Assembly: GCA_964415365.1 (NCBI GenBank) | Contig: CAYPYW010000002.1 | Span: forward strand, 26,264 to 90,263 | Source of the DNA: an uncultured Actinomycetota bacterium | GTDB lineage: Bacteria; Actinomycetota; Humimicrobiia; Humimicrobiales; Humimicrobiaceae | DNA: 64,000 bases | Direction of reading: 5' to 3' | In this document: in pieces, positions 1-64,000 of the stretch | How the letters are laid out: each line of letters begins with the position of its first letter | Numbering within the stretch: position 1 is the stretch's first letter | Notes under the pieces: model-generated | Database searches by the model: none | Told to the model about the DNA's origin: nothing | The model's input: only the letters and a program-made list of their open reading frames with translations | Position numbers and translations under genes: made by a program

Positions 1-1093
1 TCTCTCCCAGTAATTCAGAGAGTTTTGTATTCACGGTGGATTCAACGAAACCTTTCACTTCACTATTCCCCAGCTTTGTTTTGGTTTGTCCTTCAAATTG
101 CGGATTCTTTAATTTGACACTGATAATTGCGGTAAGCCCCTCTCTGATATCTTCACCTAAAAGATTTTCATCTTTTTCTTTAAGTATATTACTGCTGCGG
201 GCATAGTCATTTATAGTCCTGGTAATAGCTCCCTTGAAACCACTCAGGTGTGTTCCACCCTCCGTAGTATTTATATTGTTGGCAAATGAAAAAATACTTT
301 CTGAGTAACCACTGGTATACTGCATTGCAATTTCTACTTCGTGATCATCAACTACATTTTTAAAATATATTACTTTCTTATGCAAAACATCCTTTTTCTC
401 GCACAAATATTTTACAAAGTCCTCCACTCCACCTTCATACTGGTACACTTCTTTCTTTTCCGGCTTTCCTCTTGAATCTACCAGAGTAATCTTTAAACCT
501 TTGTTTAAGAAAGCCATCTCTTTCATCCTGCTGGCCAGTATCTCAAATTTATAATCAATATCTTCAAATATCTCTTTATCAGGGTAAAAAGTAATCGCGG
601 TACCATGAGTCTGAGTTTTTTCACCTTTAACAAGATTGGTAACCGGTTCTCCTCTCTTGAAATCCTGCTTGTAGATGTGACCATCTCTCCTTACTTCAAC
701 ACCCAGTTTTTCCGAAAGAGCATTCACCACAGAAACTCCAACACCGTGCAGCCCACCGGATACTTTATATCCTTCTCCGCCAAACTTCCCGCCGGCATGC
801 AACTTGGTAAGTACTATCTCCACCGCAGGTTTATTAAACTTTTCAACCTTCTTTACTGGTATTCCTCTACCATTATCCACTACAGTTACAGAATTATCCT
901 CATTCAATACAACCAGTATGTTGTCACAAAATCCAGCCATTGCCTCATCTATGCTGTTGTCTATCACCTCATAAATAAGATGGTGCAGGCCTCTGGACCC
1001 TGTGGAACCGATATACATACTTGGCCTTTTTCTGACTGCAGAAAGGCCTTCCAGAACTGTTATATCCTTAGCATCATAACTTGATTTTTTCAA
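1..1093 (-). CDS. gyrB: DNA gyrase subunit B, N-terminal part; the gene runs off the window start. Likely TTG start at 1093
   Basis: Minus-strand translation reads LKKSSYDAKDITVLEGLSAVRKRPSMYIGSTG...HGVGVSVVNALS...YEGG, the GHKL ATPase and transducer motifs of GyrB. GAGGAG lies 6 nt upstream of the TTG. The plus-strand ORF 605..1084 is antisense to it. Confidence 0.9.
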   Translation of the reverse strand, partial: MKKSSYDAKDITVLEGLSAVRKRPSMYIGSTGSRGLHHLIYEVIDNSIDEAMAGFCDNILVVLNEDNSVTVVDNGRGIPVKKVEKFNKPAVEIVLTKLHAGGKFGGEGYKVSGGLHGVGVSVVNALSEKLGVEVRRDGHIYKQDFKRGEPVTNLVKGEKTQTHGTAITFYPDKEIFEDIDYKFEILASRMKEMAFLNKGLKITLVDSRGKPEKKEVYQYEGGVEDFVKYLCEKKDVLHKKVIYFKNVVDDHEVEIAMQYTSGYSESIFSFANNINTTEGGTHLSGFKGAITRTINDYARSSNILKEKDENLLGEDIREGLTAIISVKLKNPQFEGQTKTKLGNSEVKGFVESTVNTKLSELLGE

Positions 1094-1301
1094 AAAAAAC
1101 TCCTCTAAAATTTATAGTTTCTCTTTTTTAAATATAGACAAAGGGCAATAAGTAAGCATTAAAACTACCTCTCTACCCATTACCCTTCCTGGCTTAAATA
1201 TAAATTTTTTTCTAAAATACTCGATAGTTTTATTAACTGACGACACTAAATATTATACCATATTTGACTTAAAATTTGCTTAAGAAATAGAATGGGCAGT
1301 C

Positions 1302-1595
1302 TCAAAGATTTTGCTTAAATCTTATGCTTTTAACTACTTCCTCTCCAATAAACGAATTTATTTTTTCAATCAACTGATTGGACATAAGACTCAGTTCATT
1401 TGCCCAAGTTGAAGTGGTAACAGATATGTATAGTATCCCTCTTGTTATTTTTTCGGGTTTCGCTTTTTTATATATTTCAGAACCCACAATTTCTTCCCAG
1501 CAGTTAAAGATATTGGATATATTTAATCTACTCCCTATATTCAAATCCTTTATAACATCCCCAATTATACTTCCAATGTCTTCAAACTCGCCCAT
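1302..1595 (-). CDS. DUF721-family protein typical of the recF-gyrB interval
   Basis: 97 aa with WEEIVG...TRGILYISVTTSTWANELSLM...IRFK, the DUF721 signature; it sits conserved between recF and gyrB. Confidence 0.7.
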   Translation of the reverse strand: MGEFEDIGSIIGDVIKDLNIGSRLNISNIFNCWEEIVGSEIYKKAKPEKITRGILYISVTTSTWANELSLMSNQLIEKINSFIGEEVVKSIRFKQNL

Positions 1596-1616
1596 GGTTA
1601 TATTATATGATACAGG

Positions 1617-2801
1617 TTACAAATCTGAAACTGCAATTTTATTATCTTTAATTAAAAACTTATTCCCAAATTCCAAATCCAGTTTATCAAGATAACTAAT
1701 ATTTGTAGTAGTTACAAAAGTCTGAAACTTATTACTCACTGCTTTAACAAGTAATTTCTTTCTTTCTATATCAAGTTCTGAAAATACATCATCCAGAAGG
1801 AGAACAGGATCTTTTTTTATTTTTTTTCTCAGGATATCCAGTTCACAGAGTTTCAGACTTATGGAGGCAATACGTTGCTGACCCTGTGAACCAAAAAACC
1901 TTATATTTTTGCCATCAAGCAAAATTACGAAATCATCCCTATGTGGTCCTACTGTGGTGGTCTTATATTGCAGGTCCTTTTCCAGGCTTTCTCTTAATTT
2001 CAAGTAAAATATGCTTTTAAAGTCACCCTCCATAAGACTTTCCTTCCTACAGCTTCCCGCATCCGGACAATCTATAAAATCATCCGGACTGTCTCCTCTG
2101 TCCCAGCTAAATACATAAAATAGATCAACTTTAATTCCTTTAAAGAAATCACTTACGTAACTCTTAAATTCAGAAGTGAATTCAGTCAATAGATTATATC
2201 TTTTTTTAATTATATCGGCCCCATATTTGACAATATTATCATCCCACACTTCCAGTGTAGAACTACCGACTGCATCAGCCTTTCTATTAAAACTTTTAAT
2301 CAAGCTACTTCTCTGAGTAAGTATTTTCTGGTACTGCAAACGCTGCCTGTAATACAGTGGGTCAACTTTTTCAAGTACACTATCGAGGAAACTCCTCCTG
2401 TCCATAGGACCTGCTTTTACAATCTTCAGATCATCAGGAGAAAATATAACTGAGGGGAGTATTGATGTAAAATCAGATTTTTTCCTCCGGGATATTTTGT
2501 CTACCTTTATTTTTATGTCATTGCCTTTCTGCAGCTCTATCTCTATAAAACGATCCGGTTCATCATTTTTCTCGGAACTAATTAAAGCCTTTATTACAGA
2601 ATAATTACTCTCCCAATTAATAATCTCATCCTGGCCGTAAGTTCTGTGAGACCTGCCAGTAGATAAATAATATATGGATTCCAGCAAATTGGTTTTACCA
2701 TTACCATTATTACCCAGAATAAGAATGGTATTTTTATCAAAATTCAAATTGACATGACTGTAATTCCTGTAATTTTTAAGTTCTAACTTTTTTAAATACA
2801 T
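1617..2801 (-). CDS. recF: DNA replication/repair protein RecF
   Basis: N-terminal LELKNYRNY...ILGNNGNGKTNLLESIYYLSTGRSHR (Walker A); C-terminal LLLDDVFSELD signature; position upstream of gyrB. Confidence 0.9.
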   Translation of the reverse strand: MYLKKLELKNYRNYSHVNLNFDKNTILILGNNGNGKTNLLESIYYLSTGRSHRTYGQDEIINWESNYSVIKALISSEKNDEPDRFIEIELQKGNDIKIKVDKISRRKKSDFTSILPSVIFSPDDLKIVKAGPMDRRSFLDSVLEKVDPLYYRQRLQYQKILTQRSSLIKSFNRKADAVGSSTLEVWDDNIVKYGADIIKKRYNLLTEFTSEFKSYVSDFFKGIKVDLFYVFSWDRGDSPDDFIDCPDAGSCRKESLMEGDFKSIFYLKLRESLEKDLQYKTTTVGPHRDDFVILLDGKNIRFFGSQGQQRIASISLKLCELDILRKKIKKDPVLLLDDVFSELDIERKKLLVKAVSNKFQTFVTTTNISYLDKLDLEFGNKFLIKDNKIAVSDL

Positions 2802-3011
2802 TATGCCGTAGTGAATCTCTTAACATTTTTAACGCTTTTTTATAAAACGGTTATGCAATTTTCACAAAAGTGATAACCTGTTTACGTGAGAAATATAATT
2901 TCAAATTTCCCATATTTAATGCTTTAAATAATATCACCTATGAATTAAAACTTGAACTTTATCTCTCCCTGCGACATGCCTGACAAACTGTATTGCGTAA
3001 AGTAAGATTTT

Positions 3012-3042
3012 TTTACAATTATTATAAATATTCTGGTATAAT
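3012..3042 (+). promoter_or_regulatory. Candidate sigma70 promoter for the nuoE-like/nuoF-gltD operon
   Basis: TTTACA, then an 18-19 nt spacer, then TGGTATAAT (extended -10) about 70 nt upstream of the start at 3111. Confidence 0.3.
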
Positions 3043-3110
3043 TTTTGAAATAAATTGAAGTATAGTTTCCCTGAAATATTATTTTTTTGATTTCTCTGGA
3101 AAGGAATACA

Positions 3111-3605
3111 ATGTGGATTGCAGATCTGCCCAAATATAAGTTACAGCCCAAAGAAGTGAAAAGAATTGATGAAATAATAGAAAAATATAAAGGCAAAAAA
3201 GGAGCATTAATTCCAATTCTACAGAAAATTCAGGAACATATTAGTTTCATACCGGTAGAAGCTCAGAGAAGAGTTGCAGAAACATTAGATATCCCTGAAA
3301 AGGATGTTTATGGAGTAGTAACTTTCTATTCATTCTTTTCTATGGTTCCCAGAGGCAAGTATAATATAAGGGTTTGCCTGGGTACTGCATGTTTTGTAAA
3401 GGGTGGTAAAAGGATTTTAGATAAACTGGTTAAGGAATTTGGTATTGAACCAGGACAGACCACTGCCGATAGGAATTATTCATTACAAATTAATAGATGC
3501 CTCGGTGCCTGCGGACTTGCACCGGTAATTGTAGTGAATGATAGATTCTACCAGAAAGTTAACCCTGAAAAAGTTATTGATATCGTTTATTCCTGTAAAA
3601 AATAA
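3111..3605 (+). CDS. NuoE/HndA-like thioredoxin-fold [2Fe-2S] subunit (NADH dehydrogenase 24-kDa family)
   Basis: CLGTACFVKGG...CLGACGLAPV four-Cys motif with the TFYSFF region typical of NuoE/HoxE. The ATG at 3111 has AAAGGAA upstream; the track's longer ORF begins at an upstream TTG. Confidence 0.85.
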   Translation: MWIADLPKYKLQPKEVKRIDEIIEKYKGKKGALIPILQKIQEHISFIPVEAQRRVAETLDIPEKDVYGVVTFYSFFSMVPRGKYNIRVCLGTACFVKGGKRILDKLVKEFGIEPGQTTADRNYSLQINRCLGACGLAPVIVVNDRFYQKVNPEKVIDIVYSCKK

Positions 3606-3655
3606 AATTTTATCCGTTTTTCCATGCCGGAATATTTAAAAAAAGGATTAAGTAA

Positions 3656-6600
3656 TTGAGTAAAAAAACTCTAAAAATAAAAATAAAAGATGACCTTGAC
3701 AATATTAAAAAAGAATTAAACAGAAAAAAAGCTTTAAATCTTAAAGGAAATAAACACAGGATAACTGTACATCTCGGAACCTGCGGCATAGCTTCAGGCG
3801 CAGAAACAATATGCGATCTAGTCAAAAAAGCAATAACTTCTGGAAAACGCCATAAGATTGAGTTTACCACCTCCGGATGCGTAGGATTTTGTGCTCTGGA
3901 GCCTATGTTAACCATTGAATCATATAATTTACCCACAGTTACCTACTATAGTCTTGATAAAGATAAGATAAGAAAAATATTCGAAAGCCATATAGATAAT
4001 AGTGAGATAGCAGAGGAGCTTGAACCGATAACCACAGATTCCAGACTAGCGGACTTTTATAAATATCAGGAATCTAGAGTTTTAAGAAACCGGGGTAAAA
4101 TTGATCCTTTTAAAATTGAGGATTATATCGCAAAAGACGGTTACTTTGGTTTAGCCAAGGCTATTGAGATTGGCGATCCTGATAAGATCATTAAAACTAT
4201 TTCAGAATCAGGCTTAAGGGGACGTGGAGGTGCAGGTTTTCCGACAGGCAAGAAGTGGGAGCTTTGTAAAAATGCCCAATCCAGGAGCGGGGTCAAATAT
4301 GTAGTATGTAATGGTGATGAAGGAGACCCTGGCGCTTTTATGGACAGAAACCTGCTTGAATCCGATCCACATTCCATCCTCGAAGGAATGCTGATATCAG
4401 CTCTGGTGATTGGTTCAAACAAAGGTTACTTATATATAAGGGCAGAATATCCTCTTGCAGTTCGGACTGTGGAACACGCAATAAGACAGGCAAAAGATTA
4501 TGGTCTGATAGGAAAAAATATACTGGGCAGTGATTTTGATTTTGATGTTGAAATATATCAGGGCGCAGGCGCGTTTGTATGTGGTGAAGAAACTGCACTT
4601 ATAAGGTCAATTGAAGGCGGAAGAGGAATGCCAAAACCAAAACCGCCATTTCCTGCCAATGAGGGACTTTACTCGGAACCTACACTTATTAATAATGTTG
4701 AAACATTTTCAAACATTCCGCAGATAATTCTAAACGGGGCAAAATGGTTCAACAGTATTGGAACTTCAACAAGCAAAGGGACAAAGATATTTGCTTTAAC
4801 CGGAGCAGTTAATAACATTGGACTTGTAGAGATACCCATGGGTATGACTGTAAGAGATATCGTTTTTAAAATTGGCGGAGGAATAAGAAAAGGAAAAAAA
4901 TTTAAAGCAGTACAATTAGGAGGCCCATCTGGTGGATGTATTCCTGAAAAATTCCTTGATATTCCCATAGACTATGAGAAAGTAAAAGAAGTTGGCGCAA
5001 TAATGGGTTCAGGGGGGATGATTGTCTTAGATGAAGATACTTGCATGGTAGACCTTTCGAAATATTTTATGAATTTCATCCAGGAAGAATCCTGTGGGCA
5101 GTGTGTACCCTGTAGAATTGGTACTAAAAGGATGTTAGAAATACTGGAAAGAATCACTAGTGGAGAAGGAGAAAAAGGAGATATTGAAAAACTTGAAAAG
5201 CTATCAGCTGTAATCAAAGAAACTTCTCTCTGTGGGCTGGGAAAAACTGCTCCCAATCCTGTGATTAACACCATCTGCTATTTCCGTGAAGAGTATGAAG
5301 CACATGTGAAATATAAAAGATGTCCAGCCGTTGTATGTAAAGAGATAATTTCATCGCCATGCCAGCACGTCTGCCCAATTGATACAGAGGCTTCAGTTTA
5401 TATATCTCTAATTGCTAAAAGACACTTTAGGGAAGCATTTGATATCATTCTTAAAGACAATCCCCTGCCGTCTGTTTGTGCCAGAGTATGTCATCACCCC
5501 TGTGAATCCAAATGTCTGGCTGGTAAATGGGAGAGCCCGATCGCTATAAGGGCACTTAAGAAGTTTGTTTCTGAATATGCGTTAAAGGAAGGAATATACA
5601 CTAAACTAATAAAAGAGCAAAAAACGGATGGAGAAAAAGTTGCAATAATCGGCTCAGGGCCAGCTGGTCTAATGGCTGGTTTTAGACTCGCAGATAAAGG
5701 ATATAATGTTACTATTTTTGAGGAATTGGACGTTCCGGGAGGAGCATTAGTTGCTTGCATACCAGAATACAGATTGCCCAGGAATGTGCTTAATATTGAT
5801 ATAGAAAATATTAAAAATTCAGGTGTGAAAATTAAAACAAATACCAGAATAGGAGTAGATATACTATTCAGTGAACTTTTAAGCAACTATAAAGCTGTAT
5901 TCATAGCTACGGGAGCCCATAAATCACGGAAGTTACGTATTTTAAATGAAAATGCAGAAGGTGTTATAGATGCCATGAAATTTCTAAGAGATATAAACAG
6001 TAACAAGAAAGTCAGTATAGGTAAAAATGTTGGGATTATTGGTGGTGGTAATGCTGCTATAGATGCAGCCAGGACTGCGGCCAGAATCAAAGATTGCAAT
6101 AAAGTCCTTATAATCTATAGGCGGACAAGAAAAGAAATGCCGGCATTTGGTGAAGAAATAACCGCTGCTATTGAAGAAGGAATTGAAATCCAGCTCCTTA
6201 CGGCTCCCACTAAGATAATAGCTAAAAATGGAAAGGTTACAGGGGTTGAATGTATAAAAATGAAGTTGGGAGAAGTAGATGAAAGTGGCAGAAGGAAACC
6301 CATTCCTATCAAAGGTTCGGAGTTTATCATTAACCTGGATACTCTAATTGTAGCGATTGGAGAGGATCCTGATCTTGGTTTTCTTGATGAAAAAAACAAA
6401 ATAGGAGTTTCTAAAAGAGGTACAATAGTAGTGTGCCCGGAAACATTAGCTACAAATATCGATGGAGTTTTCGCAGGTGGAGATGTTGTTACTGGTTCAA
6501 ATACTGTAATAGATGCCATGTCAGCAGGAAAAATTGCTGCAGAGATGATTGATAAATATATTAAAGGGAAAAATTTAGCCAGAGAATATAAACCATCTAG

Positions 6601-6820
6601 ACCTTCAATGTATGTAGTACCCCCCACAGGGTTAGCAGAAAGAGATATTGAAGAAGTAATGAGACCTGAAATACCCTGTCTTCCCGTAAATAAAAGAATA
6701 AATAATTTCAATGAGGTTAATTTAAATATAACAGAAGAAGTAGCAGTAAGAGAAGCCAGACGCTGCCTCAGGTGTGACTTAGAGACTGAAGATGGGAAAA
6801 AAGTAATACTTGAAAAATAG
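3656..6820 (+). CDS. Fusion protein: N-terminal thioredoxin-like [2Fe-2S] + NuoF-like FMN/NADH/[4Fe-4S] domain + GltD/NfnB-like FAD/NAD(P)H oxidoreductase with two N-terminal [4Fe-4S] clusters
   Basis: GLRGRGGAGFPTGKKWE and ESCGQCVPCRIG are NuoF 51-kDa motifs. Downstream come CARVCHHPCESKC, then the VAIIGSGPAGLMAG and GIIGGGNAAIDAARTA dinucleotide folds of the GltD/NfnB family. 1054 aa, TTG start. Confidence 0.85.
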   Translation: MSKKTLKIKIKDDLDNIKKELNRKKALNLKGNKHRITVHLGTCGIASGAETICDLVKKAITSGKRHKIEFTTSGCVGFCALEPMLTIESYNLPTVTYYSLDKDKIRKIFESHIDNSEIAEELEPITTDSRLADFYKYQESRVLRNRGKIDPFKIEDYIAKDGYFGLAKAIEIGDPDKIIKTISESGLRGRGGAGFPTGKKWELCKNAQSRSGVKYVVCNGDEGDPGAFMDRNLLESDPHSILEGMLISALVIGSNKGYLYIRAEYPLAVRTVEHAIRQAKDYGLIGKNILGSDFDFDVEIYQGAGAFVCGEETALIRSIEGGRGMPKPKPPFPANEGLYSEPTLINNVETFSNIPQIILNGAKWFNSIGTSTSKGTKIFALTGAVNNIGLVEIPMGMTVRDIVFKIGGGIRKGKKFKAVQLGGPSGGCIPEKFLDIPIDYEKVKEVGAIMGSGGMIVLDEDTCMVDLSKYFMNFIQEESCGQCVPCRIGTKRMLEILERITSGEGEKGDIEKLEKLSAVIKETSLCGLGKTAPNPVINTICYFREEYEAHVKYKRCPAVVCKEIISSPCQHVCPIDTEASVYISLIAKRHFREAFDIILKDNPLPSVCARVCHHPCESKCLAGKWESPIAIRALKKFVSEYALKEGIYTKLIKEQKTDGEKVAIIGSGPAGLMAGFRLADKGYNVTIFEELDVPGGALVACIPEYRLPRNVLNIDIENIKNSGVKIKTNTRIGVDILFSELLSNYKAVFIATGAHKSRKLRILNENAEGVIDAMKFLRDINSNKKVSIGKNVGIIGGGNAAIDAARTAARIKDCNKVLIIYRRTRKEMPAFGEEITAAIEEGIEIQLLTAPTKIIAKNGKVTGVECIKMKLGEVDESGRRKPIPIKGSEFIINLDTLIVAIGEDPDLGFLDEKNKIGVSKRGTIVVCPETLATNIDGVFAGGDVVTGSNTVIDAMSAGKIAAEMIDKYIKGKNLAREYKPSRPSMYVVPPTGLAERDIEEVMRPEIPCLPVNKRINNFNEVNLNITEEVAVREARRCLRCDLETEDGKKVILEK

Positions 6821-6850
6821 TACAATAGGAAGTTTAAATGGTATGAAAAA

Positions 6851-7678
6851 TTGGAAGACCAAGTCTCAAAATTAGGTAAAAAAATTAAAATTAAAAAAAT
6901 TAAATCCTCTCACGGCAGCACCAATCTAATTGATGTAATTCCCCTTGAATTACTTCTAACTATTTTTCTAAACGGTAAACATATTTCGACAATTTCGTGC
7001 TCGCCCGCTAATCTGATCGAACTTACAATTGGTTATCTAGCAAATAATGGTTATATTGTAAGTTATTCAGATATAGAGCTCTTAAAAATTTGTAGTAATA
7101 ATATAAATAAAGCTACCAGCAGAAATGATCTGACTTCAAGAATTGAAGTTAGCACAGCCGCTGGTAAAAATAATATCATATGCCCGGATAGCTTAAAATT
7201 CATACCTTCAGGATGCGGTAGTATTGATGATTTTGTACTTAAAAAAAGTTTAAAAAAGATAAAGAGCAATATCAGAACTTCATCAGATATTGTGCTTGGC
7301 TTAAATAAAAAAACTACAGACCATCAAAAGTATAAAAGGGAATTTGGAGGTTTACATAGTGCTGCTCTGTTCAATAAAGATGGAAATTTATTAAATCTAT
7401 TAGAGGATATTGGAAGACATAACTGTATAGATAAAATAGCCGGCTATATGCTTATAAAAAAAATACCTGCTCAAGATAAGATTATATTTACCACGGGTAG
7501 ATTAAGCATTGATGTAATCTGTAAAATTTGTAGGATGCAAATTCCAATTATAGTTACCAACTCTTCGGTAACTTTTAGTGCTGCCCAGCTTGCAAAAAAA
7601 ATAAATCTAACCGTTATTGGTTATGCCAGAAGCGGTAGATTTAATATTTACTCAGGATCAAGGAGGATACAGAGGTGA
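6851..7678 (+). CDS. fdhD: Formate dehydrogenase accessory sulfurtransferase FdhD
   Basis: GGLHSAALF...DIGRHNCIDKIAGY motif of the FdhD/NarQ family; TTG start; 4-nt overlap with the next gene. Confidence 0.8.
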   Translation: MEDQVSKLGKKIKIKKIKSSHGSTNLIDVIPLELLLTIFLNGKHISTISCSPANLIELTIGYLANNGYIVSYSDIELLKICSNNINKATSRNDLTSRIEVSTAAGKNNIICPDSLKFIPSGCGSIDDFVLKKSLKKIKSNIRTSSDIVLGLNKKTTDHQKYKREFGGLHSAALFNKDGNLLNLLEDIGRHNCIDKIAGYMLIKKIPAQDKIIFTTGRLSIDVICKICRMQIPIIVTNSSVTFSAAQLAKKINLTVIGYARSGRFNIYSGSRRIQR

Positions 7679-8565
7679 ATCTAACAGGAGTAATATTAGC
7701 AGGTGGTAAAAGCAGCAGATTCGGCTTCAACAAGTTAAAAATCAAAGTAGATTCAGTACCATTATTTATAGACCAGATTTTTAAATTAAGCTTTTTTTGT
7801 GATGAAATAATAATAAGCACCTCAAAAAGCAACTATTCCATTATTTTTTCTGAGTTAAATAAAATCAGAATATATCAAAAAAAATACAACTTCGAAAAAA
7901 TAGGAACTTCTAATCCAAAAATAAGCTTTAAAGATTTCCTTAAAAGAGTCACAAAACCTCTAAATATAAAAATTATTCCAGATGAAAGTAACTGTAGTAG
8001 CTCAACTATAAAAAGTCTTTCAAATGTTACCAACCCTGGAGGATTTAAATCAGATTATGATACAATTGGACCTATAATTGGTATTTATTCAAGTCTTATA
8101 AATGCTGCATATTTTTATTCCATAATCGTTGCATTTGATATGCCTTTTATTTCTTACAATTTGCTAAAACATTTGATTTATGAATCCGGAATAAATATTG
8201 AAAAAACAAGCATAGATAAATCAGTAACAATATCCAATTATCCCGGAAAAAAAGATGCTTGCATAATTAAGAGTGAAAAAGGGTTTGAAGTTCTCTGTGG
8301 ATTATACTCAAAGGGCTGTGTTGATATTTTAAAAGAGAATATTAAAAAACAAAAATATAAAATATCGGATATTTTTACTAACCTGGATATCGAAATCATT
8401 TCAAGCAAAAAATTAGAATCATTTAAAATTGATAATCTCAATTTTTTTAATATAAACCTGGTACCGGATTATTATAAATTTAAAAATATATGGCAAAATA
8501 AAAAGATTGCATCGGGTACTAAAAAATCATTTACGGAAGCATGGAATGATTTTTTCTTCAGGTAA
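7675..8565 (+). CDS. MobA-like molybdenum cofactor guanylyltransferase-family protein (longer than canonical MobA)
   Basis: N-terminal GVILAGGKSSRFG and a later IVAFDMPFIS motif fit the MobA NTP-transferase fold. GTG start 8 nt after AGGAGG; translationally coupled to fdhD. Confidence 0.55.
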   Translation: MNLTGVILAGGKSSRFGFNKLKIKVDSVPLFIDQIFKLSFFCDEIIISTSKSNYSIIFSELNKIRIYQKKYNFEKIGTSNPKISFKDFLKRVTKPLNIKIIPDESNCSSSTIKSLSNVTNPGGFKSDYDTIGPIIGIYSSLINAAYFYSIIVAFDMPFISYNLLKHLIYESGINIEKTSIDKSVTISNYPGKKDACIIKSEKGFEVLCGLYSKGCVDILKENIKKQKYKISDIFTNLDIEIISSKKLESFKIDNLNFFNINLVPDYYKFKNIWQNKKIASGTKKSFTEAWNDFFFR

Positions 8566-8618
8566 ATATAATTTTCAATCACTGATTTTCATATATTTGG
8601 AGAAAATTATGCTTTCAG

Positions 8619-9245
8619 TTAAAGAAGCTCAGAATGAATCTGTGGAATTCTATCTATTCCATAATTGGAAGGGAAAACACCTGTAGGACAAATATCCATA
8701 CATTCCATGCATTTTTCACAATATTTGAAATAGGAAGACTCGGGAATAAATATAACCTTTTTATCTGTTCCTCTTCCTACAAAACCCACAGCATTATTTC
8801 CCTTCACTTCTTTGCAATATCTTACACAAAGTCCGCAGAGAATACAGTAATTATTTTCCTTTTTAAACCTGGTCCCGCTTAACTTATACTTTCTGGCAAG
8901 TTTCTTTATCTCAGGATTAAAGGGAAACAATGCAAGATATAATTCCACCAGATTTTTTCTGATTTTTTCTACCGCAGGACTCTCCGTCTGGACTATGAGA
9001 CCTTCCTCTGCCGGGTAGGCACAGGATGCAACTATCCTTGATCTGCCCTTTCTTTCCACCTCAACAAGACACAGCCTGCAGGCACCGTGAGGTTTTATCT
9101 TTTCGTGATAGCATAAAGTAGGAACATGAATCCCTGCCTTCTTTGCAGCTTGAAGTATGGTATCACCGTGATTTATTTCGACATTTTTGTCATTCATGGT
9201 TAGATTAATTTTTTTCCTACTTGAATCTTCTTTTTTATCATTCAT
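8619..9245 (-). CDS. NuoG/HndD N-terminal-domain-like ferredoxin, [2Fe-2S] plus two [4Fe-4S], with no catalytic domain
   Basis: LCYHEKIKPHGACRLCLVEV (2Fe-2S), CILCGLCVRYC and CEKCMECMDICP (4Fe-4S). Start placed at the internal ATG 9245, which has AGGAGA 8 nt upstream; the track ORF extends to 9293. Confidence 0.7.
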   Translation of the reverse strand: MNDKKEDSSRKKINLTMNDKNVEINHGDTILQAAKKAGIHVPTLCYHEKIKPHGACRLCLVEVERKGRSRIVASCAYPAEEGLIVQTESPAVEKIRKNLVELYLALFPFNPEIKKLARKYKLSGTRFKKENNYCILCGLCVRYCKEVKGNNAVGFVGRGTDKKVIFIPESSYFKYCEKCMECMDICPTGVFPSNYGIDRIPQIHSELL

Positions 9246-9309
9246 AATTATGTTCTCCTGACCTTTATATTCTCTTGATCTTTTATAAATCAACTTTAAG
9301 TCTTTTAAC

Positions 9310-11223
9310 CTACGACTCCCCTTTCTCCAGCACTACTCCCTCTTTAACAAGGCCTGTCTTCTTTTCGATAGCACTGTATTTTTCCGGACAAGCTCCTATA
9401 CAGGATCCACATTTAATACAAATTTCGCTGTCTATAACATGTGGCTTTTTACTCTCACCTTTTATTGCATCCACCGGACATACTTTTACACAACTCCCGC
9501 AACCGACACATTTATTTTTATCAATAACATAATTTATCAGTGGCCTGCACATTTTTGCCGGACACATATTGTAATAAATATGAGCTTCATATTCCTCTTT
9601 AAAATATTTTAGCGTGGTAAGCACAATATTCGGGGCAGTGGTACCCAAAGCACACAGAGAAGCTTCCTTGAGCAACAGCGATAAGTCCGCCAGAAGTGTT
9701 AAATCTTCCTCTCTGCCCTTCCCTTCCATTATTCTCTCATAAATATAAAGCATCTGCCTTAAACCTTCTCTACAGGGAACACACTTTCCACATGACTCGT
9801 CAGCTAAAAATTTCAGGAAGTAATGAGCCACATTTACCATACAGGAAGATTCATCCATAACCACCATACCTCCGGATCCCATCATTGATCCCGCTTTAGT
9901 CAATTCATCAAAGTCCACAGGAAGGTCAAGCAGTTTCTCAGGAATCACTCCACCCGAAGGTCCACCGGTCTGTACCGCTTTAAATTTTTTGCTGTCCTTA
10001 ATTCCACCGCCAATTTTATAAATAATATCCCTTAAGCTTATTCCCATTGGGACTTCGACTAACCCCGTGTTTTTGACTTTACCAACAAGTGAAAATATTT
10101 TTGTCCCGGTACTATCCTTAGTTCCCATGCTCCTGAACCAATCAGCACCATTTTTTATGATTAACGGAACATTTGCAAAGGTTTCTACGTTATTTAGATT
10201 AGTCGGTTTACCCCAGAGCCCGCTTACAGAAGTATGTATATATTTCAACCTGGGCTCTCCTACACTGCCTTCAATAGCAGTAGTAAGTGCGCTTGATTCC
10301 CCGGATACATAAGAGCCAGCACCTTTATGAACTTTAATATCAAAATTAAATCCGGAACCCAAAATATTTTCTCCGATCAATCCACACTCTCTGGCCTGAT
10401 TTATAGCAATATTTAAATTCTCTACCGTTAACGGATACTCCTGTCTGACATAAACAAATCCCATATTAGAGCCAATAGCATATGCCCCAATCATTAAACC
10501 TTCCAGAACGCTGTGGGGATTCCCCTCTAATATTCCTCTATCCATATACGCACCTGGATCCCCTTCATCCGCATTAACGATTATATACTTTGGTTCACCT
10601 TCTGCACTCCTGGTAGTTTCCCATTTCACACCTGTCGGAAAACCGCCTCCTCCCCGGCCCCTTAAGCCAGATTTCTTCACTTCTTCTATAACCCCTTCCG
10701 GACTCATCTGCCCGAGGACCCGAGCAAGAGCCTGATATCCACCCATCCTGATGTAATCATCAATACTTCTTGAATCTATCTTTAAATGGCTATAAAGAAG
10801 AACCCTTTTCTGGAATTTATAAAAAGGAATATCAGATTCCTTAATTATCGGATTTCCATTATCATCCTTATAAAGAAGCCTTTCTACCACTCCCCCCTTT
10901 AAAGCCTCGCCGATTATTTCAGCAACATCTTCTTTCTTCACCCTCAAATAACAAATATCCTTTGGATAAACAACCACAATCGGACCCATCTCACAATACC
11001 CATGGCAGCCTGTCCTGCGGATAATAATTCTACCTTTTTCTTTCATATGATTTCTTTCAATCTCATCAAGCAAAGCAGAATAGATATCCTCCGAACCATA
11101 AGCCTTACAGCCAGGTCCGCTGCATATAGAAAATACTATATCAGCACTATCCAGTCGCTCCTGAAATTCCTTTGCCCTCTTTTGTAAATCCTGTAGAGAA
11201 TTTATTTTGTTATTAACGGTCAT
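9310..11223 (-). CDS. NuoF-like subunit of HndC/HydB type: N-terminal thioredoxin-like [2Fe-2S], FMN/NADH site, C-terminal 2x[4Fe-4S] ferredoxin
   Basis: GLRGRGGGGFPTG, ESCGKCVPCREG, CVGCGSCVKVCP and CIKCGSCIGACP motifs; GAAGGAG sits upstream of the ATG. Confidence 0.85.
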   Translation of the reverse strand: MTVNNKINSLQDLQKRAKEFQERLDSADIVFSICSGPGCKAYGSEDIYSALLDEIERNHMKEKGRIIIRRTGCHGYCEMGPIVVVYPKDICYLRVKKEDVAEIIGEALKGGVVERLLYKDDNGNPIIKESDIPFYKFQKRVLLYSHLKIDSRSIDDYIRMGGYQALARVLGQMSPEGVIEEVKKSGLRGRGGGGFPTGVKWETTRSAEGEPKYIIVNADEGDPGAYMDRGILEGNPHSVLEGLMIGAYAIGSNMGFVYVRQEYPLTVENLNIAINQARECGLIGENILGSGFNFDIKVHKGAGSYVSGESSALTTAIEGSVGEPRLKYIHTSVSGLWGKPTNLNNVETFANVPLIIKNGADWFRSMGTKDSTGTKIFSLVGKVKNTGLVEVPMGISLRDIIYKIGGGIKDSKKFKAVQTGGPSGGVIPEKLLDLPVDFDELTKAGSMMGSGGMVVMDESSCMVNVAHYFLKFLADESCGKCVPCREGLRQMLYIYERIMEGKGREEDLTLLADLSLLLKEASLCALGTTAPNIVLTTLKYFKEEYEAHIYYNMCPAKMCRPLINYVIDKNKCVGCGSCVKVCPVDAIKGESKKPHVIDSEICIKCGSCIGACPEKYSAIEKKTGLVKEGVVLEKGES

Positions 11224-11290
11224 TATTAAAAACTCCTTCTGTGAGCATTAGTATTTTAATTAACATTCATATCTTTTTAGATATTAGAGT

Positions 11291-12268
11291 CTAACTTAAT
11301 TGTTTTAATATTTTCTTTAAATAACTGGCCGAGGGATTACTGTAATACTTATTGTCAACCATAACTACCGGCCCCAACGCACAGCAACCAAGACAATTTA
11401 CAGTTTTAAGAGTAAATCTGTAATCACTGGTTGTATCTCCCGGTTTTACCCCCAGAACACTGGTAATTCTCTGAAGTAAATTCATCGCTCCCCTAACATG
11501 ACATGCCGTACCCATACAAGCTACAATGGAATATTTACCCTGTGGTTCCAAATTAAAATATTTGTAAAAAGTAGTAATACTGTAGATATCTGTAAGAGGA
11601 ATATCCAACTTCTTACCAAGATAAAGCAGAATATGTCTGGGAAGCCAGTTATACTCATTCTGAATATCCAGAAGTATTTGTATCAAATTACTTTTTTCAC
11701 AATTGTGGTGATCAATTACTTTATCTACTTCCCCAAAATCTTCCATTGCTTCTTCCAAAACTAACTCCTTTTCTCTCTTTATTTTATCTAAATCGCCAAG
11801 CCACTCAGTCAGCTGGCTCTGAATCACATTTATTCTCTCCATATCCCTATGACTCTCAAAAGCACTTTCATGACCGGTACCCGATGGGTGGCTAATATCA
11901 CCTCTTATCTTACTTCCAGTATCTACTTCCCTCTTATTTTTATCCGGACTATATTGTTTCGGTTTGGAACCGGCACTCCTCAAACCAAGGCCTGGCCTCT
12001 TCTTTATCTTATATTTTGCTTTTTTGTCCTTATAACCAGTTCTGTCTATCAATCCCTCTTTTTCCAACAGTTTTAAAGTCCGATAAATTGTAGCCTGCCC
12101 TATCCTGGGATGTTTTTTATGAGAGAGAAAGAATAATTCCTCCGCATCCAGTTCACCAGGACTTTTCAGCAAAATATCCAGAATAACCATCCTGGTTCCG
12201 GTAAGTCTGAACCCGCTCCTCTTTATTCTCTGTTTATAGGTATCGATATCTTTTTTATTATTCCCCAT
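11291..12268 (-). CDS. Fusion of a Fur-family winged-helix DNA-binding domain with a NuoE/HndA-like [2Fe-2S] thioredoxin-fold domain
   Basis: N-terminal RLTGTRMVILDILLKSPGELDAEELF...IGQATIYRTLKLLEKEGLI matches the Fur/PerR DNA-binding domain and is missing the Fur metal/dimerisation domain. A K-rich linker follows, then the NuoE motifs CMGTACHVRGA...CLGCCALGPV. Confidence 0.8.
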   Translation of the reverse strand: MGNNKKDIDTYKQRIKRSGFRLTGTRMVILDILLKSPGELDAEELFFLSHKKHPRIGQATIYRTLKLLEKEGLIDRTGYKDKKAKYKIKKRPGLGLRSAGSKPKQYSPDKNKREVDTGSKIRGDISHPSGTGHESAFESHRDMERINVIQSQLTEWLGDLDKIKREKELVLEEAMEDFGEVDKVIDHHNCEKSNLIQILLDIQNEYNWLPRHILLYLGKKLDIPLTDIYSITTFYKYFNLEPQGKYSIVACMGTACHVRGAMNLLQRITSVLGVKPGDTTSDYRFTLKTVNCLGCCALGPVVMVDNKYYSNPSASYLKKILKQLS

Positions 12269-12292
12269 CCTACAGGTTTGGATGATTATTTA

Positions 12293-12315
12293 TTGATAAT
12301 GATAATGATTTTCAA
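12293..12315. promoter_or_regulatory. Fur-box-like operator (GATAAT hexamer repeats) 25-47 bp upstream of the Fur-DBD::NuoE gene
   Basis: TTGATAATGATAATGATTTTCAA resembles the Fur consensus GATAATGATAATCATTATC. Confidence 0.5.
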
Positions 12316-12373
12316 TTTTATCCGTAATTATACTCCGGGGATTTATCCTGTCAACAAATGTATATTACAGTTA

Positions 12374-13189
12374 CTAATATATTCTTACTTTTGCCCCCAG
12401 GGGAAGCATCTCATACAGCCACTTTGCTTCCTCTAATTTTAATCTTATACATCCGTGACTGGCAGGAGTACCCAGTTTATCGTATTCCTCTTGAATCATT
12501 TGACCGTCTTCATCATAGGGAACACTGTGAAAGAGATAATCGCTATAAAACCTTACCCAGTAATAAGCTCCCATCTTATACTTATCATTCCAGAAGTAAT
12601 AACTCTTTTGCGTGGTCGTGAATTCTCCCGGCGGAGTCGGCTTCTCTTCAATACCTCCGGAGCATATCATTTCTTTTATCACATTATCTTTATAAAATAT
12701 AAAAACCTTCTGGAGGGAAAGGTTAACTTCTATTCTAAAATAATCCTTATTGGTAAAATCTATTTCCTCGCCTCCATTTTGCGAGGAATTGTCATTCTCA
12801 TTTTGCATTTCTTCACCGCCAGTCTGTCCCTGGTCCTCTATATTTTCCTCACCGTCAACCTCTTCCTCCACTTCTTCTTCGGTGAGAATATCCGAATCGT
12901 CATTTATGATATTTTCATCAATTTCGTCACTCAATAAATCCCCATTGTTAAATTCCCCGGAACCGGTCTCACCTAAATCATTACCGAAATCATTATTATT
13001 TTCCGGCAGAGAACTTAGATCATCTGTTTCCGCACTTCCTGATAAATCCTCTGTAATTTCCAATGATCCTTCTGAGGCTTCCGAATAATTCCTGCAGGAT
13101 AAAATCATGGTACAGGCAAATACACAAACCAAAAAAATATATACTACAATCATTATTTTGCTGCTAAATTTTTTTAAAAAACCACCCAT
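12374..13189 (-). CDS. L,D-transpeptidase (YkuD domain) with signal/TM segment and a long acidic low-complexity linker
   Basis: C-terminal ...GTPASHGCIRLKLEEAKWLY catalytic His/Cys motif; N-terminal hydrophobic segment; D/E-rich repeats. Confidence 0.75.
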   Translation of the reverse strand: MGGFLKKFSSKIMIVVYIFLVCVFACTMILSCRNYSEASEGSLEITEDLSGSAETDDLSSLPENNNDFGNDLGETGSGEFNNGDLLSDEIDENIINDDSDILTEEEVEEEVDGEENIEDQGQTGGEEMQNENDNSSQNGGEEIDFTNKDYFRIEVNLSLQKVFIFYKDNVIKEMICSGGIEEKPTPPGEFTTTQKSYYFWNDKYKMGAYYWVRFYSDYLFHSVPYDEDGQMIQEEYDKLGTPASHGCIRLKLEEAKWLYEMLPLGAKVRIY

Positions 13190-13353
13190 TTTGAAATACT
13201 GGTAATTCGCTTAACATAATAAAAGTCTTCGGAATTATTATAATGATTATTAAATTTTATAAAAGAAGGGTTCAAAAAATTTTTTTTATTAAATTTTATG
13301 GCATATTTGTTATACAATTATAAAAATTTTGTTATAATTCAATAAACTTGATA

Positions 13354-14319
<966 letters not shown>

Positions 14320-14384
14320 TTATCACAGAGTATAATTATTAGAGCGTATAATCATCAAGTCAAACAATCACAAGACAGATCATA

Positions 14385-15443
14385 ATGAATCTGGGAAAAA
14401 TAGAAAATTTACTGTATGATGAGCCATCTTACCGCCTGAAGCAGGTCGAGAAGGCTCTCTACAAAGATTTAATTGACAGCTGGAATGATGCCACAATCTT
14501 ACCGGTCGGGCTCAGAGAAAAATTGGGAAAAGAAACTCCAATTACTTTCGATTTTAATACAGCTACTTCTCTAAAAGGCAATTCGGTAAAAGTAATTACG
14601 AGATTAAAAGATGGACTGAATGTTGAATCTGTTTTAATGAAGCATACAAGAGGAAGAAACACAGTTTGCGTATCATCACAGGTCGGTTGTCCCCTAAACT
14701 GTATATTCTGCAGAACAGGAAAAGCAGGCTATATCAGGAATTTAAATCACTATGAAATTGTGGAGCAGGTATTACTTTTTTCATATTACTTGAAGAAAAC
14801 CGTTAAATTCGTAAAAAAGGAGGGATCTCTAAGAACCCGTGAAACCATAAAAAACATTGTCTTTATGGGTATGGGTGAACCATTTTTAAACTATGATAAT
14901 GTGACCAGAGCCATAAGATTTTTAAATGATAAGAATAAATTCAATATAGGAGCACGTCATATTTCTGTATCTACTGCAGGGATACCGGAAAAAATTAAAA
15001 AATTTTCATACGAGAATCTGCAGGTCAATCTGGCAGTCTCGTTGAACTCACCGGATGATAAAATCCGCCAGAAAATAATGCCTATCGCACTCAAATATCC
15101 GTTAAAAGAAATTATTGATGCTGTAAAATTTTATATTGAAAAAACCAACAGAAGAGTTATGTTCGAGTATATCATGATTAAAGACTTGAACGATTCGGAT
15201 ATTCTTGCCGGACAGCTTGTAAAACTACTCCACGGTCTTCTATGCTTTGTAAACTTAATTCCTTATAACGGGGAAGATTATAATCTCAGACCCACACCCC
15301 GAAAAAGAATAAATAAATTCAGAAGTATTCTTGAGAATGGCGGTATAACTATAACAGAGCGATTTCGATTCGGGGAAGATATAAACGCAGCATGTGGACA
15401 ATTAGCCTACAGAAAAATTTTTAAAGTGAAAAAAGAAACCTGA
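14385..15443 (+). CDS. rlmN: 23S rRNA m2A2503 methyltransferase RlmN/Cfr-family radical SAM enzyme
   Basis: CPLNCIFCRTG radical-SAM motif with the MGMGEP and GIPEKI family motifs. Confidence 0.85.
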   Translation: MNLGKIENLLYDEPSYRLKQVEKALYKDLIDSWNDATILPVGLREKLGKETPITFDFNTATSLKGNSVKVITRLKDGLNVESVLMKHTRGRNTVCVSSQVGCPLNCIFCRTGKAGYIRNLNHYEIVEQVLLFSYYLKKTVKFVKKEGSLRTRETIKNIVFMGMGEPFLNYDNVTRAIRFLNDKNKFNIGARHISVSTAGIPEKIKKFSYENLQVNLAVSLNSPDDKIRQKIMPIALKYPLKEIIDAVKFYIEKTNRRVMFEYIMIKDLNDSDILAGQLVKLLHGLLCFVNLIPYNGEDYNLRPTPRKRINKFRSILENGGITITERFRFGEDINAACGQLAYRKIFKVKKET

Positions 15444-15537
15444 ATATTTGACTATAATCTATAAATATTACATTATATTGCATATCATTTAATAATATCA
15501 AAGTATAGTGTCATTGCCTGAATATAAGGGGGACAGT

Positions 15538-16404
15538 ATGTCTGACTATGCCATTATCGCCGAGAATCTGACTTACTATTATGGCGATTTGATTGCTGTA
15601 AATCATATTAGCTTCAAAGTGGCCAGAGGGGAAATTCTGGGTTTTCTTGGCCCCAATGGCGCCGGTAAAACGACTACGATTAATATACTAACGGGGCAGA
15701 TGAAACCCAAAAGCGGACGAGCTATTTTACTTGATATAGATGTTGCTGAAGATGTTAAAAAAATAAAAGGAGATATTGGTGTCTGTTTCGAAACTACTAA
15801 TCTGTATGAGCAAATGACAGCTATTGAAAATCTAAACCTCTTTGCACGTCTCTTTGGCATCAAGTCTTTTGATGCCAATACATTGTTAAATCGTGTCGGT
15901 CTTGAGGGACGAGGAAGAGATCGGGTTGAGACTTATTCAAAAGGAATGAAACAGCGCCTCATGATAGCAAGATCGATAGTGAATCAGCCTAAAATTCTAT
16001 TTCTTGATGAACCCACAGCGGGACTTGACCCGACCTCATCCAAAGCTATCCATAATATTATTGCGCAGGAGAGAAACCGGGGGGCCACCGTGTTTCTTAC
16101 TACCCATGATATGGTGGAAGCCGATAAACTTTCCGACCGGGTTGCTTTCATGAACCAGGGCAGAATCGTGGCTCTGGACACACCACTTAATCTTAAACAG
16201 CGATATGGTAAACGTGCTCTTAGAGCAAAGGTAATTACACCAGGCGGTAAATTTGAAGATCGTGAGATTGCACTCGACACAACTAATACACCAGACAGTG
16301 TTAAAGAACTTCTTTCTAATGAAAAAGTTATCACTATTCACAGCAGGGAAGCCACCCTCGAAGATATATTCATTAAGATTACAGGACGGGGTCTTGTAGA
16401 GTGA
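15538..16404 (+). CDS. ABC transporter ATP-binding protein (ABC-2 exporter type)
   Basis: GPNGAGKTT Walker A, LSGGMKQRL-like signature (YSKGMKQRL) and ILFLDEPTAGLD Walker B. ATG at 15538 has AAGGGGG upstream. Confidence 0.85.
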   Translation: MSDYAIIAENLTYYYGDLIAVNHISFKVARGEILGFLGPNGAGKTTTINILTGQMKPKSGRAILLDIDVAEDVKKIKGDIGVCFETTNLYEQMTAIENLNLFARLFGIKSFDANTLLNRVGLEGRGRDRVETYSKGMKQRLMIARSIVNQPKILFLDEPTAGLDPTSSKAIHNIIAQERNRGATVFLTTHDMVEADKLSDRVAFMNQGRIVALDTPLNLKQRYGKRALRAKVITPGGKFEDREIALDTTNTPDSVKELLSNEKVITIHSREATLEDIFIKITGRGLVE

Positions 16405-17456
16405 AAATACGCTTAATAAGTATTTTGATCCATAAAGACTTATCTCTTTTTTTCAGGAAAAGAGCAATCCTAATATTAACTTTTGCCGGTTTTATTTTTT
16501 ACCTGATTATCTATTTTGTTATGCCAGGTTCAGTCGATGAAAACCTAAAAATCGGGTTATATTCTCCGGTATCACTCCCTATTTTTACACAGATAGAGGA
16601 AGAGGGTCTGGAAATCTCATATGTAGAATCTGAGGAGCTACTAAAAGAAGCAGTGCTTGATGGTAGTTATGTGGTAGGTATATCAATCCCGGCAGATGCA
16701 GCAGAAAAGTTTAACTCAAAACAAAAACCTAGTGTAAGTCTGTATTTTACTCCGGATACCCCACAAGAAGTAAAAGATGCTATGGAAATTGTAGTCAGAG
16801 AACTTGCCTTTATACAGACCGGTCAACCTCTGACTTTTGATATATCAGAGGAAATACTGGGGCAGGATTTGACCGGTACACCGATACCTCCGCAAGACCG
16901 GCTTCGTCCGCTGCTGGCCATCTTTATTCTGATGATGGAAATTCTCAGTCTCTCCAACCTTATAAGTGAAGAGATAGAACGGCGCACTGCCCGGGCTCTA
17001 CTGGTCACCCCGGCAACAGTCACCGATATCTTTATAGCTAAAAGTATCTTTGGGATAGGTCTGGCATTTGTTCAGGCTGTACTGATCATGATTATTGTTG
17101 GCGGTATGAATATTCAGCCACTGATTATTTTAATTTCCCTATTATTGGGAGCAGCACTTGCTACAGGAATCAGCTTTTTCATATCAGCCAGGGCAAAGGA
17201 TTTTATGTCAGTGTTAGCCTGGAGTTTTCCTATTCTTATTATCCTTATAATTCCGTCGTTCACAGTAATGTTTCCGGGTGCAGTCACCGGCTGGATTAAA
17301 ATTATTCCCTCCTACTACCTGGTCGATACAGTACACCGTGCAGCGAACTTTGGATCCGGCTGGGGAGATGTCTGGGTTAATCTTTTAATTCTCTTTGGTT
17401 TTACATCGGTTATTTTCTGGGCTGGTATTTACACATTAAGGAGGAAATTTCAATGA
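16401..17456 (+). CDS. ABC-2 family permease with a large extracytoplasmic N-domain
   Basis: N-terminal TM segment, soluble domain, then six C-terminal TM segments; GTG start overlaps the upstream stop. Confidence 0.65.
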   Translation: MKIRLISILIHKDLSLFFRKRAILILTFAGFIFYLIIYFVMPGSVDENLKIGLYSPVSLPIFTQIEEEGLEISYVESEELLKEAVLDGSYVVGISIPADAAEKFNSKQKPSVSLYFTPDTPQEVKDAMEIVVRELAFIQTGQPLTFDISEEILGQDLTGTPIPPQDRLRPLLAIFILMMEILSLSNLISEEIERRTARALLVTPATVTDIFIAKSIFGIGLAFVQAVLIMIIVGGMNIQPLIILISLLLGAALATGISFFISARAKDFMSVLAWSFPILIILIIPSFTVMFPGAVTGWIKIIPSYYLVDTVHRAANFGSGWGDVWVNLLILFGFTSVIFWAGIYTLRRKFQ

Positions 17457-18517
17457 GCATCAGACGTATGGGTGTGTTATTGAGTAAAGAATTTCTCTAT
17501 GGTTCCAAAAGTTACATATTAATTTTTTCTATAGTAGGACCAATTATCATTTCAATTATTGTTTCACTCATATTTGGAACCTGGCTTGCCGAGAAACCGA
17601 GACTTGGTATTCTGGATGAGGACGGATCTCAACTGGCCTCGATGCTTAATGATACTAATTCAATAGACAATATTGAATACAATAATATTACTGAAATAAA
17701 AAAGGCAGTCGAAACAGGCACTGTTGATATAGGAATTATTATACCCTCAGGTTTTGACAACTCCGTTATAAAGGGTGAGAAAACAGAAATCAAAGCTTTT
17801 ATTTGGGGAGAAAGTACAGCAGAAAATCGAAGCATAATAGCAGCGATAATAGCAAATACCGTAAGAGAACTGACCGGTCAGGAAGCTCCTATCGAAATAA
17901 AAACAATCACTCTGGGTGATAAAGTAAGCATTCCATGGGATGATCGGCTGTTTCCTTTTATAGTGCTCATGGCAGTATTTCTGGGCGGTCTTATGCTACC
18001 ATCGACCTCGATAGCCATGGAAAAAGAGAAGAGAACAATAAGGGCATTAATGGTAACCCCGGTATCAATTGAAGATATTTTTTTTGCCAAAGGAATATTT
18101 GGTTTTATTTTAAGCTTCTTTATGGGTATCCTGATTCTGGTATTAAACAAGGCTTTTGGTGCTGAACCTATGCTCCTGACAGTAGTGCTGGCACTTGGTG
18201 CTATAATGGCAGCTGAACTCGGGACATTACTAGGAGTCTATGTAAAGGATTTTGCTACTATATTTACTATCTGGAAATCTGCCGGAATTATACTTTTCGC
18301 CCCTGCAATCATTTATATGTTCCCCAGCATTCCAGAGTGGATCGGTAGAATATTTCCAACCTACTATATTATCCAGCCTATTGTTGAATTAAGCCAGAAA
18401 GGCGGAGGCTGGACTAATATTGCAACAAACACTCTCATTCTGATTGCAATGGATATAGCTCTTATTTTTATCTTATTTCTCACCTTAAGAAGAAAGCAGC
18501 ACGCCGCAGCTGGTTAA
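17453..18517 (+). CDS. ABC-2 family permease, second paralogue
   Basis: Same architecture as the preceding gene; AGGAGG RBS; 4-nt overlap. Confidence 0.65.
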   Translation: MSIRRMGVLLSKEFLYGSKSYILIFSIVGPIIISIIVSLIFGTWLAEKPRLGILDEDGSQLASMLNDTNSIDNIEYNNITEIKKAVETGTVDIGIIIPSGFDNSVIKGEKTEIKAFIWGESTAENRSIIAAIIANTVRELTGQEAPIEIKTITLGDKVSIPWDDRLFPFIVLMAVFLGGLMLPSTSIAMEKEKRTIRALMVTPVSIEDIFFAKGIFGFILSFFMGILILVLNKAFGAEPMLLTVVLALGAIMAAELGTLLGVYVKDFATIFTIWKSAGIILFAPAIIYMFPSIPEWIGRIFPTYYIIQPIVELSQKGGGWTNIATNTLILIAMDIALIFILFLTLRRKQHAAAG

Positions 18518-18573
18518 TAATATAATGCAAAATATTAATAATAATCGTAGAAACAGTCTCAAATTAGAGAAAT

Positions 18574-19710
18574 TTAATACTCCAGAAGTATTCCATCAGT
18601 ATAATCCCAATAGAATAAAAGGTCATCGTTCTCTTTGAAGTCAGGGAAACTGCCATCATTTTTTATTTCAATTCTTATCTCCCCCAGATCATCCGAAACT
18701 ACCCCAAGCCTTATGTCTGGCCCTTCAAATATGATCGACTTCACCTTTCCACTGAAAAAGTTCTTATTTTCCTGCGGCTCTCTGTCTATCTTTATCTTTT
18801 CAGGTCTTATAAAAAACACAGGGGGGGTTATCTCACTTTTAAACTTATAACTTTTAAATCCAGGTGATTTTTTTATACCTGGAATGCCTTCACAGACCTT
18901 TTTAAAATCGTCACTCAGAAATATCCTCCCCCCACTTTTGGTCTCGAGCATAAACATATGATTATCTTTTCCTATAGAAGATACAGGAATGAAATTACCC
19001 GCTCCAATAAAATCAGCAGCAAATATGCTCCCTGGGCAATTATAAATAGAGTCAGGAGTTCCTATCTGGATTATGTTGCCTTCATTCATAACTGCTATAT
19101 TATCTGACATAGTAAGAGCTTCACCCTGGTCATGAGTTACGTACAGAAAAGTAGTCCCAATTCTTCTTTGAATTTCCTTTAGTTCTCCCTCCATAGAAAC
19201 TCTTAATTTTTTATCCAGCGAAGCCAGAGGCTCATCCAGAAGAAGTATTTTGGGCTTTACTATCAAAGACCTTGCCAGAGCCACCCTTTGCTGCTGGCCA
19301 CCAGAAAGTTCGGAGATCCTTCTTGCCTCAAATCCTTTAAGGTTCACTATCTCCAGCATGCTATCCAATTCCTCTTTTATTCTATAGGAGGGAAGTCTTC
19401 TTTTCTTAAGTCCATAGATGATATTTTCCCGGACGTCCATATGAGAAAATAGAGCAAGATTCTGAAAAACCATCGCAGTATCTCTCCGGTTGGGAGGAAT
19501 ACCTTTCATATCCCTGCCGTCGATTACAACTGTTCCTTCATCCTGCTCTATAAATCCTCCCAGGATTCTCAAAATTGTGGTTTTACCGCATCCTGAAGGA
19601 CCGAGAAGAGAAAAGAATTCCCCTTCCCTGACCTCAAAGCTAACCTTATCGACAGCCAGAATATTACCATAGCTTTTTGATATTTCTTCTACACGGACAA
19701 TATGATTCAT
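18574..19710 (-). CDS. potA: Spermidine/putrescine ABC transporter ATP-binding protein
   Basis: GPSGCGKTT and LSGGQQQRVALAR motifs with a C-terminal TOBE-like domain; last gene of a potBCDA-like operon. Confidence 0.85.
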   Translation of the reverse strand: MNHIVRVEEISKSYGNILAVDKVSFEVREGEFFSLLGPSGCGKTTILRILGGFIEQDEGTVVIDGRDMKGIPPNRRDTAMVFQNLALFSHMDVRENIIYGLKKRRLPSYRIKEELDSMLEIVNLKGFEARRISELSGGQQQRVALARSLIVKPKILLLDEPLASLDKKLRVSMEGELKEIQRRIGTTFLYVTHDQGEALTMSDNIAVMNEGNIIQIGTPDSIYNCPGSIFAADFIGAGNFIPVSSIGKDNHMFMLETKSGGRIFLSDDFKKVCEGIPGIKKSPGFKSYKFKSEITPPVFFIRPEKIKIDREPQENKNFFSGKVKSIIFEGPDIRLGVVSDDLGEIRIEIKNDGSFPDFKENDDLLFYWDYTDGILLEY

Positions 19711-19731
19711 CAGATTTAAAAATATTTCTAT

Positions 19732-20835
19732 TTAATCTATAGTTGAAAGCTCTTCCCAGAAACTATTGTAAGCTGATATTACTTCCTCAGGAAAATTCAA
19801 TTGCCACACCAGCTTAGCAAGCTCTTCATCTGTGAATACATAAAGGTTCTTATCTATCCCCTCTGCCAGATCAATTGAACCTCTTACCGTAGTGGTATAA
19901 CCGCCTTCACTCACTACTATAGCCGCGATGTCGGTTCTCAACATAAAATCAATAAATTTATGCGCCCCTTCGAAATTTACTGCACTGGCCGGGATCATAA
20001 AAGTATCCGTCCATCCAAAACCACCGGTCGAAGGAAGTACATACTTGAATTTCGGATCTGAGGACTCAAGATTTCTGCCTCCACCATCCCAGATATGACT
20101 AATCCAGACTTCTTCATTGCTTAAGAGATCCAGGATCTCAGCACCGGTATCGTAAAACTTGAGTACATTATTTTTTAATTCAATGGCCTTGCTTCTTATG
20201 CTTTCAAGTGTTGCCTGGGTATCGGTAAGCAGATTAGCCCTGGGTATTCCCATAAGGTCCAGGCATATCATCAGAGACTCTGCCGAATTTCTGGAAGATA
20301 CCCTATCTTTCAGGGCAGGATCAAATAATATATCCCAGCCAATTCCGTCCAGCGAACCAGCATACTTTGCAGTGTTTACCACAATACCGCTTGTTCCAAA
20401 CACATAGGCAATAACATATGTATCTCCGGATCCCATCTGCTGTCCGTCCCACATACTCCAATCCTTGCCTTTAAAGGATTCGGCCACATTTGCATAATTA
20501 GGAATCTTATCCAGATTGAGAGGCTGCGCCAGATTTTCGGTATAGAACCGGTTTACCTGGTTTTGTGTGGGCATGATGACATCTGCCTGGCCTCCACCTC
20601 TGAGCATGGTAAACATCTCATCATTTCCGGTTATAAGATTGATATTTAAATTTATTCCGCTCTCTTGTTCAAACATATCCGCCACACTATCCGGCAAATA
20701 CCCTTCCCAGACATAGATCGTCAATTCCTGTGGTACCTGTGTCTTTTTACAGGCCGGAATAAACAGAGTAAGTAAAAGAGCAATTACCAGTGAAAACATA
20801 ATAAGTTTCTTGAATTTCATAACATCCTCCCTCAC
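19732..20835 (-). CDS. potD: Spermidine/putrescine-binding periplasmic lipoprotein
   Basis: Signal peptide with lipobox (LFIPAC); PotD/PotF family length and motifs. Confidence 0.8.
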   Translation of the reverse strand: MREDVMKFKKLIMFSLVIALLLTLFIPACKKTQVPQELTIYVWEGYLPDSVADMFEQESGINLNINLITGNDEMFTMLRGGGQADVIMPTQNQVNRFYTENLAQPLNLDKIPNYANVAESFKGKDWSMWDGQQMGSGDTYVIAYVFGTSGIVVNTAKYAGSLDGIGWDILFDPALKDRVSSRNSAESLMICLDLMGIPRANLLTDTQATLESIRSKAIELKNNVLKFYDTGAEILDLLSNEEVWISHIWDGGGRNLESSDPKFKYVLPSTGGFGWTDTFMIPASAVNFEGAHKFIDFMLRTDIAAIVVSEGGYTTTVRGSIDLAEGIDKNLYVFTDEELAKLVWQLNFPEEVISAYNSFWEELSTID

Positions 20836-20922
20836 ATAATAAAATAATAAGTTTCCTTTACCTAACTATTTTGACCATGTTTTTCATTATTATACCCCAC
20901 CGGCGAATTTAAAATAAACTGC

Positions 20923-21723
20923 TTATCCTCTCTCTTTCATTAAAATTTTACTATATATCTTTCTACTGGCCAGAAGAATTGCAATCACACTTAAGGTAAA
21001 TAAAGTAATAAGAACCGATATTACATTCACCTTTGGCGAAATACCAAATCTGAGTTGTGAAAATATATAGACCGGAAGAGTCATACTACCGCCAATCAGG
21101 AAATAAGTTACTATAAATTCATTCCAGCTAATCATAAAAGCAAATAACCATCCAGCTATTATAGCTGGTACCAGGATGGGGAATATTATATCTTTAACAC
21201 TTGAAAACCAGGTTGCCCCAAGATCAACCGACGCCTCCTGCAGAGTCAGGGACATTTCTTCAATTCTACCCATAAGTATTAAAAAAACATAACTCATGCT
21301 TATGGAAACATGAGAAACTATCACAATAGGAATCCCCAGAGGAATACTTATTGTTCTGAAAAATACCAGTGCAGATATACCGATAGTCAGACTGGGCATT
21401 AATACCGGAAGTATGAGCAGAGTTAGAAAAACACTGGTTCTTCTGACCAGCCCTTTTAATAGCCCTACAGATAAAAGAGTTGCCAGTATAGTGGAAATGG
21501 TAGCTGAGGACAGTGCAATAATAACGCTGTTTCTAATTGCCTCTTTAGCCAGCCGGTCACTGGCAAGTTCCGCGAACCATCTCCATGTAAAACCTTTCAG
21601 GGGAAAGCTATAACCCTCACCGCTGTTCCAGGCAAAGATAAAAATAAGTATGATAGGAACAAAAATATAAAGGAAAAAAAGTGCGGTATATATTATTAAA
21701 ATGACAGACTTTTTATTTTTCAT
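20923..21723 (-). CDS. potC: Polyamine ABC transporter permease
   Basis: Six TM segments and an EAS-DLGA-like permease motif. Confidence 0.8.
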   Translation of the reverse strand: MKNKKSVILIIYTALFFLYIFVPIILIFIFAWNSGEGYSFPLKGFTWRWFAELASDRLAKEAIRNSVIIALSSATISTILATLLSVGLLKGLVRRTSVFLTLLILPVLMPSLTIGISALVFFRTISIPLGIPIVIVSHVSISMSYVFLILMGRIEEMSLTLQEASVDLGATWFSSVKDIIFPILVPAIIAGWLFAFMISWNEFIVTYFLIGGSMTLPVYIFSQLRFGISPKVNVISVLITLFTLSVIAILLASRKIYSKILMKERG

Positions 21724-21734
21724 CTCTACTTAAT

Positions 21735-22622
21735 TTAAAGATTGCCTCTATTTTTATAAATTGACTCCAGCCCAAATATCCTCGAATAAAATAACACCAG
21801 AACTATGGAGAGTATCGCCAGGGCAACAGTAAATGCAGAACCAAAGTTCCAGTCACCTACCCTGCTGAACTGATTTTCTATAATATTCCCGATCATTACC
21901 GAATTAGTTCCACCTAGTATTGCAGGTATGGCAAAAGAACCAAGGGCTGGTATGAAAACAAGTAGTGTACCTGCAAAAATTCCGGTAAGACTCAGCTTAA
22001 AAGTTACATCAAAAAAAGCCCTGACCCTTGATGCCCCCAGATCCAGAGATGCTTCTATAAGAGAATCATCAATTCTGAGCAGCGATGCATACAACGGCAA
22101 AACCATCATGGGGGTGTACATATATATAAGTCCAAGCAATACTGAAGTCTGACTGTATAATATTCTTACCGGTTCATCAATAACCTTTAGCCATAGCAAA
22201 AACTGATTCAGAATTCCATTTTCAGAAAGAATTAATTTCCAAGCAAAGGTTCTGATAAGGTAATTAATCCAGAAAGGTATCATGAGAACTACAATAAGTA
22301 CTTTATCTAATCTGGTTCTTTTAGCCAGGAAATATGCGACCGGATAAGAAAATGCTATAGAAAATATGGTGGTAAGAAAACTGATTTTAAGTGACCTTAA
22401 GAGTATTATAAGGTAGTGTTTTTTTTGAAAGATAACCACAAAATTCTTAAAGGTAAATTCTAATGGTCCTCCTGAAAACAAGTTTTCAGTGGTCACAGCA
22501 TAAATCAATATCACCGATAAAGGCAGGAGAAAAAAAACAATGAACCACAGAAATCCCGGATAGATGAGATTTTTATTTTTACTTCTTATAATACTCATGA
22601 ATTTAGATTTAACTACTACCAA
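21735..22622 (-). CDS. potB: Polyamine ABC transporter permease
   Basis: Six TM segments with EASLDLGAS... permease motif. Confidence 0.8.
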   Translation of the reverse strand: MVVVKSKFMSIIRSKNKNLIYPGFLWFIVFFLLPLSVILIYAVTTENLFSGGPLEFTFKNFVVIFQKKHYLIILLRSLKISFLTTIFSIAFSYPVAYFLAKRTRLDKVLIVVLMIPFWINYLIRTFAWKLILSENGILNQFLLWLKVIDEPVRILYSQTSVLLGLIYMYTPMMVLPLYASLLRIDDSLIEASLDLGASRVRAFFDVTFKLSLTGIFAGTLLVFIPALGSFAIPAILGGTNSVMIGNIIENQFSRVGDWNFGSAFTVALAILSIVLVLFYSRIFGLESIYKNRGNL

Positions 22623-22864
22623 AGTTTAAAGCATATTGTCCATATTAAATTTTATCAGATATTATGGTTTCAAACTACAGATTTGATAAACAGCAGCCAG
22701 TTCAATTACTATCGGTATTTTACAGCTTCAATTCATAGTTATTATAGTTTTAGAGTATTTTTTAATCATCGGCAGTAGATACTGAAGAATATTTAACCTG
22801 ATATTTCAATAATCCCCTCAGGAAATGCTATAATATAACTTTAAAAATTTGACCACAAAAACTC

Positions 22865-23698
22865 ATGGGAAAATATATTGTAAAAGCTAATGGCACTAAA
22901 GAACCATACAACGAACAGAAAATAAGTTCCTCTTTCATAAAGGCAGGGGCTCCTCCCGATATAGCTATAAAAGCTACTGGAATAATCAACAAAAAAGTAA
23001 AAGATGATATGAGTACCGATGAGATCTATCATGAAGCCCTGGGTCACCTGAGAGTAATAGAGCCCAGAACAGCTCTCAAATATTCCCTGAAAAGAGCTAT
23101 CATGGATCTGGGACCGGAAGGGTTTGTTTTTGAAAAATATGTAGCAAGAATTTTAAAAGAATATGGTTATACCACAGAAGTGGGACGAATAGTAAGTGGT
23201 TATTGTGTCGAACACGAAGTTGATGTCATCGCGAAAAAGGAAAACAGGATCTGCCTTGTCGAGTGTAAATACCATAACTCACCAGGAATAAAATCCGATA
23301 TAAAAACTGCCCTTTATATCCACAGTAGATTTCTGGATATAGAGAAAGCCTACAGGGAGAAAGATAACAATGACCACACTTATTTTGAAGCCTGGCTGGT
23401 TACCAATACCAAGTGCACATCAGATTCTATAAAATATGCCAATTGTGTTAATTTAAAAATTCTAGCCTGGCAATACCCAAAAGTGGAAAATTTACAATAC
23501 TTTATTGAAACAAAAAAACTTTACCCCATAAGCATTCTTTCTACAATAACTAGGAAACAGAAGGAAAAGTTATTTGATTCTGATATCATATTAATAAAGG
23601 AACTTGGTGGCTATAGGATGGACAATTTAACTAAATTGATATCTGTAAGCCAGCCACAGGCATTAAAAATTCTAAATGAAATAAGTATTATACTGTAA
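22865..23698 (+). CDS. ATP-cone domain fused to an Mrr-type (PD-(D/E)xK) restriction-endonuclease-like domain
   Basis: N-terminal VKANGTKEPYNEQKI is ATP-cone. The central HEVDVIAKKENRICLVECKYH is the Mrr_cat D...ExK core. An extended -10 TGCTATAAT lies about 40 nt upstream. Confidence 0.7.
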   Translation: MGKYIVKANGTKEPYNEQKISSSFIKAGAPPDIAIKATGIINKKVKDDMSTDEIYHEALGHLRVIEPRTALKYSLKRAIMDLGPEGFVFEKYVARILKEYGYTTEVGRIVSGYCVEHEVDVIAKKENRICLVECKYHNSPGIKSDIKTALYIHSRFLDIEKAYREKDNNDHTYFEAWLVTNTKCTSDSIKYANCVNLKILAWQYPKVENLQYFIETKKLYPISILSTITRKQKEKLFDSDIILIKELGGYRMDNLTKLISVSQPQALKILNEISIIL

Positions 23699-23781
23699 AA
23701 CGGCACCTGCCGGATCTAAAAAACACTGGAGTCCCAATATTCACTTCCATTCAAGCCTACCTATTGATAGCAAAACCCGAC

Positions 23782-24552
23782 TTAATCTTGCCTGTTGAAC
23801 AAAATAGAACCCAATACACTCACTACTATAGTTACGGAAATCAATACCACGGCGTCCAGCCACAGTGGATACAGTTGCAAAGCGGGATTATTTAGTATTA
23901 CAGAGCGCATTGCATCAATTCCATAAGAAAGTGGATTAACTTTAGCGACTACATTCATCCATCTCACTGTACTATTCAATGGAAATAGAGCACCGGAAAG
24001 AAAAAACATGGGCATAAGTAAAAAATTGGTGATCACCTGGAATGCCTGCATGGATTTTATTATGGAGGCCAATATAATTCCCATAGCAGAGATGGTCATG
24101 GCAACCAGGAACATAATAGCCAATACTTTAAAGAATATTACAAAAGTAATAGGTATCGCTAGCAGAGGACTGAAAAGCAATATTATTGTGCCCTGGAACA
24201 TGGCAATGGTGGAACCACCGAGTAGTTTTCCAACAACTATAGAAGTCCTTGAAATAGGTGCAACCAGGATTTCTCTAAGAAAACCGAACTCACGGTCCCA
24301 GACTATCGACATAGCACTAAAAAAAGAAGTAAAAAGAACAGTCATACCCACAATTCCAGGAAACATAAAATCAAGAAATTCCTTACCGCCTCCACCTCCA
24401 AAAGTACTAAAGGAACTTGCAATCCCGGTACCCAGAACAAATAGAAAAAGGATGGGCTGTGCAAACGAACCTATTATTCTTGGTTTGTCCCTATAATATC
24501 TCTTAATATCTCTCAACCATACCGTATATACACCAGTTAATTCCTTTTTCAA
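23782..24552 (-). CDS. ABC-2 type transporter permease
   Basis: Six TM segments, ABC-2 family pattern; 4-nt overlap with the upstream ATPase gene. Confidence 0.7.
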   Translation of the reverse strand: MKKELTGVYTVWLRDIKRYYRDKPRIIGSFAQPILFLFVLGTGIASSFSTFGGGGGKEFLDFMFPGIVGMTVLFTSFFSAMSIVWDREFGFLREILVAPISRTSIVVGKLLGGSTIAMFQGTIILLFSPLLAIPITFVIFFKVLAIMFLVAMTISAMGIILASIIKSMQAFQVITNFLLMPMFFLSGALFPLNSTVRWMNVVAKVNPLSYGIDAMRSVILNNPALQLYPLWLDAVVLISVTIVVSVLGSILFNRQD

Positions 24553-25547
24553 TGCCTCATTCTCCCCCTCATTCTCATTCTGATAATATCTTTGGAACTG
24601 GCATTTTCTTCCCTTATTTCCCTGCCGGTAAGGTCCAGAAATACATCGTTTAAAGTCGGTTTTCTGGCGCTTATCGATAAAATCTTTACCGGGCTGTCTT
24701 TGATTAATTTTGGGATAAAAACGGAGCTATCCTTAACTTCGAATCTAATCTTGCCCTCTTTCGCATCATGCACCTCATTACCAGTAATTTCTTTTACATA
24801 CTCTCTTAACTTAATATTATCTTCTGAAAGTATTGTGATTATATCCCCACCGATAGTATTTTTAAGATTATCCGGCGTGTCGAGCGCAATGATTTTCCCC
24901 TTATCTATAATAGCTATCCGGTCACATATTTCTGTTTCTTCCATATAATGTGAGGTTAAGAAGATGGTAATATTTTTACTGTTCTTGAGTTTAATTATAT
25001 AATCCCATATTTTGTTCCTGGTTTGTGGATCCAGTCCAAGGGTAGGTTCATCCAGAAACAGGATTTTTGGATAATGCAGTAGACCCCTCGCAATCTCAAG
25101 CCTCCTTTTCATTCCTCCGGAATAGGTCATGACCAGGCTATTTTTCCGGCTGGTAAGATCTACCATCTCCAGCACTTCTTCGGATCTTTCTTTTAAGGTG
25201 CTGCGAGGGATGTTATAGAGAAGTCCATGAAAGTATAAATTCTCAAGGGCTGTCAATCTGTCATCAAGACTCGGGTCCTGAAAAACCATTCCAATACAAT
25301 TCCTTATTTTATTTCTTTCTCTGGCTGCATCATATCCGCTTAAAGTGACTTCTCCAGATGTCATTGACAGAAGCGTGCATATTATATTTATTGTTGTCGT
25401 TTTACCTGCGCCATTTGGACCCAAAAAACCAAATATTTCATTTTCTTTCACCGAAAATGTAATACCACCAACCGCTCTTAATCCCTTAAATTCTTTTACC
25501 AGATTTTTAACTTCTATAATATTGTCATTTGTGCTTACATTATCCAT
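24549..25547 (-). CDS. ABC transporter ATP-binding protein
   Basis: GPNGAGKTT, YSGGMKRRLEIA and LFLDEPTLGLD motifs. Confidence 0.85.
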   Translation of the reverse strand: MDNVSTNDNIIEVKNLVKEFKGLRAVGGITFSVKENEIFGFLGPNGAGKTTTINIICTLLSMTSGEVTLSGYDAARERNKIRNCIGMVFQDPSLDDRLTALENLYFHGLLYNIPRSTLKERSEEVLEMVDLTSRKNSLVMTYSGGMKRRLEIARGLLHYPKILFLDEPTLGLDPQTRNKIWDYIIKLKNSKNITIFLTSHYMEETEICDRIAIIDKGKIIALDTPDNLKNTIGGDIITILSEDNIKLREYVKEITGNEVHDAKEGKIRFEVKDSSVFIPKLIKDSPVKILSISARKPTLNDVFLDLTGREIREENASSKDIIRMRMRGRMRH

Positions 25548-26861
25548 TTATAGCTCTATCTCTTTCCTATAATCGTATGGAATATAAGAAGGACATTTTT
25601 TTTCTGCATAAATCTCTCTAAACCCACAAAAACGAGGGAGCTCACTGCCAATAAGCGGCATAGCCCATTCTATAAAATCATCCGTGACATCCGTTTTATC
25701 CCTTGCCATCCATTCCCCCGGAAATTCCCTTTCTGAATTTGCAACTGTTTCTAACAGCACTTTATCATACACTACCCTGTAAGTTTTCCCGGGAATCCTT
25801 AAGATTGTTGCCATATATCCATTTTCTCCCTTAAGGGCAACATTTGCTGCGTGTTCACCAACCTTATAGGCTTCCAGCAAATCAACTTCCGATGCATAGG
25901 CAATTTCTCTTCTCTGTCTTGTTCCCGGATTTTCACATCTCGCATTACCTCTTACCAGGAACCTTCTCTTTCTATCCTCTTTATCCAGCCCATTCAGGTA
26001 GTTGATTAGTATTTGTCCTACTGTTGTAGCTGAAGAATTATATTCGATATGACCAAAATTATCTCTTACCACTCCTAAATCACCTAAATTTATCCCTTCA
26101 CTTATTACTACTATACACCTGCCGAACGCAGATATTTTTTCATTTACCTTTCCTGTAATAAACTCCAGGTTGGCCTTGTGATCCTTTTCCGACATATTCT
26201 CAGGCAGAATTATAAGTAATGGAATTTTTCGCTCCGGATCGGTAAGCCTGGCAGAGGCAGGAATAAAGCCTATTTTTCTACCCATAACTGTTATTACTAT
26301 AACCGGGTCAGTGGTATAACTCGCCATACTTTCCTCGTTAGCTTCTAGAACATTAATAGCAGTATTTCTGGCTACACTTCCATATCCGGGATCATGGTCA
26401 CAGATATCAAAAGTCCCATCAGCTTTAAGTTTTCCGCCTACATCATTATCAATAGTTTTTGGTATACCGGTAGCAATAAGATCAAGCCCCTCTTCGTCTG
26501 CAAGTATATTTATTTTGTTCGCAGTATCCATAGAATCTCCGCCGCCGCAATAAAAAAAGTAACCAATATTATGCTTTTTAAATACTTCAACGATTCTCTC
26601 TAAATCTTCATCGCTTTTTATCTTATACCTGCAACTGCCCAAAACACCTGCCGAAGGTGTACTCGAAAGCCAGGAAATTTGTTCTCCTGATTGGCAAGAA
26701 ATATCAAGGAAATTCTCTTCAAGGACTCCAAGTATTCCCATCTTGGCTCCATAGATTTTATTTACTTTATTTGAGGAAACAAGTGCATCGACAGCTCCCC
26801 TAACACTATTATTAATTACCGAAGTTGGTCCTCCCGATTGGGCAATAACTACATTCTTCAC
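25548..26861 (-). CDS. Phosphofructokinase-family enzyme (PPi- or ATP-dependent 6-phosphofructokinase)
   Basis: IAQSGGPTSVINN, GGGDSMDTA, GIPKTIDNDV and MGR motifs of PFK. Confidence 0.75.
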   Translation of the reverse strand: MKNVVIAQSGGPTSVINNSVRGAVDALVSSNKVNKIYGAKMGILGVLEENFLDISCQSGEQISWLSSTPSAGVLGSCRYKIKSDEDLERIVEVFKKHNIGYFFYCGGGDSMDTANKINILADEEGLDLIATGIPKTIDNDVGGKLKADGTFDICDHDPGYGSVARNTAINVLEANEESMASYTTDPVIVITVMGRKIGFIPASARLTDPERKIPLLIILPENMSEKDHKANLEFITGKVNEKISAFGRCIVVISEGINLGDLGVVRDNFGHIEYNSSATTVGQILINYLNGLDKEDRKRRFLVRGNARCENPGTRQRREIAYASEVDLLEAYKVGEHAANVALKGENGYMATILRIPGKTYRVVYDKVLLETVANSEREFPGEWMARDKTDVTDDFIEWAMPLIGSELPRFCGFREIYAEKKCPSYIPYDYRKEIEL

Positions 26862-26934
26862 TGACTTTCCTTTCTATCCGTAGTCTTTAAAAAATTATGA
26901 AATCTTTAGTTTTGGAAGAAATAACAGTATATAG

Positions 26935-27168
26935 CTATCTGTTACCGGAGCAGGTTGCACAGCTTCCACCAGAACAGCTGCTGCAAGATGATGAACCCCC
27001 CGAATCACCGCCATCGTTGTTGGATCTTTTAAAACCCACAGGGGCAAAAACTCTTACCATATTCTTACTTCCGCATTTCTCGCATTTTATATGGAAATTG
27101 TTTTCTCCTCTTATTACTACCTCTGAAACACACCCGCAATCCTTACATTTATAATCTACAAAACGCAA
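26935..27168 (-). CDS. FmdB-family zinc-ribbon protein with a C-terminal Cys/Ser/Gly-rich tail
   Basis: YKCKDCG...CEKCGS paired CxxC motifs. Confidence 0.6.
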   Translation of the reverse strand: MRFVDYKCKDCGCVSEVVIRGENNFHIKCEKCGSKNMVRVFAPVGFKRSNNDGGDSGGSSSCSSCSGGSCATCSGNR

Positions 27169-27421
27169 CTCTCGTCACCTTCAATTATATAAGACCATTT
27201 GTAATATTTACCGGTATAACATAATAATACACTAACCATATTATAATCAAGAAAATATTCTGACTTCAAGTGAATGGTTAATAAATTTATCACTCGGTTT
27301 GTTGACTTTTAAAATTGTATTGATATAAGCTATAAGAAAATTAAGACCCCGTAAAGTAGGGTTCTTATTTTTAAATTGATTTACATTATTTAAGAGTAAA
27401 TATTTATACCAAGGAGAACTA

Positions 27422-28090
27422 ATGACCTTTAAATCAGATATCAAAACTTATATCCCAGGTAAGATAATATGCGTGGGGATGAATTACAAATCTCATGTCA
27501 GAGAGCAGGATGGACGGTTTCCTGAAAAACCCGTACTTTTTTCCAAGGCAAAAAGCTGCATAATAAAAAACGGAGAAAATATTGTATACCCTCCTGAAGT
27601 TAAAGAACTCGATTATGAAGTAGAGCTTGCAGTAATAATAGGAAGAAAGATGAAAAATGTTTCTGAGGATAAGGTATTGGACTATATCTACGGCTATACC
27701 ATAATGAATGATATTACAGCCAGAGATATTCAGCAAAATGAGGGGCAATGGTACCGTGCAAAAAGTTTTGACACCTTCGGGCCTATTGGACCAGTAATTA
27801 TTAGCAAAGATAAAATACCTGACCCTCAAAATCTTAATCTCAAATCTTATGTAAATAATGAACTCAGACAGAATGGTAACACATCAGATATGCTATTCAG
27901 CACTTACGAGCTTATATCTTATATCTCGGGGTCTATTGCCCTGGAAGTCGGAGATCTCATCTCCACAGGAACTCCTGCAGGAGTGGGAATTTTTATGAAA
28001 GAGAAAAAAATGCTCAGACCGGGAGATGTAGTAGTGTGCGAGATTGAAAAAATAGGAAAACTGGAAAATAAAATTGTAGCGGGAGAATAA
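27422..28090 (+). CDS. Fumarylacetoacetate hydrolase (FAH) family protein
   Basis: CVGMNYKSH...PVLFSKA...EVELAVIIG...GTPAGVG family motifs. Confidence 0.8.
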   Translation: MTFKSDIKTYIPGKIICVGMNYKSHVREQDGRFPEKPVLFSKAKSCIIKNGENIVYPPEVKELDYEVELAVIIGRKMKNVSEDKVLDYIYGYTIMNDITARDIQQNEGQWYRAKSFDTFGPIGPVIISKDKIPDPQNLNLKSYVNNELRQNGNTSDMLFSTYELISYISGSIALEVGDLISTGTPAGVGIFMKEKKMLRPGDVVVCEIEKIGKLENKIVAGE

Positions 28091-28740
28091 TGAATGAGGT
28101 TTATCAGATTTTTATTGGGTCGATGGTTGTCGCATTTTCTGGCGCTCTGGTACCTGGCCCCATGCTTACCCTGGTCATCAGCAGTGTTGCCGAGAAAGGT
28201 TTCTGGACTTCCTTTTTTATTGTAGTAGGCCATTCCTTACTGGAGTTAGTGGTGGTAATAGGTTTTTTTCTGGGTATACTGAAATTTCTGGACAACCCTC
28301 TTATAGCAAAGATAATTGGACTGCTGGGAGGTATTTTCCTTTTATACATAGGAATTAATATTATAGTCTCAATCTTCAAGAAGAAATTTACCATAGATTT
28401 CAAGTCAGTATTAAAACAAAGAACCATTACCGGAAAATCAACCGGAACGGTGATACTTAAAGGCATTCTGATAAGTCTTGTGAATCCTTACTGGTTTATC
28501 TGGTGGATCAGTATAGGAGCAGCATTTCTTTTAAAAAGTGTGGAATTTAATATGATAGGCATTTTCTCTTTTTACATAGGCCACATCAGTGCAGATTTCA
28601 TCTGGTATCTATTTATTGGATTTTTAGTAAATACCGGACGCAGATTTTTCAATCAAAAAATATACAACGGCATACTTATTGCCTGTAGTTTATTTTTATT
28701 CTACCTTGGAACAAGGTTTATTATTGAGGCTGTAATTTGA
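28090..28740 (+). CDS. LysE/RhtB-type amino-acid exporter
   Basis: N-terminal GALVPGPM motif with a six-TM profile; start overlaps the FAH stop. Confidence 0.65.
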   Translation: MNEVYQIFIGSMVVAFSGALVPGPMLTLVISSVAEKGFWTSFFIVVGHSLLELVVVIGFFLGILKFLDNPLIAKIIGLLGGIFLLYIGINIIVSIFKKKFTIDFKSVLKQRTITGKSTGTVILKGILISLVNPYWFIWWISIGAAFLLKSVEFNMIGIFSFYIGHISADFIWYLFIGFLVNTGRRFFNQKIYNGILIACSLFLFYLGTRFIIEAVI

Positions 28741-28918
28741 CCTTTTGTCTTTTAAACTTTTTTACTCCTTCATTATCTACCACAACAAACATATTACAAT
28801 GTTGGAAAATATTATTTCTAATGATATTGTTATCTATGGCAATTGCAAAAAATCTTTTTAGAATAGAATACACAGGAGCCATAAATAACAAACATAATTC
28901 AAAGGGGTGATTTATCCA

Positions 28919-29404
28919 ATGATTGATAATAAAGAAAAGAAAAAACTGGCAATGGTTGTTTTCAGCGGAGACCTGGACAAGCTCATGTCTGCCTTCATCA
29001 TAGCAACCGGAGCAGCAGCTTCTAATATTGAAGTCGCTATGTTCTTTACTTTCTGGGGACTCAGGGCCTTAAAGAAAAAAACTTTAACTGGTAGAAGCTT
29101 TATGGGAAGAATGGTGGGTATCATGGAAAGAGGAGATATAAGCAAAGCTTCACCCAGTAAGTACAGCTTTGGCGGTCTGGGCCGCTGGATGTTTGGGAAA
29201 ATGATGAAAGCAAAAAAGGTTGCAACGCTGCCCGAACTCAGACAGATGGCCATAGACCTGGGCGTAAAACTATATGGCTGCCAGATGAGTATGGACATTC
29301 TTGAAATTCCCAGAGAGAAAATGATTGATGAAGTCGAGGCTTATGTAGGAGTAGCATTCTTCATAGAGCAGGCCCAGGAATCCGATATGCAGTTCTTTAT
29401 TTAA
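28919..29404 (+). CDS. DsrE/DsrF-like family protein
   Basis: LAMVVFSGDLDKLMSAFIIATGAAA...MFFTFWGL pattern. Start uncertain: GTG at 28907 or ATG at 28919. Confidence 0.5.
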   Translation: MIDNKEKKKLAMVVFSGDLDKLMSAFIIATGAAASNIEVAMFFTFWGLRALKKKTLTGRSFMGRMVGIMERGDISKASPSKYSFGGLGRWMFGKMMKAKKVATLPELRQMAIDLGVKLYGCQMSMDILEIPREKMIDEVEAYVGVAFFIEQAQESDMQFFI

Positions 29405-29422
29405 AATTACTTTTATTATTTA

Positions 29423-29830
29423 TTACTTCCGAGGCTTTTGAGATATTATAAAATAAGCAACTAGAACTATAATCATATTGGTAGGTATCTGAAAAATCCA
29501 GTTCAAGTAGATATCTCCAAAAGAAGTAAGATAACCCTGTGTAATATAATGCAGCGGTATAAACATTACTGGAATCCAGGCAAGAGAAAATAAAAAAATC
29601 AATAAGAAATGCAGCCAGCCTTCAGGAAAGATTTTTTTGATATTCCTATATTTAATAATCACTATCCAGGTAGTAAAAACTATTATAGAAAACAGAGCAG
29701 CGATAGGAACCTGAATCGCCAGTTGATTATACCGGGTAAAGAAGTGGTAAATCCCAAACCCGAAGATGATCGAAATTATATTTATGACAGCAAGGACAAG
29801 ACTGTGTAAGATAATCTTAAAGACTTTCAT
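29423..29830 (-). CDS. Hypothetical integral membrane protein
   Basis: Four predicted TM helices; no recognisable motif. Confidence 0.4.
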   Translation of the reverse strand: MKVFKIILHSLVLAVINIISIIFGFGIYHFFTRYNQLAIQVPIAALFSIIVFTTWIVIIKYRNIKKIFPEGWLHFLLIFLFSLAWIPVMFIPLHYITQGYLTSFGDIYLNWIFQIPTNMIIVLVAYFIISQKPRK

Positions 29831-30077
29831 ATATTTACAGGATAAGTATTATTTTAAAATAATTTTTAATAATTATATTATATTTAAGGCAAAATACCAA
29901 TTACAGTTTATATTAAAACTCAACTTCCTCAGGAATCGCTTTAAATAGAACCGGTAATTGGTAAATCAGTAAACAGTATTATTTTAATTTAATAATTTAT
30001 TATTTTTTTATTTTATAATCCATTCTATTCTATTATAATTATTATCTATCAATATAAATTCAAATTTACCTTAATTT

Positions 30078-31700
30078 ATGTATTTCAAATTAGTTGTTCA
30101 GGTTTTAGGCGGTTTAGCCTTATTTATCTTTGGCATGACCACCTTAACTAACAGCCTCCAAAAAGTCACTTCAAACGGCCTGAAGTTAATGATCAGTATA
30201 CTCCAAAAAAGGCCATGGGCCTCCGTACTGGTTGGGCTTGTAACAACAATGATAATTCAGAGCAGCAGTGCTACCTCAGTGATGACTATCGGATTTGTCA
30301 ATGCAGGCTTGATGGCTTTAAAAGCATCCATAGGAATTATAATGGGTGCAAATATCGGTACCACCATCACTGCCCAGATAATTTCCTTCAATATTACCGA
30401 TGTGCTTTCTTATCCTTTGATAATCATTGGCTTTCTTTTATTTTTCATCAGTAAAAGACGGAGATACAAAAATATCGGAATGGCACTACTCGGCTTAGGT
30501 TTATTATTTCTGGGAATGAATGTAATGAAACTATCACTTGAGCCATTAAAAAGTAACATAGCCTTTAAAAACTTTCTTTTAACCTTTGGTAAAAACCCGT
30601 TCCTTGGCTTGCTTGCAGGAGTAATTATAACATCGACATTGCAAAGCAGCTCTGCAACAATTGGCTTGCTTATCGCACTCGCAACACAGGGTTTATTACC
30701 AATAAGCGCTGCTGTACCAATTCTGTTCGGTGACAATATTGGAACCTGCACAACTGCTCTGATTGCAAGCACCGGAACTACTGTCACAGCCCGTAGAACC
30801 GCATTTGCCCACTTACTATTTAATATACTCGGAACAGGGCTGTTTCTTATATTACTATATGGATTCAGACTTGGTCCATTACTTTTACCCCATATTGGGA
30901 GTACAGTTCCTCACCAGATAGCCAATATGCATACAATATTTAATATCACCACAACAGTAATTTTATTCCCTATGATCGGTTTATTTGAAAAACTGGTTGT
31001 TAAATTATATCCGGGAAAGGATGTAATAGTTCAAAAAAATGCATTATATCTGGATAGCAGATTGATTAATACTCCATCTGTCTCATTGGAGCAGGTCAAA
31101 AAAGAGTTGCTCCGGGTAACCAAAATAGCCCAGAATATGTTAAATCTTTCATATGACAGACTAAATAAAAAAGATGCTGCTATTGAAAAGAAGGTACTCG
31201 ATAGAGAATACGCCGTTGACAGCATTACAGAAGACATAATAAGATATCTTACCAAAATATCTCAAAAATCTCTGGGTCCAAGACTCTCCAATAAACTCAC
31301 TAACCTACTGCATGTAGCTTATGACGCAGAAAGAGCTGCCGACCATACCGAAAGCATACTCTATCTAATGCTGGTAAAGGAAGAGAATAATATGAGTTTT
31401 AGCAAAATTGCTCTCCAGGATCTGGAATTAGCAGCCAATAAAGTCAATCGTCTATTCAACTCCCTGATATCAGGTATGGAAAAAAACAATTTAAACCAGC
31501 TCAAAAAATGTGAAAAAATTGAACTCGAAATAGATCTACTGGTAAAAAGAATCCGAACCTCCCATCTGAAAAGGCTTCAGAATGGTGACTGTATGCCACT
31601 TTCAGGAGTGGTTTTTGCAGATATCATTCTCCATCTTGAAAGAATAGGAGATCTTCTTTACGGAATATCAAGAAATCTCTTAAATATTGAGGAATACTAA
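30078..31700 (+). CDS. Na+/phosphate cotransporter (NptA family) with C-terminal PhoU-like domain
   Basis: GLALFIFGMT and duplicated SSSAT repeats of the Na/Pi-cotransporter II family; soluble PhoU-like C-terminus. Confidence 0.8.
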   Translation: MYFKLVVQVLGGLALFIFGMTTLTNSLQKVTSNGLKLMISILQKRPWASVLVGLVTTMIIQSSSATSVMTIGFVNAGLMALKASIGIIMGANIGTTITAQIISFNITDVLSYPLIIIGFLLFFISKRRRYKNIGMALLGLGLLFLGMNVMKLSLEPLKSNIAFKNFLLTFGKNPFLGLLAGVIITSTLQSSSATIGLLIALATQGLLPISAAVPILFGDNIGTCTTALIASTGTTVTARRTAFAHLLFNILGTGLFLILLYGFRLGPLLLPHIGSTVPHQIANMHTIFNITTTVILFPMIGLFEKLVVKLYPGKDVIVQKNALYLDSRLINTPSVSLEQVKKELLRVTKIAQNMLNLSYDRLNKKDAAIEKKVLDREYAVDSITEDIIRYLTKISQKSLGPRLSNKLTNLLHVAYDAERAADHTESILYLMLVKEENNMSFSKIALQDLELAANKVNRLFNSLISGMEKNNLNQLKKCEKIELEIDLLVKRIRTSHLKRLQNGDCMPLSGVVFADIILHLERIGDLLYGISRNLLNIEEY

Positions 31701-31731
31701 TCAAGCTAATTGATTATAATAAAAAAGTGTT

Positions 31732-32625
31732 CTAGAAACATTCGCTATCTCTCAATCTACAGAATTCACTCTCATACTCAACCTCTATAGTGGAATGCTG
31801 CAGGTTTAAAGTCTCTGCAATTTCTTTAACTTTCCCTTTTATATTAATTATTTCATCTGAAGTTGTGTTATCTTTTACAACAATATGAGTTGTCAGTACA
31901 TTATTTAAACTGTCTATAGACCATATATGAGTATGATGAATATTAACAACCTTATCTATTTCCCAAAGTTTATTTTCAATCTCTTTGATACTCACTCCCA
32001 TCGGAACAGCCTGTAGAAATACAGAAAATGTCCTTTTTAAATTGACTACAACATTATATAGAATATAAATTGTAATTAATATTGACAGTATAGGATCCAA
32101 TACAGGGATATTTTTAAAAATCATTATAATGCTTATTATAAGAACAGCCGTCCAGCTAAGAATATCATCCAGAAGATGTAATGTTATAATTCTCTCGTTT
32201 AAGGATTTTCCCCTTCTGACACACAGTGCAGCAATTCCATTTACCACAACACCCCCTATTGCGAAAAATAGCATCCCTTTCGCATTGGGCTGTTCGGGAT
32301 TGAATATGCGAGGTATTGCCTGAGATAATACGTAAACTGAACCAAGGATCAATACCAGACCATTTATCAAAGCTGCGAGTAATGAATATCTCCTATATCC
32401 GTATGAATACTTCTCATCCTTCTTCCTCTTCGAATATTTCTCCAGTGCCCAGGACAACCCGAGCGAGAAACTGTCCCCCAGGTCATGCAGTGCATCAGAT
32501 ATAATAGCAAGACTATTTGTCCACAGCCCTCCTATTATTTCAACAATAGTAAACCCAAGATTTAAAAAGAATGCTATCCTTATATTTAAAGTACTATCCT
32601 GTTTACTATTGTAGTGTCTGTTCAT
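31732..32625 (-). CDS. Cation diffusion facilitator (CzcD-like) metal efflux transporter
   Basis: HDLGDSFSLGLSW and C-terminal ...HIW...H... CDF motifs. Confidence 0.85.
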   Translation of the reverse strand: MNRHYNSKQDSTLNIRIAFFLNLGFTIVEIIGGLWTNSLAIISDALHDLGDSFSLGLSWALEKYSKRKKDEKYSYGYRRYSLLAALINGLVLILGSVYVLSQAIPRIFNPEQPNAKGMLFFAIGGVVVNGIAALCVRRGKSLNERIITLHLLDDILSWTAVLIISIIMIFKNIPVLDPILSILITIYILYNVVVNLKRTFSVFLQAVPMGVSIKEIENKLWEIDKVVNIHHTHIWSIDSLNNVLTTHIVVKDNTTSDEIINIKGKVKEIAETLNLQHSTIEVEYESEFCRLRDSECF

Positions 32626-32693
32626 CGTATCCTTTGACTTATTTATTTAGATTAATGATTTGAGCAATTATCTCTTAGAGGTATCTTTTTATC

Positions 32694-33881
32694 CTACTTA
32701 ATTTTCTCAGCCAAGTTTATCAAAGCCTCTTTTAAAGCTTTTTTGCTTCTTTCAGATAAGTCCTTTGAAGCAGATTTACTTTTCCGGGATAAATCTTTTA
32801 TAGCATCTCTCAAGGTTCTTTTACTCCTATCAGATAGATCTTTAGTCATAATTATACTTCTTTCAGATAAGTCCTTTGCGACAATTTTACTCCTCCCGGA
32901 TAAATTATCAAAAATATCCTTACTTTTTTCGGATATGTCATCAAAAATATCCTTACTTTTTTCGGATAAATTCTTAAGAGCATCTTTTAGCTCACTGATA
33001 AAAATGTCTTTATTATTAATCACGGCAGGGCAAGAAGATATTCCCCAGATCCCGGGACCGGTATGGGCACTCATAACTGTAGTCACCTCAGACAGGATTA
33101 TCTCATCAATCTTAATTTTACTATCCTCTCTTATCATTTTCTCAAGTTCAAAAGCTGGCTCAATATCGGAACCATAGAAGATACCAATTTTCCTCTTCCC
33201 GGTATAAAAAGGGTCTTTCCTAATCTGATTGTAAAGTTCAACTATGGAATTCCTTTTATTTTTCACAAATTTCTTTAGCTTTACCTTACCATCACCACCT
33301 ATAGTAAGAATTGGTTTAAGTTTTATTGATCTAGATAAAAACTTCTTTAAAAAAGGTGTTCTGCCTCCTCTAAATATATATTCAAAATTTTCGATAGTAG
33401 CAAACAGCCTGTTCTTTCTTATCATAAAATCTATAATGCTATCTATTCTTTCTTTACTTTCACCTCTTTCAACTGCCCTTGCAACTTCTAAAACAATAAA
33501 ACCCATACTGATGGCAGCAGTTTTTGAATCAATAACTTTTATTTCGGCTTGAGGAAAAAATCTCTTAGCTTGATTAGCTGAATTCGAAGTGGAAGATAGT
33601 TTTGAACTAATATGAATAGAGTAAATTAAAGTCTTTTTCTCATTTTCCACTAAATCCCTGTAAACTTTCACAAAATCACCAACAGAGGGTGTAGAAGTAT
33701 GAACTTTTACCCCGCTCTCAAGTTTTTTATACACCTCATCGCTGGTTATCTCTTTTCCCTCAAGATATAATTCCCCCTCAAATCCAACATATAGAGGGAC
33801 TATTTTTATTTTATATTTATTTGCTAACTGCACAGGAATATCGGATGTAGTATCCGTCACTATCGCAATATCTTTCATCAA
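32694..33881 (-). CDS. DegV-family fatty-acid-binding protein with a C-terminal tandem-repeat tail
   Basis: IAIVTDTTSDIP DegV N-terminus. The C-terminal 90 aa are KDLSERSK-type 11-12-aa repeats. Confidence 0.8.
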   Translation of the reverse strand: MMKDIAIVTDTTSDIPVQLANKYKIKIVPLYVGFEGELYLEGKEITSDEVYKKLESGVKVHTSTPSVGDFVKVYRDLVENEKKTLIYSIHISSKLSSTSNSANQAKRFFPQAEIKVIDSKTAAISMGFIVLEVARAVERGESKERIDSIIDFMIRKNRLFATIENFEYIFRGGRTPFLKKFLSRSIKLKPILTIGGDGKVKLKKFVKNKRNSIVELYNQIRKDPFYTGKRKIGIFYGSDIEPAFELEKMIREDSKIKIDEIILSEVTTVMSAHTGPGIWGISSCPAVINNKDIFISELKDALKNLSEKSKDIFDDISEKSKDIFDNLSGRSKIVAKDLSERSIIMTKDLSDRSKRTLRDAIKDLSRKSKSASKDLSERSKKALKEALINLAEKIK

Positions 33882-34094
33882 CTTATCCTCACTCCTTTTG
33901 AGTCTAATTCCATTTTACAATATTTTATATAAAAAAATAGTATCCGTCTAAGTCTGAATTAATTTATTTACTTTACTTTTTAGTAAAGATGGTAGCATTA
34001 AAGAATTTTTTATTATATCATATGTGACAATTAGTATAAGGCAGTCAAAAAACTAATAATCATTAAAATAAACCAAAGTGGTTGGAGGTTTATA

Positions 34095-35135
34095 ATGAAT
34101 TACAGAAGAAACAAATTCTATTTAACCTTAACTATACTTGCTATAATCATAATTTTCATGATTGTAATTCCTCTTTCGGGGTGGGTAAAACAACCAGACA
34201 CTTATCAAACAGTATCTGACTTACCTTCACCAGCAGCAACAGGTTCAAGACCAGTCGCAATTATGGTTGAAAATAGTTTTGCAGCCAGACCCCAATCCGG
34301 ACTTAACCTTGCAGATGTGGTATTTGAAATTGTTGATGAATACGGAATTACCAGATTTACTGCGATTTATAACTCAAACGATGCTCCACAAGTAGGCCCG
34401 GTAAGAAGTACGAGACCTTATTATGCAGAAATTGCGAGGGGCTTCGACCCCATCTATGCTTTTTTTGGTACTTACCCCGAATGCTATGGAGTGATAGAAG
34501 ACATGGGGATGTATGTTCTAAGTGCAATGACAGATAGATCAGGTAACAGTTCAATTACCGGTCAGGCACCTTACTGGAGAGACTGGAGCAGGAGTTCCAT
34601 TCAGGAACATACAGCTTTCATGTCAGTGGCAAAGTTAAAGGAAAAAGCCTTACAGCTTGGTTATCCTCTCGGAGGTAATGGTATTCCATTCTCATATAAA
34701 ACTGATGCACCAGAATCTTCCAGGGGAAATATCACAAACATTTATGTTGATTTTTCCACTCATGCATATGCTCCCAGTGGTTTTAGTTTAAACTATGTTT
34801 ACAATAAAAGCGGTAATTATTACTTAAGGAATATGGGTGGCAAGGCCCACCTGGATTACAACACCGGCCAACAAATCACCGCAAAAAATGTAGTGGTAAT
34901 AGTTACAGATATTCTGGGACCCCTGGATAAGTACGGGCATATGGATGTAAGAACCACAGGAAATGGCTTTGTATATGTCTTCCAGGATGGTAACGTAATC
35001 CAGGGAAGCTGGCAGCGTGGAAGCATATATGAACCTTACGTATTCAAGGACAGCAGCGGCAGAGTAATTTCACTCAATGGTGGTGCAACCTGGATAGCAG
35101 TGGTTCAGAGTGCGGAAAAGGTTGGATATAATTAG
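34095..35135 (+). CDS. DUF3048-domain membrane-anchored protein (YerB-like)
   Basis: N-terminal TM segment followed by ...VMVENS...RPQSGL...VGPVRSTRPYY pattern. Confidence 0.6.
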   Translation: MNYRRNKFYLTLTILAIIIIFMIVIPLSGWVKQPDTYQTVSDLPSPAATGSRPVAIMVENSFAARPQSGLNLADVVFEIVDEYGITRFTAIYNSNDAPQVGPVRSTRPYYAEIARGFDPIYAFFGTYPECYGVIEDMGMYVLSAMTDRSGNSSITGQAPYWRDWSRSSIQEHTAFMSVAKLKEKALQLGYPLGGNGIPFSYKTDAPESSRGNITNIYVDFSTHAYAPSGFSLNYVYNKSGNYYLRNMGGKAHLDYNTGQQITAKNVVVIVTDILGPLDKYGHMDVRTTGNGFVYVFQDGNVIQGSWQRGSIYEPYVFKDSSGRVISLNGGATWIAVVQSAEKVGYN

Positions 35136-35139
35136 GTAA

Positions 35140-36092
35140 TTATCCCTTGACATCAAGTATAAATAATGCTATCATAAAAATCCATACTTGTCAATAGGGG
35201 ATAAAAATGAAAAAAGAAAAATTTACAATTAAAGACTTTAACAAGATGTATCCAGATGACAATTCTTGTCTTAATGAGATATTTAAAAACCGTTATGGAG
35301 ATTTAAAAGTCTGTCCTGGGTGTAAGAAGAAAACCAATTTCTATAAAGTAAAAGGACGTAAAGCTTATGCTTGCCAGTACTGCGGTTACCAGATTAGCCC
35401 TTTAGCAGATACTATATTCCATAAATCCTCAACGAGTTTGAGAAACTGGTTTTATTCCCTGTATCTATTTTCTGTATCTAAAAATGGAGTATCTGCTAAG
35501 GAACTTGAAAGACAGCTTGGAGTTACCTATAAATGTGCTTGGAGAATTGCAAAACAAATTAGATTGCTATTTAAACAGAATAAGAAACTCTTATCTGATA
35601 TAGTGGAAATTGACGAAACATATATCGGTGGCAAACATAGAGGTAAAAGAGGCAGGGGTTCAGAAAATAAAACTTCTGTTGTGGGACTTGCTCAAAGGAA
35701 GGGAACTATAAAAGCTAAAGTTACCGATAATACAAAATCATCTACAATTAAAGCTATCATAAAGGATAATGTTGAAATTGGAATTAATCTAGTTACAGAT
35801 GAATATAGAAGTTATAACGGATTAGGCAAATTAGGATTTAAGCATTTTACAATCAATCATGGAGATGAAGAATGGGTTAGTGGTATTGCTCACGTAAATA
35901 CTATTGAGGGCTTCTGGTCACAACTAAAGAGGTCAATTAATGGGACTTACCATTGCGTTTCCCCGAAGTATCTGCAACATTACGTTGACGAGTTTGTTTA
36001 CCGCTATAATTATAGGCTTTCTTCTTTCCCGATTTTTTTAGATCTTGTTTTATCGGCTGGGAAGCAAGTTTAATTATGTGCTTAAAATCATC
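35140..36092 (+). mobile_element. Compact IS1595-family insertion sequence; ends approximate
   Basis: A single transposase ORF fills the gap between flanking genes, 71 bp to the left and 20 bp to the right. Inverted repeats were not confidently resolved. Confidence 0.4.
35207..36073 (+). CDS. IS1595-family (ISXO2-like) transposase
   Basis: N-terminal zinc ribbon CPGCKKK...CQYCGY, then YKCAWRIAKQIR and DETYIGG DDE-region motifs. Confidence 0.8.
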   Translation: MKKEKFTIKDFNKMYPDDNSCLNEIFKNRYGDLKVCPGCKKKTNFYKVKGRKAYACQYCGYQISPLADTIFHKSSTSLRNWFYSLYLFSVSKNGVSAKELERQLGVTYKCAWRIAKQIRLLFKQNKKLLSDIVEIDETYIGGKHRGKRGRGSENKTSVVGLAQRKGTIKAKVTDNTKSSTIKAIIKDNVEIGINLVTDEYRSYNGLGKLGFKHFTINHGDEEWVSGIAHVNTIEGFWSQLKRSINGTYHCVSPKYLQHYVDEFVYRYNYRLSSFPIFLDLVLSAGKQV

Positions 36093-36093
36093 T

Positions 36094-36885
36094 TTATTTA
36101 TTTTTTTCTTTTCCATTTACAAATTTTATATTAATATTTGTATCTTTAAAGTTTTCTAAATAATTTTTTAATTCAGCTTCACTTTTAAATCCATCTTTGG
36201 TTAATATAGATAATTGCGTTTTCCCGCCACATTTATTATCAATACTTTTTACTTCCTCGATAGCAAATAGTAGCGGATTAACTATATCTTTTATGCAGGG
36301 TGAATCGTCATTAAAATTCCAAGCCCTCGATAATATATATTCCGCTAATAATTTACCCGTTCCAATAGATTTATGAGTTATTATGGGTACTACTGTTCCA
36401 TTGGAGGAAACATAAAATAAGCCTAATCTTTCATCACTTTTTGAATGAGCTCCTATTATACAAGAAAAATTCATTTTTTCACAAAGCATTAATATATCAA
36501 ATGGATTAATTTTTATATCAAGTTCCTTCAATCTTTTAACTAAATATCTTTCCCCTATTTTATTTGTTGAACTTTCACACAATAATTTAAATTTTTCTAG
36601 CTCCCATGTTTTTAAATATTCTTTTTTGATTTCTTCCAACGCAAATAGAAAATATGCTGGTTCTCCAGCACCAGCAAAACTAAAAATTATATCTTTACTA
36701 TTAATATCAGAATTTTCAAATATCTTGGGTACATTTAATATTTTTGTTCCATTATCTTTTGAAGTAGCCTTACTATCTGACGCAATAATTAATCCATCTT
36801 TACAATAAACTGCTGAAATTATTGTCATTGGATTACTTTCAGTTAGATAATAATCACTTTCATATCTTACATTTTTATTATACAT
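36094..36885 (-). CDS. Proteasome beta-subunit-type Ntn-hydrolase homologue (Anbu/BPH-like) with a 20-aa propeptide
   Basis: After the propeptide, TIISAVYCKDGLIIASDSKATS...K places Thr1, Asp17 and Lys33/34; FAGAGEPAYF and IGTGKLLAEY match the G-x-x-G and GSG segments of the fold. Confidence 0.5.
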   Translation of the reverse strand: MYNKNVRYESDYYLTESNPMTIISAVYCKDGLIIASDSKATSKDNGTKILNVPKIFENSDINSKDIIFSFAGAGEPAYFLFALEEIKKEYLKTWELEKFKLLCESSTNKIGERYLVKRLKELDIKINPFDILMLCEKMNFSCIIGAHSKSDERLGLFYVSSNGTVVPIITHKSIGTGKLLAEYILSRAWNFNDDSPCIKDIVNPLLFAIEEVKSIDNKCGGKTQLSILTKDGFKSEAELKNYLENFKDTNINIKFVNGKEKNK

Positions 36886-36963
36886 ATCTCAACCTCTGAT
36901 TATTAATCCTTATATATTTTGTTATAATATTTATTAATCATAAAAGGATGAAAGGAATTTAAA

Positions 36964-37125
36964 ATGGCAAATTATAGCACGACAAAAGCATTACTTTTAA
37001 GAGGTTATTCTGGTTTGGGTTCATCAACACCCGGAGCTCTTGATGAAATTATAGAAACTATAATTCAACAAGCCTCAGCAATAAAAGAACTGAATGAAAG
37101 GGTTATGAACCTTGAGAGAAAATAA
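36964..37125 (+). CDS. Candidate small protein, 53 aa
   Basis: ATG has AAGGA upstream; a plus-strand terminator hairpin follows about 125 nt downstream. No homology recognised. Confidence 0.25.
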   Translation: MANYSTTKALLLRGYSGLGSSTPGALDEIIETIIQQASAIKELNERVMNLERK

Positions 37126-37250
37126 TTCATCCCCTTCTCTTCATCTGTAAATGCCTAAGTCTAGTCATGGTAATCCTATCAATTTCATCATATAGAAATA
37201 ATGCCAGTTTTCTTTTAATAAAATTTTTGATTATAATAAATGGATTACAT

Positions 37251-37282
37251 GAGGTGTTGCTCATTTATAACACCTCGCTTTT
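37251..37282 (+). terminator. Rho-independent-type terminator hairpin on the plus strand
   Basis: Perfect 8-bp stem GAGGTGTT/AACACCTC with a 10-nt loop, followed by GCTTTTGG. Confidence 0.4.
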
Positions 37283-37340
37283 GGGGAAGTGCCCCCGATG
37301 ATGTACTTGACGTGGAGGTATAATCGCCTATAATTAACTT

Positions 37341-37751
37341 CTAAAGGAGTCTTTTTTCTCCTTCAATCTTCTTTACATCAGTTATATCCTGGCTGACTTC
37401 CAGGCAACCGACATATTCATTCATACTATCATAAACAGGAAAGTATCTTATATATATAAGCCGGTTATTTAAATTAATCCAGAACTCAGCCACTTTCCTT
37501 TTTTTAGCTTTGAAATCATCAAGTACCTGCTGTACTTTATCCAGACTCTTTTTAGGATGACAATTTTGCACCTTTAAGCCAATTATGGATGGAGACCTCT
37601 TGAATATTCTGGTGTTCAGCTTATTAAAATATCTAACCTCATCATCCTTACCAATAAAAGTCACATCAATAGGCAAGGTATCGAATATAAGTTCAATTTC
37701 CTTCGCACTCACATTTCCGGTTTCAAATTTTAAAGTCTCATTCCCGGGCAT
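37341..37751 (-). CDS. PAS-fold domain protein
   Basis: ELIFDTLPIDVTFIGKDDEVRYFN... resembles the PAS-like sensory domain seen in DUF438-type proteins. Confidence 0.45.
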   Translation of the reverse strand: MPGNETLKFETGNVSAKEIELIFDTLPIDVTFIGKDDEVRYFNKLNTRIFKRSPSIIGLKVQNCHPKKSLDKVQQVLDDFKAKKRKVAEFWINLNNRLIYIRYFPVYDSMNEYVGCLEVSQDITDVKKIEGEKRLL

Positions 37752-37785
37752 AGTAAACTCCTTACAAAATAATTTCCCGTAAACT

Positions 37786-38166
37786 TTACTCAGTATCCTT
37801 TGCTTCTAAATTAATGCGCCACATTGCCTGTGCTTTCCTCCAGTGAAATGCAAACAATGGAATCGCTATAATGACAAGAAGCACTCCCCTTAGCAAGTCT
37901 TTAAACGCTATATCTTTTTCACTCTGAATGGAAGCATTTAACTCCTCCTCAGCTAACTGATCTATTTCCTCTCTGGATAAGTTTTGATACTGTTCTGCCG
38001 AATACATACTTATTATGCTGGATTTTGTCATATATGTTGTAGGTCTTACATACTCTGCAGCACCGCCGTAAACCATAACCAACCCCACTATAAAAATTAC
38101 AATAGCAATAATGCAGACAATATATAAGTAAATTTCCCTAAAATAAACTCTCCTTGCCATTTTCAA
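37786..38166 (-). CDS. Hypothetical membrane protein (2 TM)
   Basis: Two hydrophobic helices bracketing an acidic soluble loop; no motif recognised. Confidence 0.4.
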   Translation of the reverse strand: MKMARRVYFREIYLYIVCIIAIVIFIVGLVMVYGGAAEYVRPTTYMTKSSIISMYSAEQYQNLSREEIDQLAEEELNASIQSEKDIAFKDLLRGVLLVIIAIPLFAFHWRKAQAMWRINLEAKDTE

Positions 38167-38349
38167 CCTCCTTGATTATAAAAACTTATTATAAATTATA
38201 GCTTTAAATTTGATAGATTCCAATTTAAAGATGATTTTGATGATTTAAAATAAAAAGCTTAATAAAATTTTTACCCACGTATTTCTTTAAAATAACTTAA
38301 AATAGTCTTTTTGACTTAAACTTCAGTGCTCTGGTAAAATTAAAGACAT

Positions 38350-38427
38350 GGGCGGTTAGCTCAGACTGGTTAGAGCGCTGCGTTGACATCGCAGAGGTCA
38401 TTGGTTCAAATCCAATACCACCCACCA
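38350..38427 (+). tRNA. tRNA-Val (anticodon GAC), CCA encoded
   Basis: Cloverleaf: acceptor GGGCGGT/ACCACCC with one mismatch, D-arm GCTC..GAGC, anticodon stem CTGCG/CGCAG, loop TTGACAT, T-arm ATTGG-TTCAAAT-CCAAT, 3' CCA. Confidence 0.85.
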
Positions 38428-38470
38428 TACTTCACTCCTGACAACAATAATATATTAAAGAATGTTTCAT

Positions 38471-39220
38471 TTAAATGCCCTTGCTAAAAGTGAATTTAAT
38501 AACGCCTCTTTTACAGTTATCCACGCATGTCCCGCACAGTATGCACTCGGAATTTTCCATTCTGTCACTCTTCACCATATCATTGACGTCAAGACTCATA
38601 GGGCAATTCTTTGTACAGGTCATGCAATCAGTACATTTTTCCTTATTTGTCTTAAGTCTCAGTGAGGGCCACTTAAATAGATTTCTAAATTTTCTTCCTC
38701 CAATCATAAAAGGAGACATCCAGCATACATAATGACATACAGCACGCTTCCCCACAGCAAATGAAAGAATTATTACGGTAATGACTACAATGAGATACAT
38801 AAATAGTCCATATACATCAGATATGGAGAATCCATAAGTGGTCTGATAGAAGAAGTCAACTTTTCTAAACCCTCCTGCTGTTACTGCCATATATGTTATT
38901 ATTGCAATCCACGGTATCCATATGATATATCTTATCCAGTTATATTTGTTATTTACCGGTTTGTTTCTTGCTACAAAACTCGCTTCCTGTATTCCCGCAA
39001 GAGGGCAGAACCAGGCACAGAAACCCCTGCCGAGAAATAGTGCGGATAAAAAAAGTACAGCAAAAACAATAAAACTGCCCGTTATTACTCCTTCTGAAGC
39101 ACCCATGATGATAAGATAAGGCGAGAAGTAATAGAAGATTGCCGGCAGCAGTAAAAAAGTAACAAGAATTATCCCTTTTCTTATGTTTTGTCTTTTACTC
39201 ATTTTTTCCCTCTTCCACAA
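38471..39220 (-). CDS. Membrane-bound polyferredoxin (NapH/MauN-like 4Fe-4S binding protein)
   Basis: CAWFCPLAGIQE, then C-terminal CTDCMTCTKNCP and CILCGTCVDNC ferredoxin motifs, with TM helices. Confidence 0.7.
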   Translation of the reverse strand: MWKREKMSKRQNIRKGIILVTFLLLPAIFYYFSPYLIIMGASEGVITGSFIVFAVLFLSALFLGRGFCAWFCPLAGIQEASFVARNKPVNNKYNWIRYIIWIPWIAIITYMAVTAGGFRKVDFFYQTTYGFSISDVYGLFMYLIVVITVIILSFAVGKRAVCHYVCWMSPFMIGGRKFRNLFKWPSLRLKTNKEKCTDCMTCTKNCPMSLDVNDMVKSDRMENSECILCGTCVDNCKRGVIKFTFSKGI

Positions 39221-39407
39221 TTTTTTTTATTTGCTTATTTGATTTTAGACCCAACCTGAGACCCTCCCAGGGAAGTTCAAGATTATAACAGTTAGAATTT
39301 TAAAACAAATTGAAAAAAAATCTATTATTTTATAAGTTGCAATAATTAAAGTTAAAGATGTAAAATCAATAGTATATTCTTAAGTTCATAAGTAGACTAA
39401 AGGGAAT

Positions 39408-40235
39408 ATGATAGAATTACCCGAAGCTATTGTGATTTCCCGGCAACTCAATGAAACTATAAGCGGGAAGAAAATTAAAAACGTCATTGCTGCACAAAGC
39501 CCCCATAAATTCGCCTGGTATCATGGCGACCCTCACAAGTATCATGATTTACTTGTCACCAAAGAGATTGGCATAGCAAATGCTTACGGCAGCTGGATTG
39601 AAATAAGTGCCGGAGATGTAATGATTTCCTTTTGCGAAGGAGCAAGCCCCCGTTTCCATGCAGAAAATGAAAAACGTCCTCAAAAACACCAACTTCTTAT
39701 AGAATTTAAAGATTTAACAGCCATCAGTGCATCAATCCAGATGTATGGTGGACTTTTCTGCTACAGAGAAGGGGAACTTAAAAATGAATGCTACCTTCAG
39801 GCAAAAGAAAAACCTTCACCGCTGTCAGATCAATTCAATAAGGCATACTTTCTTAAGATTCTCTCTTTGCCCGGAGTAAACGGACTCAGTGCTAAGGCTC
39901 TTCTTGCAACCAACCAGAGGATCCCCGGTCTTGGTAATGGTGTACTTCAGGATATCCTCTTTAATGCAAAAATCCATCCAAAGAGAAAAGTAGACACCCT
40001 TACAGAAAGTGACAGAGAAATTCTATTCAACTCAATAAAATCCACCCTTTCAGAAATGGTTTCTTCAGGAGGAAGAGATACAGAAAAAGACTTATTTGGC
40101 AATCCGGGTGGATATAAGACCAGAGTCAGTAAAAATACCGCAGGTAAGTACTGCCCCAGATGTGCCAGCATAATTAAAAAAGAGGCCTACATGGGTGGAA
40201 GTATATACTATTGCACAGGCTGCCAGAAATTTTAA
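39408..40235 (+). CDS. fpg: Formamidopyrimidine-DNA glycosylase / Nei family (Fpg/MutM)
   Basis: N-terminal MIELPEA for PELPEV catalytic Pro2/Glu3; C-terminal zinc finger CPRC...CTGC. Confidence 0.75.
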   Translation: MIELPEAIVISRQLNETISGKKIKNVIAAQSPHKFAWYHGDPHKYHDLLVTKEIGIANAYGSWIEISAGDVMISFCEGASPRFHAENEKRPQKHQLLIEFKDLTAISASIQMYGGLFCYREGELKNECYLQAKEKPSPLSDQFNKAYFLKILSLPGVNGLSAKALLATNQRIPGLGNGVLQDILFNAKIHPKRKVDTLTESDREILFNSIKSTLSEMVSSGGRDTEKDLFGNPGGYKTRVSKNTAGKYCPRCASIIKKEAYMGGSIYYCTGCQKF

Positions 40236-41944
40236 CCTATCTTCAATCCCCTTAGACGATTAACAGCAAAAGCTAACTCAAGACCTCTAAAACCCGCAAA
40301 ATATCCGGATGCTTTGCTACTTAGAATATCCAGACCACCTTTTTCTATGTGGTACATTAAATCATGAATAATTTCCTTTAGAGAAGCTTTCCCATCAATA
40401 TATTTACTGATATACAATATAGCTTCACTGATTGCTTTCGTCTGCGACAGCTCAATAAGTTGCTCTAGATCAGTAAGATCGATAACATTTTTCCCAAAAT
40501 GTATTCTATTTATTTCTGTAGAATAAACACTTTTCTTATTGTAATAATTATACGGATTAATACATTCTTTGACCGGAACTCTTTTATTTGGACTAATCCG
40601 ATGTTCTTTTCCTTCATGTAAGCGTTTGTCAGATGTGGAACCGGAAATTTCATGTGCTTTATTAGTTACATCTATTGGATTATAATTTTTCATTTGAATT
40701 ACTATATTTGATACATCAAAGTAATCACCAATTCCTCCCAAAACAAGAATTGTGGAAATCCCTCTGTTTAAGTAAAGGCTCTCTACTTTATCAATAAAGG
40801 TGGTTATTGGTTCATCATCTTTCTTAACAAGTTTTTGCATTTTTTGATCGCGGATCATAAAGTTCGTAGCACATGTATCTTCATCCATCAATAATACATT
40901 TGTATCCATCTCAATTGCTTCCATGATGCTGGCTGCCTGAGATGTACTCCCACTTGCATTTTCTGTTGAAAACTGAGTGGTATCTTTTTGCAGCGGAAGA
41001 TTGTTAATAAACATTGAAATATCCACTTTTTCAATATATCTGCCGCTGTAAGCGCGTATTTTAATGGTACTGAAATCGGATATACAAATTTCCCTGCCGT
41101 CACCGGGTATATGATTGTAAATGCCCATTGAAATTGCATCCAGTAGAGTGGATTTTCCATGGTATCCGCCGCCTACAATCAGTGTTATTCCCTCCGGGAT
41201 ACCCATTCCTCTTGTTTTCCCTGAATGAGGTAAATCAATTTCCACCAGTAGACTTTCCGGTGACTTAAATGGGATTGCTATACTTCTATCCAGGGGCTCG
41301 TCGCTTGTACCGCTCCTGCGGGGTAAAATCGAGCCATCTGCAATAAATGCCACTAAATTTAACGACTTGAGCCTGGACCTTACGCATTCTGCGTCCTCTG
41401 CTGTTTTAATATGTTTCTCAAGGTTACCCATATCTAAATTTTCCGGAAATAAAGCAAGTTCAATAATTTCGGGTAATTCTTCAAAAAGCATCACTCTACA
41501 AATCTGAGAATTAATTTTTCGCCCATTAGCAGGCAGACCTATAAAAAACCGCACTTCAATGATTTCTTCATTTACTATAACAGAATTTCTCTCCAGTATA
41601 ACCTGGCCAGGTCTGGCAATTGTAATAATACCACTATTGCCTGTTCCCCTTCTTCCCTTTGATTTATTTACAACAGCATTATAAAAACTACGGGCCAGAA
41701 AATCACGAAAAGCTATTTCGCTTACTTTCGTATTGAAGATAATATTGAATTGACTGGAAAAATTGTTTTTAACTACTGCCCGGTATATTCCAGTGTGCGG
41801 CGGGGCATAGGGATCTTTTGGAATCTGGTCAATTAGTAACTTGAATCGGGAATAATTATATTCTCCTTTGAGTGATTGGTAAGCACCATAATCCCTTTCA
41901 TTAATAGACTCAATTTTATGCCTTAAAACATTGATAGTTTCCAT
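40232..41944 (-). CDS. ABC-class ATPase of unknown function (predicted-ATPase-of-the-ABC-class family)
   Basis: LIVGGGYHGKSTLLDAI Walker A and LLMDEDTCATNFMIRD Walker B-like motifs in a 570-aa soluble protein. Confidence 0.65.
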   Translation of the reverse strand: METINVLRHKIESINERDYGAYQSLKGEYNYSRFKLLIDQIPKDPYAPPHTGIYRAVVKNNFSSQFNIIFNTKVSEIAFRDFLARSFYNAVVNKSKGRRGTGNSGIITIARPGQVILERNSVIVNEEIIEVRFFIGLPANGRKINSQICRVMLFEELPEIIELALFPENLDMGNLEKHIKTAEDAECVRSRLKSLNLVAFIADGSILPRRSGTSDEPLDRSIAIPFKSPESLLVEIDLPHSGKTRGMGIPEGITLIVGGGYHGKSTLLDAISMGIYNHIPGDGREICISDFSTIKIRAYSGRYIEKVDISMFINNLPLQKDTTQFSTENASGSTSQAASIMEAIEMDTNVLLMDEDTCATNFMIRDQKMQKLVKKDDEPITTFIDKVESLYLNRGISTILVLGGIGDYFDVSNIVIQMKNYNPIDVTNKAHEISGSTSDKRLHEGKEHRISPNKRVPVKECINPYNYYNKKSVYSTEINRIHFGKNVIDLTDLEQLIELSQTKAISEAILYISKYIDGKASLKEIIHDLMYHIEKGGLDILSSKASGYFAGFRGLELAFAVNRLRGLKIG

Positions 41945-41954
41945 TTTTTAACTC

Positions 41955-42173
41955 TTAAAATTTAAATATCCTTGATCCAGGATCTTTAAAACTATTTTTA
42001 CAATCTTCAATCTCCTGCTCCACAGCCTTCCATATTTTTTCCAGTTGTCCGGTTTCCCATTCATACACCTTCTTATTCGATAATCCGGACAGGCTTCTAA
42101 TAGCATTAATGATATTTTGCACTCTTTTCTCGGCAACCCGCTTGAAACGTTCCTTTTTTGTTTCTCCTGCCAT
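41955..42173 (-). CDS. Small hypothetical protein (72 aa) immediately upstream of the ABC-class ATPase
   Basis: Helical, charged composition; 10-nt gap to the ATPase start. It competes with an overlapping 88-aa ORF in another frame that looks less protein-like. Confidence 0.35.
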   Translation of the reverse strand: MAGETKKERFKRVAEKRVQNIINAIRSLSGLSNKKVYEWETGQLEKIWKAVEQEIEDCKNSFKDPGSRIFKF

Positions 42174-42284
42174 AATAATTCCATCCTCGTTAATTGGTAA
42201 TTAATTATGTACAAAAAATATACAATATTATGGAAATATTATCAATATATTTTTGATATATTTTTATATTGCATCCAAAAAATA

Positions 42285-42638
42285 TTATTTAAATTGCTTC
42301 TTGTGTTTTTTTATCCAAACCCGATAAAGGAGTACAGCAGATATGGATAACACTGTACTAATAGAAAAAGGGATCAAAAATTCCTTTGATAAGGGATTCG
42401 CTATAGCATCGCCGATCAAAACAATGGGAATCATTCCAGGTATCAACCCTAGCAAAGATCCTGTTAAAAACTGATAATATTTTGTATTTGTTGCGCCAAA
42501 AAACATGCTCATCAAATCTGTTGGAAAACCAGGAACAAGTAAATCTTTTAAAGTGGTTAGAACTTCCCCAATATCCAGAAAGCCATTTACTACTTCTGGA
42601 TTATAGTAGTCCTCTCTTCTTGATATCATCTCTATCAT
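42285..42638 (-). pseudogene. DedA/TVP38-family C-terminal fragment (117 aa), probably a truncated gene
   Basis: VPGFPTDLMSMFFGATNTKYYQFLTGSLLGLIPGMIPIVLIGDAI matches the DedA C-terminal half. The N-terminal half is absent and the 5' end overlaps the upstream sensor gene. Confidence 0.4.
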
Positions 42639-44706
42639 TTAGAACTCTATCTATGAAAACTTTGACCAGATTTGGATCAAATTGAGTTCCCGAGCATCTC
42701 CTAAGTTCCTCTAGGGCCTCTTCCTCACTAACTGCCTTTTTATATGGTCTGTCATTAGTCATAGCATCATAAGCATCAACTATTGATATTATACGGGATA
42801 TAAGTGGTATTTCATTCTTCCTTAAGCCATTAGGGTATCCAGAACCATCCCAATTTTCATGATGAGACAATATCGCCCTGGCTATTGGAGCTAACTGTAA
42901 AGATGACTGTGAAATACGATATCCTATTTCAGGGTGTTTTTTAACAAGCTCCCATTCTTTATCATTTAACTTTCCAGGTTTCAAAATAATACTATCCGCA
43001 ATAGCTATTTTTCCTATATCATGCAGGGTAGCCAAAAGGTTTAGCTCGTCCAATTGCCCATCAGTTAATTTAAGTTTCTCACCCATTTTTTGCACATAAT
43101 TTCTCATTCTTGCCATGTGCTCTTTTGTCTCATAATCTCTTTCCTCCAGAGCTTTTTCTAGAGAAGATATTATTGAGCTACGGGTACTTTGCTGCTCTAT
43201 TAATTTGTGTCTACACATCATATCTTCAGCTTCCTTAATAATATTTTTTATGTCTTGGGAAGGATTTTCCTTTGTAGAAACTCCTATAGAAATACTTAAA
43301 GGTATCATTTCGGAAGTGGTTTTATTACAATATCCTTTCATTCGCTCAATAATTTTTAAAGTGTTTTTTTCATCAATATTCGGTAAAATTATTATGAATC
43401 CACCCCCGCCCCATCTGGCAATAATATCTTCCTTTCTAAAGCACCCCTTTAAAAGTTTCGACATTTCCTTTATTATTTCATCCCCTTTAATATAGCCAAA
43501 AGCATCATTTATTAACTTGAGTCCATTAATGTCTCCAACTACAATACTGAAGGGTAGATGCCTTTTAGTATCTAATCTCCCCAATTCTTCTTCAAAATAG
43601 GCTCGATTATAAAGGCCTGTCAAATCATCATGAAAACCCATGTATTTTACTTTGTCCTGGGCTTCTTCCAGATCATCGAGCATATTATTTATATCAGCAG
43701 CAAGAACAGAAATTTCATCATTGCCACTGGTGGCTACTCGTTTAGATATATCCTTTTCCTGTCCAATGCGTTTAATATCATTTTTTACTTCCAGTAACCT
43801 CCTTAAAAATAGCTTATTCAATAATATCAACGTCAGGACACCTAAAATTATACATGCTACAAAAATTATAGATGTATAAGTTGCTAAGGTAGTTATACTC
43901 TGTCTGTAAATACTTCTGGGCATATTGATTCTCAATAATATAGCCGGGCTGCCAAAAATATCTTCCAATACTGTATAACCAGCAACATTCTCTCTATCTA
44001 AGGCTGCAATATAAAAAGGATTTTCGTCATTTATCTTAGATAATACATCATCCAATCCACTAAATTCATCAGGGTGGTCTAACCGGAAAACATCAATGGA
44101 TAACTCTGTTCTTTCGGCTAAATTACTAGTTACGGATTCATCTAAATACCTGCCAAAAATTAGTGCCCCTCTTACGGGACCCCCATCATTGCTTTTTATA
44201 ATTGGCTCTGATGTCACCAACATTGGATTATCTGGCGATAATATAATTCCGGAAACACTGCTATCTGTTTCAATATGATTAACAAGAATACTGCCATAAG
44301 ATACAAACTCATATATATCCTCAGGAACTGATATTTCTTCCTCACTCTCAAGATCAAAAGCCTTCTCATAAATTATATCCCCTGATAGGTTCACAAACAT
44401 CATTAAATTAAGATCTAGATTAGTAAAAGTCTCATCGACCAGATTAGAATCAATATAGTCCTTATCACTATTATTGATAAATTCATAGGTATCGTCCCAT
44501 GCAGACCAATCCGCATTTAAACAAGACAGTTCATATATATCATTGGATAATGTGTTTACAACCCTATTAATGTTTTCGTTAACAGTTTGCTTTTCTATTT
44601 CTAAAAATCTTTCTTGTATTACTGAATGGGAAATTGCCAGAGTGACTACTATCGTTCCAATAAAGAATACACTTAATATAATGGTTATCCTTTTATTAAT
44701 GGTCAT
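42601..44706 (-). CDS. Membrane sensor with periplasmic domain, degenerate GGDEF domain (GGGGF) and HD-GYP phosphodiesterase domain
   Basis: Two TM segments flank a roughly 260-aa extracytoplasmic domain. GGDEF fold is present with signature RWGGGGF. HD-GYP: HDIGKI...HHENWDGSGYP. Confidence 0.8.
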   Translation of the reverse strand: MTINKRITIILSVFFIGTIVVTLAISHSVIQERFLEIEKQTVNENINRVVNTLSNDIYELSCLNADWSAWDDTYEFINNSDKDYIDSNLVDETFTNLDLNLMMFVNLSGDIIYEKAFDLESEEEISVPEDIYEFVSYGSILVNHIETDSSVSGIILSPDNPMLVTSEPIIKSNDGGPVRGALIFGRYLDESVTSNLAERTELSIDVFRLDHPDEFSGLDDVLSKINDENPFYIAALDRENVAGYTVLEDIFGSPAILLRINMPRSIYRQSITTLATYTSIIFVACIILGVLTLILLNKLFLRRLLEVKNDIKRIGQEKDISKRVATSGNDEISVLAADINNMLDDLEEAQDKVKYMGFHDDLTGLYNRAYFEEELGRLDTKRHLPFSIVVGDINGLKLINDAFGYIKGDEIIKEMSKLLKGCFRKEDIIARWGGGGFIIILPNIDEKNTLKIIERMKGYCNKTTSEMIPLSISIGVSTKENPSQDIKNIIKEAEDMMCRHKLIEQQSTRSSIISSLEKALEERDYETKEHMARMRNYVQKMGEKLKLTDGQLDELNLLATLHDIGKIAIADSIILKPGKLNDKEWELVKKHPEIGYRISQSSLQLAPIARAILSHHENWDGSGYPNGLRKNEIPLISRIISIVDAYDAMTNDRPYKKAVSEEEALEELRRCSGTQFDPNLVKVFIDRVLNDRDDIKKRGLL

Positions 44707-45232
44707 AATTTTTAACTACTTATTAAATCCTAAATGAAACAAATGAATAAATAACTTATCTAAGTTGAAAGATTCTTTAAAAAACCAAAACTTATAATAT
44801 ATAATAAGCTTTTATTTCAAAATATTAATTAATTGATGGTTATCCAACAAATTAAGAAAATATATTATATTAATATAAGTAACATGTCAATTTTTATATA
44901 AACTAATTTATATAACTAGATATAAAAAAATTATTATATAATTTATTAATAGTATTGGCGCTTCTATTTGCGGAATGCTTCAAGCGCTTTAGGTAATGAA
45001 ATTTCAAACCCTTTTTAGTTGAACTAATCAGTCTACACAGTATACCAGAACATAATCAGGATTTATGAAATAAAAAATCTATTCTTGTGATTTTTTTTAT
45101 TTTCAAGCGACTAATATTTACAGAGAATAAAATTATGCGAAAAGATAAAAATAAGTTCACGGAGATAGTCAACGAAAATCAGGCTATAATAAATAAGGTC
45201 TCTGGCTTGATCTCTTTAAATATTTATTAAAT

Positions 45233-45919
45233 TTAGATAATAAAAACTATCCCGATAGATACTGCACATTTTATGGATTCGGTATCTGCATATTTTGAGC
45301 CAATTGGATATGCTTCCCATCCGACTCTTGAGATTATATCGAAAGCATCAATTCCTACTCCTTCCACCGAAGGCCTGGCCTTAAGTGGGAACCTACATCT
45401 GCCGCTGTCCAAAAACTGGCAAAACATGCCTGAACATAGAGCAGTTTTACAGCCTCCGGCTGAAAAACCTACTGCAAAATAATATCCATCATTGAATGCT
45501 ATCAATTCAAGGGCACTAACAATATCATGTATTTTTCTCTGATGCCTCTCATGGCTCTTGAGCCATTTCTTCTGATCCACAAAATCCTCTAGTGTGGGAA
45601 CATCATATTTTACAAGAACAGCCCACCTGTATTTTTTCATTGTCTTTCTCATAAAATCGATGTCGGGAGTATACGGAGGGCAGTTTGGTGAACTTCCATA
45701 TAAATGACAACCGGGAATTTTGCACTTCATCCTTACCCTCTCGTCGAATTTTACCCACCTGGAGGGAATAATGATGCAATCAGAAGCTCCGAGCTCTAGT
45801 GCACTGCTTTTATATTTTTCCAGATCAGATCTTATGGCTCTTTTCTTTTTTTTACTCAATTGCTCTAATCTTTTTGTGGTATATTTATGGTCTTTAATCA
45901 TATCTTTAAAGTTGAACAA
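45233..45919 (-). CDS. DUF2284-type predicted metal-binding protein
   Basis: Cys-rich pattern CKIPGCHLYGSSPNCPP...GGCKTALCSGMFC typical of that family. Confidence 0.55.
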   Translation of the reverse strand: MFNFKDMIKDHKYTTKRLEQLSKKKKRAIRSDLEKYKSSALELGASDCIIIPSRWVKFDERVRMKCKIPGCHLYGSSPNCPPYTPDIDFMRKTMKKYRWAVLVKYDVPTLEDFVDQKKWLKSHERHQRKIHDIVSALELIAFNDGYYFAVGFSAGGCKTALCSGMFCQFLDSGRCRFPLKARPSVEGVGIDAFDIISRVGWEAYPIGSKYADTESIKCAVSIGIVFII

Positions 45920-45948
45920 AAAACTAATTATTTACTTAGTGCACAAGA

Positions 45949-46022
45949 TGGCTGGGGAGGAAGGATTTGAACCTTCGATCACGGGTCCAAAACCCGTTGC
46001 CTTACCGCTTGGCTACTCCCCA
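45949..46022 (-). tRNA. tRNA-Gln (anticodon UUG), CCA encoded
   Basis: Reverse complement folds as acceptor TGGGGAG/CTCCCCA, 3-bp D-stem, anticodon stem ACGGG/CCCGT, loop TTTTGGA, T-arm GAAGG-TTCAAAT-CCTTC, G discriminator + CCA. The plus-strand ORF 45720..46070 overlapping it is spurious. Confidence 0.85.
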
Positions 46023-46128
46023 ACAAGGTTAATAAATTTTATATCAGAATCATTCAAAATTCAAACTTAAAAGGGTACTTGTTATATTGAAGATATTCCG
46101 TTAATTGCTTACTGATTGTTTCTAGATT

Positions 46129-47070
46129 TTAACTATGAATGGTTAAACTATTAGGTGTGGTATGAGATAAAAAGACTTTTGAGGATAATGGCTTAAGACC
46201 TTCACATATATCAACTGCTGTTTTTAGATCATCGCAAAATGCAAATACAGTAGGACCACTTCCGGTCATCTGGGTAGCAATGGCTCCCAGCTCGGACGCT
46301 TTTTCTTTTATAGCCAGTATTTCTTTATCTTCAATTACTACTACATCTTCCAGATCATTTCGCAGCTTCCCAAAGAAAATACCGAATTCCCCCTTTGCTA
46401 TATTATTTACCAGCTCACTATGTATTGATTTTCTCTCCACTCCAACTAAATCAAATTTTCCGTATACTTCTCCTGACAGAAACTTCCCTCCATTAGTAGC
46501 AAGCACAATCCAGTAAAAAGGCAAATGGGGCAACTGTGAAAGCTTTTCTCCCCTACCTTCCGCAAGAGTAGTTCCACCCTTAATACAAAAAGGAACATCC
46601 GATCCCACTTCACCCGCCAGACTCATTATATCAACCAATCCTATATTGAGATTAAATAATTTATCCAGCGCGACCAGGGTTGCTGCTGCATTGGTGCTGC
46701 CTCCGGCAAGTCCTGCACACACTGGAATATGTTTGCCTATATTAATTTTTACCGAATATTTGCCTCTTAGATTATAATTATCCAGAATTAATGCTGCTGC
46801 TTTGTGAACCAAATTTTTCTCATCAAGGGGAATATCTTCATTATCGCAGGTAATATAAATCCCATTTTTATTCTGTGACCTGTAACTTCCACTCTCTCCT
46901 AAAATCTCAAAAGTAAGCTCATCCGAAAGACTTATACTCTGCATTATTGATTTTATTTCATGGTAGCCGTCAGTTCTTCCATTTTTTGCAACATTCAGGT
47001 ACAGGTTTATTTTTCCCGAAGCTCTGAGCTTTAAAATATTTCTCGTTTCCATTCTGCTATATGATAGCAC
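46129..47070 (-). CDS. ispE: 4-diphosphocytidyl-2-C-methyl-D-erythritol kinase
   Basis: ASGKINLYLNV N-terminus and PVCAGLAGGSTNAAA GHMP-kinase motif. Confidence 0.85.
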   Translation of the reverse strand: MLSYSRMETRNILKLRASGKINLYLNVAKNGRTDGYHEIKSIMQSISLSDELTFEILGESGSYRSQNKNGIYITCDNEDIPLDEKNLVHKAAALILDNYNLRGKYSVKINIGKHIPVCAGLAGGSTNAAATLVALDKLFNLNIGLVDIMSLAGEVGSDVPFCIKGGTTLAEGRGEKLSQLPHLPFYWIVLATNGGKFLSGEVYGKFDLVGVERKSIHSELVNNIAKGEFGIFFGKLRNDLEDVVVIEDKEILAIKEKASELGAIATQMTGSGPTVFAFCDDLKTAVDICEGLKPLSSKVFLSHTTPNSLTIHS

Positions 47071-47082
47071 AAATGCCCTATA

Positions 47083-47952
47083 TTAGATATTAAGTTTTTT
47101 ATATAAGAAAATATAATCTTCCAACCTAAGTTCCTCTGCTCTTACATTTTCATTTTTACCGATTTCGGATAGCAATTTTATAGCAAGTTCCGATTTATGA
47201 CAATACCTGCTATTGCTTTGAGACAGCGAATTAACCAACTTTTTCCTTCTATGCAAAAAACAGCCATTTATAAAATCAAAGAAGTCATCGATCTCGAAAC
47301 CCTGGTCTATTAAAAATCTATTATCCTTCCTGTCTACTTTTATGACTACCGAATCAACAAAGGGCCTGGGTAAAAAACAATTACGCGAAATCCGGAAACA
47401 AAAATTAAAATCAGCCAAAAAATTGGCTTTCACTGTATAAGAACTGTAATTTTTATCTCCTGCTGAGGCAAGTAATCTCTCGGCTATATCCTTTTGCATA
47501 GTTACAAATAACTTTCTTATACCCTCTGCCTCCATAAGAATTTTCATCAGCAGAGGTGCCGCAATGCTATAAGGAAGATTTGAAACTACCTTAGTTATTC
47601 TATACTTGCCGGCAATATATGCATAATCAAGCTTCAGGGCATCCACCTGTATTAATTGTATTTTTTCTTTAGAAACTTCATCAAAGATATCCTTAAATGC
47701 TTTAATCAGCAGATTATCTATTTCAATACAGACCACCCTTTTTGCCTTATTAATTAAAATCTCAGTAAGGCTGCCGATCCCACTTCCAATTTCAAGAATT
47801 ACATCGCGAGAATCAACACCGGCATACTTAACTATTTTCTTCGCACTGTTGGTATCAACCAAAAAGTTTTGGCCCAGACTTTTTTTAAGTCTTATTCCAT
47901 AACCACTTAAAATCCGGGCTGTCTCTCCAGGAGAGCTTATAAAGGGGCTCAT
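47083..47952 (-). CDS. rsmA: 16S rRNA (adenine1518/1519-N6)-dimethyltransferase
   Basis: KSLGQNFLVD and EIGSGIGSLT SAM-binding motifs; VSNLPY. Confidence 0.85.
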   Translation of the reverse strand: MSPFISSPGETARILSGYGIRLKKSLGQNFLVDTNSAKKIVKYAGVDSRDVILEIGSGIGSLTEILINKAKRVVCIEIDNLLIKAFKDIFDEVSKEKIQLIQVDALKLDYAYIAGKYRITKVVSNLPYSIAAPLLMKILMEAEGIRKLFVTMQKDIAERLLASAGDKNYSSYTVKANFLADFNFCFRISRNCFLPRPFVDSVVIKVDRKDNRFLIDQGFEIDDFFDFINGCFLHRRKKLVNSLSQSNSRYCHKSELAIKLLSEIGKNENVRAEELRLEDYIFLYKKLNI

Positions 47953-47971
47953 TTTATTTAAAGATCAAATT

Positions 47972-48787
47972 TTAATTTAAAGAAAAAAAACTTTCTGCAT
48001 TTTTTGAAGTAATATCTGCAACTTCCTCAACATTCAAATCCTTAACTTCAGCAATCTTCTCAGCAACATATCTCACATATCCAGGATAATTCTCTTTACC
48101 TCTCATTGCCTGTGGCGCCAGAAAAGGTGCGTCAGTTTCTATAAACAGACGTTCAATAGGAACTTTTTCTACAGCTTTCAATACACCTCTGGCATTGGGA
48201 AAGGTGATTACACCAGTAAAAGAAATATACAACCCTAAATCAAGACACTGCATTGCAAAATTGGTATCCCCTGAAAAACAGTGAACAACAGCTCTAAAAT
48301 TCCTGTGACTAGTATACCTCTTTACCACTTCCAGAGTCTGGCGGTGTGCCTCCCTATCATGAATTATTACCGGTACATCATATTTTAGAGCCAGTTCTAT
48401 ATGAGATGCAAAAGCTCTTTCCATATCTATCCTCGGGCTGAGATTTCTGTAAAAATCGAAACCGGTCTCACCCACTGCCACGACCTTACCGTATTTTTCA
48501 CTTTCATCTTTACTCCCACCTTCAGCATCCAAACAACCCTGTAATAGCAATTCAAGGATTTTAATTTCTTTACTGCCAAAGTCTTTAACATAATGGGGAT
48601 GGACACCAACACTGGCAAATACATTGCTGAATTTTCCGGCAAACTCCACTGACCTCTTGCTCCCTTCCAGACTTGAACCCACATTTATTATATATTCAAC
48701 ACCTTCATTCTCAGACCTTGTTACCGCCTCCTCAGGAGTAAGGTTTTTCAACATATCCAGATGAGCATGTGTGTCTATAAAATACAT
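47972..48787 (-). CDS. tatD: TatD-family metal-dependent hydrolase
   Basis: YFIDTHAHLD N-terminus and the conserved His/Asp/Glu framework. Confidence 0.85.
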   Translation of the reverse strand: MYFIDTHAHLDMLKNLTPEEAVTRSENEGVEYIINVGSSLEGSKRSVEFAGKFSNVFASVGVHPHYVKDFGSKEIKILELLLQGCLDAEGGSKDESEKYGKVVAVGETGFDFYRNLSPRIDMERAFASHIELALKYDVPVIIHDREAHRQTLEVVKRYTSHRNFRAVVHCFSGDTNFAMQCLDLGLYISFTGVITFPNARGVLKAVEKVPIERLFIETDAPFLAPQAMRGKENYPGYVRYVAEKIAEVKDLNVEEVADITSKNAESFFSLN

Positions 48788-48818
48788 AGCATCACTTTCT
48801 CATTATATTCTCAAACTA

Positions 48819-50354
48819 CTAACTTTCATCTATCCTTGGAAACAATATTTCTCTCTGGCCGATCTTCGTTCCACCCTCGTATTTACCCCAGACTCCCTCT
48901 TCTTCAATGACCACTCCGCTAATGTCGACATTTACCCCTATCTGAGAAAATACTTTCTGACAGGTCGATGGCATAAAGGGTGCAAGCAGGATAGTCGACA
49001 GTCTTATTACTTCTATTACTTCATATAGCACTGTATCCAGTTTTTTACGGTCCTCTTCATCCTCACTCTTTGCGAGGCTCCAGGGCTGGCTGTCCTCGAT
49101 ATATTTATTAGCCATATTTATAAATTCCCAGACCTTGGCAAGATAGTCAGAAAACTTAAAATCCTGCATATATCCAAATGCTTCTTCCCTCACCTCATCC
49201 CATTTTTTTTCAAAAGCCGTATTAGAAACTTTTTCAGGAATTATGCCACCTCTGTATTTTGCAAGCATTGCCAGAGCCCTTGAAACCAGATTCCCAATAT
49301 CATTGCTTAGATCCGAATTATATCTTCTGGTAAAAGCCTTATGGGTAAAAGAACCATCTTGACCGAATGAAATTTCCCTTGTAAGGAAATACCTTATACC
49401 ATCCACCCCGTATTTATCCGACATATCATCAGGATCCAGGGTAATACCTTTGGATTTCGATAATTTCTCCTCTCCCATCAGAAGCCAGCCGTGAACCACA
49501 ATATGCTTTGGAAGCTCTATGCCCAGAGACATAAGCATAGCAGGCCAGATTATGGCGTGGAATTTTAAAATATCCTTTCCTATATGATGTTGCTCTGCCG
49601 GCCAATACCGATTAAACAAATCCTGATCTCCGGAACTATAACCTAAAGCAGAAATATAGTTTATAAGAGCATCCACCCATACATATGTATAATGGTTGGA
49701 GTCAAAAGGTATAGGAATTCCCCACTTGACTGCAGTTCTGGAAACACTTATGTCCTTAAGCCCCTGCTTTAAAATTCCCAGTACTTCGTTTTTTCTCGTC
49801 TCAGGAATTATAAAATCCGGATTGGATTCAATGTGTTTTACTAACCTATCTTCATATTTCGATAGTTTAAAAAAATAATTCTCTTCCTTTACAGACTCCA
49901 CATCTCTATTGCACTGAGGGCACTTTCCTTCTACCAGTTGAGAGTCCAAAAAAAATGTTTCACATGGTACACAATATTTACCTTCATAAATGCCCTTATA
50001 AAGATCACCATTATCTTTTAACTTTATAAGTATATTCTGGACTATTTTTTCATGTTTCTTGTCTGTAGTCCTTATATAACTATCATTACTGATGCTGTAC
50101 AATTTCAGGAGCCTTTTCATATCCTTGACTATTCCATCAACATACTCCTGTGGGGAGACACCCTTCTCTTCCGCAATTTTATTTATCTTCTGTCCATGCT
50201 CATCAGCACCGGTCAGAAAAAAAGTATTCTTCCCTGTAAGCCTGTTAAACCTGGCAACCACATCCGCCAGTATAAATTCATATATTTGACCAAGATGCAG
50301 CTTTGCATTCATATACGGAATCGCAGTGGTGATGTAAAATTTTTCACTATTCAT
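48819..50354 (-). CDS. metG: Methionyl-tRNA synthetase (short form)
   Basis: HLGQ for HIGH, KLSKSKG for KMSKS, and zinc knuckle CVPCE...CPQC. Confidence 0.9.
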   Translation of the reverse strand: MNSEKFYITTAIPYMNAKLHLGQIYEFILADVVARFNRLTGKNTFFLTGADEHGQKINKIAEEKGVSPQEYVDGIVKDMKRLLKLYSISNDSYIRTTDKKHEKIVQNILIKLKDNGDLYKGIYEGKYCVPCETFFLDSQLVEGKCPQCNRDVESVKEENYFFKLSKYEDRLVKHIESNPDFIIPETRKNEVLGILKQGLKDISVSRTAVKWGIPIPFDSNHYTYVWVDALINYISALGYSSGDQDLFNRYWPAEQHHIGKDILKFHAIIWPAMLMSLGIELPKHIVVHGWLLMGEEKLSKSKGITLDPDDMSDKYGVDGIRYFLTREISFGQDGSFTHKAFTRRYNSDLSNDIGNLVSRALAMLAKYRGGIIPEKVSNTAFEKKWDEVREEAFGYMQDFKFSDYLAKVWEFINMANKYIEDSQPWSLAKSEDEEDRKKLDTVLYEVIEVIRLSTILLAPFMPSTCQKVFSQIGVNVDISGVVIEEEGVWGKYEGGTKIGQREILFPRIDES

Positions 50355-50402
50355 AATACCCTTTTCCCAGTTATTTTTTGAGTGGATAATGACGACTTTA
50401 CC

Positions 50403-51233
50403 TTAAATTTTCGTTGCAATATTATACAATTTTTGTTTATCTATGTCATACCTGGATAATACAATTTTTAAGGCACTTTTCTTAGAAATACCCTGTTTGA
50501 GCAGGCTAACAAGCTCTCTGGTTATATCTTCTTCAGAAAAACTCTCTATAAGCTCTTTCTTATATCCTTCAACAACCAGTACTATTTCCCCCTTCACTCT
50601 TTTCTGATTTATTTCGGACAATATATCGCTTAAGCCTCCTCTTATGGTCTCTTCGTATATTTTTGTAATCTCCCTTACCAGACATGCCTTACGATTGCCA
50701 AATCTTTCCACAAGTTCTTCCATTAGAGTTTTAACCCTGTTGGGTGATTCGTAGAATATAAGAGTATAAGGAAATACAGCCAGCTCCAGGAGCTTGTTTT
50801 TTCTTTTTGCCTTCGCTTTCGGCAGAAAACCAATAAATAAAAAGTTATCTGCCGGCAGGCCTGAAAGAACGAGAGCACTAATTGCAGCACTGGGGCCAGG
50901 TATTATAGTTATGGGGATGCTTTTTTCAATACACTGACTTATTATCTTAAATCCAGGGTCCTGAATAGCTGGTGTACCTGATTCTGAAACCAGGGCAATA
51001 TTTTTACCTGCTTCCAGTTCACTGATTATATGATTGATTCTGCTTTCTTTGCTAAAATCATGATAGCTTATTATATCTCTTTTAAAAATATCATACTTTT
51101 GAAGCAGTTTCTTTGTGGTCCTCGTGTCCTCCGCAGCAATCAAGTCTACTTCCCTTAGAATTCTTATAAGCCTTAAACTAACATCTTCAAGATTACCAAT
51201 CGGCGTTGCACAAATAAAAAGAGTACCTTTAAT
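50403..51233 (-). CDS. rsmI: 16S rRNA (cytidine1402-2'-O)-methyltransferase RsmI; start re-placed at a probable ATT (AUU) codon
   Basis: The conserved N-terminus KGTLFICATPIGNLEDVSLR lies upstream of the track's TTG start. The only start-like codon in frame after the preceding TAG is ATT, 5 nt downstream of GGAGGAG. Confidence 0.75.
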   Translation of the reverse strand: MKGTLFICATPIGNLEDVSLRLIRILREVDLIAAEDTRTTKKLLQKYDIFKRDIISYHDFSKESRINHIISELEAGKNIALVSESGTPAIQDPGFKIISQCIEKSIPITIIPGPSAAISALVLSGLPADNFLFIGFLPKAKAKRKNKLLELAVFPYTLIFYESPNRVKTLMEELVERFGNRKACLVREITKIYEETIRGGLSDILSEINQKRVKGEIVLVVEGYKKELIESFSEEDITRELVSLLKQGISKKSALKIVLSRYDIDKQKLYNIATKI

Positions 51234-51264
51234 TTTTTCTCCTCCACTCTATCGCTCTTGAATC

Positions 51265-51765
51265 CTATTTTATTTCTTTAAACATCTCTTTTGGATTTCC
51301 ACAGATAGGACACCTGTCCGGTGCAGCGCCCTCTACAGTATTTCCACAGACCTGGCATACAAAAATAGGAGTATCTTCATTGTTCCCTATATTGTCCAGA
51401 TATTTCTTATATAACTCAGCATGCACCTGTTCGACCTTATTGGCAAAAACAAAACTTTCCCTTGCTTTTTCCGCATTTTCACTTTTTGCCTCCTCAATCA
51501 TTCTAGGATACATTTCCTTAAACTCAAAAGTTTCTCCACTTACCGCAGCTTTTAGATTTTCCTCTGTGGATTTAATCCCATCCATTGCTTTTAGATGGTT
51601 GAGCGCATGCACAGTTTCTGCTCCTGCCGCAGCTCTAAAGAGTTTCGCTATCTGGGGATAGCCATCCAGGTCAGCTTTTCTTGCAAAAGCTAGATATTTT
51701 CTATTTGCCTGTGATTCCCCTGCAAAGGCATCTGCCAGATTTTTTAAAGTTTTATCACCCGTCAT
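51265..51765 (-). CDS. rbr: Rubrerythrin
   Basis: Ferritin-like diiron motifs ...AGESQA...ETVHA...E.KEM.., and the C-terminal rubredoxin-like CQVCG...CPICG. ATG at 51765 has GGAGAGGAG upstream; the track ORF is over-extended. Confidence 0.85.
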   Translation of the reverse strand: MTGDKTLKNLADAFAGESQANRKYLAFARKADLDGYPQIAKLFRAAAGAETVHALNHLKAMDGIKSTEENLKAAVSGETFEFKEMYPRMIEEAKSENAEKARESFVFANKVEQVHAELYKKYLDNIGNNEDTPIFVCQVCGNTVEGAAPDRCPICGNPKEMFKEIK

Positions 51766-51796
51766 CTTTTTTCTCCTCTCCTCCATTAAATTTATA

Positions 51797-52210
51797 TTAT
51801 TTATCTCTTTTACATTTATCACATATACCCTCAAAAATAATCTTTGAGTTTAATATATTAAACTTCCTGCTTATGCTTTCCGGTACTTCTATACAGTAGG
51901 AATCATCGTGGATATCTATAATATTATCACACTTCATGCACCTGAAATGATAATGTCTGTTTCTATCACCATCGAATCTCTTCGGTTCACCGGGAAGCGT
52001 CAGAATATCGGCAACACCTATTCTAGAGAAAGTCATAAGCGTTCTATAAACTGTATCGAAAGAAATGGTGGGAAATATTTTTTTTACTTTTTTATAAAGA
52101 ATTTCTGCACTGGGATGGTCCTTTGACTCCACCAACTCTTTATAAATTAAACTCCTTTGGGGTGTGACTTTTAAATTATTCTCTTTACATAATTTAATAA
52201 AAGATTCCAT
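51797..52210 (-). CDS. perR: Fur-family regulator, PerR-like
   Basis: KVTPQRSLIYKEL...HPSAEILYKKV...ISFDTVYRTL DNA-binding domain, plus HYHFRC..C...C..C metal sites. Confidence 0.75.
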   Translation of the reverse strand: MESFIKLCKENNLKVTPQRSLIYKELVESKDHPSAEILYKKVKKIFPTISFDTVYRTLMTFSRIGVADILTLPGEPKRFDGDRNRHYHFRCMKCDNIIDIHDDSYCIEVPESISRKFNILNSKIIFEGICDKCKRDK

Positions 52211-52240
52211 AGCAATTCCCTGGACTCTAAATAGTTAAAA

Positions 52241-52264
52241 TTATTATATAATAACAATTATTAT
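52241..52264. promoter_or_regulatory. Per/Fur-box-like palindrome upstream of perR
   Basis: TTATTATATAATAACAATTATTAT: TTATTAT/ATAATAA half-sites arranged as abutting and 3-nt-spaced inverted repeats, 30-55 bp upstream of the perR start. Confidence 0.4.
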
Positions 52265-52326
52265 CCGTCAATTAATAGGCCAACCCGAACTTGAAAAAAA
52301 ACTGATATTAAGTCAGAATTTAAAAT

Positions 52327-53346
52327 ATGAAACTTAAAAATTTACCCAGGTTTCCCAAAAGAATCATAATTTCAGCTATTATTCTGATTTTCATCTATTT
52401 CCTTGGTTCTCTGGGGTATATGATAATTGAGGATATGACCTTTCTGGATTCACTTTTTATGACTACCATAACCATAACCACAGTTGGTTATGGGGTAGTA
52501 AAAGAACTTTCAAAAATTGGAACTATTTTCACTATTTTGCTAATTATAACTGGTACCGGAACAGCAGCTTATATTCTAATCAACTTAACAGATTTTGTCC
52601 TGAGTGAATTTTTACTAGGAAGAATTGAAAAGAGAAGGAAAATAAAAATGATATCAAAACTAAAAAACCATTATATAATTTGTGGGCTGGGAAGGGTAGG
52701 ACTTGAAATTGCGAATGAATTGGCTAGCAAGAAAATCGAATTCATAATAGTAGATAACGCTGACGGTCCTATCGAAACAGCCAGACAAAATAACTGGCTG
52801 TACATTCAGGGTGACGCATCCAATGACGAAATACTACTGGAAACACAGATAACCAGAGCTAAGGGTTTGTTTGCGGCATTAGATACCGATTCGGAGAATG
52901 TCTATATTACCCTCTCCGCTAAATCCTTAAATCCATCTATCTTCGTTGTAGCCAGAGCAACCGTACATGAAACTATAAACAAATTAGAAAAAGCAGGAGC
53001 AGATAGAGTAGTTTCCCCTCAGATAATCGGGGGTAGAAGAATGGCCTCTATGGCTCTCCAGCCCTCAATATGTGACTTTTTGGATACCATAATGCAAACA
53101 GAAGAAGACGAAATCGGACTGGCAGAGATTGAGATCACACCAAACAGCAGGATAGACGACACAACCATAAGTGAAGCTGGAAAGAAATATGGAATTGAAG
53201 CTCTGATAATATCTGTAATTGAAAAAGGAGAAAAAATTTCAGTTAAAAAAGCAAGCGGAAATACGAATATGAAATCCGGCCATAAAATAATCGCTATTGG
53301 AACCAGTAGCCAGATCAGATACCTGACAGATTTAGCATCCAGGTAA
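52327..53346 (+). CDS. Two-TM K+ channel with RCK (TrkA-N/TrkA-C) gating domains (MthK-like)
   Basis: TVGYG selectivity filter, then IICGLGRVG Rossmann motif of RCK/TrkA-N and a C-terminal TrkA-C-like segment. Confidence 0.8.
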   Translation: MKLKNLPRFPKRIIISAIILIFIYFLGSLGYMIIEDMTFLDSLFMTTITITTVGYGVVKELSKIGTIFTILLIITGTGTAAYILINLTDFVLSEFLLGRIEKRRKIKMISKLKNHYIICGLGRVGLEIANELASKKIEFIIVDNADGPIETARQNNWLYIQGDASNDEILLETQITRAKGLFAALDTDSENVYITLSAKSLNPSIFVVARATVHETINKLEKAGADRVVSPQIIGGRRMASMALQPSICDFLDTIMQTEEDEIGLAEIEITPNSRIDDTTISEAGKKYGIEALIISVIEKGEKISVKKASGNTNMKSGHKIIAIGTSSQIRYLTDLASR

Positions 53347-53572
53347 TTACAGTGCACAACAACTGCTTCATCCTCCATTAAATCTGCCAGATTCTACCCT
53401 GAAGAAGTAGTTTGTATCAGATATAACCAGAGTTCTACAAAAGAACACGATGATAAAAAAACCTGTTTAATGGAGACAATTATGAATCTTGAAGAACTAA
53501 GAGAATACCGATTTGAAATAGAACAGGAAAATATATCTATATATAATAATTGACAAGTAAGGGAGGCAGGCA

Positions 53573-54565
53573 ATGAACAAGTCCAGGCAAACAATTGTAG
53601 GTTCTGCATTACCAAATATGCCCTGGGAGGAAAAACCTAAAGGTTACAAGTACGTAGTATGGCGTTATGAGAAAAATCCTATCATACCCAGGGATCTCAT
53701 ACCTTCTTCAAATAGTATCTTCAACAGTGCTGTTGTGCCATTTAAAGGTGAATTCGCAGGAGTCTTTCGCTGTGATGACAGGCGACGCAATCAGCAGCTT
53801 CACAACGGCAAAAGTAAGGATGGCATTAACTGGAAGATAGAGAACGAACGCATCGTATTTACCTGTGATGACCCTGAAGTAGGTAACTTCGTTTATGGTT
53901 ATGACCCTCGCATATGCTGGATTGAGGACAGGTATTACGTTACCTGGTGCAACTGGTATTATGGTCCCACAATAGGTGTTGGGTATACGTATGATTTTAA
54001 AAAATTCTATCAGCTTGAAAACGCATACCTGCCTTTTAACAGGAACGGGGTATTATTCCCCAGGAAAATAAAGGGTAAATATGCCATGTTGAACCGCCCA
54101 AGCGACAGCGGTCATACACCTTTTGGAGATATCTTCTACAGTGAAAGCCCTGATATGTGCCACTGGGGCAAGCACCGCCACGTTATGTCTCCTACTTACG
54201 GATGGCAGGCCACCAAGGTAGGAGCAGGCCCAACACCTATCGAAACCAAAGAGGGATGGCTGCTAATATATCACGGCGTTTTAACCTCATGTAATGGGTT
54301 TGTGTACAGTATGGGTGCCGCACTACTTGATATTGATGAGCCCTGGAAGGTTTTGTACAGGACCGAGCCTTATTTACTTTCACCACAAAAAATATATGAG
54401 TGTGTTGGAGATGTGCCTAATGTAGCATTTCCATGTGCTGCACTTTGTGATGCACCAACCGGGCGCATAGCAATCTATTACGGAGGTGCTGACACAGTTA
54501 CCTGCCTTGCCTTTACACAGGTGGATGAGCTTATTGATTTTATCAAATCAAATTCAAAGGTGTAG
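53573..54565 (+). CDS. Glycoside hydrolase family 130 (beta-mannoside phosphorylase-like)
   Basis: [21 protein letters not shown]...YGYDPRI...WLLIYHGV motifs; GGAGG RBS. Confidence 0.8.
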
Positions 54566-54639
54566 TCACAGTTAACTTCAATAGTTTGAAAACCAACTAC
54601 ATCACTGTACAGTCAAATCCTTATGAACTCTGGAATATT

Positions 54640-55311
54640 CTATAAGTCATCATGAAAAACTTTATAATCACCGCTCAGGAAGTACAAAACTCTCTCTCCT
54701 ATATTTACGGACTGATCTCCTATCCTTTCCAGGTATCTACTTGCCAGCACAATATTTGTTATAAACTTAATATCCTCCTCGCTGCACTTACGGGAGGTAA
54801 ATAATCTTCTGAAAATCATTTTCTGAATCTCATCTACCATATCGTCAGATTTCCCTAACTTTGAGGCCAATTTTATATCCTTGTTCTTAAAAGATTCAAG
54901 AGCCCTGTTCAACTCTGGTTTAACTAAATTTCCCATCTCAATCAGCAGATCCATAATCTCCTTATCAAGATACTTCTTTTTCTCTTTTGCCAGCCTTCTT
55001 ACAATTTTAGAAATATTCACTGCAAGATCACCGATTCTTTCCAGATACTTGATAATTATACTGACAGAATGTAAGTATCTTAAGTCTCTGGCCACTGGTT
55101 GATGTTCAGCTTGCAGAACAATACATTTTTCCTCTATTAAAATATCACTTTCGTCAATTTTTTCGTCTCTATCTATAACCTTCTGAGCTAGATCTGTATT
55201 CATTCCTACGAAAGCCTCTATCGAATTATATACTGCTTCCTGTACCAGACTTCCCATTAATACAACATCCTCACTAATCTCTTCTAGCTTATGGTAGAAA
55301 GTTTTTCTCAT
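54640..55311 (-). CDS. phoU: Phosphate signalling complex protein PhoU
   Basis: Duplicated PhoU helical repeats (...ERIGD...). Confidence 0.85.
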   Translation of the reverse strand: MRKTFYHKLEEISEDVVLMGSLVQEAVYNSIEAFVGMNTDLAQKVIDRDEKIDESDILIEEKCIVLQAEHQPVARDLRYLHSVSIIIKYLERIGDLAVNISKIVRRLAKEKKKYLDKEIMDLLIEMGNLVKPELNRALESFKNKDIKLASKLGKSDDMVDEIQKMIFRRLFTSRKCSEEDIKFITNIVLASRYLERIGDQSVNIGERVLYFLSGDYKVFHDDL

Positions 55312-55312
55312 C

Positions 55313-56185
55313 TTATTCCTTCCTTCCCAGTCTGAACCGGGCTCTTATAATAGCGCCGGAAGCAGCAAAAATCAATACCAGTATTAACAGCACCAGCGCA
55401 GTGCCCCATTGCATATCTTCCGGAGTATCTGTTAACTGTGTTGCAAGAACATACAAGTGATAGGGTAATGCCATAACCTGGCTAAAAATGGAATTGGGCA
55501 GATTTGGCTGTGAAAATGCAGCAACCGTAAATATTATGGGAGCAGTTTCTCCTGCTGCTCTGCCGATTCCAATAACCGAACCTGTTATTATTCCAGGCAT
55601 AGCTTGCGGTAATACTACTTTCACTATTGTCTGCCATTTAGTAGCTCCCAGAGCCAGTGAGGCGTGGCGGTAAGAATCAGGAACCGTTTTTAACGCTTCT
55701 TCAGTGGCTGTTATTACCACCGGTAAAATAAGAAATGCGAGAGTTAAAGAACCAGCAAGAATTGACCTGCCGAACCTAAGCAAAATAACAAAAAATCCCA
55801 GACCAAATAAACCAAAAACTACTGAAGGCACCCCGGACATATTTATAATGGACAGCCTTATTATCCTGGTCAGTCGGTTCCTTGAAGCATACTCATTTAG
55901 ATAAATTGCTGCCAGGACTCCAATTGGTAGTGAAAATATGAGGGTTCCTATTACCAAATACAAAGTTCCTAAAATTGCCGGGAAAATACCACCTTCTCTC
56001 ATCCCCGCCCTGGGCTTTTGTGATAGGAATTCCCAGCTTATTGCACCGCTTCCTTTAACTATCAAATATATTATTATACCCAGAACAAAAGCTATAACTA
56101 CCAGAGTTAAGAAAAGTAGAAAAGTATAGGAAATCTTCTCTGTAACCATTTTTCTTCTCTTACTTATTTCTATGCCTTCTCCCAC
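55313..56185 (-). CDS. pstA: Phosphate ABC transporter permease PstA
   Basis: PstA-type six-TM permease with EAALALGATKWQT motif. Confidence 0.85.
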   Translation of the reverse strand: MGEGIEISKRRKMVTEKISYTFLLFLTLVVIAFVLGIIIYLIVKGSGAISWEFLSQKPRAGMREGGIFPAILGTLYLVIGTLIFSLPIGVLAAIYLNEYASRNRLTRIIRLSIINMSGVPSVVFGLFGLGFFVILLRFGRSILAGSLTLAFLILPVVITATEEALKTVPDSYRHASLALGATKWQTIVKVVLPQAMPGIITGSVIGIGRAAGETAPIIFTVAAFSQPNLPNSIFSQVMALPYHLYVLATQLTDTPEDMQWGTALVLLILVLIFAASGAIIRARFRLGRKE

Positions 56186-56192
56186 TATTTAC

Positions 56193-57080
56193 CTAACTTT
56201 CCCTTATTTTGCTTATAAATCTGTCGGATACAAAGTTTATCAAAAAAGTAATCAAAAACAGAATAAGGCCAATAGCAAATAAAGACGAATAATGAAGCCC
56301 GCCTTGAACAGTTTCCCCCATTTCTGCAGCAATAGTAGCAGTAATGGTCCTGACCGGCTGGAGCCATGAAAACACAATTCGGGGTGAGTTACCGGTTACC
56401 ATAAGAACCGTCATTGTCTCACCCACAATTCTACCCAGGCCCAACATCACAGCTGCAACCATACCCGATGATGCTGAGGGTATTACGGTCTTATGGGTCG
56501 TTTCCCACCTTGTTGCACCAAGAGCAATAGAAGCATACCTGTACCTATTCGGTACAGCATTTATTGCGTCCTCAGAAATAGATATGATAGTAGGCAAACT
56601 CATAAAAGCCAGCATTACTGAGCCAGTAAGCGCAGTAAGTCCTATACTAAGATTGAAGAGGTCTTTTATTATGGGAGCAAGAAGTTTAATGCCAATAAAC
56701 CCAATGACAACAGAGGGAATAGTAGCCAGTATCTCAATTATTGGCTTTAGTATTTCTCTCACCACTCTGGGAGCCAGTTCTCCGATATAAATGGCACTTC
56801 CTATGCCAAGAGGCACAGCAATTACAATGGCACCAAATGTTACCAGCAGTGAGCCGGTCAACAGGGGAAGAAACCCAAATTTTTCAAGTACTGTGGGAGA
56901 CCATTTCTGGCCAGTCAAAAATTCTAATATTGGATAAGATGAAAAAAATCTTATAGAATTTGCAATCAAGAAAGCAAGTATTAAACCCAGGACTATAATA
57001 GAAATTATTCCATTTAAGAAAACAAATCTGTAGATTATAAAGTTTTTAATATTTCTCAGTCTGATCTTTAACCGAGCCAT
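56193..57080 (-). CDS. pstC: Phosphate ABC transporter permease PstC
   Basis: PstC-type permease with ASIALGATRWETT motif. Confidence 0.85.
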   Translation of the reverse strand: MARLKIRLRNIKNFIIYRFVFLNGIISIIVLGLILAFLIANSIRFFSSYPILEFLTGQKWSPTVLEKFGFLPLLTGSLLVTFGAIVIAVPLGIGSAIYIGELAPRVVREILKPIIEILATIPSVVIGFIGIKLLAPIIKDLFNLSIGLTALTGSVMLAFMSLPTIISISEDAINAVPNRYRYASIALGATRWETTHKTVIPSASSGMVAAVMLGLGRIVGETMTVLMVTGNSPRIVFSWLQPVRTITATIAAEMGETVQGGLHYSSLFAIGLILFLITFLINFVSDRFISKIRES

Positions 57081-57141
57081 AAATTAATTTTAAAAGAAAT
57101 ATAATTATTTTTCTATTTAAACTTTCAAATCAAAGCTACTG

Positions 57142-57181
57142 GAGCTGCGGGAGAGATTTTGTAAGCCTTTCCCCGCAGCTC
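57142..57181 (-). promoter_or_regulatory. GC-rich intercistronic hairpin between pstS and pstC (attenuator or mRNA-stabiliser candidate)
   Basis: Perfect 10-bp stem GAGCTGCGGG/CCCGCAGCTC with a 20-nt loop, in an otherwise AT-rich spacer. Confidence 0.45.
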
Positions 57182-57229
57182 TTCTTATCCTGCTTGCTGT
57201 AGCGTAACCGGCCAAAAGGAGTGCAAACT

Positions 57230-58249
57230 TTAATTAAGTGGAACAAATCCTTCTTCCAGCCCTATATCCTGACCTTCATCGCTGAGCACAAAATTTATAT
57301 ATGCCTGACCTATTTCAGTCAGATCCTTCCCTGGTGCATAGATATACAGTCCTCTCGATATGGGATAAGAGTTGTCCTTCACTGTATCTATCGAAGGCTC
57401 AATGCCCTCAACTTTTACACTTTTTAAAGATTCTTCAAGATACCCTAATCCTATATAGCCTATAGCATTATCAATTTCCTTTATCTGGTTCACAACATCG
57501 GCATTCGACTGAAGCCTTATAGCAGTTTCAGAATAGTCATTATCTTCCATAGTTTTGCCCAGTTGAACTACTTCCTCTAGGAAATATTCGCCGGTACCTG
57601 AACTGGAATCCCTGGCAATTATAACTATTTCTGCATCATTTCCACCAACATCCTGCCAGTTCGTAATTTCCCCGGTATATATTCCGGAAAGCTGCTCTAT
57701 AGTAATATTCTCTACGGGAACATCATTACTTACTATAACGGCAATCCCATCATAAAGAACCATGTATTCCTGAACATCAAGGCCAGCATCCTTTGCTGAT
57801 TCCAGTTCCCCATCCTTTATCTTTCTTGAGGAATTGGCAAGATCGTTAATGCCGTTAATCATATCAGCAATACCACCTCCGGAACCTCCACCATTTATAG
57901 TAATTGTTCCCCCATATTTTTCCATAAATGCAGATGCCCATGCTTCCGAAACCTGAAGCAGTGTAGTTGAGCCTGATATCACCAGTTCCTGGCCTTCATA
58001 AGTAAGGCTCCCATTTTCTTCTTCCTTACTTGCCTCTTCCTGAGTAGTTCCCTCTTCATTAACTTCTTCAGCTTCCGCCGTTGTTTCTTCGGCTGTTGTT
58101 GCTTCCTCAGAAGCTTTCTCAATGTCTTTACAACCTGGCAGTATCATACTGCTTATAAGTAAAACTGGCACAATCAAACTGATTAATAATAAAAGCTTAC
58201 TTCTTTTCAACTTTCTATCCTCCTTACACATAATCGATTTCAAAAACAT
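57230..58249 (-). CDS. pstS: Phosphate-binding lipoprotein PstS
   Basis: Lipobox LPGCKD, a Thr/Glu-rich linker, then the PstS fold with ...GSTT..SGSGGG... motifs. Confidence 0.85.
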   Translation of the reverse strand: MFLKSIMCKEDRKLKRSKLLLLISLIVPVLLISSMILPGCKDIEKASEEATTAEETTAEAEEVNEEGTTQEEASKEEENGSLTYEGQELVISGSTTLLQVSEAWASAFMEKYGGTITINGGGSGGGIADMINGINDLANSSRKIKDGELESAKDAGLDVQEYMVLYDGIAVIVSNDVPVENITIEQLSGIYTGEITNWQDVGGNDAEIVIIARDSSSGTGEYFLEEVVQLGKTMEDNDYSETAIRLQSNADVVNQIKEIDNAIGYIGLGYLEESLKSVKVEGIEPSIDTVKDNSYPISRGLYIYAPGKDLTEIGQAYINFVLSDEGQDIGLEEGFVPLN

Positions 58250-58314
58250 GAAAAGATTAACATATAAAGATGGATCTTTGGTTAAAAAAGAATTAAATAA
58301 ATATTAAAAAAATA

Positions 58315-59025
58315 TTAAATACTATCCGTAATCTTGTAGCCGTACCCGTGAACTGTTTTTATGAATCTCTTACCGAATTCCTTGTATGCCATTTTCCCTC
58401 TTATTCTCCTTATATGAACATCAAGGGTTCTCGTATCCCCGTAATAATCGTCACCCCATACCGTTTTTACTAATTCCATACGGGGAATCAACCTATTTAG
58501 ATTCTTCAATAAAAGTAAAACAATCTGGAACTCTTTGGGATTTAAATGGATTTTTTCAGAATCAAGGAACACTTCATGTCTGGTTTCATCAATTGCCAGC
58601 TTCACTTCCTTAAAAATAAATTCTCTTTTGGCAGTCCCGTCCGAACCCTTATCCGTACTATCCTTAACTCTCCTGAACACATTCTTTACCCTTGCTATTA
58701 GCTCCCTTACTCCAAATGGCTTGACTATATAATCATCAGCGCCCAGTTCCAATCCCAAAACTTTATCAAGCTCCTCACTTCTGGCACTTAAAATAATTAC
58801 CGGTACATCAGACTTTTTCTTAATATCCCTACATACATCAAAACCATCCAGATCAGGAAGCATTAAATCAAGTATAACCAGGCTCGGTTTTATCCTGGTA
58901 AAAGACTCCAAAAAGCTCTTGCCATCCCTGAAACTTTTAACTTTATAACCATTCTTTATTAAATTATATTCCAGAATCTCACAGATGTTTTCCTCATCAT
59001 CTACAACATAGATTAATTTTTCCAT
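58315..59025 (-). CDS. phoB: OmpR-family response regulator of the phosphate regulon (PhoB/PhoP)
   Basis: Receiver domain (DDE...D...K) with a winged-helix C-terminus; sits next to phoR and pst. Confidence 0.85.
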   Translation of the reverse strand: MEKLIYVVDDEENICEILEYNLIKNGYKVKSFRDGKSFLESFTRIKPSLVILDLMLPDLDGFDVCRDIKKKSDVPVIILSARSEELDKVLGLELGADDYIVKPFGVRELIARVKNVFRRVKDSTDKGSDGTAKREFIFKEVKLAIDETRHEVFLDSEKIHLNPKEFQIVLLLLKNLNRLIPRMELVKTVWGDDYYGDTRTLDVHIRRIRGKMAYKEFGKRFIKTVHGYGYKITDSI

Positions 59026-59101
59026 AGACTACTTGATATAATATATTTAATCTTTCATGTGCCACATAGATAATAATAGAATAACATTATATTCTTAATT
59101 A

Positions 59102-60430
59102 TCACAAATCAAGTATTTTGGTTGGTTTTTTTGGTAAGACTATATTGAACACCGTTTCCTTATTGGGGATACTATGCACGCTTATCTTTCCATTGTGAAG
59201 CCCAACAGTATGTTTCACAATAGAAAGACCCAGACCCGATCCAATCTGTTTTGAAGACTCTAGATTTTTGCCTCTATAAAACCTCTGAAAAATATAGGGC
59301 AACTCATCCTTTTCTATTCCAGCACCATTATCTCTAAAGGCAAGCAGTATATTATTCTTGTCCTCTTTGATATCTATATTTACTTCTGTTCCCCTCCCGG
59401 CATAAAATATGGAATTCTCAATTATATTCCTGACCATTTGTCTGAAAAGTTCTTCATCCGTTTGATAATTAATCTGATCATTATCATATTTAAAATCGAT
59501 CTTGATATCATTCTTCTCCGCAAGAAAGATAAGAGATTTGATTGTATCCTTTATTATATCAACCAGATTATACTCTTTCTCAAATAAGACATTTCGTTTA
59601 TACTCTATATTTGACAAATTCAAAACATCCTTAATCAAATAATTAAGTCTCTCCACTTCTTTTAAACTTCTGGACAAATAGTCTTTTATTCTACTTTGAT
59701 CTATTGATTTATCCTCCACAACAGTCTCAAGATACCCCTTTATAGAAGTAAGAGGGGTTCTCATCTCGTGAGATATATTAGCCACAAACTGGCTTCTCAA
59801 CCTGGAGAACTCTACTTCCTGGGTAATATTTCTAAATAATACTAACAAGCCAATTTGCTTATTTTTCATAACTTTATTTCTTTCTTCATCCACAACAATA
59901 GGAATAGCTTCTACCTGAAGATATTTTTCTTCATCCCCGTAAAATATAATATTTTTTCTGTGGGGTACCACTTCACTGAATACACTATCGATCAGATTTT
60001 CAAATTTTCTATTCTTAAAAATAAATATAGTTTTTTTATATAAAACCTCTTCTTTTTTAAGATAGAAAAGATTTAAAAGACTTTCATTAATCCTTATGAT
60101 TTTTCTATCACTACTAATTACTAATACACCCTGCATAATACTATCAAGAATTGAATCTACCAACTTTAATTCTTGCTTGATACTATCCCTGAAATAACCT
60201 ACTGTTTTATCCATATCAGAGATATCTAAATCTACTCTAAAATCTTCTTTATCAGAGTGCAGGAGTAGAGATTTCTTTTTTATATAATCCACGACTGACA
60301 ATATTAGCTTACGAGCTCTCGATAATTCATTATTAATATTCCTGATCCTTATCACATTCACAATAAGGATTATGATCAGTATCAGAATTATTGCTAAAGA
60401 TATATATAATAATACTTGATAAAGTAACAT
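59102..60430 (-). CDS. phoR: Phosphate regulon sensor histidine kinase PhoR
   Basis: TM segment, PAS-like region, HisKA H-box ANISHEMRTPL, and HATPase N, G1 (DNGAGI) and G2 (GSGLGL) boxes. Confidence 0.85.
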   Translation of the reverse strand: MLLYQVLLYISLAIILILIIILIVNVIRIRNINNELSRARKLILSVVDYIKKKSLLLHSDKEDFRVDLDISDMDKTVGYFRDSIKQELKLVDSILDSIMQGVLVISSDRKIIRINESLLNLFYLKKEEVLYKKTIFIFKNRKFENLIDSVFSEVVPHRKNIIFYGDEEKYLQVEAIPIVVDEERNKVMKNKQIGLLVLFRNITQEVEFSRLRSQFVANISHEMRTPLTSIKGYLETVVEDKSIDQSRIKDYLSRSLKEVERLNYLIKDVLNLSNIEYKRNVLFEKEYNLVDIIKDTIKSLIFLAEKNDIKIDFKYDNDQINYQTDEELFRQMVRNIIENSIFYAGRGTEVNIDIKEDKNNILLAFRDNGAGIEKDELPYIFQRFYRGKNLESSKQIGSGLGLSIVKHTVGLHNGKISVHSIPNKETVFNIVLPKKPTKILDL

Positions 60431-60566
60431 CCTATTTATACTTCCGACCTTTCACAAATTTTTTAAAGATTATAACACATGTTGCTTTTCATAAGTATTT
60501 AATAGACACCAGCCGCTATCTATTATATAGAGAATTTATCCTAATAAGTAAAGTATATTGTTAGAG

Positions 60567-62302
60567 CGGGTTGCCCCGTTTGTGGGCTTGTTGCCTAAGC
60601 CATCTGAAATAAAAGTTCCTGTTTAGAATTTCTAAAAATATCCTTTAAAATCCAAATAATATCCAAAAATAATTTAGAAAATGAGGATATTGCCATCCTT
60701 TTATCCCACATCTTTACCATTTTCTTTAGATTTAATGCTGATGCAGTCATTAGAAACTGCATTTCCACTTTTACAAGACCCCTGAATCTTGCCCTTGCCA
60801 TACCATGATAATTTTTAGCTTCTCCCATCAGTCCTTCAAGTATTGTATGCCTGAGTTTCTGCAAATATCTTCCTTTCTTGGAATAATACCATTCTTTGGT
60901 TTTGTCATAACAGAGGCTATTATATTGGGAGGTCGTCTTAAAATCTTCTTTTCCTGATATGCATCCGGCTTTTAGCGGACATATTCTGCAATCCTTTACG
61001 CTGGATTTATATATTATGCGGTTACTGCGATTATCCCTGGCCCTTCTTTTTAAAATCTTTCCATTAGGACAAATATATAAATCTCTCTGCCTGTCATAAG
61101 TAAAATCATTTTTAAAAAAGTATCCAGGCCTATTTGTACCGCTTTCGTATATTATGGCAGTCTTTATGTTTTTATCGTGAAGGTAAGCAAGACATTCTTG
61201 CGCACCATACTTACTATCAGCAGCAATCCAGGACGGCTTTCCTACAATCTTCTCATGTGAATCTATCAAATCAGGGATTTTAGAAATATCATGAGTCACA
61301 CTTGAGGATGCAGCAACTGCAGTTATTATTCCATTTACATCTGTTGCAATATGAGCTTTATAGGAAAGACCTGTCTTTATTCCTGCTTTGTAAAAAAAGA
61401 GTGGCATCAGGGTCAGTTTTAGATTTTTTCCTAATGCTTGTCCTATTTATATCCCTTCTTCTTTTACCCATCATATCTTTGTCGACTTTACCGGTAAAAC
61501 CTCTGCCACCTCTCTTCTTCTCAGGTCTTTTCTCATATATATCAAGTTTTTTCCAGTAATCCTCAGGAGTTAGATTTACTCTAATCATGGAACCCACTGA
61601 TGCATCCGCTTTTACTATTGTGGAATCAACAAGTATATCCTCTTTTGATACAAGTCCCAGCTTGATGCATTTTATCAGTATCTTCTCAAAGATATCCAAA
61701 AAGAGTTTCTTGCCAAATCTTAGCCTTGCTTTGAAAAATATACTGTGGTCTGGCACTACTTCATCAAGGTCATATCCTATATACCAGCGATATGCAAGAT
61801 TGAGGGAAACTTCCTCGGTGAGTTTTCTTTCTGATCTTATATCAAATAGATAACCAATAAGCAGCATTTTTACGAGAACTACAGGATCGATTGAGGGTTT
61901 GCCTGTATGTGAGTAATATTCTTTCGTAATTTCCCTTACAAAATCAAAAGAGATAAGACTTTCCAGCCTCTTTAAAAAATGATCACTTGGAACAAGTGAA
62001 TCTAAATCCATGTTGTAATATATCCTCTTATTAAATTCTTTTTTACCCTGCACTTTTAACCTTCTTTCTCTTTAGGATTAGAGTATCTTTGTCCACTATT
62101 TCCCATTCTACGGGATCAGACTTTTCAAAGTTCATGGCCATGGCAATTGCTCTGGGAAAGTTAATGTAGTATTGGTTAAAATCTTTACGTGTGATTTGTT
62201 GAATCTTTGCAAGATAGCCCATTATTCGCTCCTAGATATATAAATAGTTAATTGACTATTATTATACATGATTATCAGGGGTTTGGCAACAGGCAGGCCC
62301 GT
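60567..62302 (-). mobile_element. IS1182-like (IS5 superfamily) insertion sequence copy with an inactivated transposase; ends approximate
   Basis: Transposase ORFs are flanked by GC-rich imperfect inverted segments: GGGTTGCCCCGTTTGTGGGCTTGTTGCC at about 60570 and GGCAACAGGCAGGCCCGTTGTTGG at about 62290. Confidence 0.4.
60595..62053 (-). pseudogene. IS1182-family transposase split into two overlapping ORFs by a 1-nt homopolymer frameshift
   Basis: The N-terminal ORF ends ...TDPDATLFLQ... and the C-terminal ORF begins ...LFFYKAGIKTGLSYKAHIATD (DDE domain). Removing one T from the T7 run (plus-strand A7 at 61392-61398) restores a continuous ...DPDATLFYKAG... reading frame. Confidence 0.7.
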
Positions 62303-62879
62303 TGTTGGTGAAGAGCCGGGATATATTAACTGCAATTGTAATGGTGCTCAAACTAAACAATTTCAAACTTTCTCTATTATTTTACCTAATCTGATTCATC
62401 AATCAAAGAAGAGATATCTATAATTCTTATTTCTCCCACCCTTGTTTTTCGAAAAACTATACCCAAATAGTTTTACTAGCCGAAAATTTCATTATTTTCA
62501 AGCCTTTTTTAGCTAGTATCTGTCTGTAAAAAGAATATCCCTACCCCCACACCTGCTTTGCGCCTTCGCTTCTATTTCCCCCTTATACCTCCTTTTAAGC
62601 TCAGGCGCTTCTCGCCTTATAGTTCTGTGTTATTATTGTCTTCCTTTAACCAGGCGATGTTAGAAAAAAGGTATTTGTGTGGAAGAAAACTTAAAAAAGC
62701 CCACTATATAAGCTTTAACTGTCAAAGTTGGGTTTAAATAAAAAGTATTGATCTTAAATAAGAAAAGAGAGTATTCTTGATAAGAATTAGTCGGATTATA
62801 TTCCGAAAATGAAATTTGTAATTATTTCAACCTGTTTTTGACATGGGCCTTACATAGAGAAGTTTAAAACTTTTCTAAC

Positions 62880-63083
62880 TTAAAAATCTGTATAATCAAA
62901 ACCAGCATAGTCATCAAATAAGTCTGCAACAGCAAGTGCCTTAGGTGGAGGCCTGTCCCTTTTAAACCCATCTATTCCAAGCCAATTAAGAATCTTTCTT
63001 ATAACCTTATAATCCTCTATAAAAGCAATTATCCTCATATTGCCTCCACATTTTGGACATATTAAGGGATCAACCTCATATAA
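62880..63083 (-). pseudogene. IS91-family (HUH Y2) transposase C-terminal remnant, about 65 codons
   Basis: Translation ...DPLICPKCGGNMRIIAFIEDYKVIRKILNWLGIDGFKRDRPPPKA matches the characteristic C-terminal tail (CPxCGG.M.IIA.I....VI.KIL.HLGL...PP) of IS91/ISCR transposases. An in-frame stop lies immediately upstream, so only the tail remains. Confidence 0.5.
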
Positions 63084-63193
63084 TTACGTTCCTAAGCAAT
63101 AAGTTTGACATTTTTGACCCCTTATGTTTGGTTATTGTTTGTTATAGGTTCTCTTTTCCGTACTGTAATACATATTGTATGGACTAAGATTTT

Positions 63194-64000
63194 TCATAAT
63201 AAATGCCATACCTTCTTTGCATATTCAATAATCGTTCGATCAGATGAAAAAACACCAGCAGAAGCTATGTTGAACAAACACTTTCTTCCAAAAAGCATTC
63301 TGTCCCTATAGTTTGCATTTGCCCGTTCCTTGGTTTCAAAGTAAGACATCATATCAAGCAGCAAATAGAAATGGTCAGGTTTATGCCAACTGGTCCCCTT
63401 CAGCAAAGCGTTATGCAGTTCTTTGAACATGACAGTGTTGCTTGCACTTAGCGTACCGTCAATCAATGTATCAACTACACGCCGTATGCGTGCGTTGCTC
63501 TCATATATGGCCGAAGGATCATACGATGTTTTAATTCGATTAATATCCTCTATGCGAGCGCCGAATATATAATTGTTTTCTTCGCCTGCCTGTTCTGCGA
63601 TCTCAATATTTGCGCCATCATACGTCCCAAGCGTGACGGCTCCGTTAAGTATCAGCTTCATATTTCCCGTTCCGCTCGCTTCTGTGCCTGCAGGTGAGAT
63701 CTGCTCAGAAATATCTGCAGCCGGTATAATGTGCTCTGCATATGTGCAATCATAATTACGCACGAAAACGATCTGCATTAATTCTTTCATGCTCGGGTCT
63801 GTATTGATTATCTTCGCAATCTCGTTGATATACCTTATAATGGCCTTTGCTCTCGAATAGCCCGGCGCCGCTTTGGCGCCAAAAATAAAAACTGTGGGAT
63901 AGAAATCCTTAAGCGTCCCGTCTTTCAAACCAAAATAGATGTCTAAAATTGAAAATGCGTTCAGCAATTGGCGCTTATATTCATGCATCCGCTTGATTTG
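63194..64000 (-). CDS. glgP: Glycogen/alpha-glucan phosphorylase, C-terminal part; the gene continues beyond the window end
   Basis: ...TEASGTGNMKLILNGAVTLGTYDGANIEI... region around the pyridoxal-phosphate Lys (...GTGNMK...), and ...FVRNYDCTYAEHIIPAAD... Confidence 0.85.
   Translation of the reverse strand, partial: QIKRMHEYKRQLLNAFSILDIYFGLKDGTLKDFYPTVFIFGAKAAPGYSRAKAIIRYINEIAKIINTDPSMKELMQIVFVRNYDCTYAEHIIPAADISEQISPAGTEASGTGNMKLILNGAVTLGTYDGANIEIAEQAGEENNYIFGARIEDINRIKTSYDPSAIYESNARIRRVVDTLIDGTLSASNTVMFKELHNALLKGTSWHKPDHFYLLLDMMSYFETKERANANYRDRMLFGRKCLFNIASAGVFSSDRTIIEYAKKVWHLL

Follow-up and report, generated by a model that had tools for sequence, protein, structure and literature searches.

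A predicted nucleotide-gated nuclease: ATP-cone, PD-(D/E)xK core and (HhH)2 domain in a widespread AF1548-family protein

dNTP synthesis is under the allosteric control of a textbook switch, the ATP-cone, whose regulatory mechanism, as far as we found in the literature, is experimentally established only for the ribonucleotide reductases (RNRs) and for NrdR. The NrdR design is an ATP-cone joined to a DNA-binding module (PMC9110341), and mutation of V51, K53, E59 and K65 in EcoNrdR lowers nucleotide binding (PMC12176259). Nucleotide sensing is also known from a nuclease, as the endonuclease GajA has an activity set by NTP and dNTP concentrations (PMC8136825). For the AF1548 family, whose members are annotated either as 'ATP cone domain-containing protein' or as 'restriction endonuclease' (Mrr_cat + AF1548-like_C, PF22357), we found no functional or biochemical study of any member in the literature, and a search for a description of an ATP-cone/nuclease fusion returned nothing relevant, subscription-only papers (e.g. 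Aravind et al. 2000) lying outside that search. Here we describe an ordinary member of this large family, which spans bacteria and archaea, on a 64-kb stretch of DNA from an uncultured Actinomycetota bacterium, referred to below as the window. The gene and the elements upstream of it are as follows.

22865 to 23698, forward strand: coding sequence of 277 amino acids plus stop, encoding an ATP-cone / PD-(D/E)xK nuclease / (HhH)2 protein, AF1548 family member
22826 to 22834, forward strand: extended -10 element TGCTATAAT, with TG at 22826-22827 and TATAAT at 22829-22834, without a recognisable -35
22835 to 22847, forward strand: conserved 13-nt block ATAACTTTAAAAA, directly 3' of the -10, with near-invariant columns in an 11-locus alignment

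The initial annotation described a lone gene with an extended -10 promoter and no methyltransferase or specificity partner, and each of these points is borne out. The gene is monocistronic, lying between a divergent potABCD-like ABC importer upstream and a convergent ABC-2/DrrA exporter downstream, with ABC transporters, PFK, FAH and LysE as the flanking genes in the window and no methyltransferase or specificity gene in these flanks. Its GC content is unremarkable and inside the local range. Alignment of the upstream regions of 11 orthologous loci showed that the TATAAT hexamer is invariant and that the TG is kept in 10 of the 11, while the intergenic DNA around this conserved -10 is otherwise diverged. 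The promoter motif TGYTATAATRTAAC has a single occurrence within the 64-kb window. A generic sigma-70 scan left the -10 element unlisted because there is no -35 match, and the generic promoter/terminator scan flagged no terminator at the locus. The 13-nt block has no likeness to any recognised motif and may be the transcription-start region or possibly an operator. Inspection by eye revealed no NrdR-box-like operator upstream of the gene, the conserved stretch there consisting of the promoter and the 13-nt element.

The protein is divided into three domains, the last of which was absent from the initial annotation.

22865 to 23110, forward strand: ATP-cone, residues 1-82, a beta-hairpin followed by four helices
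23111 to 23479, forward strand: invariant junction G83-P-x-G86-x-x-F89-E90 and PD-(D/E)xK (Mrr_cat) core, residues 83-205
23480 to 23695, forward strand: predicted C-terminal (HhH)2 DNA-binding domain, residues 206-277 (Pfam AF1548-like_C)

The Mrr_cat core first proposed from the open reading frame is recovered by Pfam (PF04471) over residues 86-139, with 26.7 bits where the gathering cutoff is 21, and all 18 aligned family members match the same model. The catalytic signature E...D...(D/E)xK is present on an alpha-beta-beta-beta-alpha-beta core, and the D...ExK motif noted at the outset can be read directly in HEVDVIAKKENRICLVECKYH, which holds D120, E133 and K135. The ATP-cone scores just under its cutoff in the window protein (PF03477, 23.6 bits against 25.8, E=7.8e-5) and is secure at the family level: it was found in all 18 aligned homologues at E<=1e-3 (best E=2e-10), a precomputed PF03477 match exists for the majority of database homologues, and when the family profile was compared with the PDB the next matches after AF1548 were without exception ATP-cone proteins (NrdD, NrdR), with the alignments in register. 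An AF2 model built from a 79-sequence alignment (pLDDT 94.2, pTM 0.91), which superseded an earlier run on a shallow alignment (pLDDT 70.5), supports this architecture, and the beta-hairpin and four-helix fold of an ATP-cone is found in the window protein. The C-terminal domain lies under the Pfam cutoff when the window sequence is scored alone; it matches the HhH modules of the RAD51 family, UvrC and PolX, and the homology of the window protein to AF1548 extends over the full length and takes in the helical domain at the C-terminus.

The sole solved structure of the family is that of AF1548 itself (PDB 1Y88), and it corresponds to an N-terminally truncated ORF without the ATP-cone, while a 99%-identical protein of 265 aa has the cone, which identifies the missing cone as an annotation artefact. 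As crystallised, AF1548 lacks not only the cone but also the invariant GPxGFxFE junction, including the equivalent of E90. Any picture of the family that is based on 1Y88 is therefore incomplete, the structure missing both the sensor domain and one of the invariant residues of the active site, and a full-length structure of a family member with nucleotides would be informative.

The residues predicted to form the active site are encoded at the following positions.

23132 to 23134, forward strand: E90
23222 to 23224, forward strand: D120
23261 to 23263, forward strand: E133
23267 to 23269, forward strand: K135

These four, together with E118 and N181, which are also predicted to be catalytic, are each unchanged in 223/223 divergent members, and the junction G83-P-x-G86-x-x-F89-E90 is invariant in the same set. 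The predicted nucleotide contacts in the cone are I5, K7, E13, K19 and Y73. The first four align with V51, K53, E59 and K65 of EcoNrdR, and Y73 aligns with F127, the 2'-OH gate of the NrdR outer site; conservation is high at K7 (221/223), K19 (218/223) and Y73 (216/223), and E13 is kept in 164/223. At the position of Tyr131 of the NrdR outer site the family varies between R, K and Q, and the trans-acting Lys76 lies within a 4-residue deletion, which makes it uncertain whether the cone discriminates between ATP and dATP at two sites as NrdR does. The last helix of the cone passes through the invariant GPxGxxFE turn directly into the catalytic helix. Because the catalytic residues are invariant and the contacts K7, K19 and Y73, validated in NrdR, are conserved in 97% or more of members, conservation and structure lend good support, short of proof, to the molecular reading of the protein as a nuclease whose ATP-cone gates it according to nucleotide pools. 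To this extent the gated nuclease of the initial annotation stands; its anti-phage half does not, for reasons given below. A further candidate site, a Cys4 metal or Fe-S centre formed by C114, C134, C184 and C194, was rejected: the four cysteines are seemingly invariant among close relatives only, and in the divergent members position 184 is Cys in only 61/223 (Phe in 120) and position 134 in 173/223, while C114 and C194 are each conserved in 216/223.

NrdR has the most similar cone by sequence as well as by structure, and this, together with the NrdR design of an ATP-cone plus a DNA-binding module (PMC9110341), raises the question of whether the protein could be a non-catalytic, nucleotide-responsive regulator that employs its nuclease fold and its HhH domain for DNA binding alone. 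We consider this highly improbable. The invariance of E90, D120, E133, K135, E118 and N181 across 223/223 members is not expected of a pseudo-nuclease, the Zn-ribbon of NrdR is absent (TIGR00244 gives 14.4 bits against a cutoff of 124.65, aligning the cone part only, and the protein begins with the cone hairpin), and nrd genes are unlinked to the family among the 77 loci surveyed.

The family comprises 545 clusters (50% identity) at E<=1e-30, and the best 150 of these 545 cluster representatives are nearly all 265-295 aa long and matched over their full length. Members occur in Actinomycetota, Nitrospirota, Bacteroidota, Patescibacteria, Archaeoglobi, Hadarchaeota, Bathyarchaeia and others, and the archaeal members also carry all three domains. 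A survey of homologues for the same fusion thus recovered a fixed ATP-cone-nuclease-(HhH)2 architecture across bacteria and archaea, held at a full-length identity of 40-45% between phyla. The neighbour-joining tree of the family follows phylum boundaries. Across the clade of the window the chromosomal position of the gene is stable among core metabolic genes, Patescibacteria with small genomes keep it adjoining core genes, and in one relative it lies beside recF-gyrB-gyrA-dciA. We propose vertical inheritance of a chromosomal, singly transcribed gene as the best explanation of these patterns. An origin in mobile elements was considered and discarded, as tblastn returned no match in 50,697 phage records, only 2/72,556 plasmids carry a homologue and the GC content lies in the local range. 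A scan of IMG/VR viral contigs, limited by its search patterns, confirmed nothing, and BFVD gave only partial single-domain fold matches.

Gene neighbourhoods were surveyed at 77 loci, taking genes within two positions from crude ORF calls. The 278 neighbours obtained fall into 166 families, the most widely shared of which, a generic ABC ATPase, is found at 20/77 loci; clustering therefore yielded no universal partner gene. The Pfam families of the neighbours are those of transporters and metabolic enzymes, and no DNA methyltransferase is among the top families listed for the 140 distinct neighbours. Comparing these 140 with PADLOC, we found no defence family matched by more than three proteins (mad2 x3, mad3 x2, AbiLi x2, Csx16 x1), and the PADLOC and Pfam matches within two genes are scattered and mostly generic, so that a defence island as the home of the gene was rejected. 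Many stand-alone defence genes lie outside islands, and the absence of defence neighbours is therefore still compatible with a role in defence.

Such a role would be that of a stand-alone anti-phage or abortive-infection nuclease, held off at normal ATP/dATP and released when infection disturbs the pools. Defence systems repeatedly join a sensor domain to a PD-(D/E)xK nuclease, and the fold matches of the core include Can2, Card1, Cdn1, NucC, MspJI and AspBHI; PADLOC CARF_PDDEXK models match the core weakly, a few neighbours match defence families as listed above, and GajA provides a precedent for a nucleotide-sensing nuclease in defence (PMC8136825), whose logic would here be run by an ATP-cone sensor. 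We nevertheless regard this as fairly unlikely. The tree follows phyla, synteny is stable among housekeeping genes, the architecture is fixed at 40-45% full-length identity across phyla, the phage records and viral contigs searched are without the family and plasmids almost without it, and the gene is retained beside core genes in small-genome Patescibacteria. Defence neighbours are not enriched, as judged from 140 neighbours at 77 loci with no genome-wide background. The expectation of an anti-phage function and of defence-island neighbourhoods thus found no support, and the gene has the appearance of a housekeeping or stress gene on the chromosome, not of a phage-defence gene. The initial annotation had also considered the converse, homologues sitting consistently in housekeeping operons with a known role; the housekeeping neighbourhoods are indeed there, but a single known role is not.

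One large clade offers a more specific context. At about 12 loci of Bacteroidota, Ignavibacteria and Chlamydiota the gene is followed, after a short gap or with an overlap, by a hydrolase with beta-CASP and RMMBL domains, whose best matches are aCPSF1 and Cas14-type ribonucleases, with genes for a thymidine/AMP-phosphorylase-like enzyme and for a PRPP synthetase next in line at 6 of these loci. The TP-family enzyme is near AMP phosphorylase, with 506 bits where the cutoff is 535. The trio of beta-CASP protein, TP-family enzyme and PRPP synthetase is induced by microoxia in Bradyrhizobium (PMC6515984). In the Bacteroidota/Chlamydiota clade this operon hints at nucleic-acid turnover or nucleotide salvage, and it lends indirect support to the part of the initial annotation that suggested a stress nuclease, by way of nucleotide-metabolism genes in that one clade. 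The operon was not accepted as a trait of the whole family, since it is confined to the Bacteroidota clade and absent from the Actinomycetota clade of the window. In Proteobacteria the same trio occurs without the nuclease, inside metal-resistance islands, and the functional link may therefore be incidental. The Burkholderia lxa low-oxygen locus was set aside as a home for the module: the part of the published account available to us describes an MBL protein and a P-type ATPase and names no ATP-cone nuclease or TP-family gene.

The same operon bears on what the nuclease might cut. Card1 and Can2, both among the fold matches here, are PD-(D/E)xK enzymes that also cut RNA, and the RMMBL domain of the operon partner is of the RNA-specificity type; with a phosphorylase near AMP phosphorylase downstream, the protein could be a nuclease acting on RNA, which would set off the degradation of rRNA or mRNA as ATP drops and supply the beta-CASP exonuclease and the nucleotide phosphorylase. 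We judge this very unlikely, as the closest fold matches are DNA enzymes and the operon is limited to one clade. The C-terminal domain also argues against it, (HhH)2 domains being classic binders of the duplex-DNA backbone.

That domain raises instead the possibility of a DNA repair or replication-fork nuclease, structure-specific in the manner of XPF/Mus81/Hef or NucS, in which the cone would limit activity to certain states of the dNTP pool, e.g. when forks stall on dNTP depletion. A nuclease core followed by (HhH)2 is the layout of XPF/Mus81/Hef/FAAP24, FAAP24 and NucS are among the fold matches, the RAD51-family, UvrC and PolX modules matched by the C-terminal domain fit this role, one relative has the gene adjoining recF-gyrB-gyrA-dciA, and inheritance is vertical and housekeeping-like. 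Against this, repair and replication genes are not recurrently linked across the 77 loci, the active site is of the Mrr_cat type (E...D...ExK; Hjc reaches 15.3 bits against a cutoff of 21.1), and the only conserved operon partners are enzymes of nucleotide and RNA metabolism. On this evidence we judge a repair function unlikely.

We prefer to see the protein as a three-domain, sequence-nonspecific, nucleotide-gated nuclease with a role in turnover or salvage and not in restriction or island-borne anti-phage defence, a proposal that we hold to be evenly balanced between right and wrong. It would be a cytoplasmic enzyme in which the ATP-cone (1-82) senses adenine nucleotides, the PD-(D/E)xK core (83-205) performs metal-dependent cutting and the (HhH)2 domain (206-277) grips the DNA backbone without sequence specificity, and it would most likely act as a sequence-nonspecific DNA endonuclease switched allosterically by ATP versus dATP or ADP in the cone. 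By analogy with RNR and NrdR, nucleotide binding could either shift the active site directly or alter the oligomeric state. A direct shift is conceivable because the last cone helix, which bears Y73 of the second nucleotide site, is joined to the helix of E90 by the invariant GPxG turn. The enzyme would in this way couple cleavage of DNA or other nucleic acid to the nucleotide or energy status of the cell, and the roles that we favour are the turnover of nucleic acids and the salvage of nucleotides when energy is scarce or during low-oxygen stress.

For the family as a whole we put forward, tentatively and at somewhat less than even confidence, that its members are ancient and widespread ATP/dATP-gated DNases which tie cleavage to the dNTP/ATP balance, that they would be the first ATP-cone-controlled enzymes outside ribonucleotide reduction and its repressor, and that in Bacteroidota and Chlamydiota they take the first step of PRPP recycling. 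If this holds, cellular or imported DNA may be cleaved for deoxynucleotide salvage when dATP is low, or alternatively DNA may be destroyed when the energy charge collapses, and the Bacteroidota/Chlamydiota members would open a dedicated operon leading from nucleic acid to PRPP. The ATP-cone-nuclease-(HhH)2 family would then carry the sensing of nucleotide pools beyond the synthesis of DNA precursors to the cleavage of DNA, and would connect, in a way open to direct experiment, the nucleotide or energy status of the cell with the turnover of genomes or nucleic acids, notably in energy-limited and largely uncultured lineages.

Compared with the systems described so far, the window protein shares parts with several. 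Like NrdR and the reductases (NrdA, NrdB, NrdD) it carries an ATP-cone, but the output there is a Zn-ribbon or the RNR catalytic barrel and here a nuclease with (HhH)2, and it differs from NrdR further in not conserving Tyr131 and the trans-acting Lys76 and in having no nrd linkage. Can2, Card1, Cdn1, NucC and Cap4 of CBASS and type III CRISPR use CARF or SAVED domains to sense cyclic oligonucleotides, whereas the ATP-cone here is a predicted sensor of primary metabolites; the PADLOC matches of the protein are weak (best E=5.3e-5) and lie in the nuclease core except for one Csx1 match over residues 58-193, and the 140 neighbours include no recurrent CRISPR or CBASS gene, only the one Csx16-like protein. 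The Mrr-type (type IV) restriction enzymes share the Mrr_cat core HMM, yet their Mrr_N winged helix, which recognises modified DNA, gives no Pfam match in the window protein even at E<=1 and is replaced by the flanking ATP-cone and (HhH)2 domains, and the phyletic pattern and gene context of the family are unlike those of restriction genes. In XPF/Mus81/Hef/FAAP24 a restriction-endonuclease-like nuclease likewise precedes a C-terminal (HhH)2 domain, with FAAP24 among the Foldseek matches, but theirs is an ERCC4-type nuclease, for which Pfam finds no match here, whereas the window protein has Mrr_cat, an extra N-terminal ATP-cone and no repair context. Gabija GajA is alike in concept, as a DNA endonuclease dependent on nucleotide levels, a dependence that is predicted for the window protein; the folds are unrelated, OLD-family ATPase-like with Toprim in GajA and ATP-cone with PD-(D/E)xK here, and while GajA acts with the GajB helicase in defence islands, the gene in the window stands alone among housekeeping genes.

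Our favoured explanation, given about even odds, is that the window gene encodes a DNA endonuclease that lacks sequence specificity, is gated by ATP/dATP or ADP, is tethered by an (HhH)2 domain and serves in housekeeping or stress. The molecular side of this explanation we hold more strongly than the physiological one. The ATP-cone would bind ATP/dATP or ADP and thereby gate DNA cleavage by the PD-(D/E)xK core, and the (HhH)2 domain would tether the nuclease to DNA, which it may cut without regard to sequence; that the nuclease is instead directed at RNA seems quite improbable. The open reading frame, read from the sequence, is as follows:

22865-23698, plus strand: coding sequence, 277 residues

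The two domains named in the initial annotation are real. The Mrr_cat core scores above its Pfam gathering cutoff (26.7 against 21 bits, residues 86-139) and contains D120, E133 and K135 of the D...ExK motif by direct reading of the sequence. The ATP-cone falls just under its own cutoff (23.6 against 25.8 bits, residues 3-55) and is backed by the aligned homologues (53-83% identical), 18 of 18 of which match both domains (best ATP-cone E=2e-10), and by the family profile, which matches in the PDB the AF1548 structure 1Y88 (E=1e-42) and, after it, ATP-cone proteins alone (NrdD, NrdR), in register over residues 1-74. At the family level both assignments can be regarded as secure. An NCBIfam scan of the window protein gave no match above cutoff, the NrdR model aligning with the cone part alone, and a PADLOC scan gave weak CARF_PDDEXK and Csx1-type matches, almost all inside the nuclease core. 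An AF2 model from a shallow alignment had a pLDDT of 70.5; with 79 sequences, archaeal homologues included, the values were 94.2 and a pTM of 0.91, which implies that the domains are held in a defined mutual arrangement. AF1548-like_C is matched by 8 of the 18 aligned homologues and approached by the C-terminus of the window protein (21.8 bits against a cutoff of 23.9), and the C-terminus of AF1548 matches HHH_5 (E=7e-4), so that the sequence backing for the HhH reading is consistent though weak. The domain matches, the model and these C-terminal matches together point to the architecture ATP-cone / PD-(D/E)xK / (HhH)2: the proposed fusion holds, but its third domain had been missed. The layout resembles that of XPF/Mus81, as would be expected of a structure-specific repair or fork nuclease, a role we nevertheless consider unlikely.

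The fusion is not peculiar to this genome. A word-indexed search returned 613 homologues, many of exactly 277 residues, and an exhaustive search of 50%-identity representatives returned 1,492 clusters at E<=1e-3, of which 545 reach E<=1e-30, the best 150 of these 545 being nearly all 265-295 residues long and matched over their full length; with each GTDB species represented by a single genome, at least 576 loci were confirmed. Among the matches listed are Actinomycetota, Nitrospirota, Bacteroidota, Patescibacteria, Hadarchaeota, Ignavibacteria, Anaerolineales and others, the nearest to the window being Actinomycetota, with Humimicrobiaceae and Hydromicrobium MAGs at 64-83% identity. A search with AF1548 as query adds Archaeoglobi, Korarchaeota, Bathyarchaeia, Aenigmarchaeota, Altiarchaeales and Nanoarchaeota, and nearly all full-length members found by that search carry the three domains. 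In three longer homologues, P0134 (322 residues), P0201 (335) and P0252 (403), the profile matches in two pieces split after about residue 170, indicating an insertion of 45-125 residues in the variable loop that follows the nuclease domain's long helix. Database names include 'ATP cone domain-containing protein' and 'restriction endonuclease' and, wrongly, 'Holliday junction resolvase' and 'pyruvate:ferredoxin oxidoreductase delta subunit'. A 2007 GOS paper predicted a restriction-endonuclease fold for AF1548 from 1Y88, with D38, E51 and K53 as catalytic residues (PMC1821046); we found no other publication on the family, and no functional study of an ATP-cone protein with a nuclease, endonuclease or restriction endonuclease, or under the NCBI product name. 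The AF1548 family is already catalogued, and the window gene is a typical member.

The sole solved structure in the family is incomplete. P0282, a homologue 99% identical to AF1548, is 265 residues long, and its N-terminus (MLRVRKRDGRLEEF...) is a canonical ATP-cone hairpin running on through ...RLGPSGFGFEKFVARLLEEHG, whereas the 1Y88 construct starts at MVARLLEEHG, indicating that the crystallised AF1548 is an N-terminally truncated, mis-annotated open reading frame. The missing part corresponds to residues 1-90 of the window protein (nucleotides 22865-23134) and comprises the sensor domain together with the invariant GPxGFxFE junction and its glutamate equivalent to E90.

Across 223 divergent members, G83, G86, F89, E90, G112, E118, D120, E133, K135, R155, D158, N181 and P221 are invariant, and W202 (222), K7 (221), Y151 (220), K19 (218), T182 (217), Y73, C114 and C194 (216 each), H117 (211) and H137 (208) nearly so. 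A complete invariant catalytic set favours an active enzyme over a pseudo-nuclease, and an NrdR-like regulator devoid of catalysis, whose active site would hardly be kept in 223 of 223 members, is highly improbable. The contacts of E. coli NrdR with nucleotides have been defined by crystal structures and mutagenesis (PMC12176259), and the alignment of the family profile to the PDB places NrdR V51, K53, E59 and K65 at I5, K7, E13 and K19 of the window protein. Phe127, which keeps the 2'-OH of ATP out of the outer site (PMC12176259), aligns with Y73, Tyr131 with the variable position 77, and the trans-acting Lys76 lies within a four-residue deletion. This homology gives good support to the binding of one adenine nucleotide or more; simultaneous reading of ATP and dATP as in NrdR is uncertain. 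The helix of Y73 (residues 67-80) leads into the invariant G83-P-x-G86 turn and then into the catalytic helix beginning at F89-E90, a connection through which events at the nucleotide site could be passed mechanically and directly to the active site. Two cysteines are also widely kept:

23204-23206, plus strand: C114, Cys in 216 of 223
23444-23446, plus strand: C194, Cys in 216 of 223

Together with H117 and H137 they could form a metal site or a disulfide or be purely structural. A four-cysteine set seemingly invariant in close relatives was rejected, the other two cysteines not being kept family-wide.

The gene was said to stand alone under an extended -10 promoter and with no methyltransferase partner, and all three points are borne out. 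The features concerned are:

18574-22622, minus strand: potABCD-like ABC importer, upstream and divergent
22826-22834, plus strand: extended -10 TGCTATAAT, from the footprint of 11 loci
22835-22847, plus strand: 13-nt block ATAACTTTAAAAA, directly after the -10
23782-25547, minus strand: ABC-2 permease and DrrA-type ATPase, downstream and convergent

The gene is monocistronic, with PFK, a Zn-ribbon ORF, FAH and LysE beyond the ABC-2/DrrA pair and no methyltransferase among these flanks. Its GC content is 0.35 (local range 0.32-0.43). Relatives at 60-64% identity keep the ABC-2/DrrA pair downstream and a divergent gene (YkuD or pot) upstream, amid formate dehydrogenase, glycolytic and sugar-acid genes, and a 57%-identical relative adjoins an arginine-biosynthesis operon. 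One 64%-identical relative (locus L086:786-6867) lies directly beside recF, dciA, gyrB and gyrA, a set typical near the replication origin. In an alignment of 11 orthologous loci, the block AAATG(C/T)TATAAT(A/G)TAAC(T/C)TTAAAAA, about 30-45 nt 5' of the ATG, is sharply conserved within diverged DNA. Its TGCTATAAT motif occurs once within the window and, although left unflagged by a generic promoter scan, is real by this footprint. The nearly invariant 13-nt block may mark the transcription start, act as a discriminator or serve as an operator. None of the 11 loci has a Shine-Dalgarno-like sequence before the ATG, and a scan found no intrinsic terminator for the gene. At gathering threshold, Rfam matches just two features of the 64-kb window, the tRNA genes at 38350-38424 (plus strand) and 45952-46022 (minus strand).

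The initial annotation also likened the architecture to what anti-phage or stress nucleases would have, and a stand-alone anti-phage nuclease could sense nucleotides as Gabija does (PMC8136825). In the loci surveyed, however, defence neighbours do not recur. ORFs called in 77 loci gave 278 neighbours within two genes, falling into 166 families, the most widespread a generic ABC ATPase (20 of 77 loci), and synteny was confined to within lineages. PADLOC matches among 140 distinct neighbour proteins were scattered, at most three for any one family, many single ones being to AAA/ABC-ATPase-type models (PtuA, GajA, AriA); by Pfam the neighbours belong to transporter and metabolic-enzyme families, and no DNA methyltransferase is among the 25 families listed. 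A neighbour-joining tree of the loci gave phylum-coherent clades with few exceptions (Patescibacteria; Bacteroidota with Ignavibacteria; Nitrospirota; Hadarchaeota; Actinomycetota, with the window inside). No homologue was found in 50,697 phage genomes, none was confirmed in IMG/VR, no predicted viral structure matched the full architecture, and 2 of 72,556 plasmids carry one. These observations indicate a long-resident chromosomal gene, unlike a rapidly exchanged defence module; a defence role is disfavoured, and the Gabija-like reading is fairly unlikely. Two label conflicts, an 'Elusimicrobia' MAG contig deep within the Actinomycetota clade (L013) and a 'delta proteobacterium ML8_D' protein (P0075, L084-L085) identical to one on an 'uncultured Actinomycetota' MAG contig, probably reflect faulty binning or naming and not HGT.

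A clue to the physiology of the favoured gated endonuclease comes from the two plasmid carriers, Pontibacter (Bacteroidota) and Criblamydia (Chlamydiota). In both, the ATP-cone gene opens a tight same-strand cluster and is followed, with spacings of 12 nt and a 4-nt overlap, by genes for an MBL-fold hydrolase, a thymidine-phosphorylase-family protein (TP) and a ribose-phosphate pyrophosphokinase (PRS). By tblastn, the MBL gene lies directly 3' of the ATP-cone gene in another 10 loci, from Bacteroidota and Ignavibacteria, and TP and PRS follow it in 6 loci in all; MBL-linked loci are scattered across the entire Bacteroidota clade. The loci with the trio are:

L082:2829-6597, L083:7834-11602; also L041, L048, L061, L079: MBL/TP/PRS trio
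L094:7643-11417, L095:7628-11405: MBL/TP/PRS trio

The MBL partner is a beta-CASP and RMMBL hydrolase, with aCPSF1 and Cas14-type ribonucleases as best matches, TP is an archaeal-type 'thymidine phosphorylase' (NF003338, 679 bits, above cutoff; 506 bits against the AMP-phosphorylase equivalog, cutoff 535), and the third is a PRPP synthetase. Our searches turned up no account of what the trio does; in Bradyrhizobium (bll3115-3117), microoxia induces both its proteins and its transcripts (PMC6515984). The operon suggests a module of nucleic-acid breakdown and nucleotide salvage whose first, gated step would fall to the ATP-cone nuclease. This clue has important limits: the operon is absent from the window's Actinomycetota clade among the loci surveyed, and the trio occurs without the nuclease on 127 plasmids or chromids, mostly proteobacterial, beside Cu/metal-resistance genes (Cu P-type ATPases, RND efflux) in both contexts inspected (Legionella and Ralstonia).

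Many Bacteroidota loci have a P-type ATPase directly upstream of the gene. The Sediminibacterium sp. MAG C8_maxbin.045 has two copies on separate contigs (L039:8001-8810, L055:8001-8810), each with a P-type ATPase directly upstream and a beta-CASP MBL gene downstream, and appears either to have the whole module duplicated or to be a mixed bin. In Geoglobus the gene adjoins an AA_permease fused to a universal-stress-protein domain (Usp), and in Ferroglobus it has CorA upstream and DUF389 downstream:

L091:3722-6807, L092:4958-7721: Archaeoglobales transporter-adjoining loci, 2-nt gap or overlapping stop/start codons

The repeated cation-transporter neighbours may be chance.

On sequence, fold and architecture the window protein belongs to the AF1548 family. 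It is not a Mrr-type type IV enzyme, as it lacks Mrr_N, nor, with no methyltransferase, part of an R-M system, nor NrdR, as it lacks the Zn-ribbon; it differs from CARF or SAVED effectors in its sensor and has no such gene context, and it is not an ERCC4 nuclease. In the literature searched we found no experimental precedent for an ATP-cone controlling a nuclease, and by analogy the protein probably works like the ligand-gated PD-(D/E)xK nucleases and the ATP-cone-regulated enzymes.

Follow-up and report, generated by a model that had tools for sequence, protein, structure and literature searches.

Why a lone gene of the proteasome beta type should converge on a transposase gene only 20 bp away is the question raised by this locus, which comes from the low-GC genome of an uncultured member of the Actinomycetota. 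The sequence-only reading took it for an orphan host gene standing beside an unrelated compact IS, within an islet that would extend from DUF3048 to a membrane-protein gene and would have been integrated at tRNA-Val. The boundaries of the element tell another story: a single pair of inverted repeats and an 8-bp duplication enclose both genes, and the unit recurs elsewhere. The corresponding features are listed below, with positions counted in the window, i.e., the whole stretch of 64,000 nucleotides that was analysed.

35127-35134, no strand: left copy of the target-site duplication, 8 bp, TATAATTA, read directly.
35135-35159, plus strand: IRL, the terminal inverted repeat at the transposase end, GGTAATTATCCCTTGACATCAAGTA.
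35207-36073, plus strand: IS1595-family DDE transposase of 288 aa with an N-terminal zinc ribbon, which appears full length.
36094-36885, minus strand: passenger gene for a predicted 263-aa Ntn hydrolase of the proteasome-beta fold (profiles, structure model, active-site alignment).
36964-37125, plus strand: 53-aa ORF inside the element, divergent from the protease gene (ORF listing, profile and homology searches).
37126-37303, no strand: featureless stretch within the element, its sole ORF being a doubtful one of 45 aa.
37304-37328, minus strand: IRR, the terminal inverted repeat at the cargo end, GGCGATTATACCTCCACGTCAAGTA when read inward.
37329-37336, no strand: right copy of the target-site duplication, 8 bp, TATAATTA, a perfect match to the left copy.

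Window positions 35135-37328 are one IS1595-family transporter IS (tIS) of 2,194 bp, which encloses the transposase gene, the protease gene and the 53-aa ORF, and not a gene lying next to an unrelated IS. The element is laid out as inverted repeat, transposase gene (plus strand), convergent proteasome-like gene (minus strand), small ORF and inverted repeat. With its passenger genes, the protease gene and the 53-aa ORF, located between the inverted repeats, it is a tIS by definition. The terminal repeats are 25 nt long, with 19/25 bases complementary between the two ends. Target duplications of 8 bp characterize the IS1595 family, and the terminus GGnnATTAT is one that we take to resemble the ISNwi1 subgroup. 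The transposase is matched by PF12762 (1.3e-44, over positions 2-153 of the 153 of the profile) and by PF12760 (7.2e-08), and it scores 212 bits against NF033547, for a cut-off of 75. Its identity to the transposases of four related loci (L001, L005, L006 and L012) is 43-49%. The closest annotated plasmid transposase, labelled just "IS1595 family transposase", shows 43% identity at most. An Rfam search of the stretch 37126-37303 gave no match.

The insertion point is a short spacer separating the convergent core genes DUF3048 and PAS_10. In a close relative (L022), DUF3048 (88% identical) directly neighbours PAS_10, the flanks are ~90% identical and no IS similarity is seen; since its spacer exceeds the reconstructed pre-insertion site by ~120 bp, this is an unoccupied locus rather than an exact empty site. 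The protease family has no member in this relative. Upstream synteny, in the order Na/Pi cotransporter, CDF, DegV and DUF3048, is conserved in a second relative. The tRNA-Val gene lies ~1 kb from the element. No integrase was found among the ORFs at 31-42 kb, nor any direct repeat overlapping the tRNA-Val 3' end within 30000-40000, and the flanking genes are syntenic in relatives; a tRNA-targeted genomic island was therefore rejected. The protease gene has the lowest G+C of the window (0.263 for 36001-37000). As a side observation, the TAG stop codon of DUF3048 is made of the last two bases of the left duplication and the first G of the element; it would have been TAA before insertion.

The nature of the enzyme had been correctly recognized as a proteasome-beta-type Ntn hydrolase, as both its fold and its catalytic residues agree with this assignment. 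The structure prediction that had been suggested as a check yields a proteasome-type alpha-beta-beta-alpha Ntn fold. The predicted nucleophile is Thr21, and the other active-site equivalents are Asp37, Lys54, the oxyanion-hole glycine Gly74, Thr176, Asp216 and Cys219. The Thr1/Asp17/Lys33 triad is invariant among the 14 proteins aligned. One family member (P0010) has an Ala at the nucleophile position, and position 129, a Ser in proteasomes, varies across the family (T, S, H, V, C). The window protease alone scores 20.5 bits against PF00227, under the gathering score of 22.4; the same profile matches 59/60 of its relatives, and the family profile matches archaeal beta subunits with E = 2.6e-25. 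The window protease is probably an active N-terminal-nucleophile peptidase. The family is rare, with 3 clusters retrieved by word search and 64 representatives at E<=1e-10 among 1.84 billion. It was not found in phage and plasmid records, and none of the PADLOC defence models matched.

As the sequence-only reading had pointed out, a 20-codon N-terminal extension precedes Thr21; residues 1-20 are predicted to be disordered in the model. In self-cleaving beta subunits, a Gly is typically found before the nucleophile. Here, the residue at position -1 is Met or Val in 14/14 proteins, and its codon is ATG or GTG in the loci whose DNA was read. Because this residue is Met or Val instead of Gly, an internal start followed by the action of methionine aminopeptidase is an alternative to a propeptide. 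Exposure of Thr1 through removal of the initiator Met is usual in HslV. Propeptides are said to occur in beta subunits and HslV only (PMC8665760).

Fuchs, Alva and Lupas (2021) described 22 new groups of bacterial proteasome homologs, with no genomic context for any of them, and the word stem "transpos" is absent from their article (PMC8665760). The window protease resembles these groups, especially PHI (representative WP_012956871.1) and WPH, by its proteasome-like fold, its Thr/Ser1, Asp17 and Lys33 residues and the lack of an AAA+ partner. In the model, an extra helix (128-136) comes after helices 76-92 and 96-121 and ahead of the next strand; such a helix after H1/H2, at the site of the pore loop, is a likeness to PHI, in this one feature only. 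In contrast to the published groups, the family of the window protease recurs in a transposon context and has an N-terminal extension of 20 residues that is strongly conserved. The phage-borne PPH and AAH groups show that proteasome homologs can ride mobile elements, phages in their case. The connectase architecture, in which the first helix pair is absent and two helices are inserted between S3 and S4, was discarded, since the window protease does not display it. HslV was rejected as well, despite a weak match to the PHROG "HslV family" (2.3e-5), as neither an adjacent hslU nor a compact subunit of ~175 residues devoid of C-terminal elements is found. Anbu has operon partners of the ATP-grasp, alpha-E and transglutaminase types, none of which was found within ~5 kb in the window or in the related loci listed; the lack of Anbu and HslU partner genes, already noticed, thus holds for the window locus. 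The window protease further differs from Anbu by an identity of only 13-17% and by having transposases as neighbours, and we know of no report of Anbu on transposons.

The 5' end of the protease gene and the region upstream contain two further features:

36862-36895, minus strand: invariant block of 34 nt, AGGTTGAGAT-ATGTATAATAAAAATGTAAGATAT, which spans the ribosome-binding region and the first eight codons (MYNKNVRY).
36896-36963, no strand: intergenic region from which the protease gene and the 53-aa ORF diverge; part of its sequence (AATATTATAACAAAATAT...) is common to the other IS1595-type elements.

The 34-nt block spanning the start codon is shared, as a DNA sequence, by seven loci. Among the protease genes, the same codon is used for the same residue in 93% of pairs in codons 2-8, versus 52% elsewhere. 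The block fits the promoter layout TTGAGA-17-TAAGAT, and its RNA structure shows nothing notable (z 0.32). The shared part of the intergenic region is probably the promoter region. Promoter-like sites are also present at both ends of the element. IRL contains the -35-like TTGACA of a site facing the transposase gene (TTGACA-17-TATCAT), and IRR together with the target duplication forms an outward-facing one (TTGACG-16-TATAAT, 37307-37334). No terminator-like site was found in the 20-bp gap between the convergent transposase and protease genes.

The association with a transposase is recurrent. Three loci (L001, L005 and L006) share the terminus GGTAAyTrTmCC and the same gene order, each with its own 8-bp duplication. 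More generally, an IS1595 or IS1-like transposase adjoins the family member in 10/12 informative loci, 3 of the 10 positive loci being represented by partial transposases (32 to ~90 residues) at the ends of contigs. The IS1-like element is bounded by perfect inverted repeats of 18 bp and occurs as 100% identical copies with two different flanks. Two distant family members in chromosomal contexts (L008 and L021) show no adjacent transposase, and the link may thus hold for some clades only. Proteases that are just 26-31% identical are found on transposases that are 70-90% identical, and the correlation between transposase and protease divergence (-0.42) is not significant. On these comparisons, the protease body evolves independently of the transposon backbone; the catalytic residues, the 34-nt 5' block and a small basic ORF are kept fixed in spite of this decoupling. 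The low identities between proteases could reflect exchange among old alleles, and not necessarily positive selection.

The small basic ORF has a candidate counterpart in the window:

35937-36116, minus strand: possible small basic "tail" ORF of 59 aa, in the +1 frame (ORF listing, position, partial motif similarity).

The final codons of the protease gene fall within this ORF, which continues, in antisense, over the 3' end of the transposase gene. The ORF is possibly a diverged counterpart, of uncertain status, of the conserved 46-50-aa ORF found in L001, L005 and L006. With the L001 tail as a query, tblastn gave matches in L005, L006, L007, L010 and L012, and none to the window copy. Sliding-window comparison reveals a mosaic in which the tail ORF retains 80-92% DNA identity where the protease body has 27-58%. 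The tail is either separate or, in three proteins, fused to the protease, and the IS1-like versions have no tail ORF. No homolog was found for the 53-aa ORF on the other side of the protease gene; at its position, other elements have unrelated small ORFs or a NYN-domain gene. A NYN nuclease is co-cargo in two elements and a HEPN-type neighbour lies beside one protease relative without adjacent transposase, these NYN and HEPN neighbours representing three loci only.

Persistent retention of a non-transposase gene in a small transposon family is exemplified by TnpB in IS200/IS605. The window protease family is, by analogy, likewise a non-transposase gene kept in small transposons, although the protein and its chemistry are unrelated to TnpB. 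The tISs of the IS1595 family were reportedly described by Siguier, Gagnevin and Chandler in 2009, as cited in PMC3129680. The window element resembles them by its single zinc-ribbon DDE transposase, its short GG-terminated repeats, its 8-bp duplication and its passengers inside the repeats. It differs by the nature of its passenger, a predicted peptidase of the proteasome fold. The same passenger family is also present in IS1-like elements, in contrast to the listing of tISs for the IS1595 and IS66 families only (TnCentral, 10.1101/2021.05.26.445724). No description of a proteasome-fold peptidase as a tIS passenger was found in the literature searched.

Our favoured explanation, which we hold to be somewhat probable when taken as a whole, is that of a tIS-borne peptidase serving its element in a conflict-type role. 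Our confidence decreases from the active peptidase to its expression from within the element in the service of the latter, and then to the role in genetic conflict. Thr21 would be exposed either when residues 1-20 are lost by autolysis or when translation starts at the internal ATG and methionine aminopeptidase then removes the initiator Met. Since there is no ATPase partner, the substrates would be peptides and unfolded or loosely structured proteins. The protease would be expressed from promoters within the element and retained because it serves this element, not host housekeeping. According to the preferred mechanism, it would degrade host or rival-element proteins, with the basic peptide, inherited with the transposase, as a possible targeting or adaptor piece. 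The conserved core within a hypervariable or exchanged body, the NYN co-cargo and the HEPN neighbour resemble what is seen in genetic-conflict genes (defence, counter-defence, element maintenance). We propose only tentatively, as a possibility worth stating, that the protease, the basic peptide and the 5' block form an integral module of a lineage of IS1595/IS1-like transposons and are no incidental cargo. The protease would then be a weapon that degrades rival-element or host-defence proteins, or a regulator acting on the transposase by way of the backbone-encoded adaptor peptide, with a catalytic core that is kept and a body continually exchanged or diversified.

The peptidase might alternatively regulate transposition, by acting on its own transposase or on a needed host factor; a shorter lifetime of the transposase would set the frequency or impose action in cis, with the tail as a tether to the transposase or to the ends of the element. 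The fixed location of the protease gene beside the transposase gene in two transposase families would fit with such a role, as would the tail ORF, which overlaps the 3' end of the transposase gene, follows the transposase in inheritance and can be fused to the protease. Antisense interference could also arise from the convergent arrangement over 20 bp, in which no terminator-like site was found. However, co-divergence would be expected if the protease recognised its own transposase, and none is seen in the above correlation. Moreover, such a protease gene is absent from most IS1595 elements, the closest annotated plasmid copy among them, and the tail is missing from the IS1-like versions. To our knowledge, no IS encodes a protease for transposition control, and we regard this explanation as rather unlikely. 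Ordinary adaptive cargo, comparable to transposon-borne resistance genes, is another explanation; the host would benefit, for instance, from phage defence or from a removal of damaged proteins or peptides that needs no ATP. Passenger genes of IS1595-family tISs are indeed called unrelated to transposition in a published source, and the distant members L008 and L021 reside in chromosomal contexts without transposase. Sequence conservation and fixation in lineages would then be expected, whereas the family is very rare, hypervariable and absent from L022, and it matched no defence model; we thus find such a role quite improbable.

That the protein is not a protease at all looks very unlikely to us. 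In that case it would either act, like connectase, as a sequence-specific ligase or transpeptidase, or serve as a catalytically silent scaffold, as the proteasome alpha subunits do. The proteasome-like family does include a ligase, connectase, and the helical insertion at the pore loop could hinder ring assembly, as discussed for PHI (PMC8665760); the variability of position 129 points in the same direction. The initial proposal, of an orphan host Anbu/BPH-like protease brought by chance near a compact IS in an accessory islet at tRNA-Val, could draw on the proximity of this tRNA gene and on the low G+C of the protease gene. Its probability appears close to nil in view of the repeats and duplication that enclose both genes, the pairing with a transposase in ten loci, the adjacency of DUF3048 and PAS_10 in a relative, the preserved upstream synteny, and the lack of att-like repeat or integrase in the regions searched.

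One clade of uncharacterised bacterial proteasome relatives hence gains its first recurring genomic context, as cargo of small DDE transposons of two related families. Conversely, transporter ISs gain a conserved family of non-transposase genes, with an unusual evolutionary pattern in which the body of the enzyme is hypervariable while the backbone is conserved and the start region is fixed down to its nucleotides. Passenger-carrying elements are also extended to IS1-like transposons. In terms of annotation, such genes belong to the mobile element and not to host proteostasis. The compact 2.2-kb unit can be synthesised, and effects of the protease on transposition, on retention of the element or on resistance to phages and plasmids are testable hypotheses. 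If the reading as an integral transposon module is true, the protease would be the first enzyme of the proteasome family with a role in transposon biology, and that branch of homologs would acquire its first functional context.

The locus of the proteasome-like protease is organised as follows.

Genes of the window locus
34095-35135, plus strand: DUF3048 gene
35207-36073, plus strand: IS1595 transposase, 288 aa
36094-36885, minus strand: proteasome-like protease ORF, 263 aa
36964-37125, plus strand: small ORF, 53 aa
37341-37751, minus strand: PAS_10 protein gene
37786-38166, minus strand: DUF5671 membrane protein gene
38350-38427: tRNA-Val(GAC)

These ORFs, first proposed in the sequence-only reading, were recovered at the same coordinates, and the transposase and the 263-aa ORF are indeed convergent, with 20 bp separating their stop codons. 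The lowest G+C content of the window (0.263) is observed in the 1-kb bin 36001-37000, which holds the protease gene. The tRNA-Val was the sole match in an Rfam search of 34900-38500, and no protein of the block was matched by the PADLOC defence models.

An IS1595 transposase is likewise convergent with the gene of P0003, a relative 40% identical to the window protease and found in another Actinomycetota MAG, and the ends of a possible element were therefore sought. Inverted repeats of 25 nt, matching at 19 of 25 bases, were found at 35135-35159 and 37304-37328. Between these repeats lie the transposase gene, the protease gene and the 53-aa ORF. The element measures 2,194 bp and is bordered on both sides by TATAATTA, an 8-bp direct repeat without mismatches (35127-35134 and 37329-37336). 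Elements with the same terminus as in the window (GGTAAyTrTmCC...), each with its own perfect 8-bp duplication, were delimited on three related contigs.

Related elements and their target duplications
L001: 2,527 bp, duplication TAATATTA
L005: 3,422 bp, duplication TTACTTAT
L006: 2,577 bp, duplication TAAATAAT

A common gene order is shared by all four: repeat, variable small cargo, protease gene, convergent transposase, repeat. This layout fits the published definition of the transporter IS (tIS), a class described for the IS1595 family (PMC3129680; 10.1101/2021.05.26.445724). The window element is a transporter IS of this family. The protease had initially been taken for an orphan gene beside an unrelated IS; it is instead cargo within the IS, enclosed by its inverted repeats and 8-bp duplication. 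At the cargo end (37307-37334, plus strand), the inverted repeat and the target duplication together make up an outward-facing promoter-like site (TTGACG-16-TATAAT, 11/12), which is predicted to read antisense to the PAS_10 gene. Hybrid promoters formed at IS ends are well known.

When the element is excised in silico, the stop codons of the DUF3048 and PAS_10 genes lie a few bases apart. The DUF3048 stop codon was rebuilt by the insertion, the present TAG consisting of the duplication and the first G of the element, in place of a previous TAA. An unoccupied locus was located through DUF3048 homologs on the contig L022, where a DUF3048 gene (88% identical) and a PAS_10 gene are convergent and adjacent, with no similarity to the IS, and where the flanks are about 90% identical to the window at the DNA level. 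The labels of the DUF3048 homologs, of Humimicrobiaceae or 'Ca. Hydromicrobium' type, assign the host to the uncultured low-GC Actinomycetota. The spacer between the DUF3048 and PAS_10 genes in L022 (1054-1178) exceeds the reconstructed site, which measures a few bp in the window, by about 120 bp; L022 is thus an unoccupied locus rather than an exact empty site, and the window insertion may have been accompanied or preceded by a deletion. L011, a sister-sample contig examined as a possible empty site by way of the PAS protein, was rejected because it carries the window insertion. Sister sequencing runs (L002, SRR14802573; L011, SRR14802574) yielded both the window's element and the divergent element of the L001 type, their proteases being 40% identical, so that two versions of the transposon appear to coexist in one community; both bins are labelled Actinomycetota.

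The comparison with relatives also bears on the proposal of an islet integrated at tRNA-Val, which does not hold. The IS is absent from L022, the DUF3048 and PAS_10 genes being present there, and the upstream order Na/Pi cotransporter, CDF, DegV, DUF3048 is kept in another relative (L023/L024) as in the window. Neither a direct repeat of the tRNA-Val 3' end (within 30000-40000) nor an integrase (among the ORFs at 31-42 kb) was found. On the 4,898-bp contig L022, PAS_10 is accompanied by a HisKA_7TM-GGDEF-HD gene instead of the DUF5671 gene and tRNA-Val, and the region downstream of PAS_10 thus varies between relatives independently of the IS. The 3' part (32741-32971) of the window DegV gene (32694-33881, minus strand) consists of 33-nt (11-aa) tandem repeats, with five SEKSKDIFD-like copies, 61-81% identical to the reference copy, in a C-terminal extension of about 110 aa. 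The DegV homolog has 421 aa in L023 versus 395 aa in the window, so that this repeat region may differ in length.

The pairing of protease and transposase recurs across two transposase families. An IS1595 transposase adjoins the family member in the window, L001, L005, L006, L012, L010 and L020, the last three being cut by contig ends, and an IS1-like transposase does so in L004, L013-L018 and L019 (NF033558, 3.6e-13 and 2.1e-15). No transposase was found near the family member in L008 and L021. With L007 and L009 left out because their contigs are too short, a transposase is adjacent in 10 of the 12 informative loci, including that of P0156 (L020), a relative only 26% identical to the window protein. 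The IS1-like element of L013 is bounded by perfect 18-bp inverted repeats at its termini and contains, besides the protease gene and the transposase, a small ORF. Copies of this type, 100% identical, were observed with two different left flanks in different samples, which implies that the unit inserted at more than one site. Plasmid and phage sequences yielded no tblastn match to the protease. A hidden, distant protease passenger was looked for in the closest annotated plasmid IS1595, whose transposase is 43% identical, and was rejected (hhalign probability 0.2%); the same check on a 417-aa neighbour in L021 was also negative.

Taken alone, the window protease scores just below threshold with the Pfam Proteasome family (PF00227, 20.5 bits for a threshold of 22.4), and its match to the PHROG ‘HslV family’ is weak. 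A word-indexed search of 5.8 billion clusters with this single protein query retrieved only two relatives, and an exhaustive profile search of 1.84 billion representatives retrieved 416 at E<=1e-3, 64 of them at E<=1e-10; the family is thus visible because an exhaustive profile search was used, the word index being insufficient by itself. A search of the species-representative genome collection with a 5-sequence alignment yielded nothing beyond the MAG already known. PF00227 is matched by 59 of 60 aligned relatives, and their profile matches archaeal 20S beta subunits (E = 2.6e-25). In the family alignment, little or no variation is seen at T21, D37, S38, K54, G74, G175, G177, K213 and G220-G221; these positions correspond to Thr1, Asp17, Lys33, the oxyanion glycine, the G-S-G loop and the Asp166/Ser169 region of proteasome beta subunits. 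Thr/Ser1, Asp17 and Lys33 are invariant in the 14 tabulated proteins. A confident AlphaFold2 model built from 65 sequences (pLDDT 87.9, pTM 0.85) has the Ntn fold, which starts at Thr21, with residues 1-20 predicted to be disordered. Catalytic positions and predicted structure thus bear out the original assignment to the proteasome-beta-type Ntn hydrolases, and the IS carries a predicted proteasome-fold hydrolase that is catalytically equipped. The model contains an additional helix (128-136) following H1/H2, a feature that describes the PHI group of bacterial proteasome homologs with a helical insertion (Fuchs, Alva and Lupas 2021, PMC8665760); this is a resemblance by description, in one feature. 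Ser replaces Thr at the nucleophile position in P0013, P0018, P0020, P0034 and P0040, and P0010, with Ala there, may be inactive.

Protease and transposase were expected to diverge together, which is not the case, since their identities are uncorrelated. The transposases of L001, L005, L006 and L012 are 70-90% identical and their proteases 26-31%; the window protease is nearest to that of L001 (40%), though its transposase is the most divergent one (43-49%). In a DNA alignment of L001 and L006, identity is 80-92% over the transposase and a small ORF upstream of its 3' end, and 27-58% over the protease body, which is near background for this AT-rich DNA; the cargo further left is unrelated. One 60-nt bin reaches 85% identity; it covers the promoter, the ribosome-binding site and the first codons of the protease gene. 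The protease is thus hypervariable cargo within a conserved backbone. The simplest reading would be that elements have repeatedly swapped divergent protease alleles, or that the proteases have diverged very fast, with selection keeping catalysis.

The small ORF upstream of the transposase 3' end, hereafter the tail ORF, encodes about 46-50 aa in L001, L005, L006 and L012. Its product is basic. The ORF has an ATG of its own, located among the last protease codons in the +1 frame, ends inside the transposase 3' end, and has the motif DYTxDxFxKDLxK..P.K...K.K.SSxKT.

Tail ORFs and NYN-domain genes
Window, 35937-36116, minus strand: putative diverged tail counterpart, 59 aa
L001, 10770-10913: tail ORF
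L005 element, 2278-2430: tail ORF
L006 element, 1541-1681: tail ORF
L005, 1088-1618, minus strand: NYN-domain gene (PF01936, 8e-22), divergent from the protease gene
L006, 3448-3939, minus strand: NYN-domain gene (PF01936, 1e-12), divergent from the protease gene

The tail ORF accompanies the conserved half of the element, which holds the transposase, and the IS1-like versions are without it. In P0002, P0004 and the L007 protein, the protease C-terminus continues in frame into the tail peptide; the existence of both split and fused forms suggests that tail peptide and protease act together. The lysine-rich tail ORF is preceded by an A-rich run, such as GAAGAAAAAAATTAA in L001.

Two of the four fully delimited elements also carry the NYN (PIN-like nuclease) gene, the two proteins being only about 32% identical over 71 residues; unrelated small ORFs occupy this position in the window and L001. 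No similarity across elements was found for the divergent small ORFs (53, 72, 92 and 94 aa) and the 73-aa ORF of L001, and Pfam/NCBIfam searches of the small ORFs gave nothing beyond a weak DUF7508 match. Two other contexts were observed. In L007, the MYNKNVRY-type protease gene with fused tail (909-1844) lies directly downstream of a helicase gene (9-707, plus strand) with a DnaB-type replicative helicase C-terminal domain (4.9e-47), a possible sign of a plasmid or phage context. In L008, a gene with weak HEPN (RiboL-PSP) and DUF4145 matches (353-907, minus strand) lies about 800 bp from a family member (1716-2429) that has no propeptide and no transposase nearby. HEPN/DUF4145-type genes are common in abortive-infection systems.

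A block of 34 nt over the protease start codon, AGGTTGAGAT-ATG TAT AAT AAr AAT GTA AGA TAT, is identical in seven loci, one A/G excepted. Five of these have the IS1595 backbone, one is IS1-like and one lies beside the DnaB-type helicase gene. The same codon is used for the same residue in 93% of pairs in codons 2-8 versus 52% in the remaining gene, and Val codons are identical in 21/21 versus 12/43 pairs; the contrast is large, although the pairs are non-independent. Past codon 8, ordinary coding conservation is observed (DYYL.E.NPMT), with synonymous changes. The block occurs once in the window and had no match among viral contigs. It fits a sigma-70 layout (TTGAGA-17-TAAGAT), includes TGTATAAT, and may act as a promoter, as a translational operator or as an anchor for recombination. 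RNA structure was not supported as an explanation (folding of the 5' region, z = 0.32).

Immediately ahead of the nucleophile, each of the 14 tabulated proteins has Met or Val, and the wider family has mostly Met, Val or Leu, whereas self-cleaving beta subunits have Gly. This residue is encoded by ATG or GTG wherever DNA was read. Two maturation routes are thus possible: the 20 residues may be a true propeptide, or Met may be removed after translation from an internal start codon on an internal transcript. According to Fuchs et al., only beta subunits and HslV otherwise have propeptides (PMC8665760).

As to its role, the protease could regulate the transposition of its own element, and the linkage of the tail peptide to the transposase backbone points in this direction. 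This main alternative is weakened by the absence of co-divergence between protease and transposase, and looks rather unlikely. That the protease is plain host-beneficial cargo appears quite improbable.

Transporter ISs and uncharacterised bacterial proteasome homologs are both known kinds, and the survey of the latter reported no informative genomic context (PMC8665760); a transporter IS carrying a proteasome homolog was not found described in a literature search. A conflict-type role of the transposon-borne protease is favoured, because its core is conserved while its body varies, nuclease genes occur as co-cargo, and the family is rare and patchy. The enzyme would be an ATP-independent peptidase serving the element.
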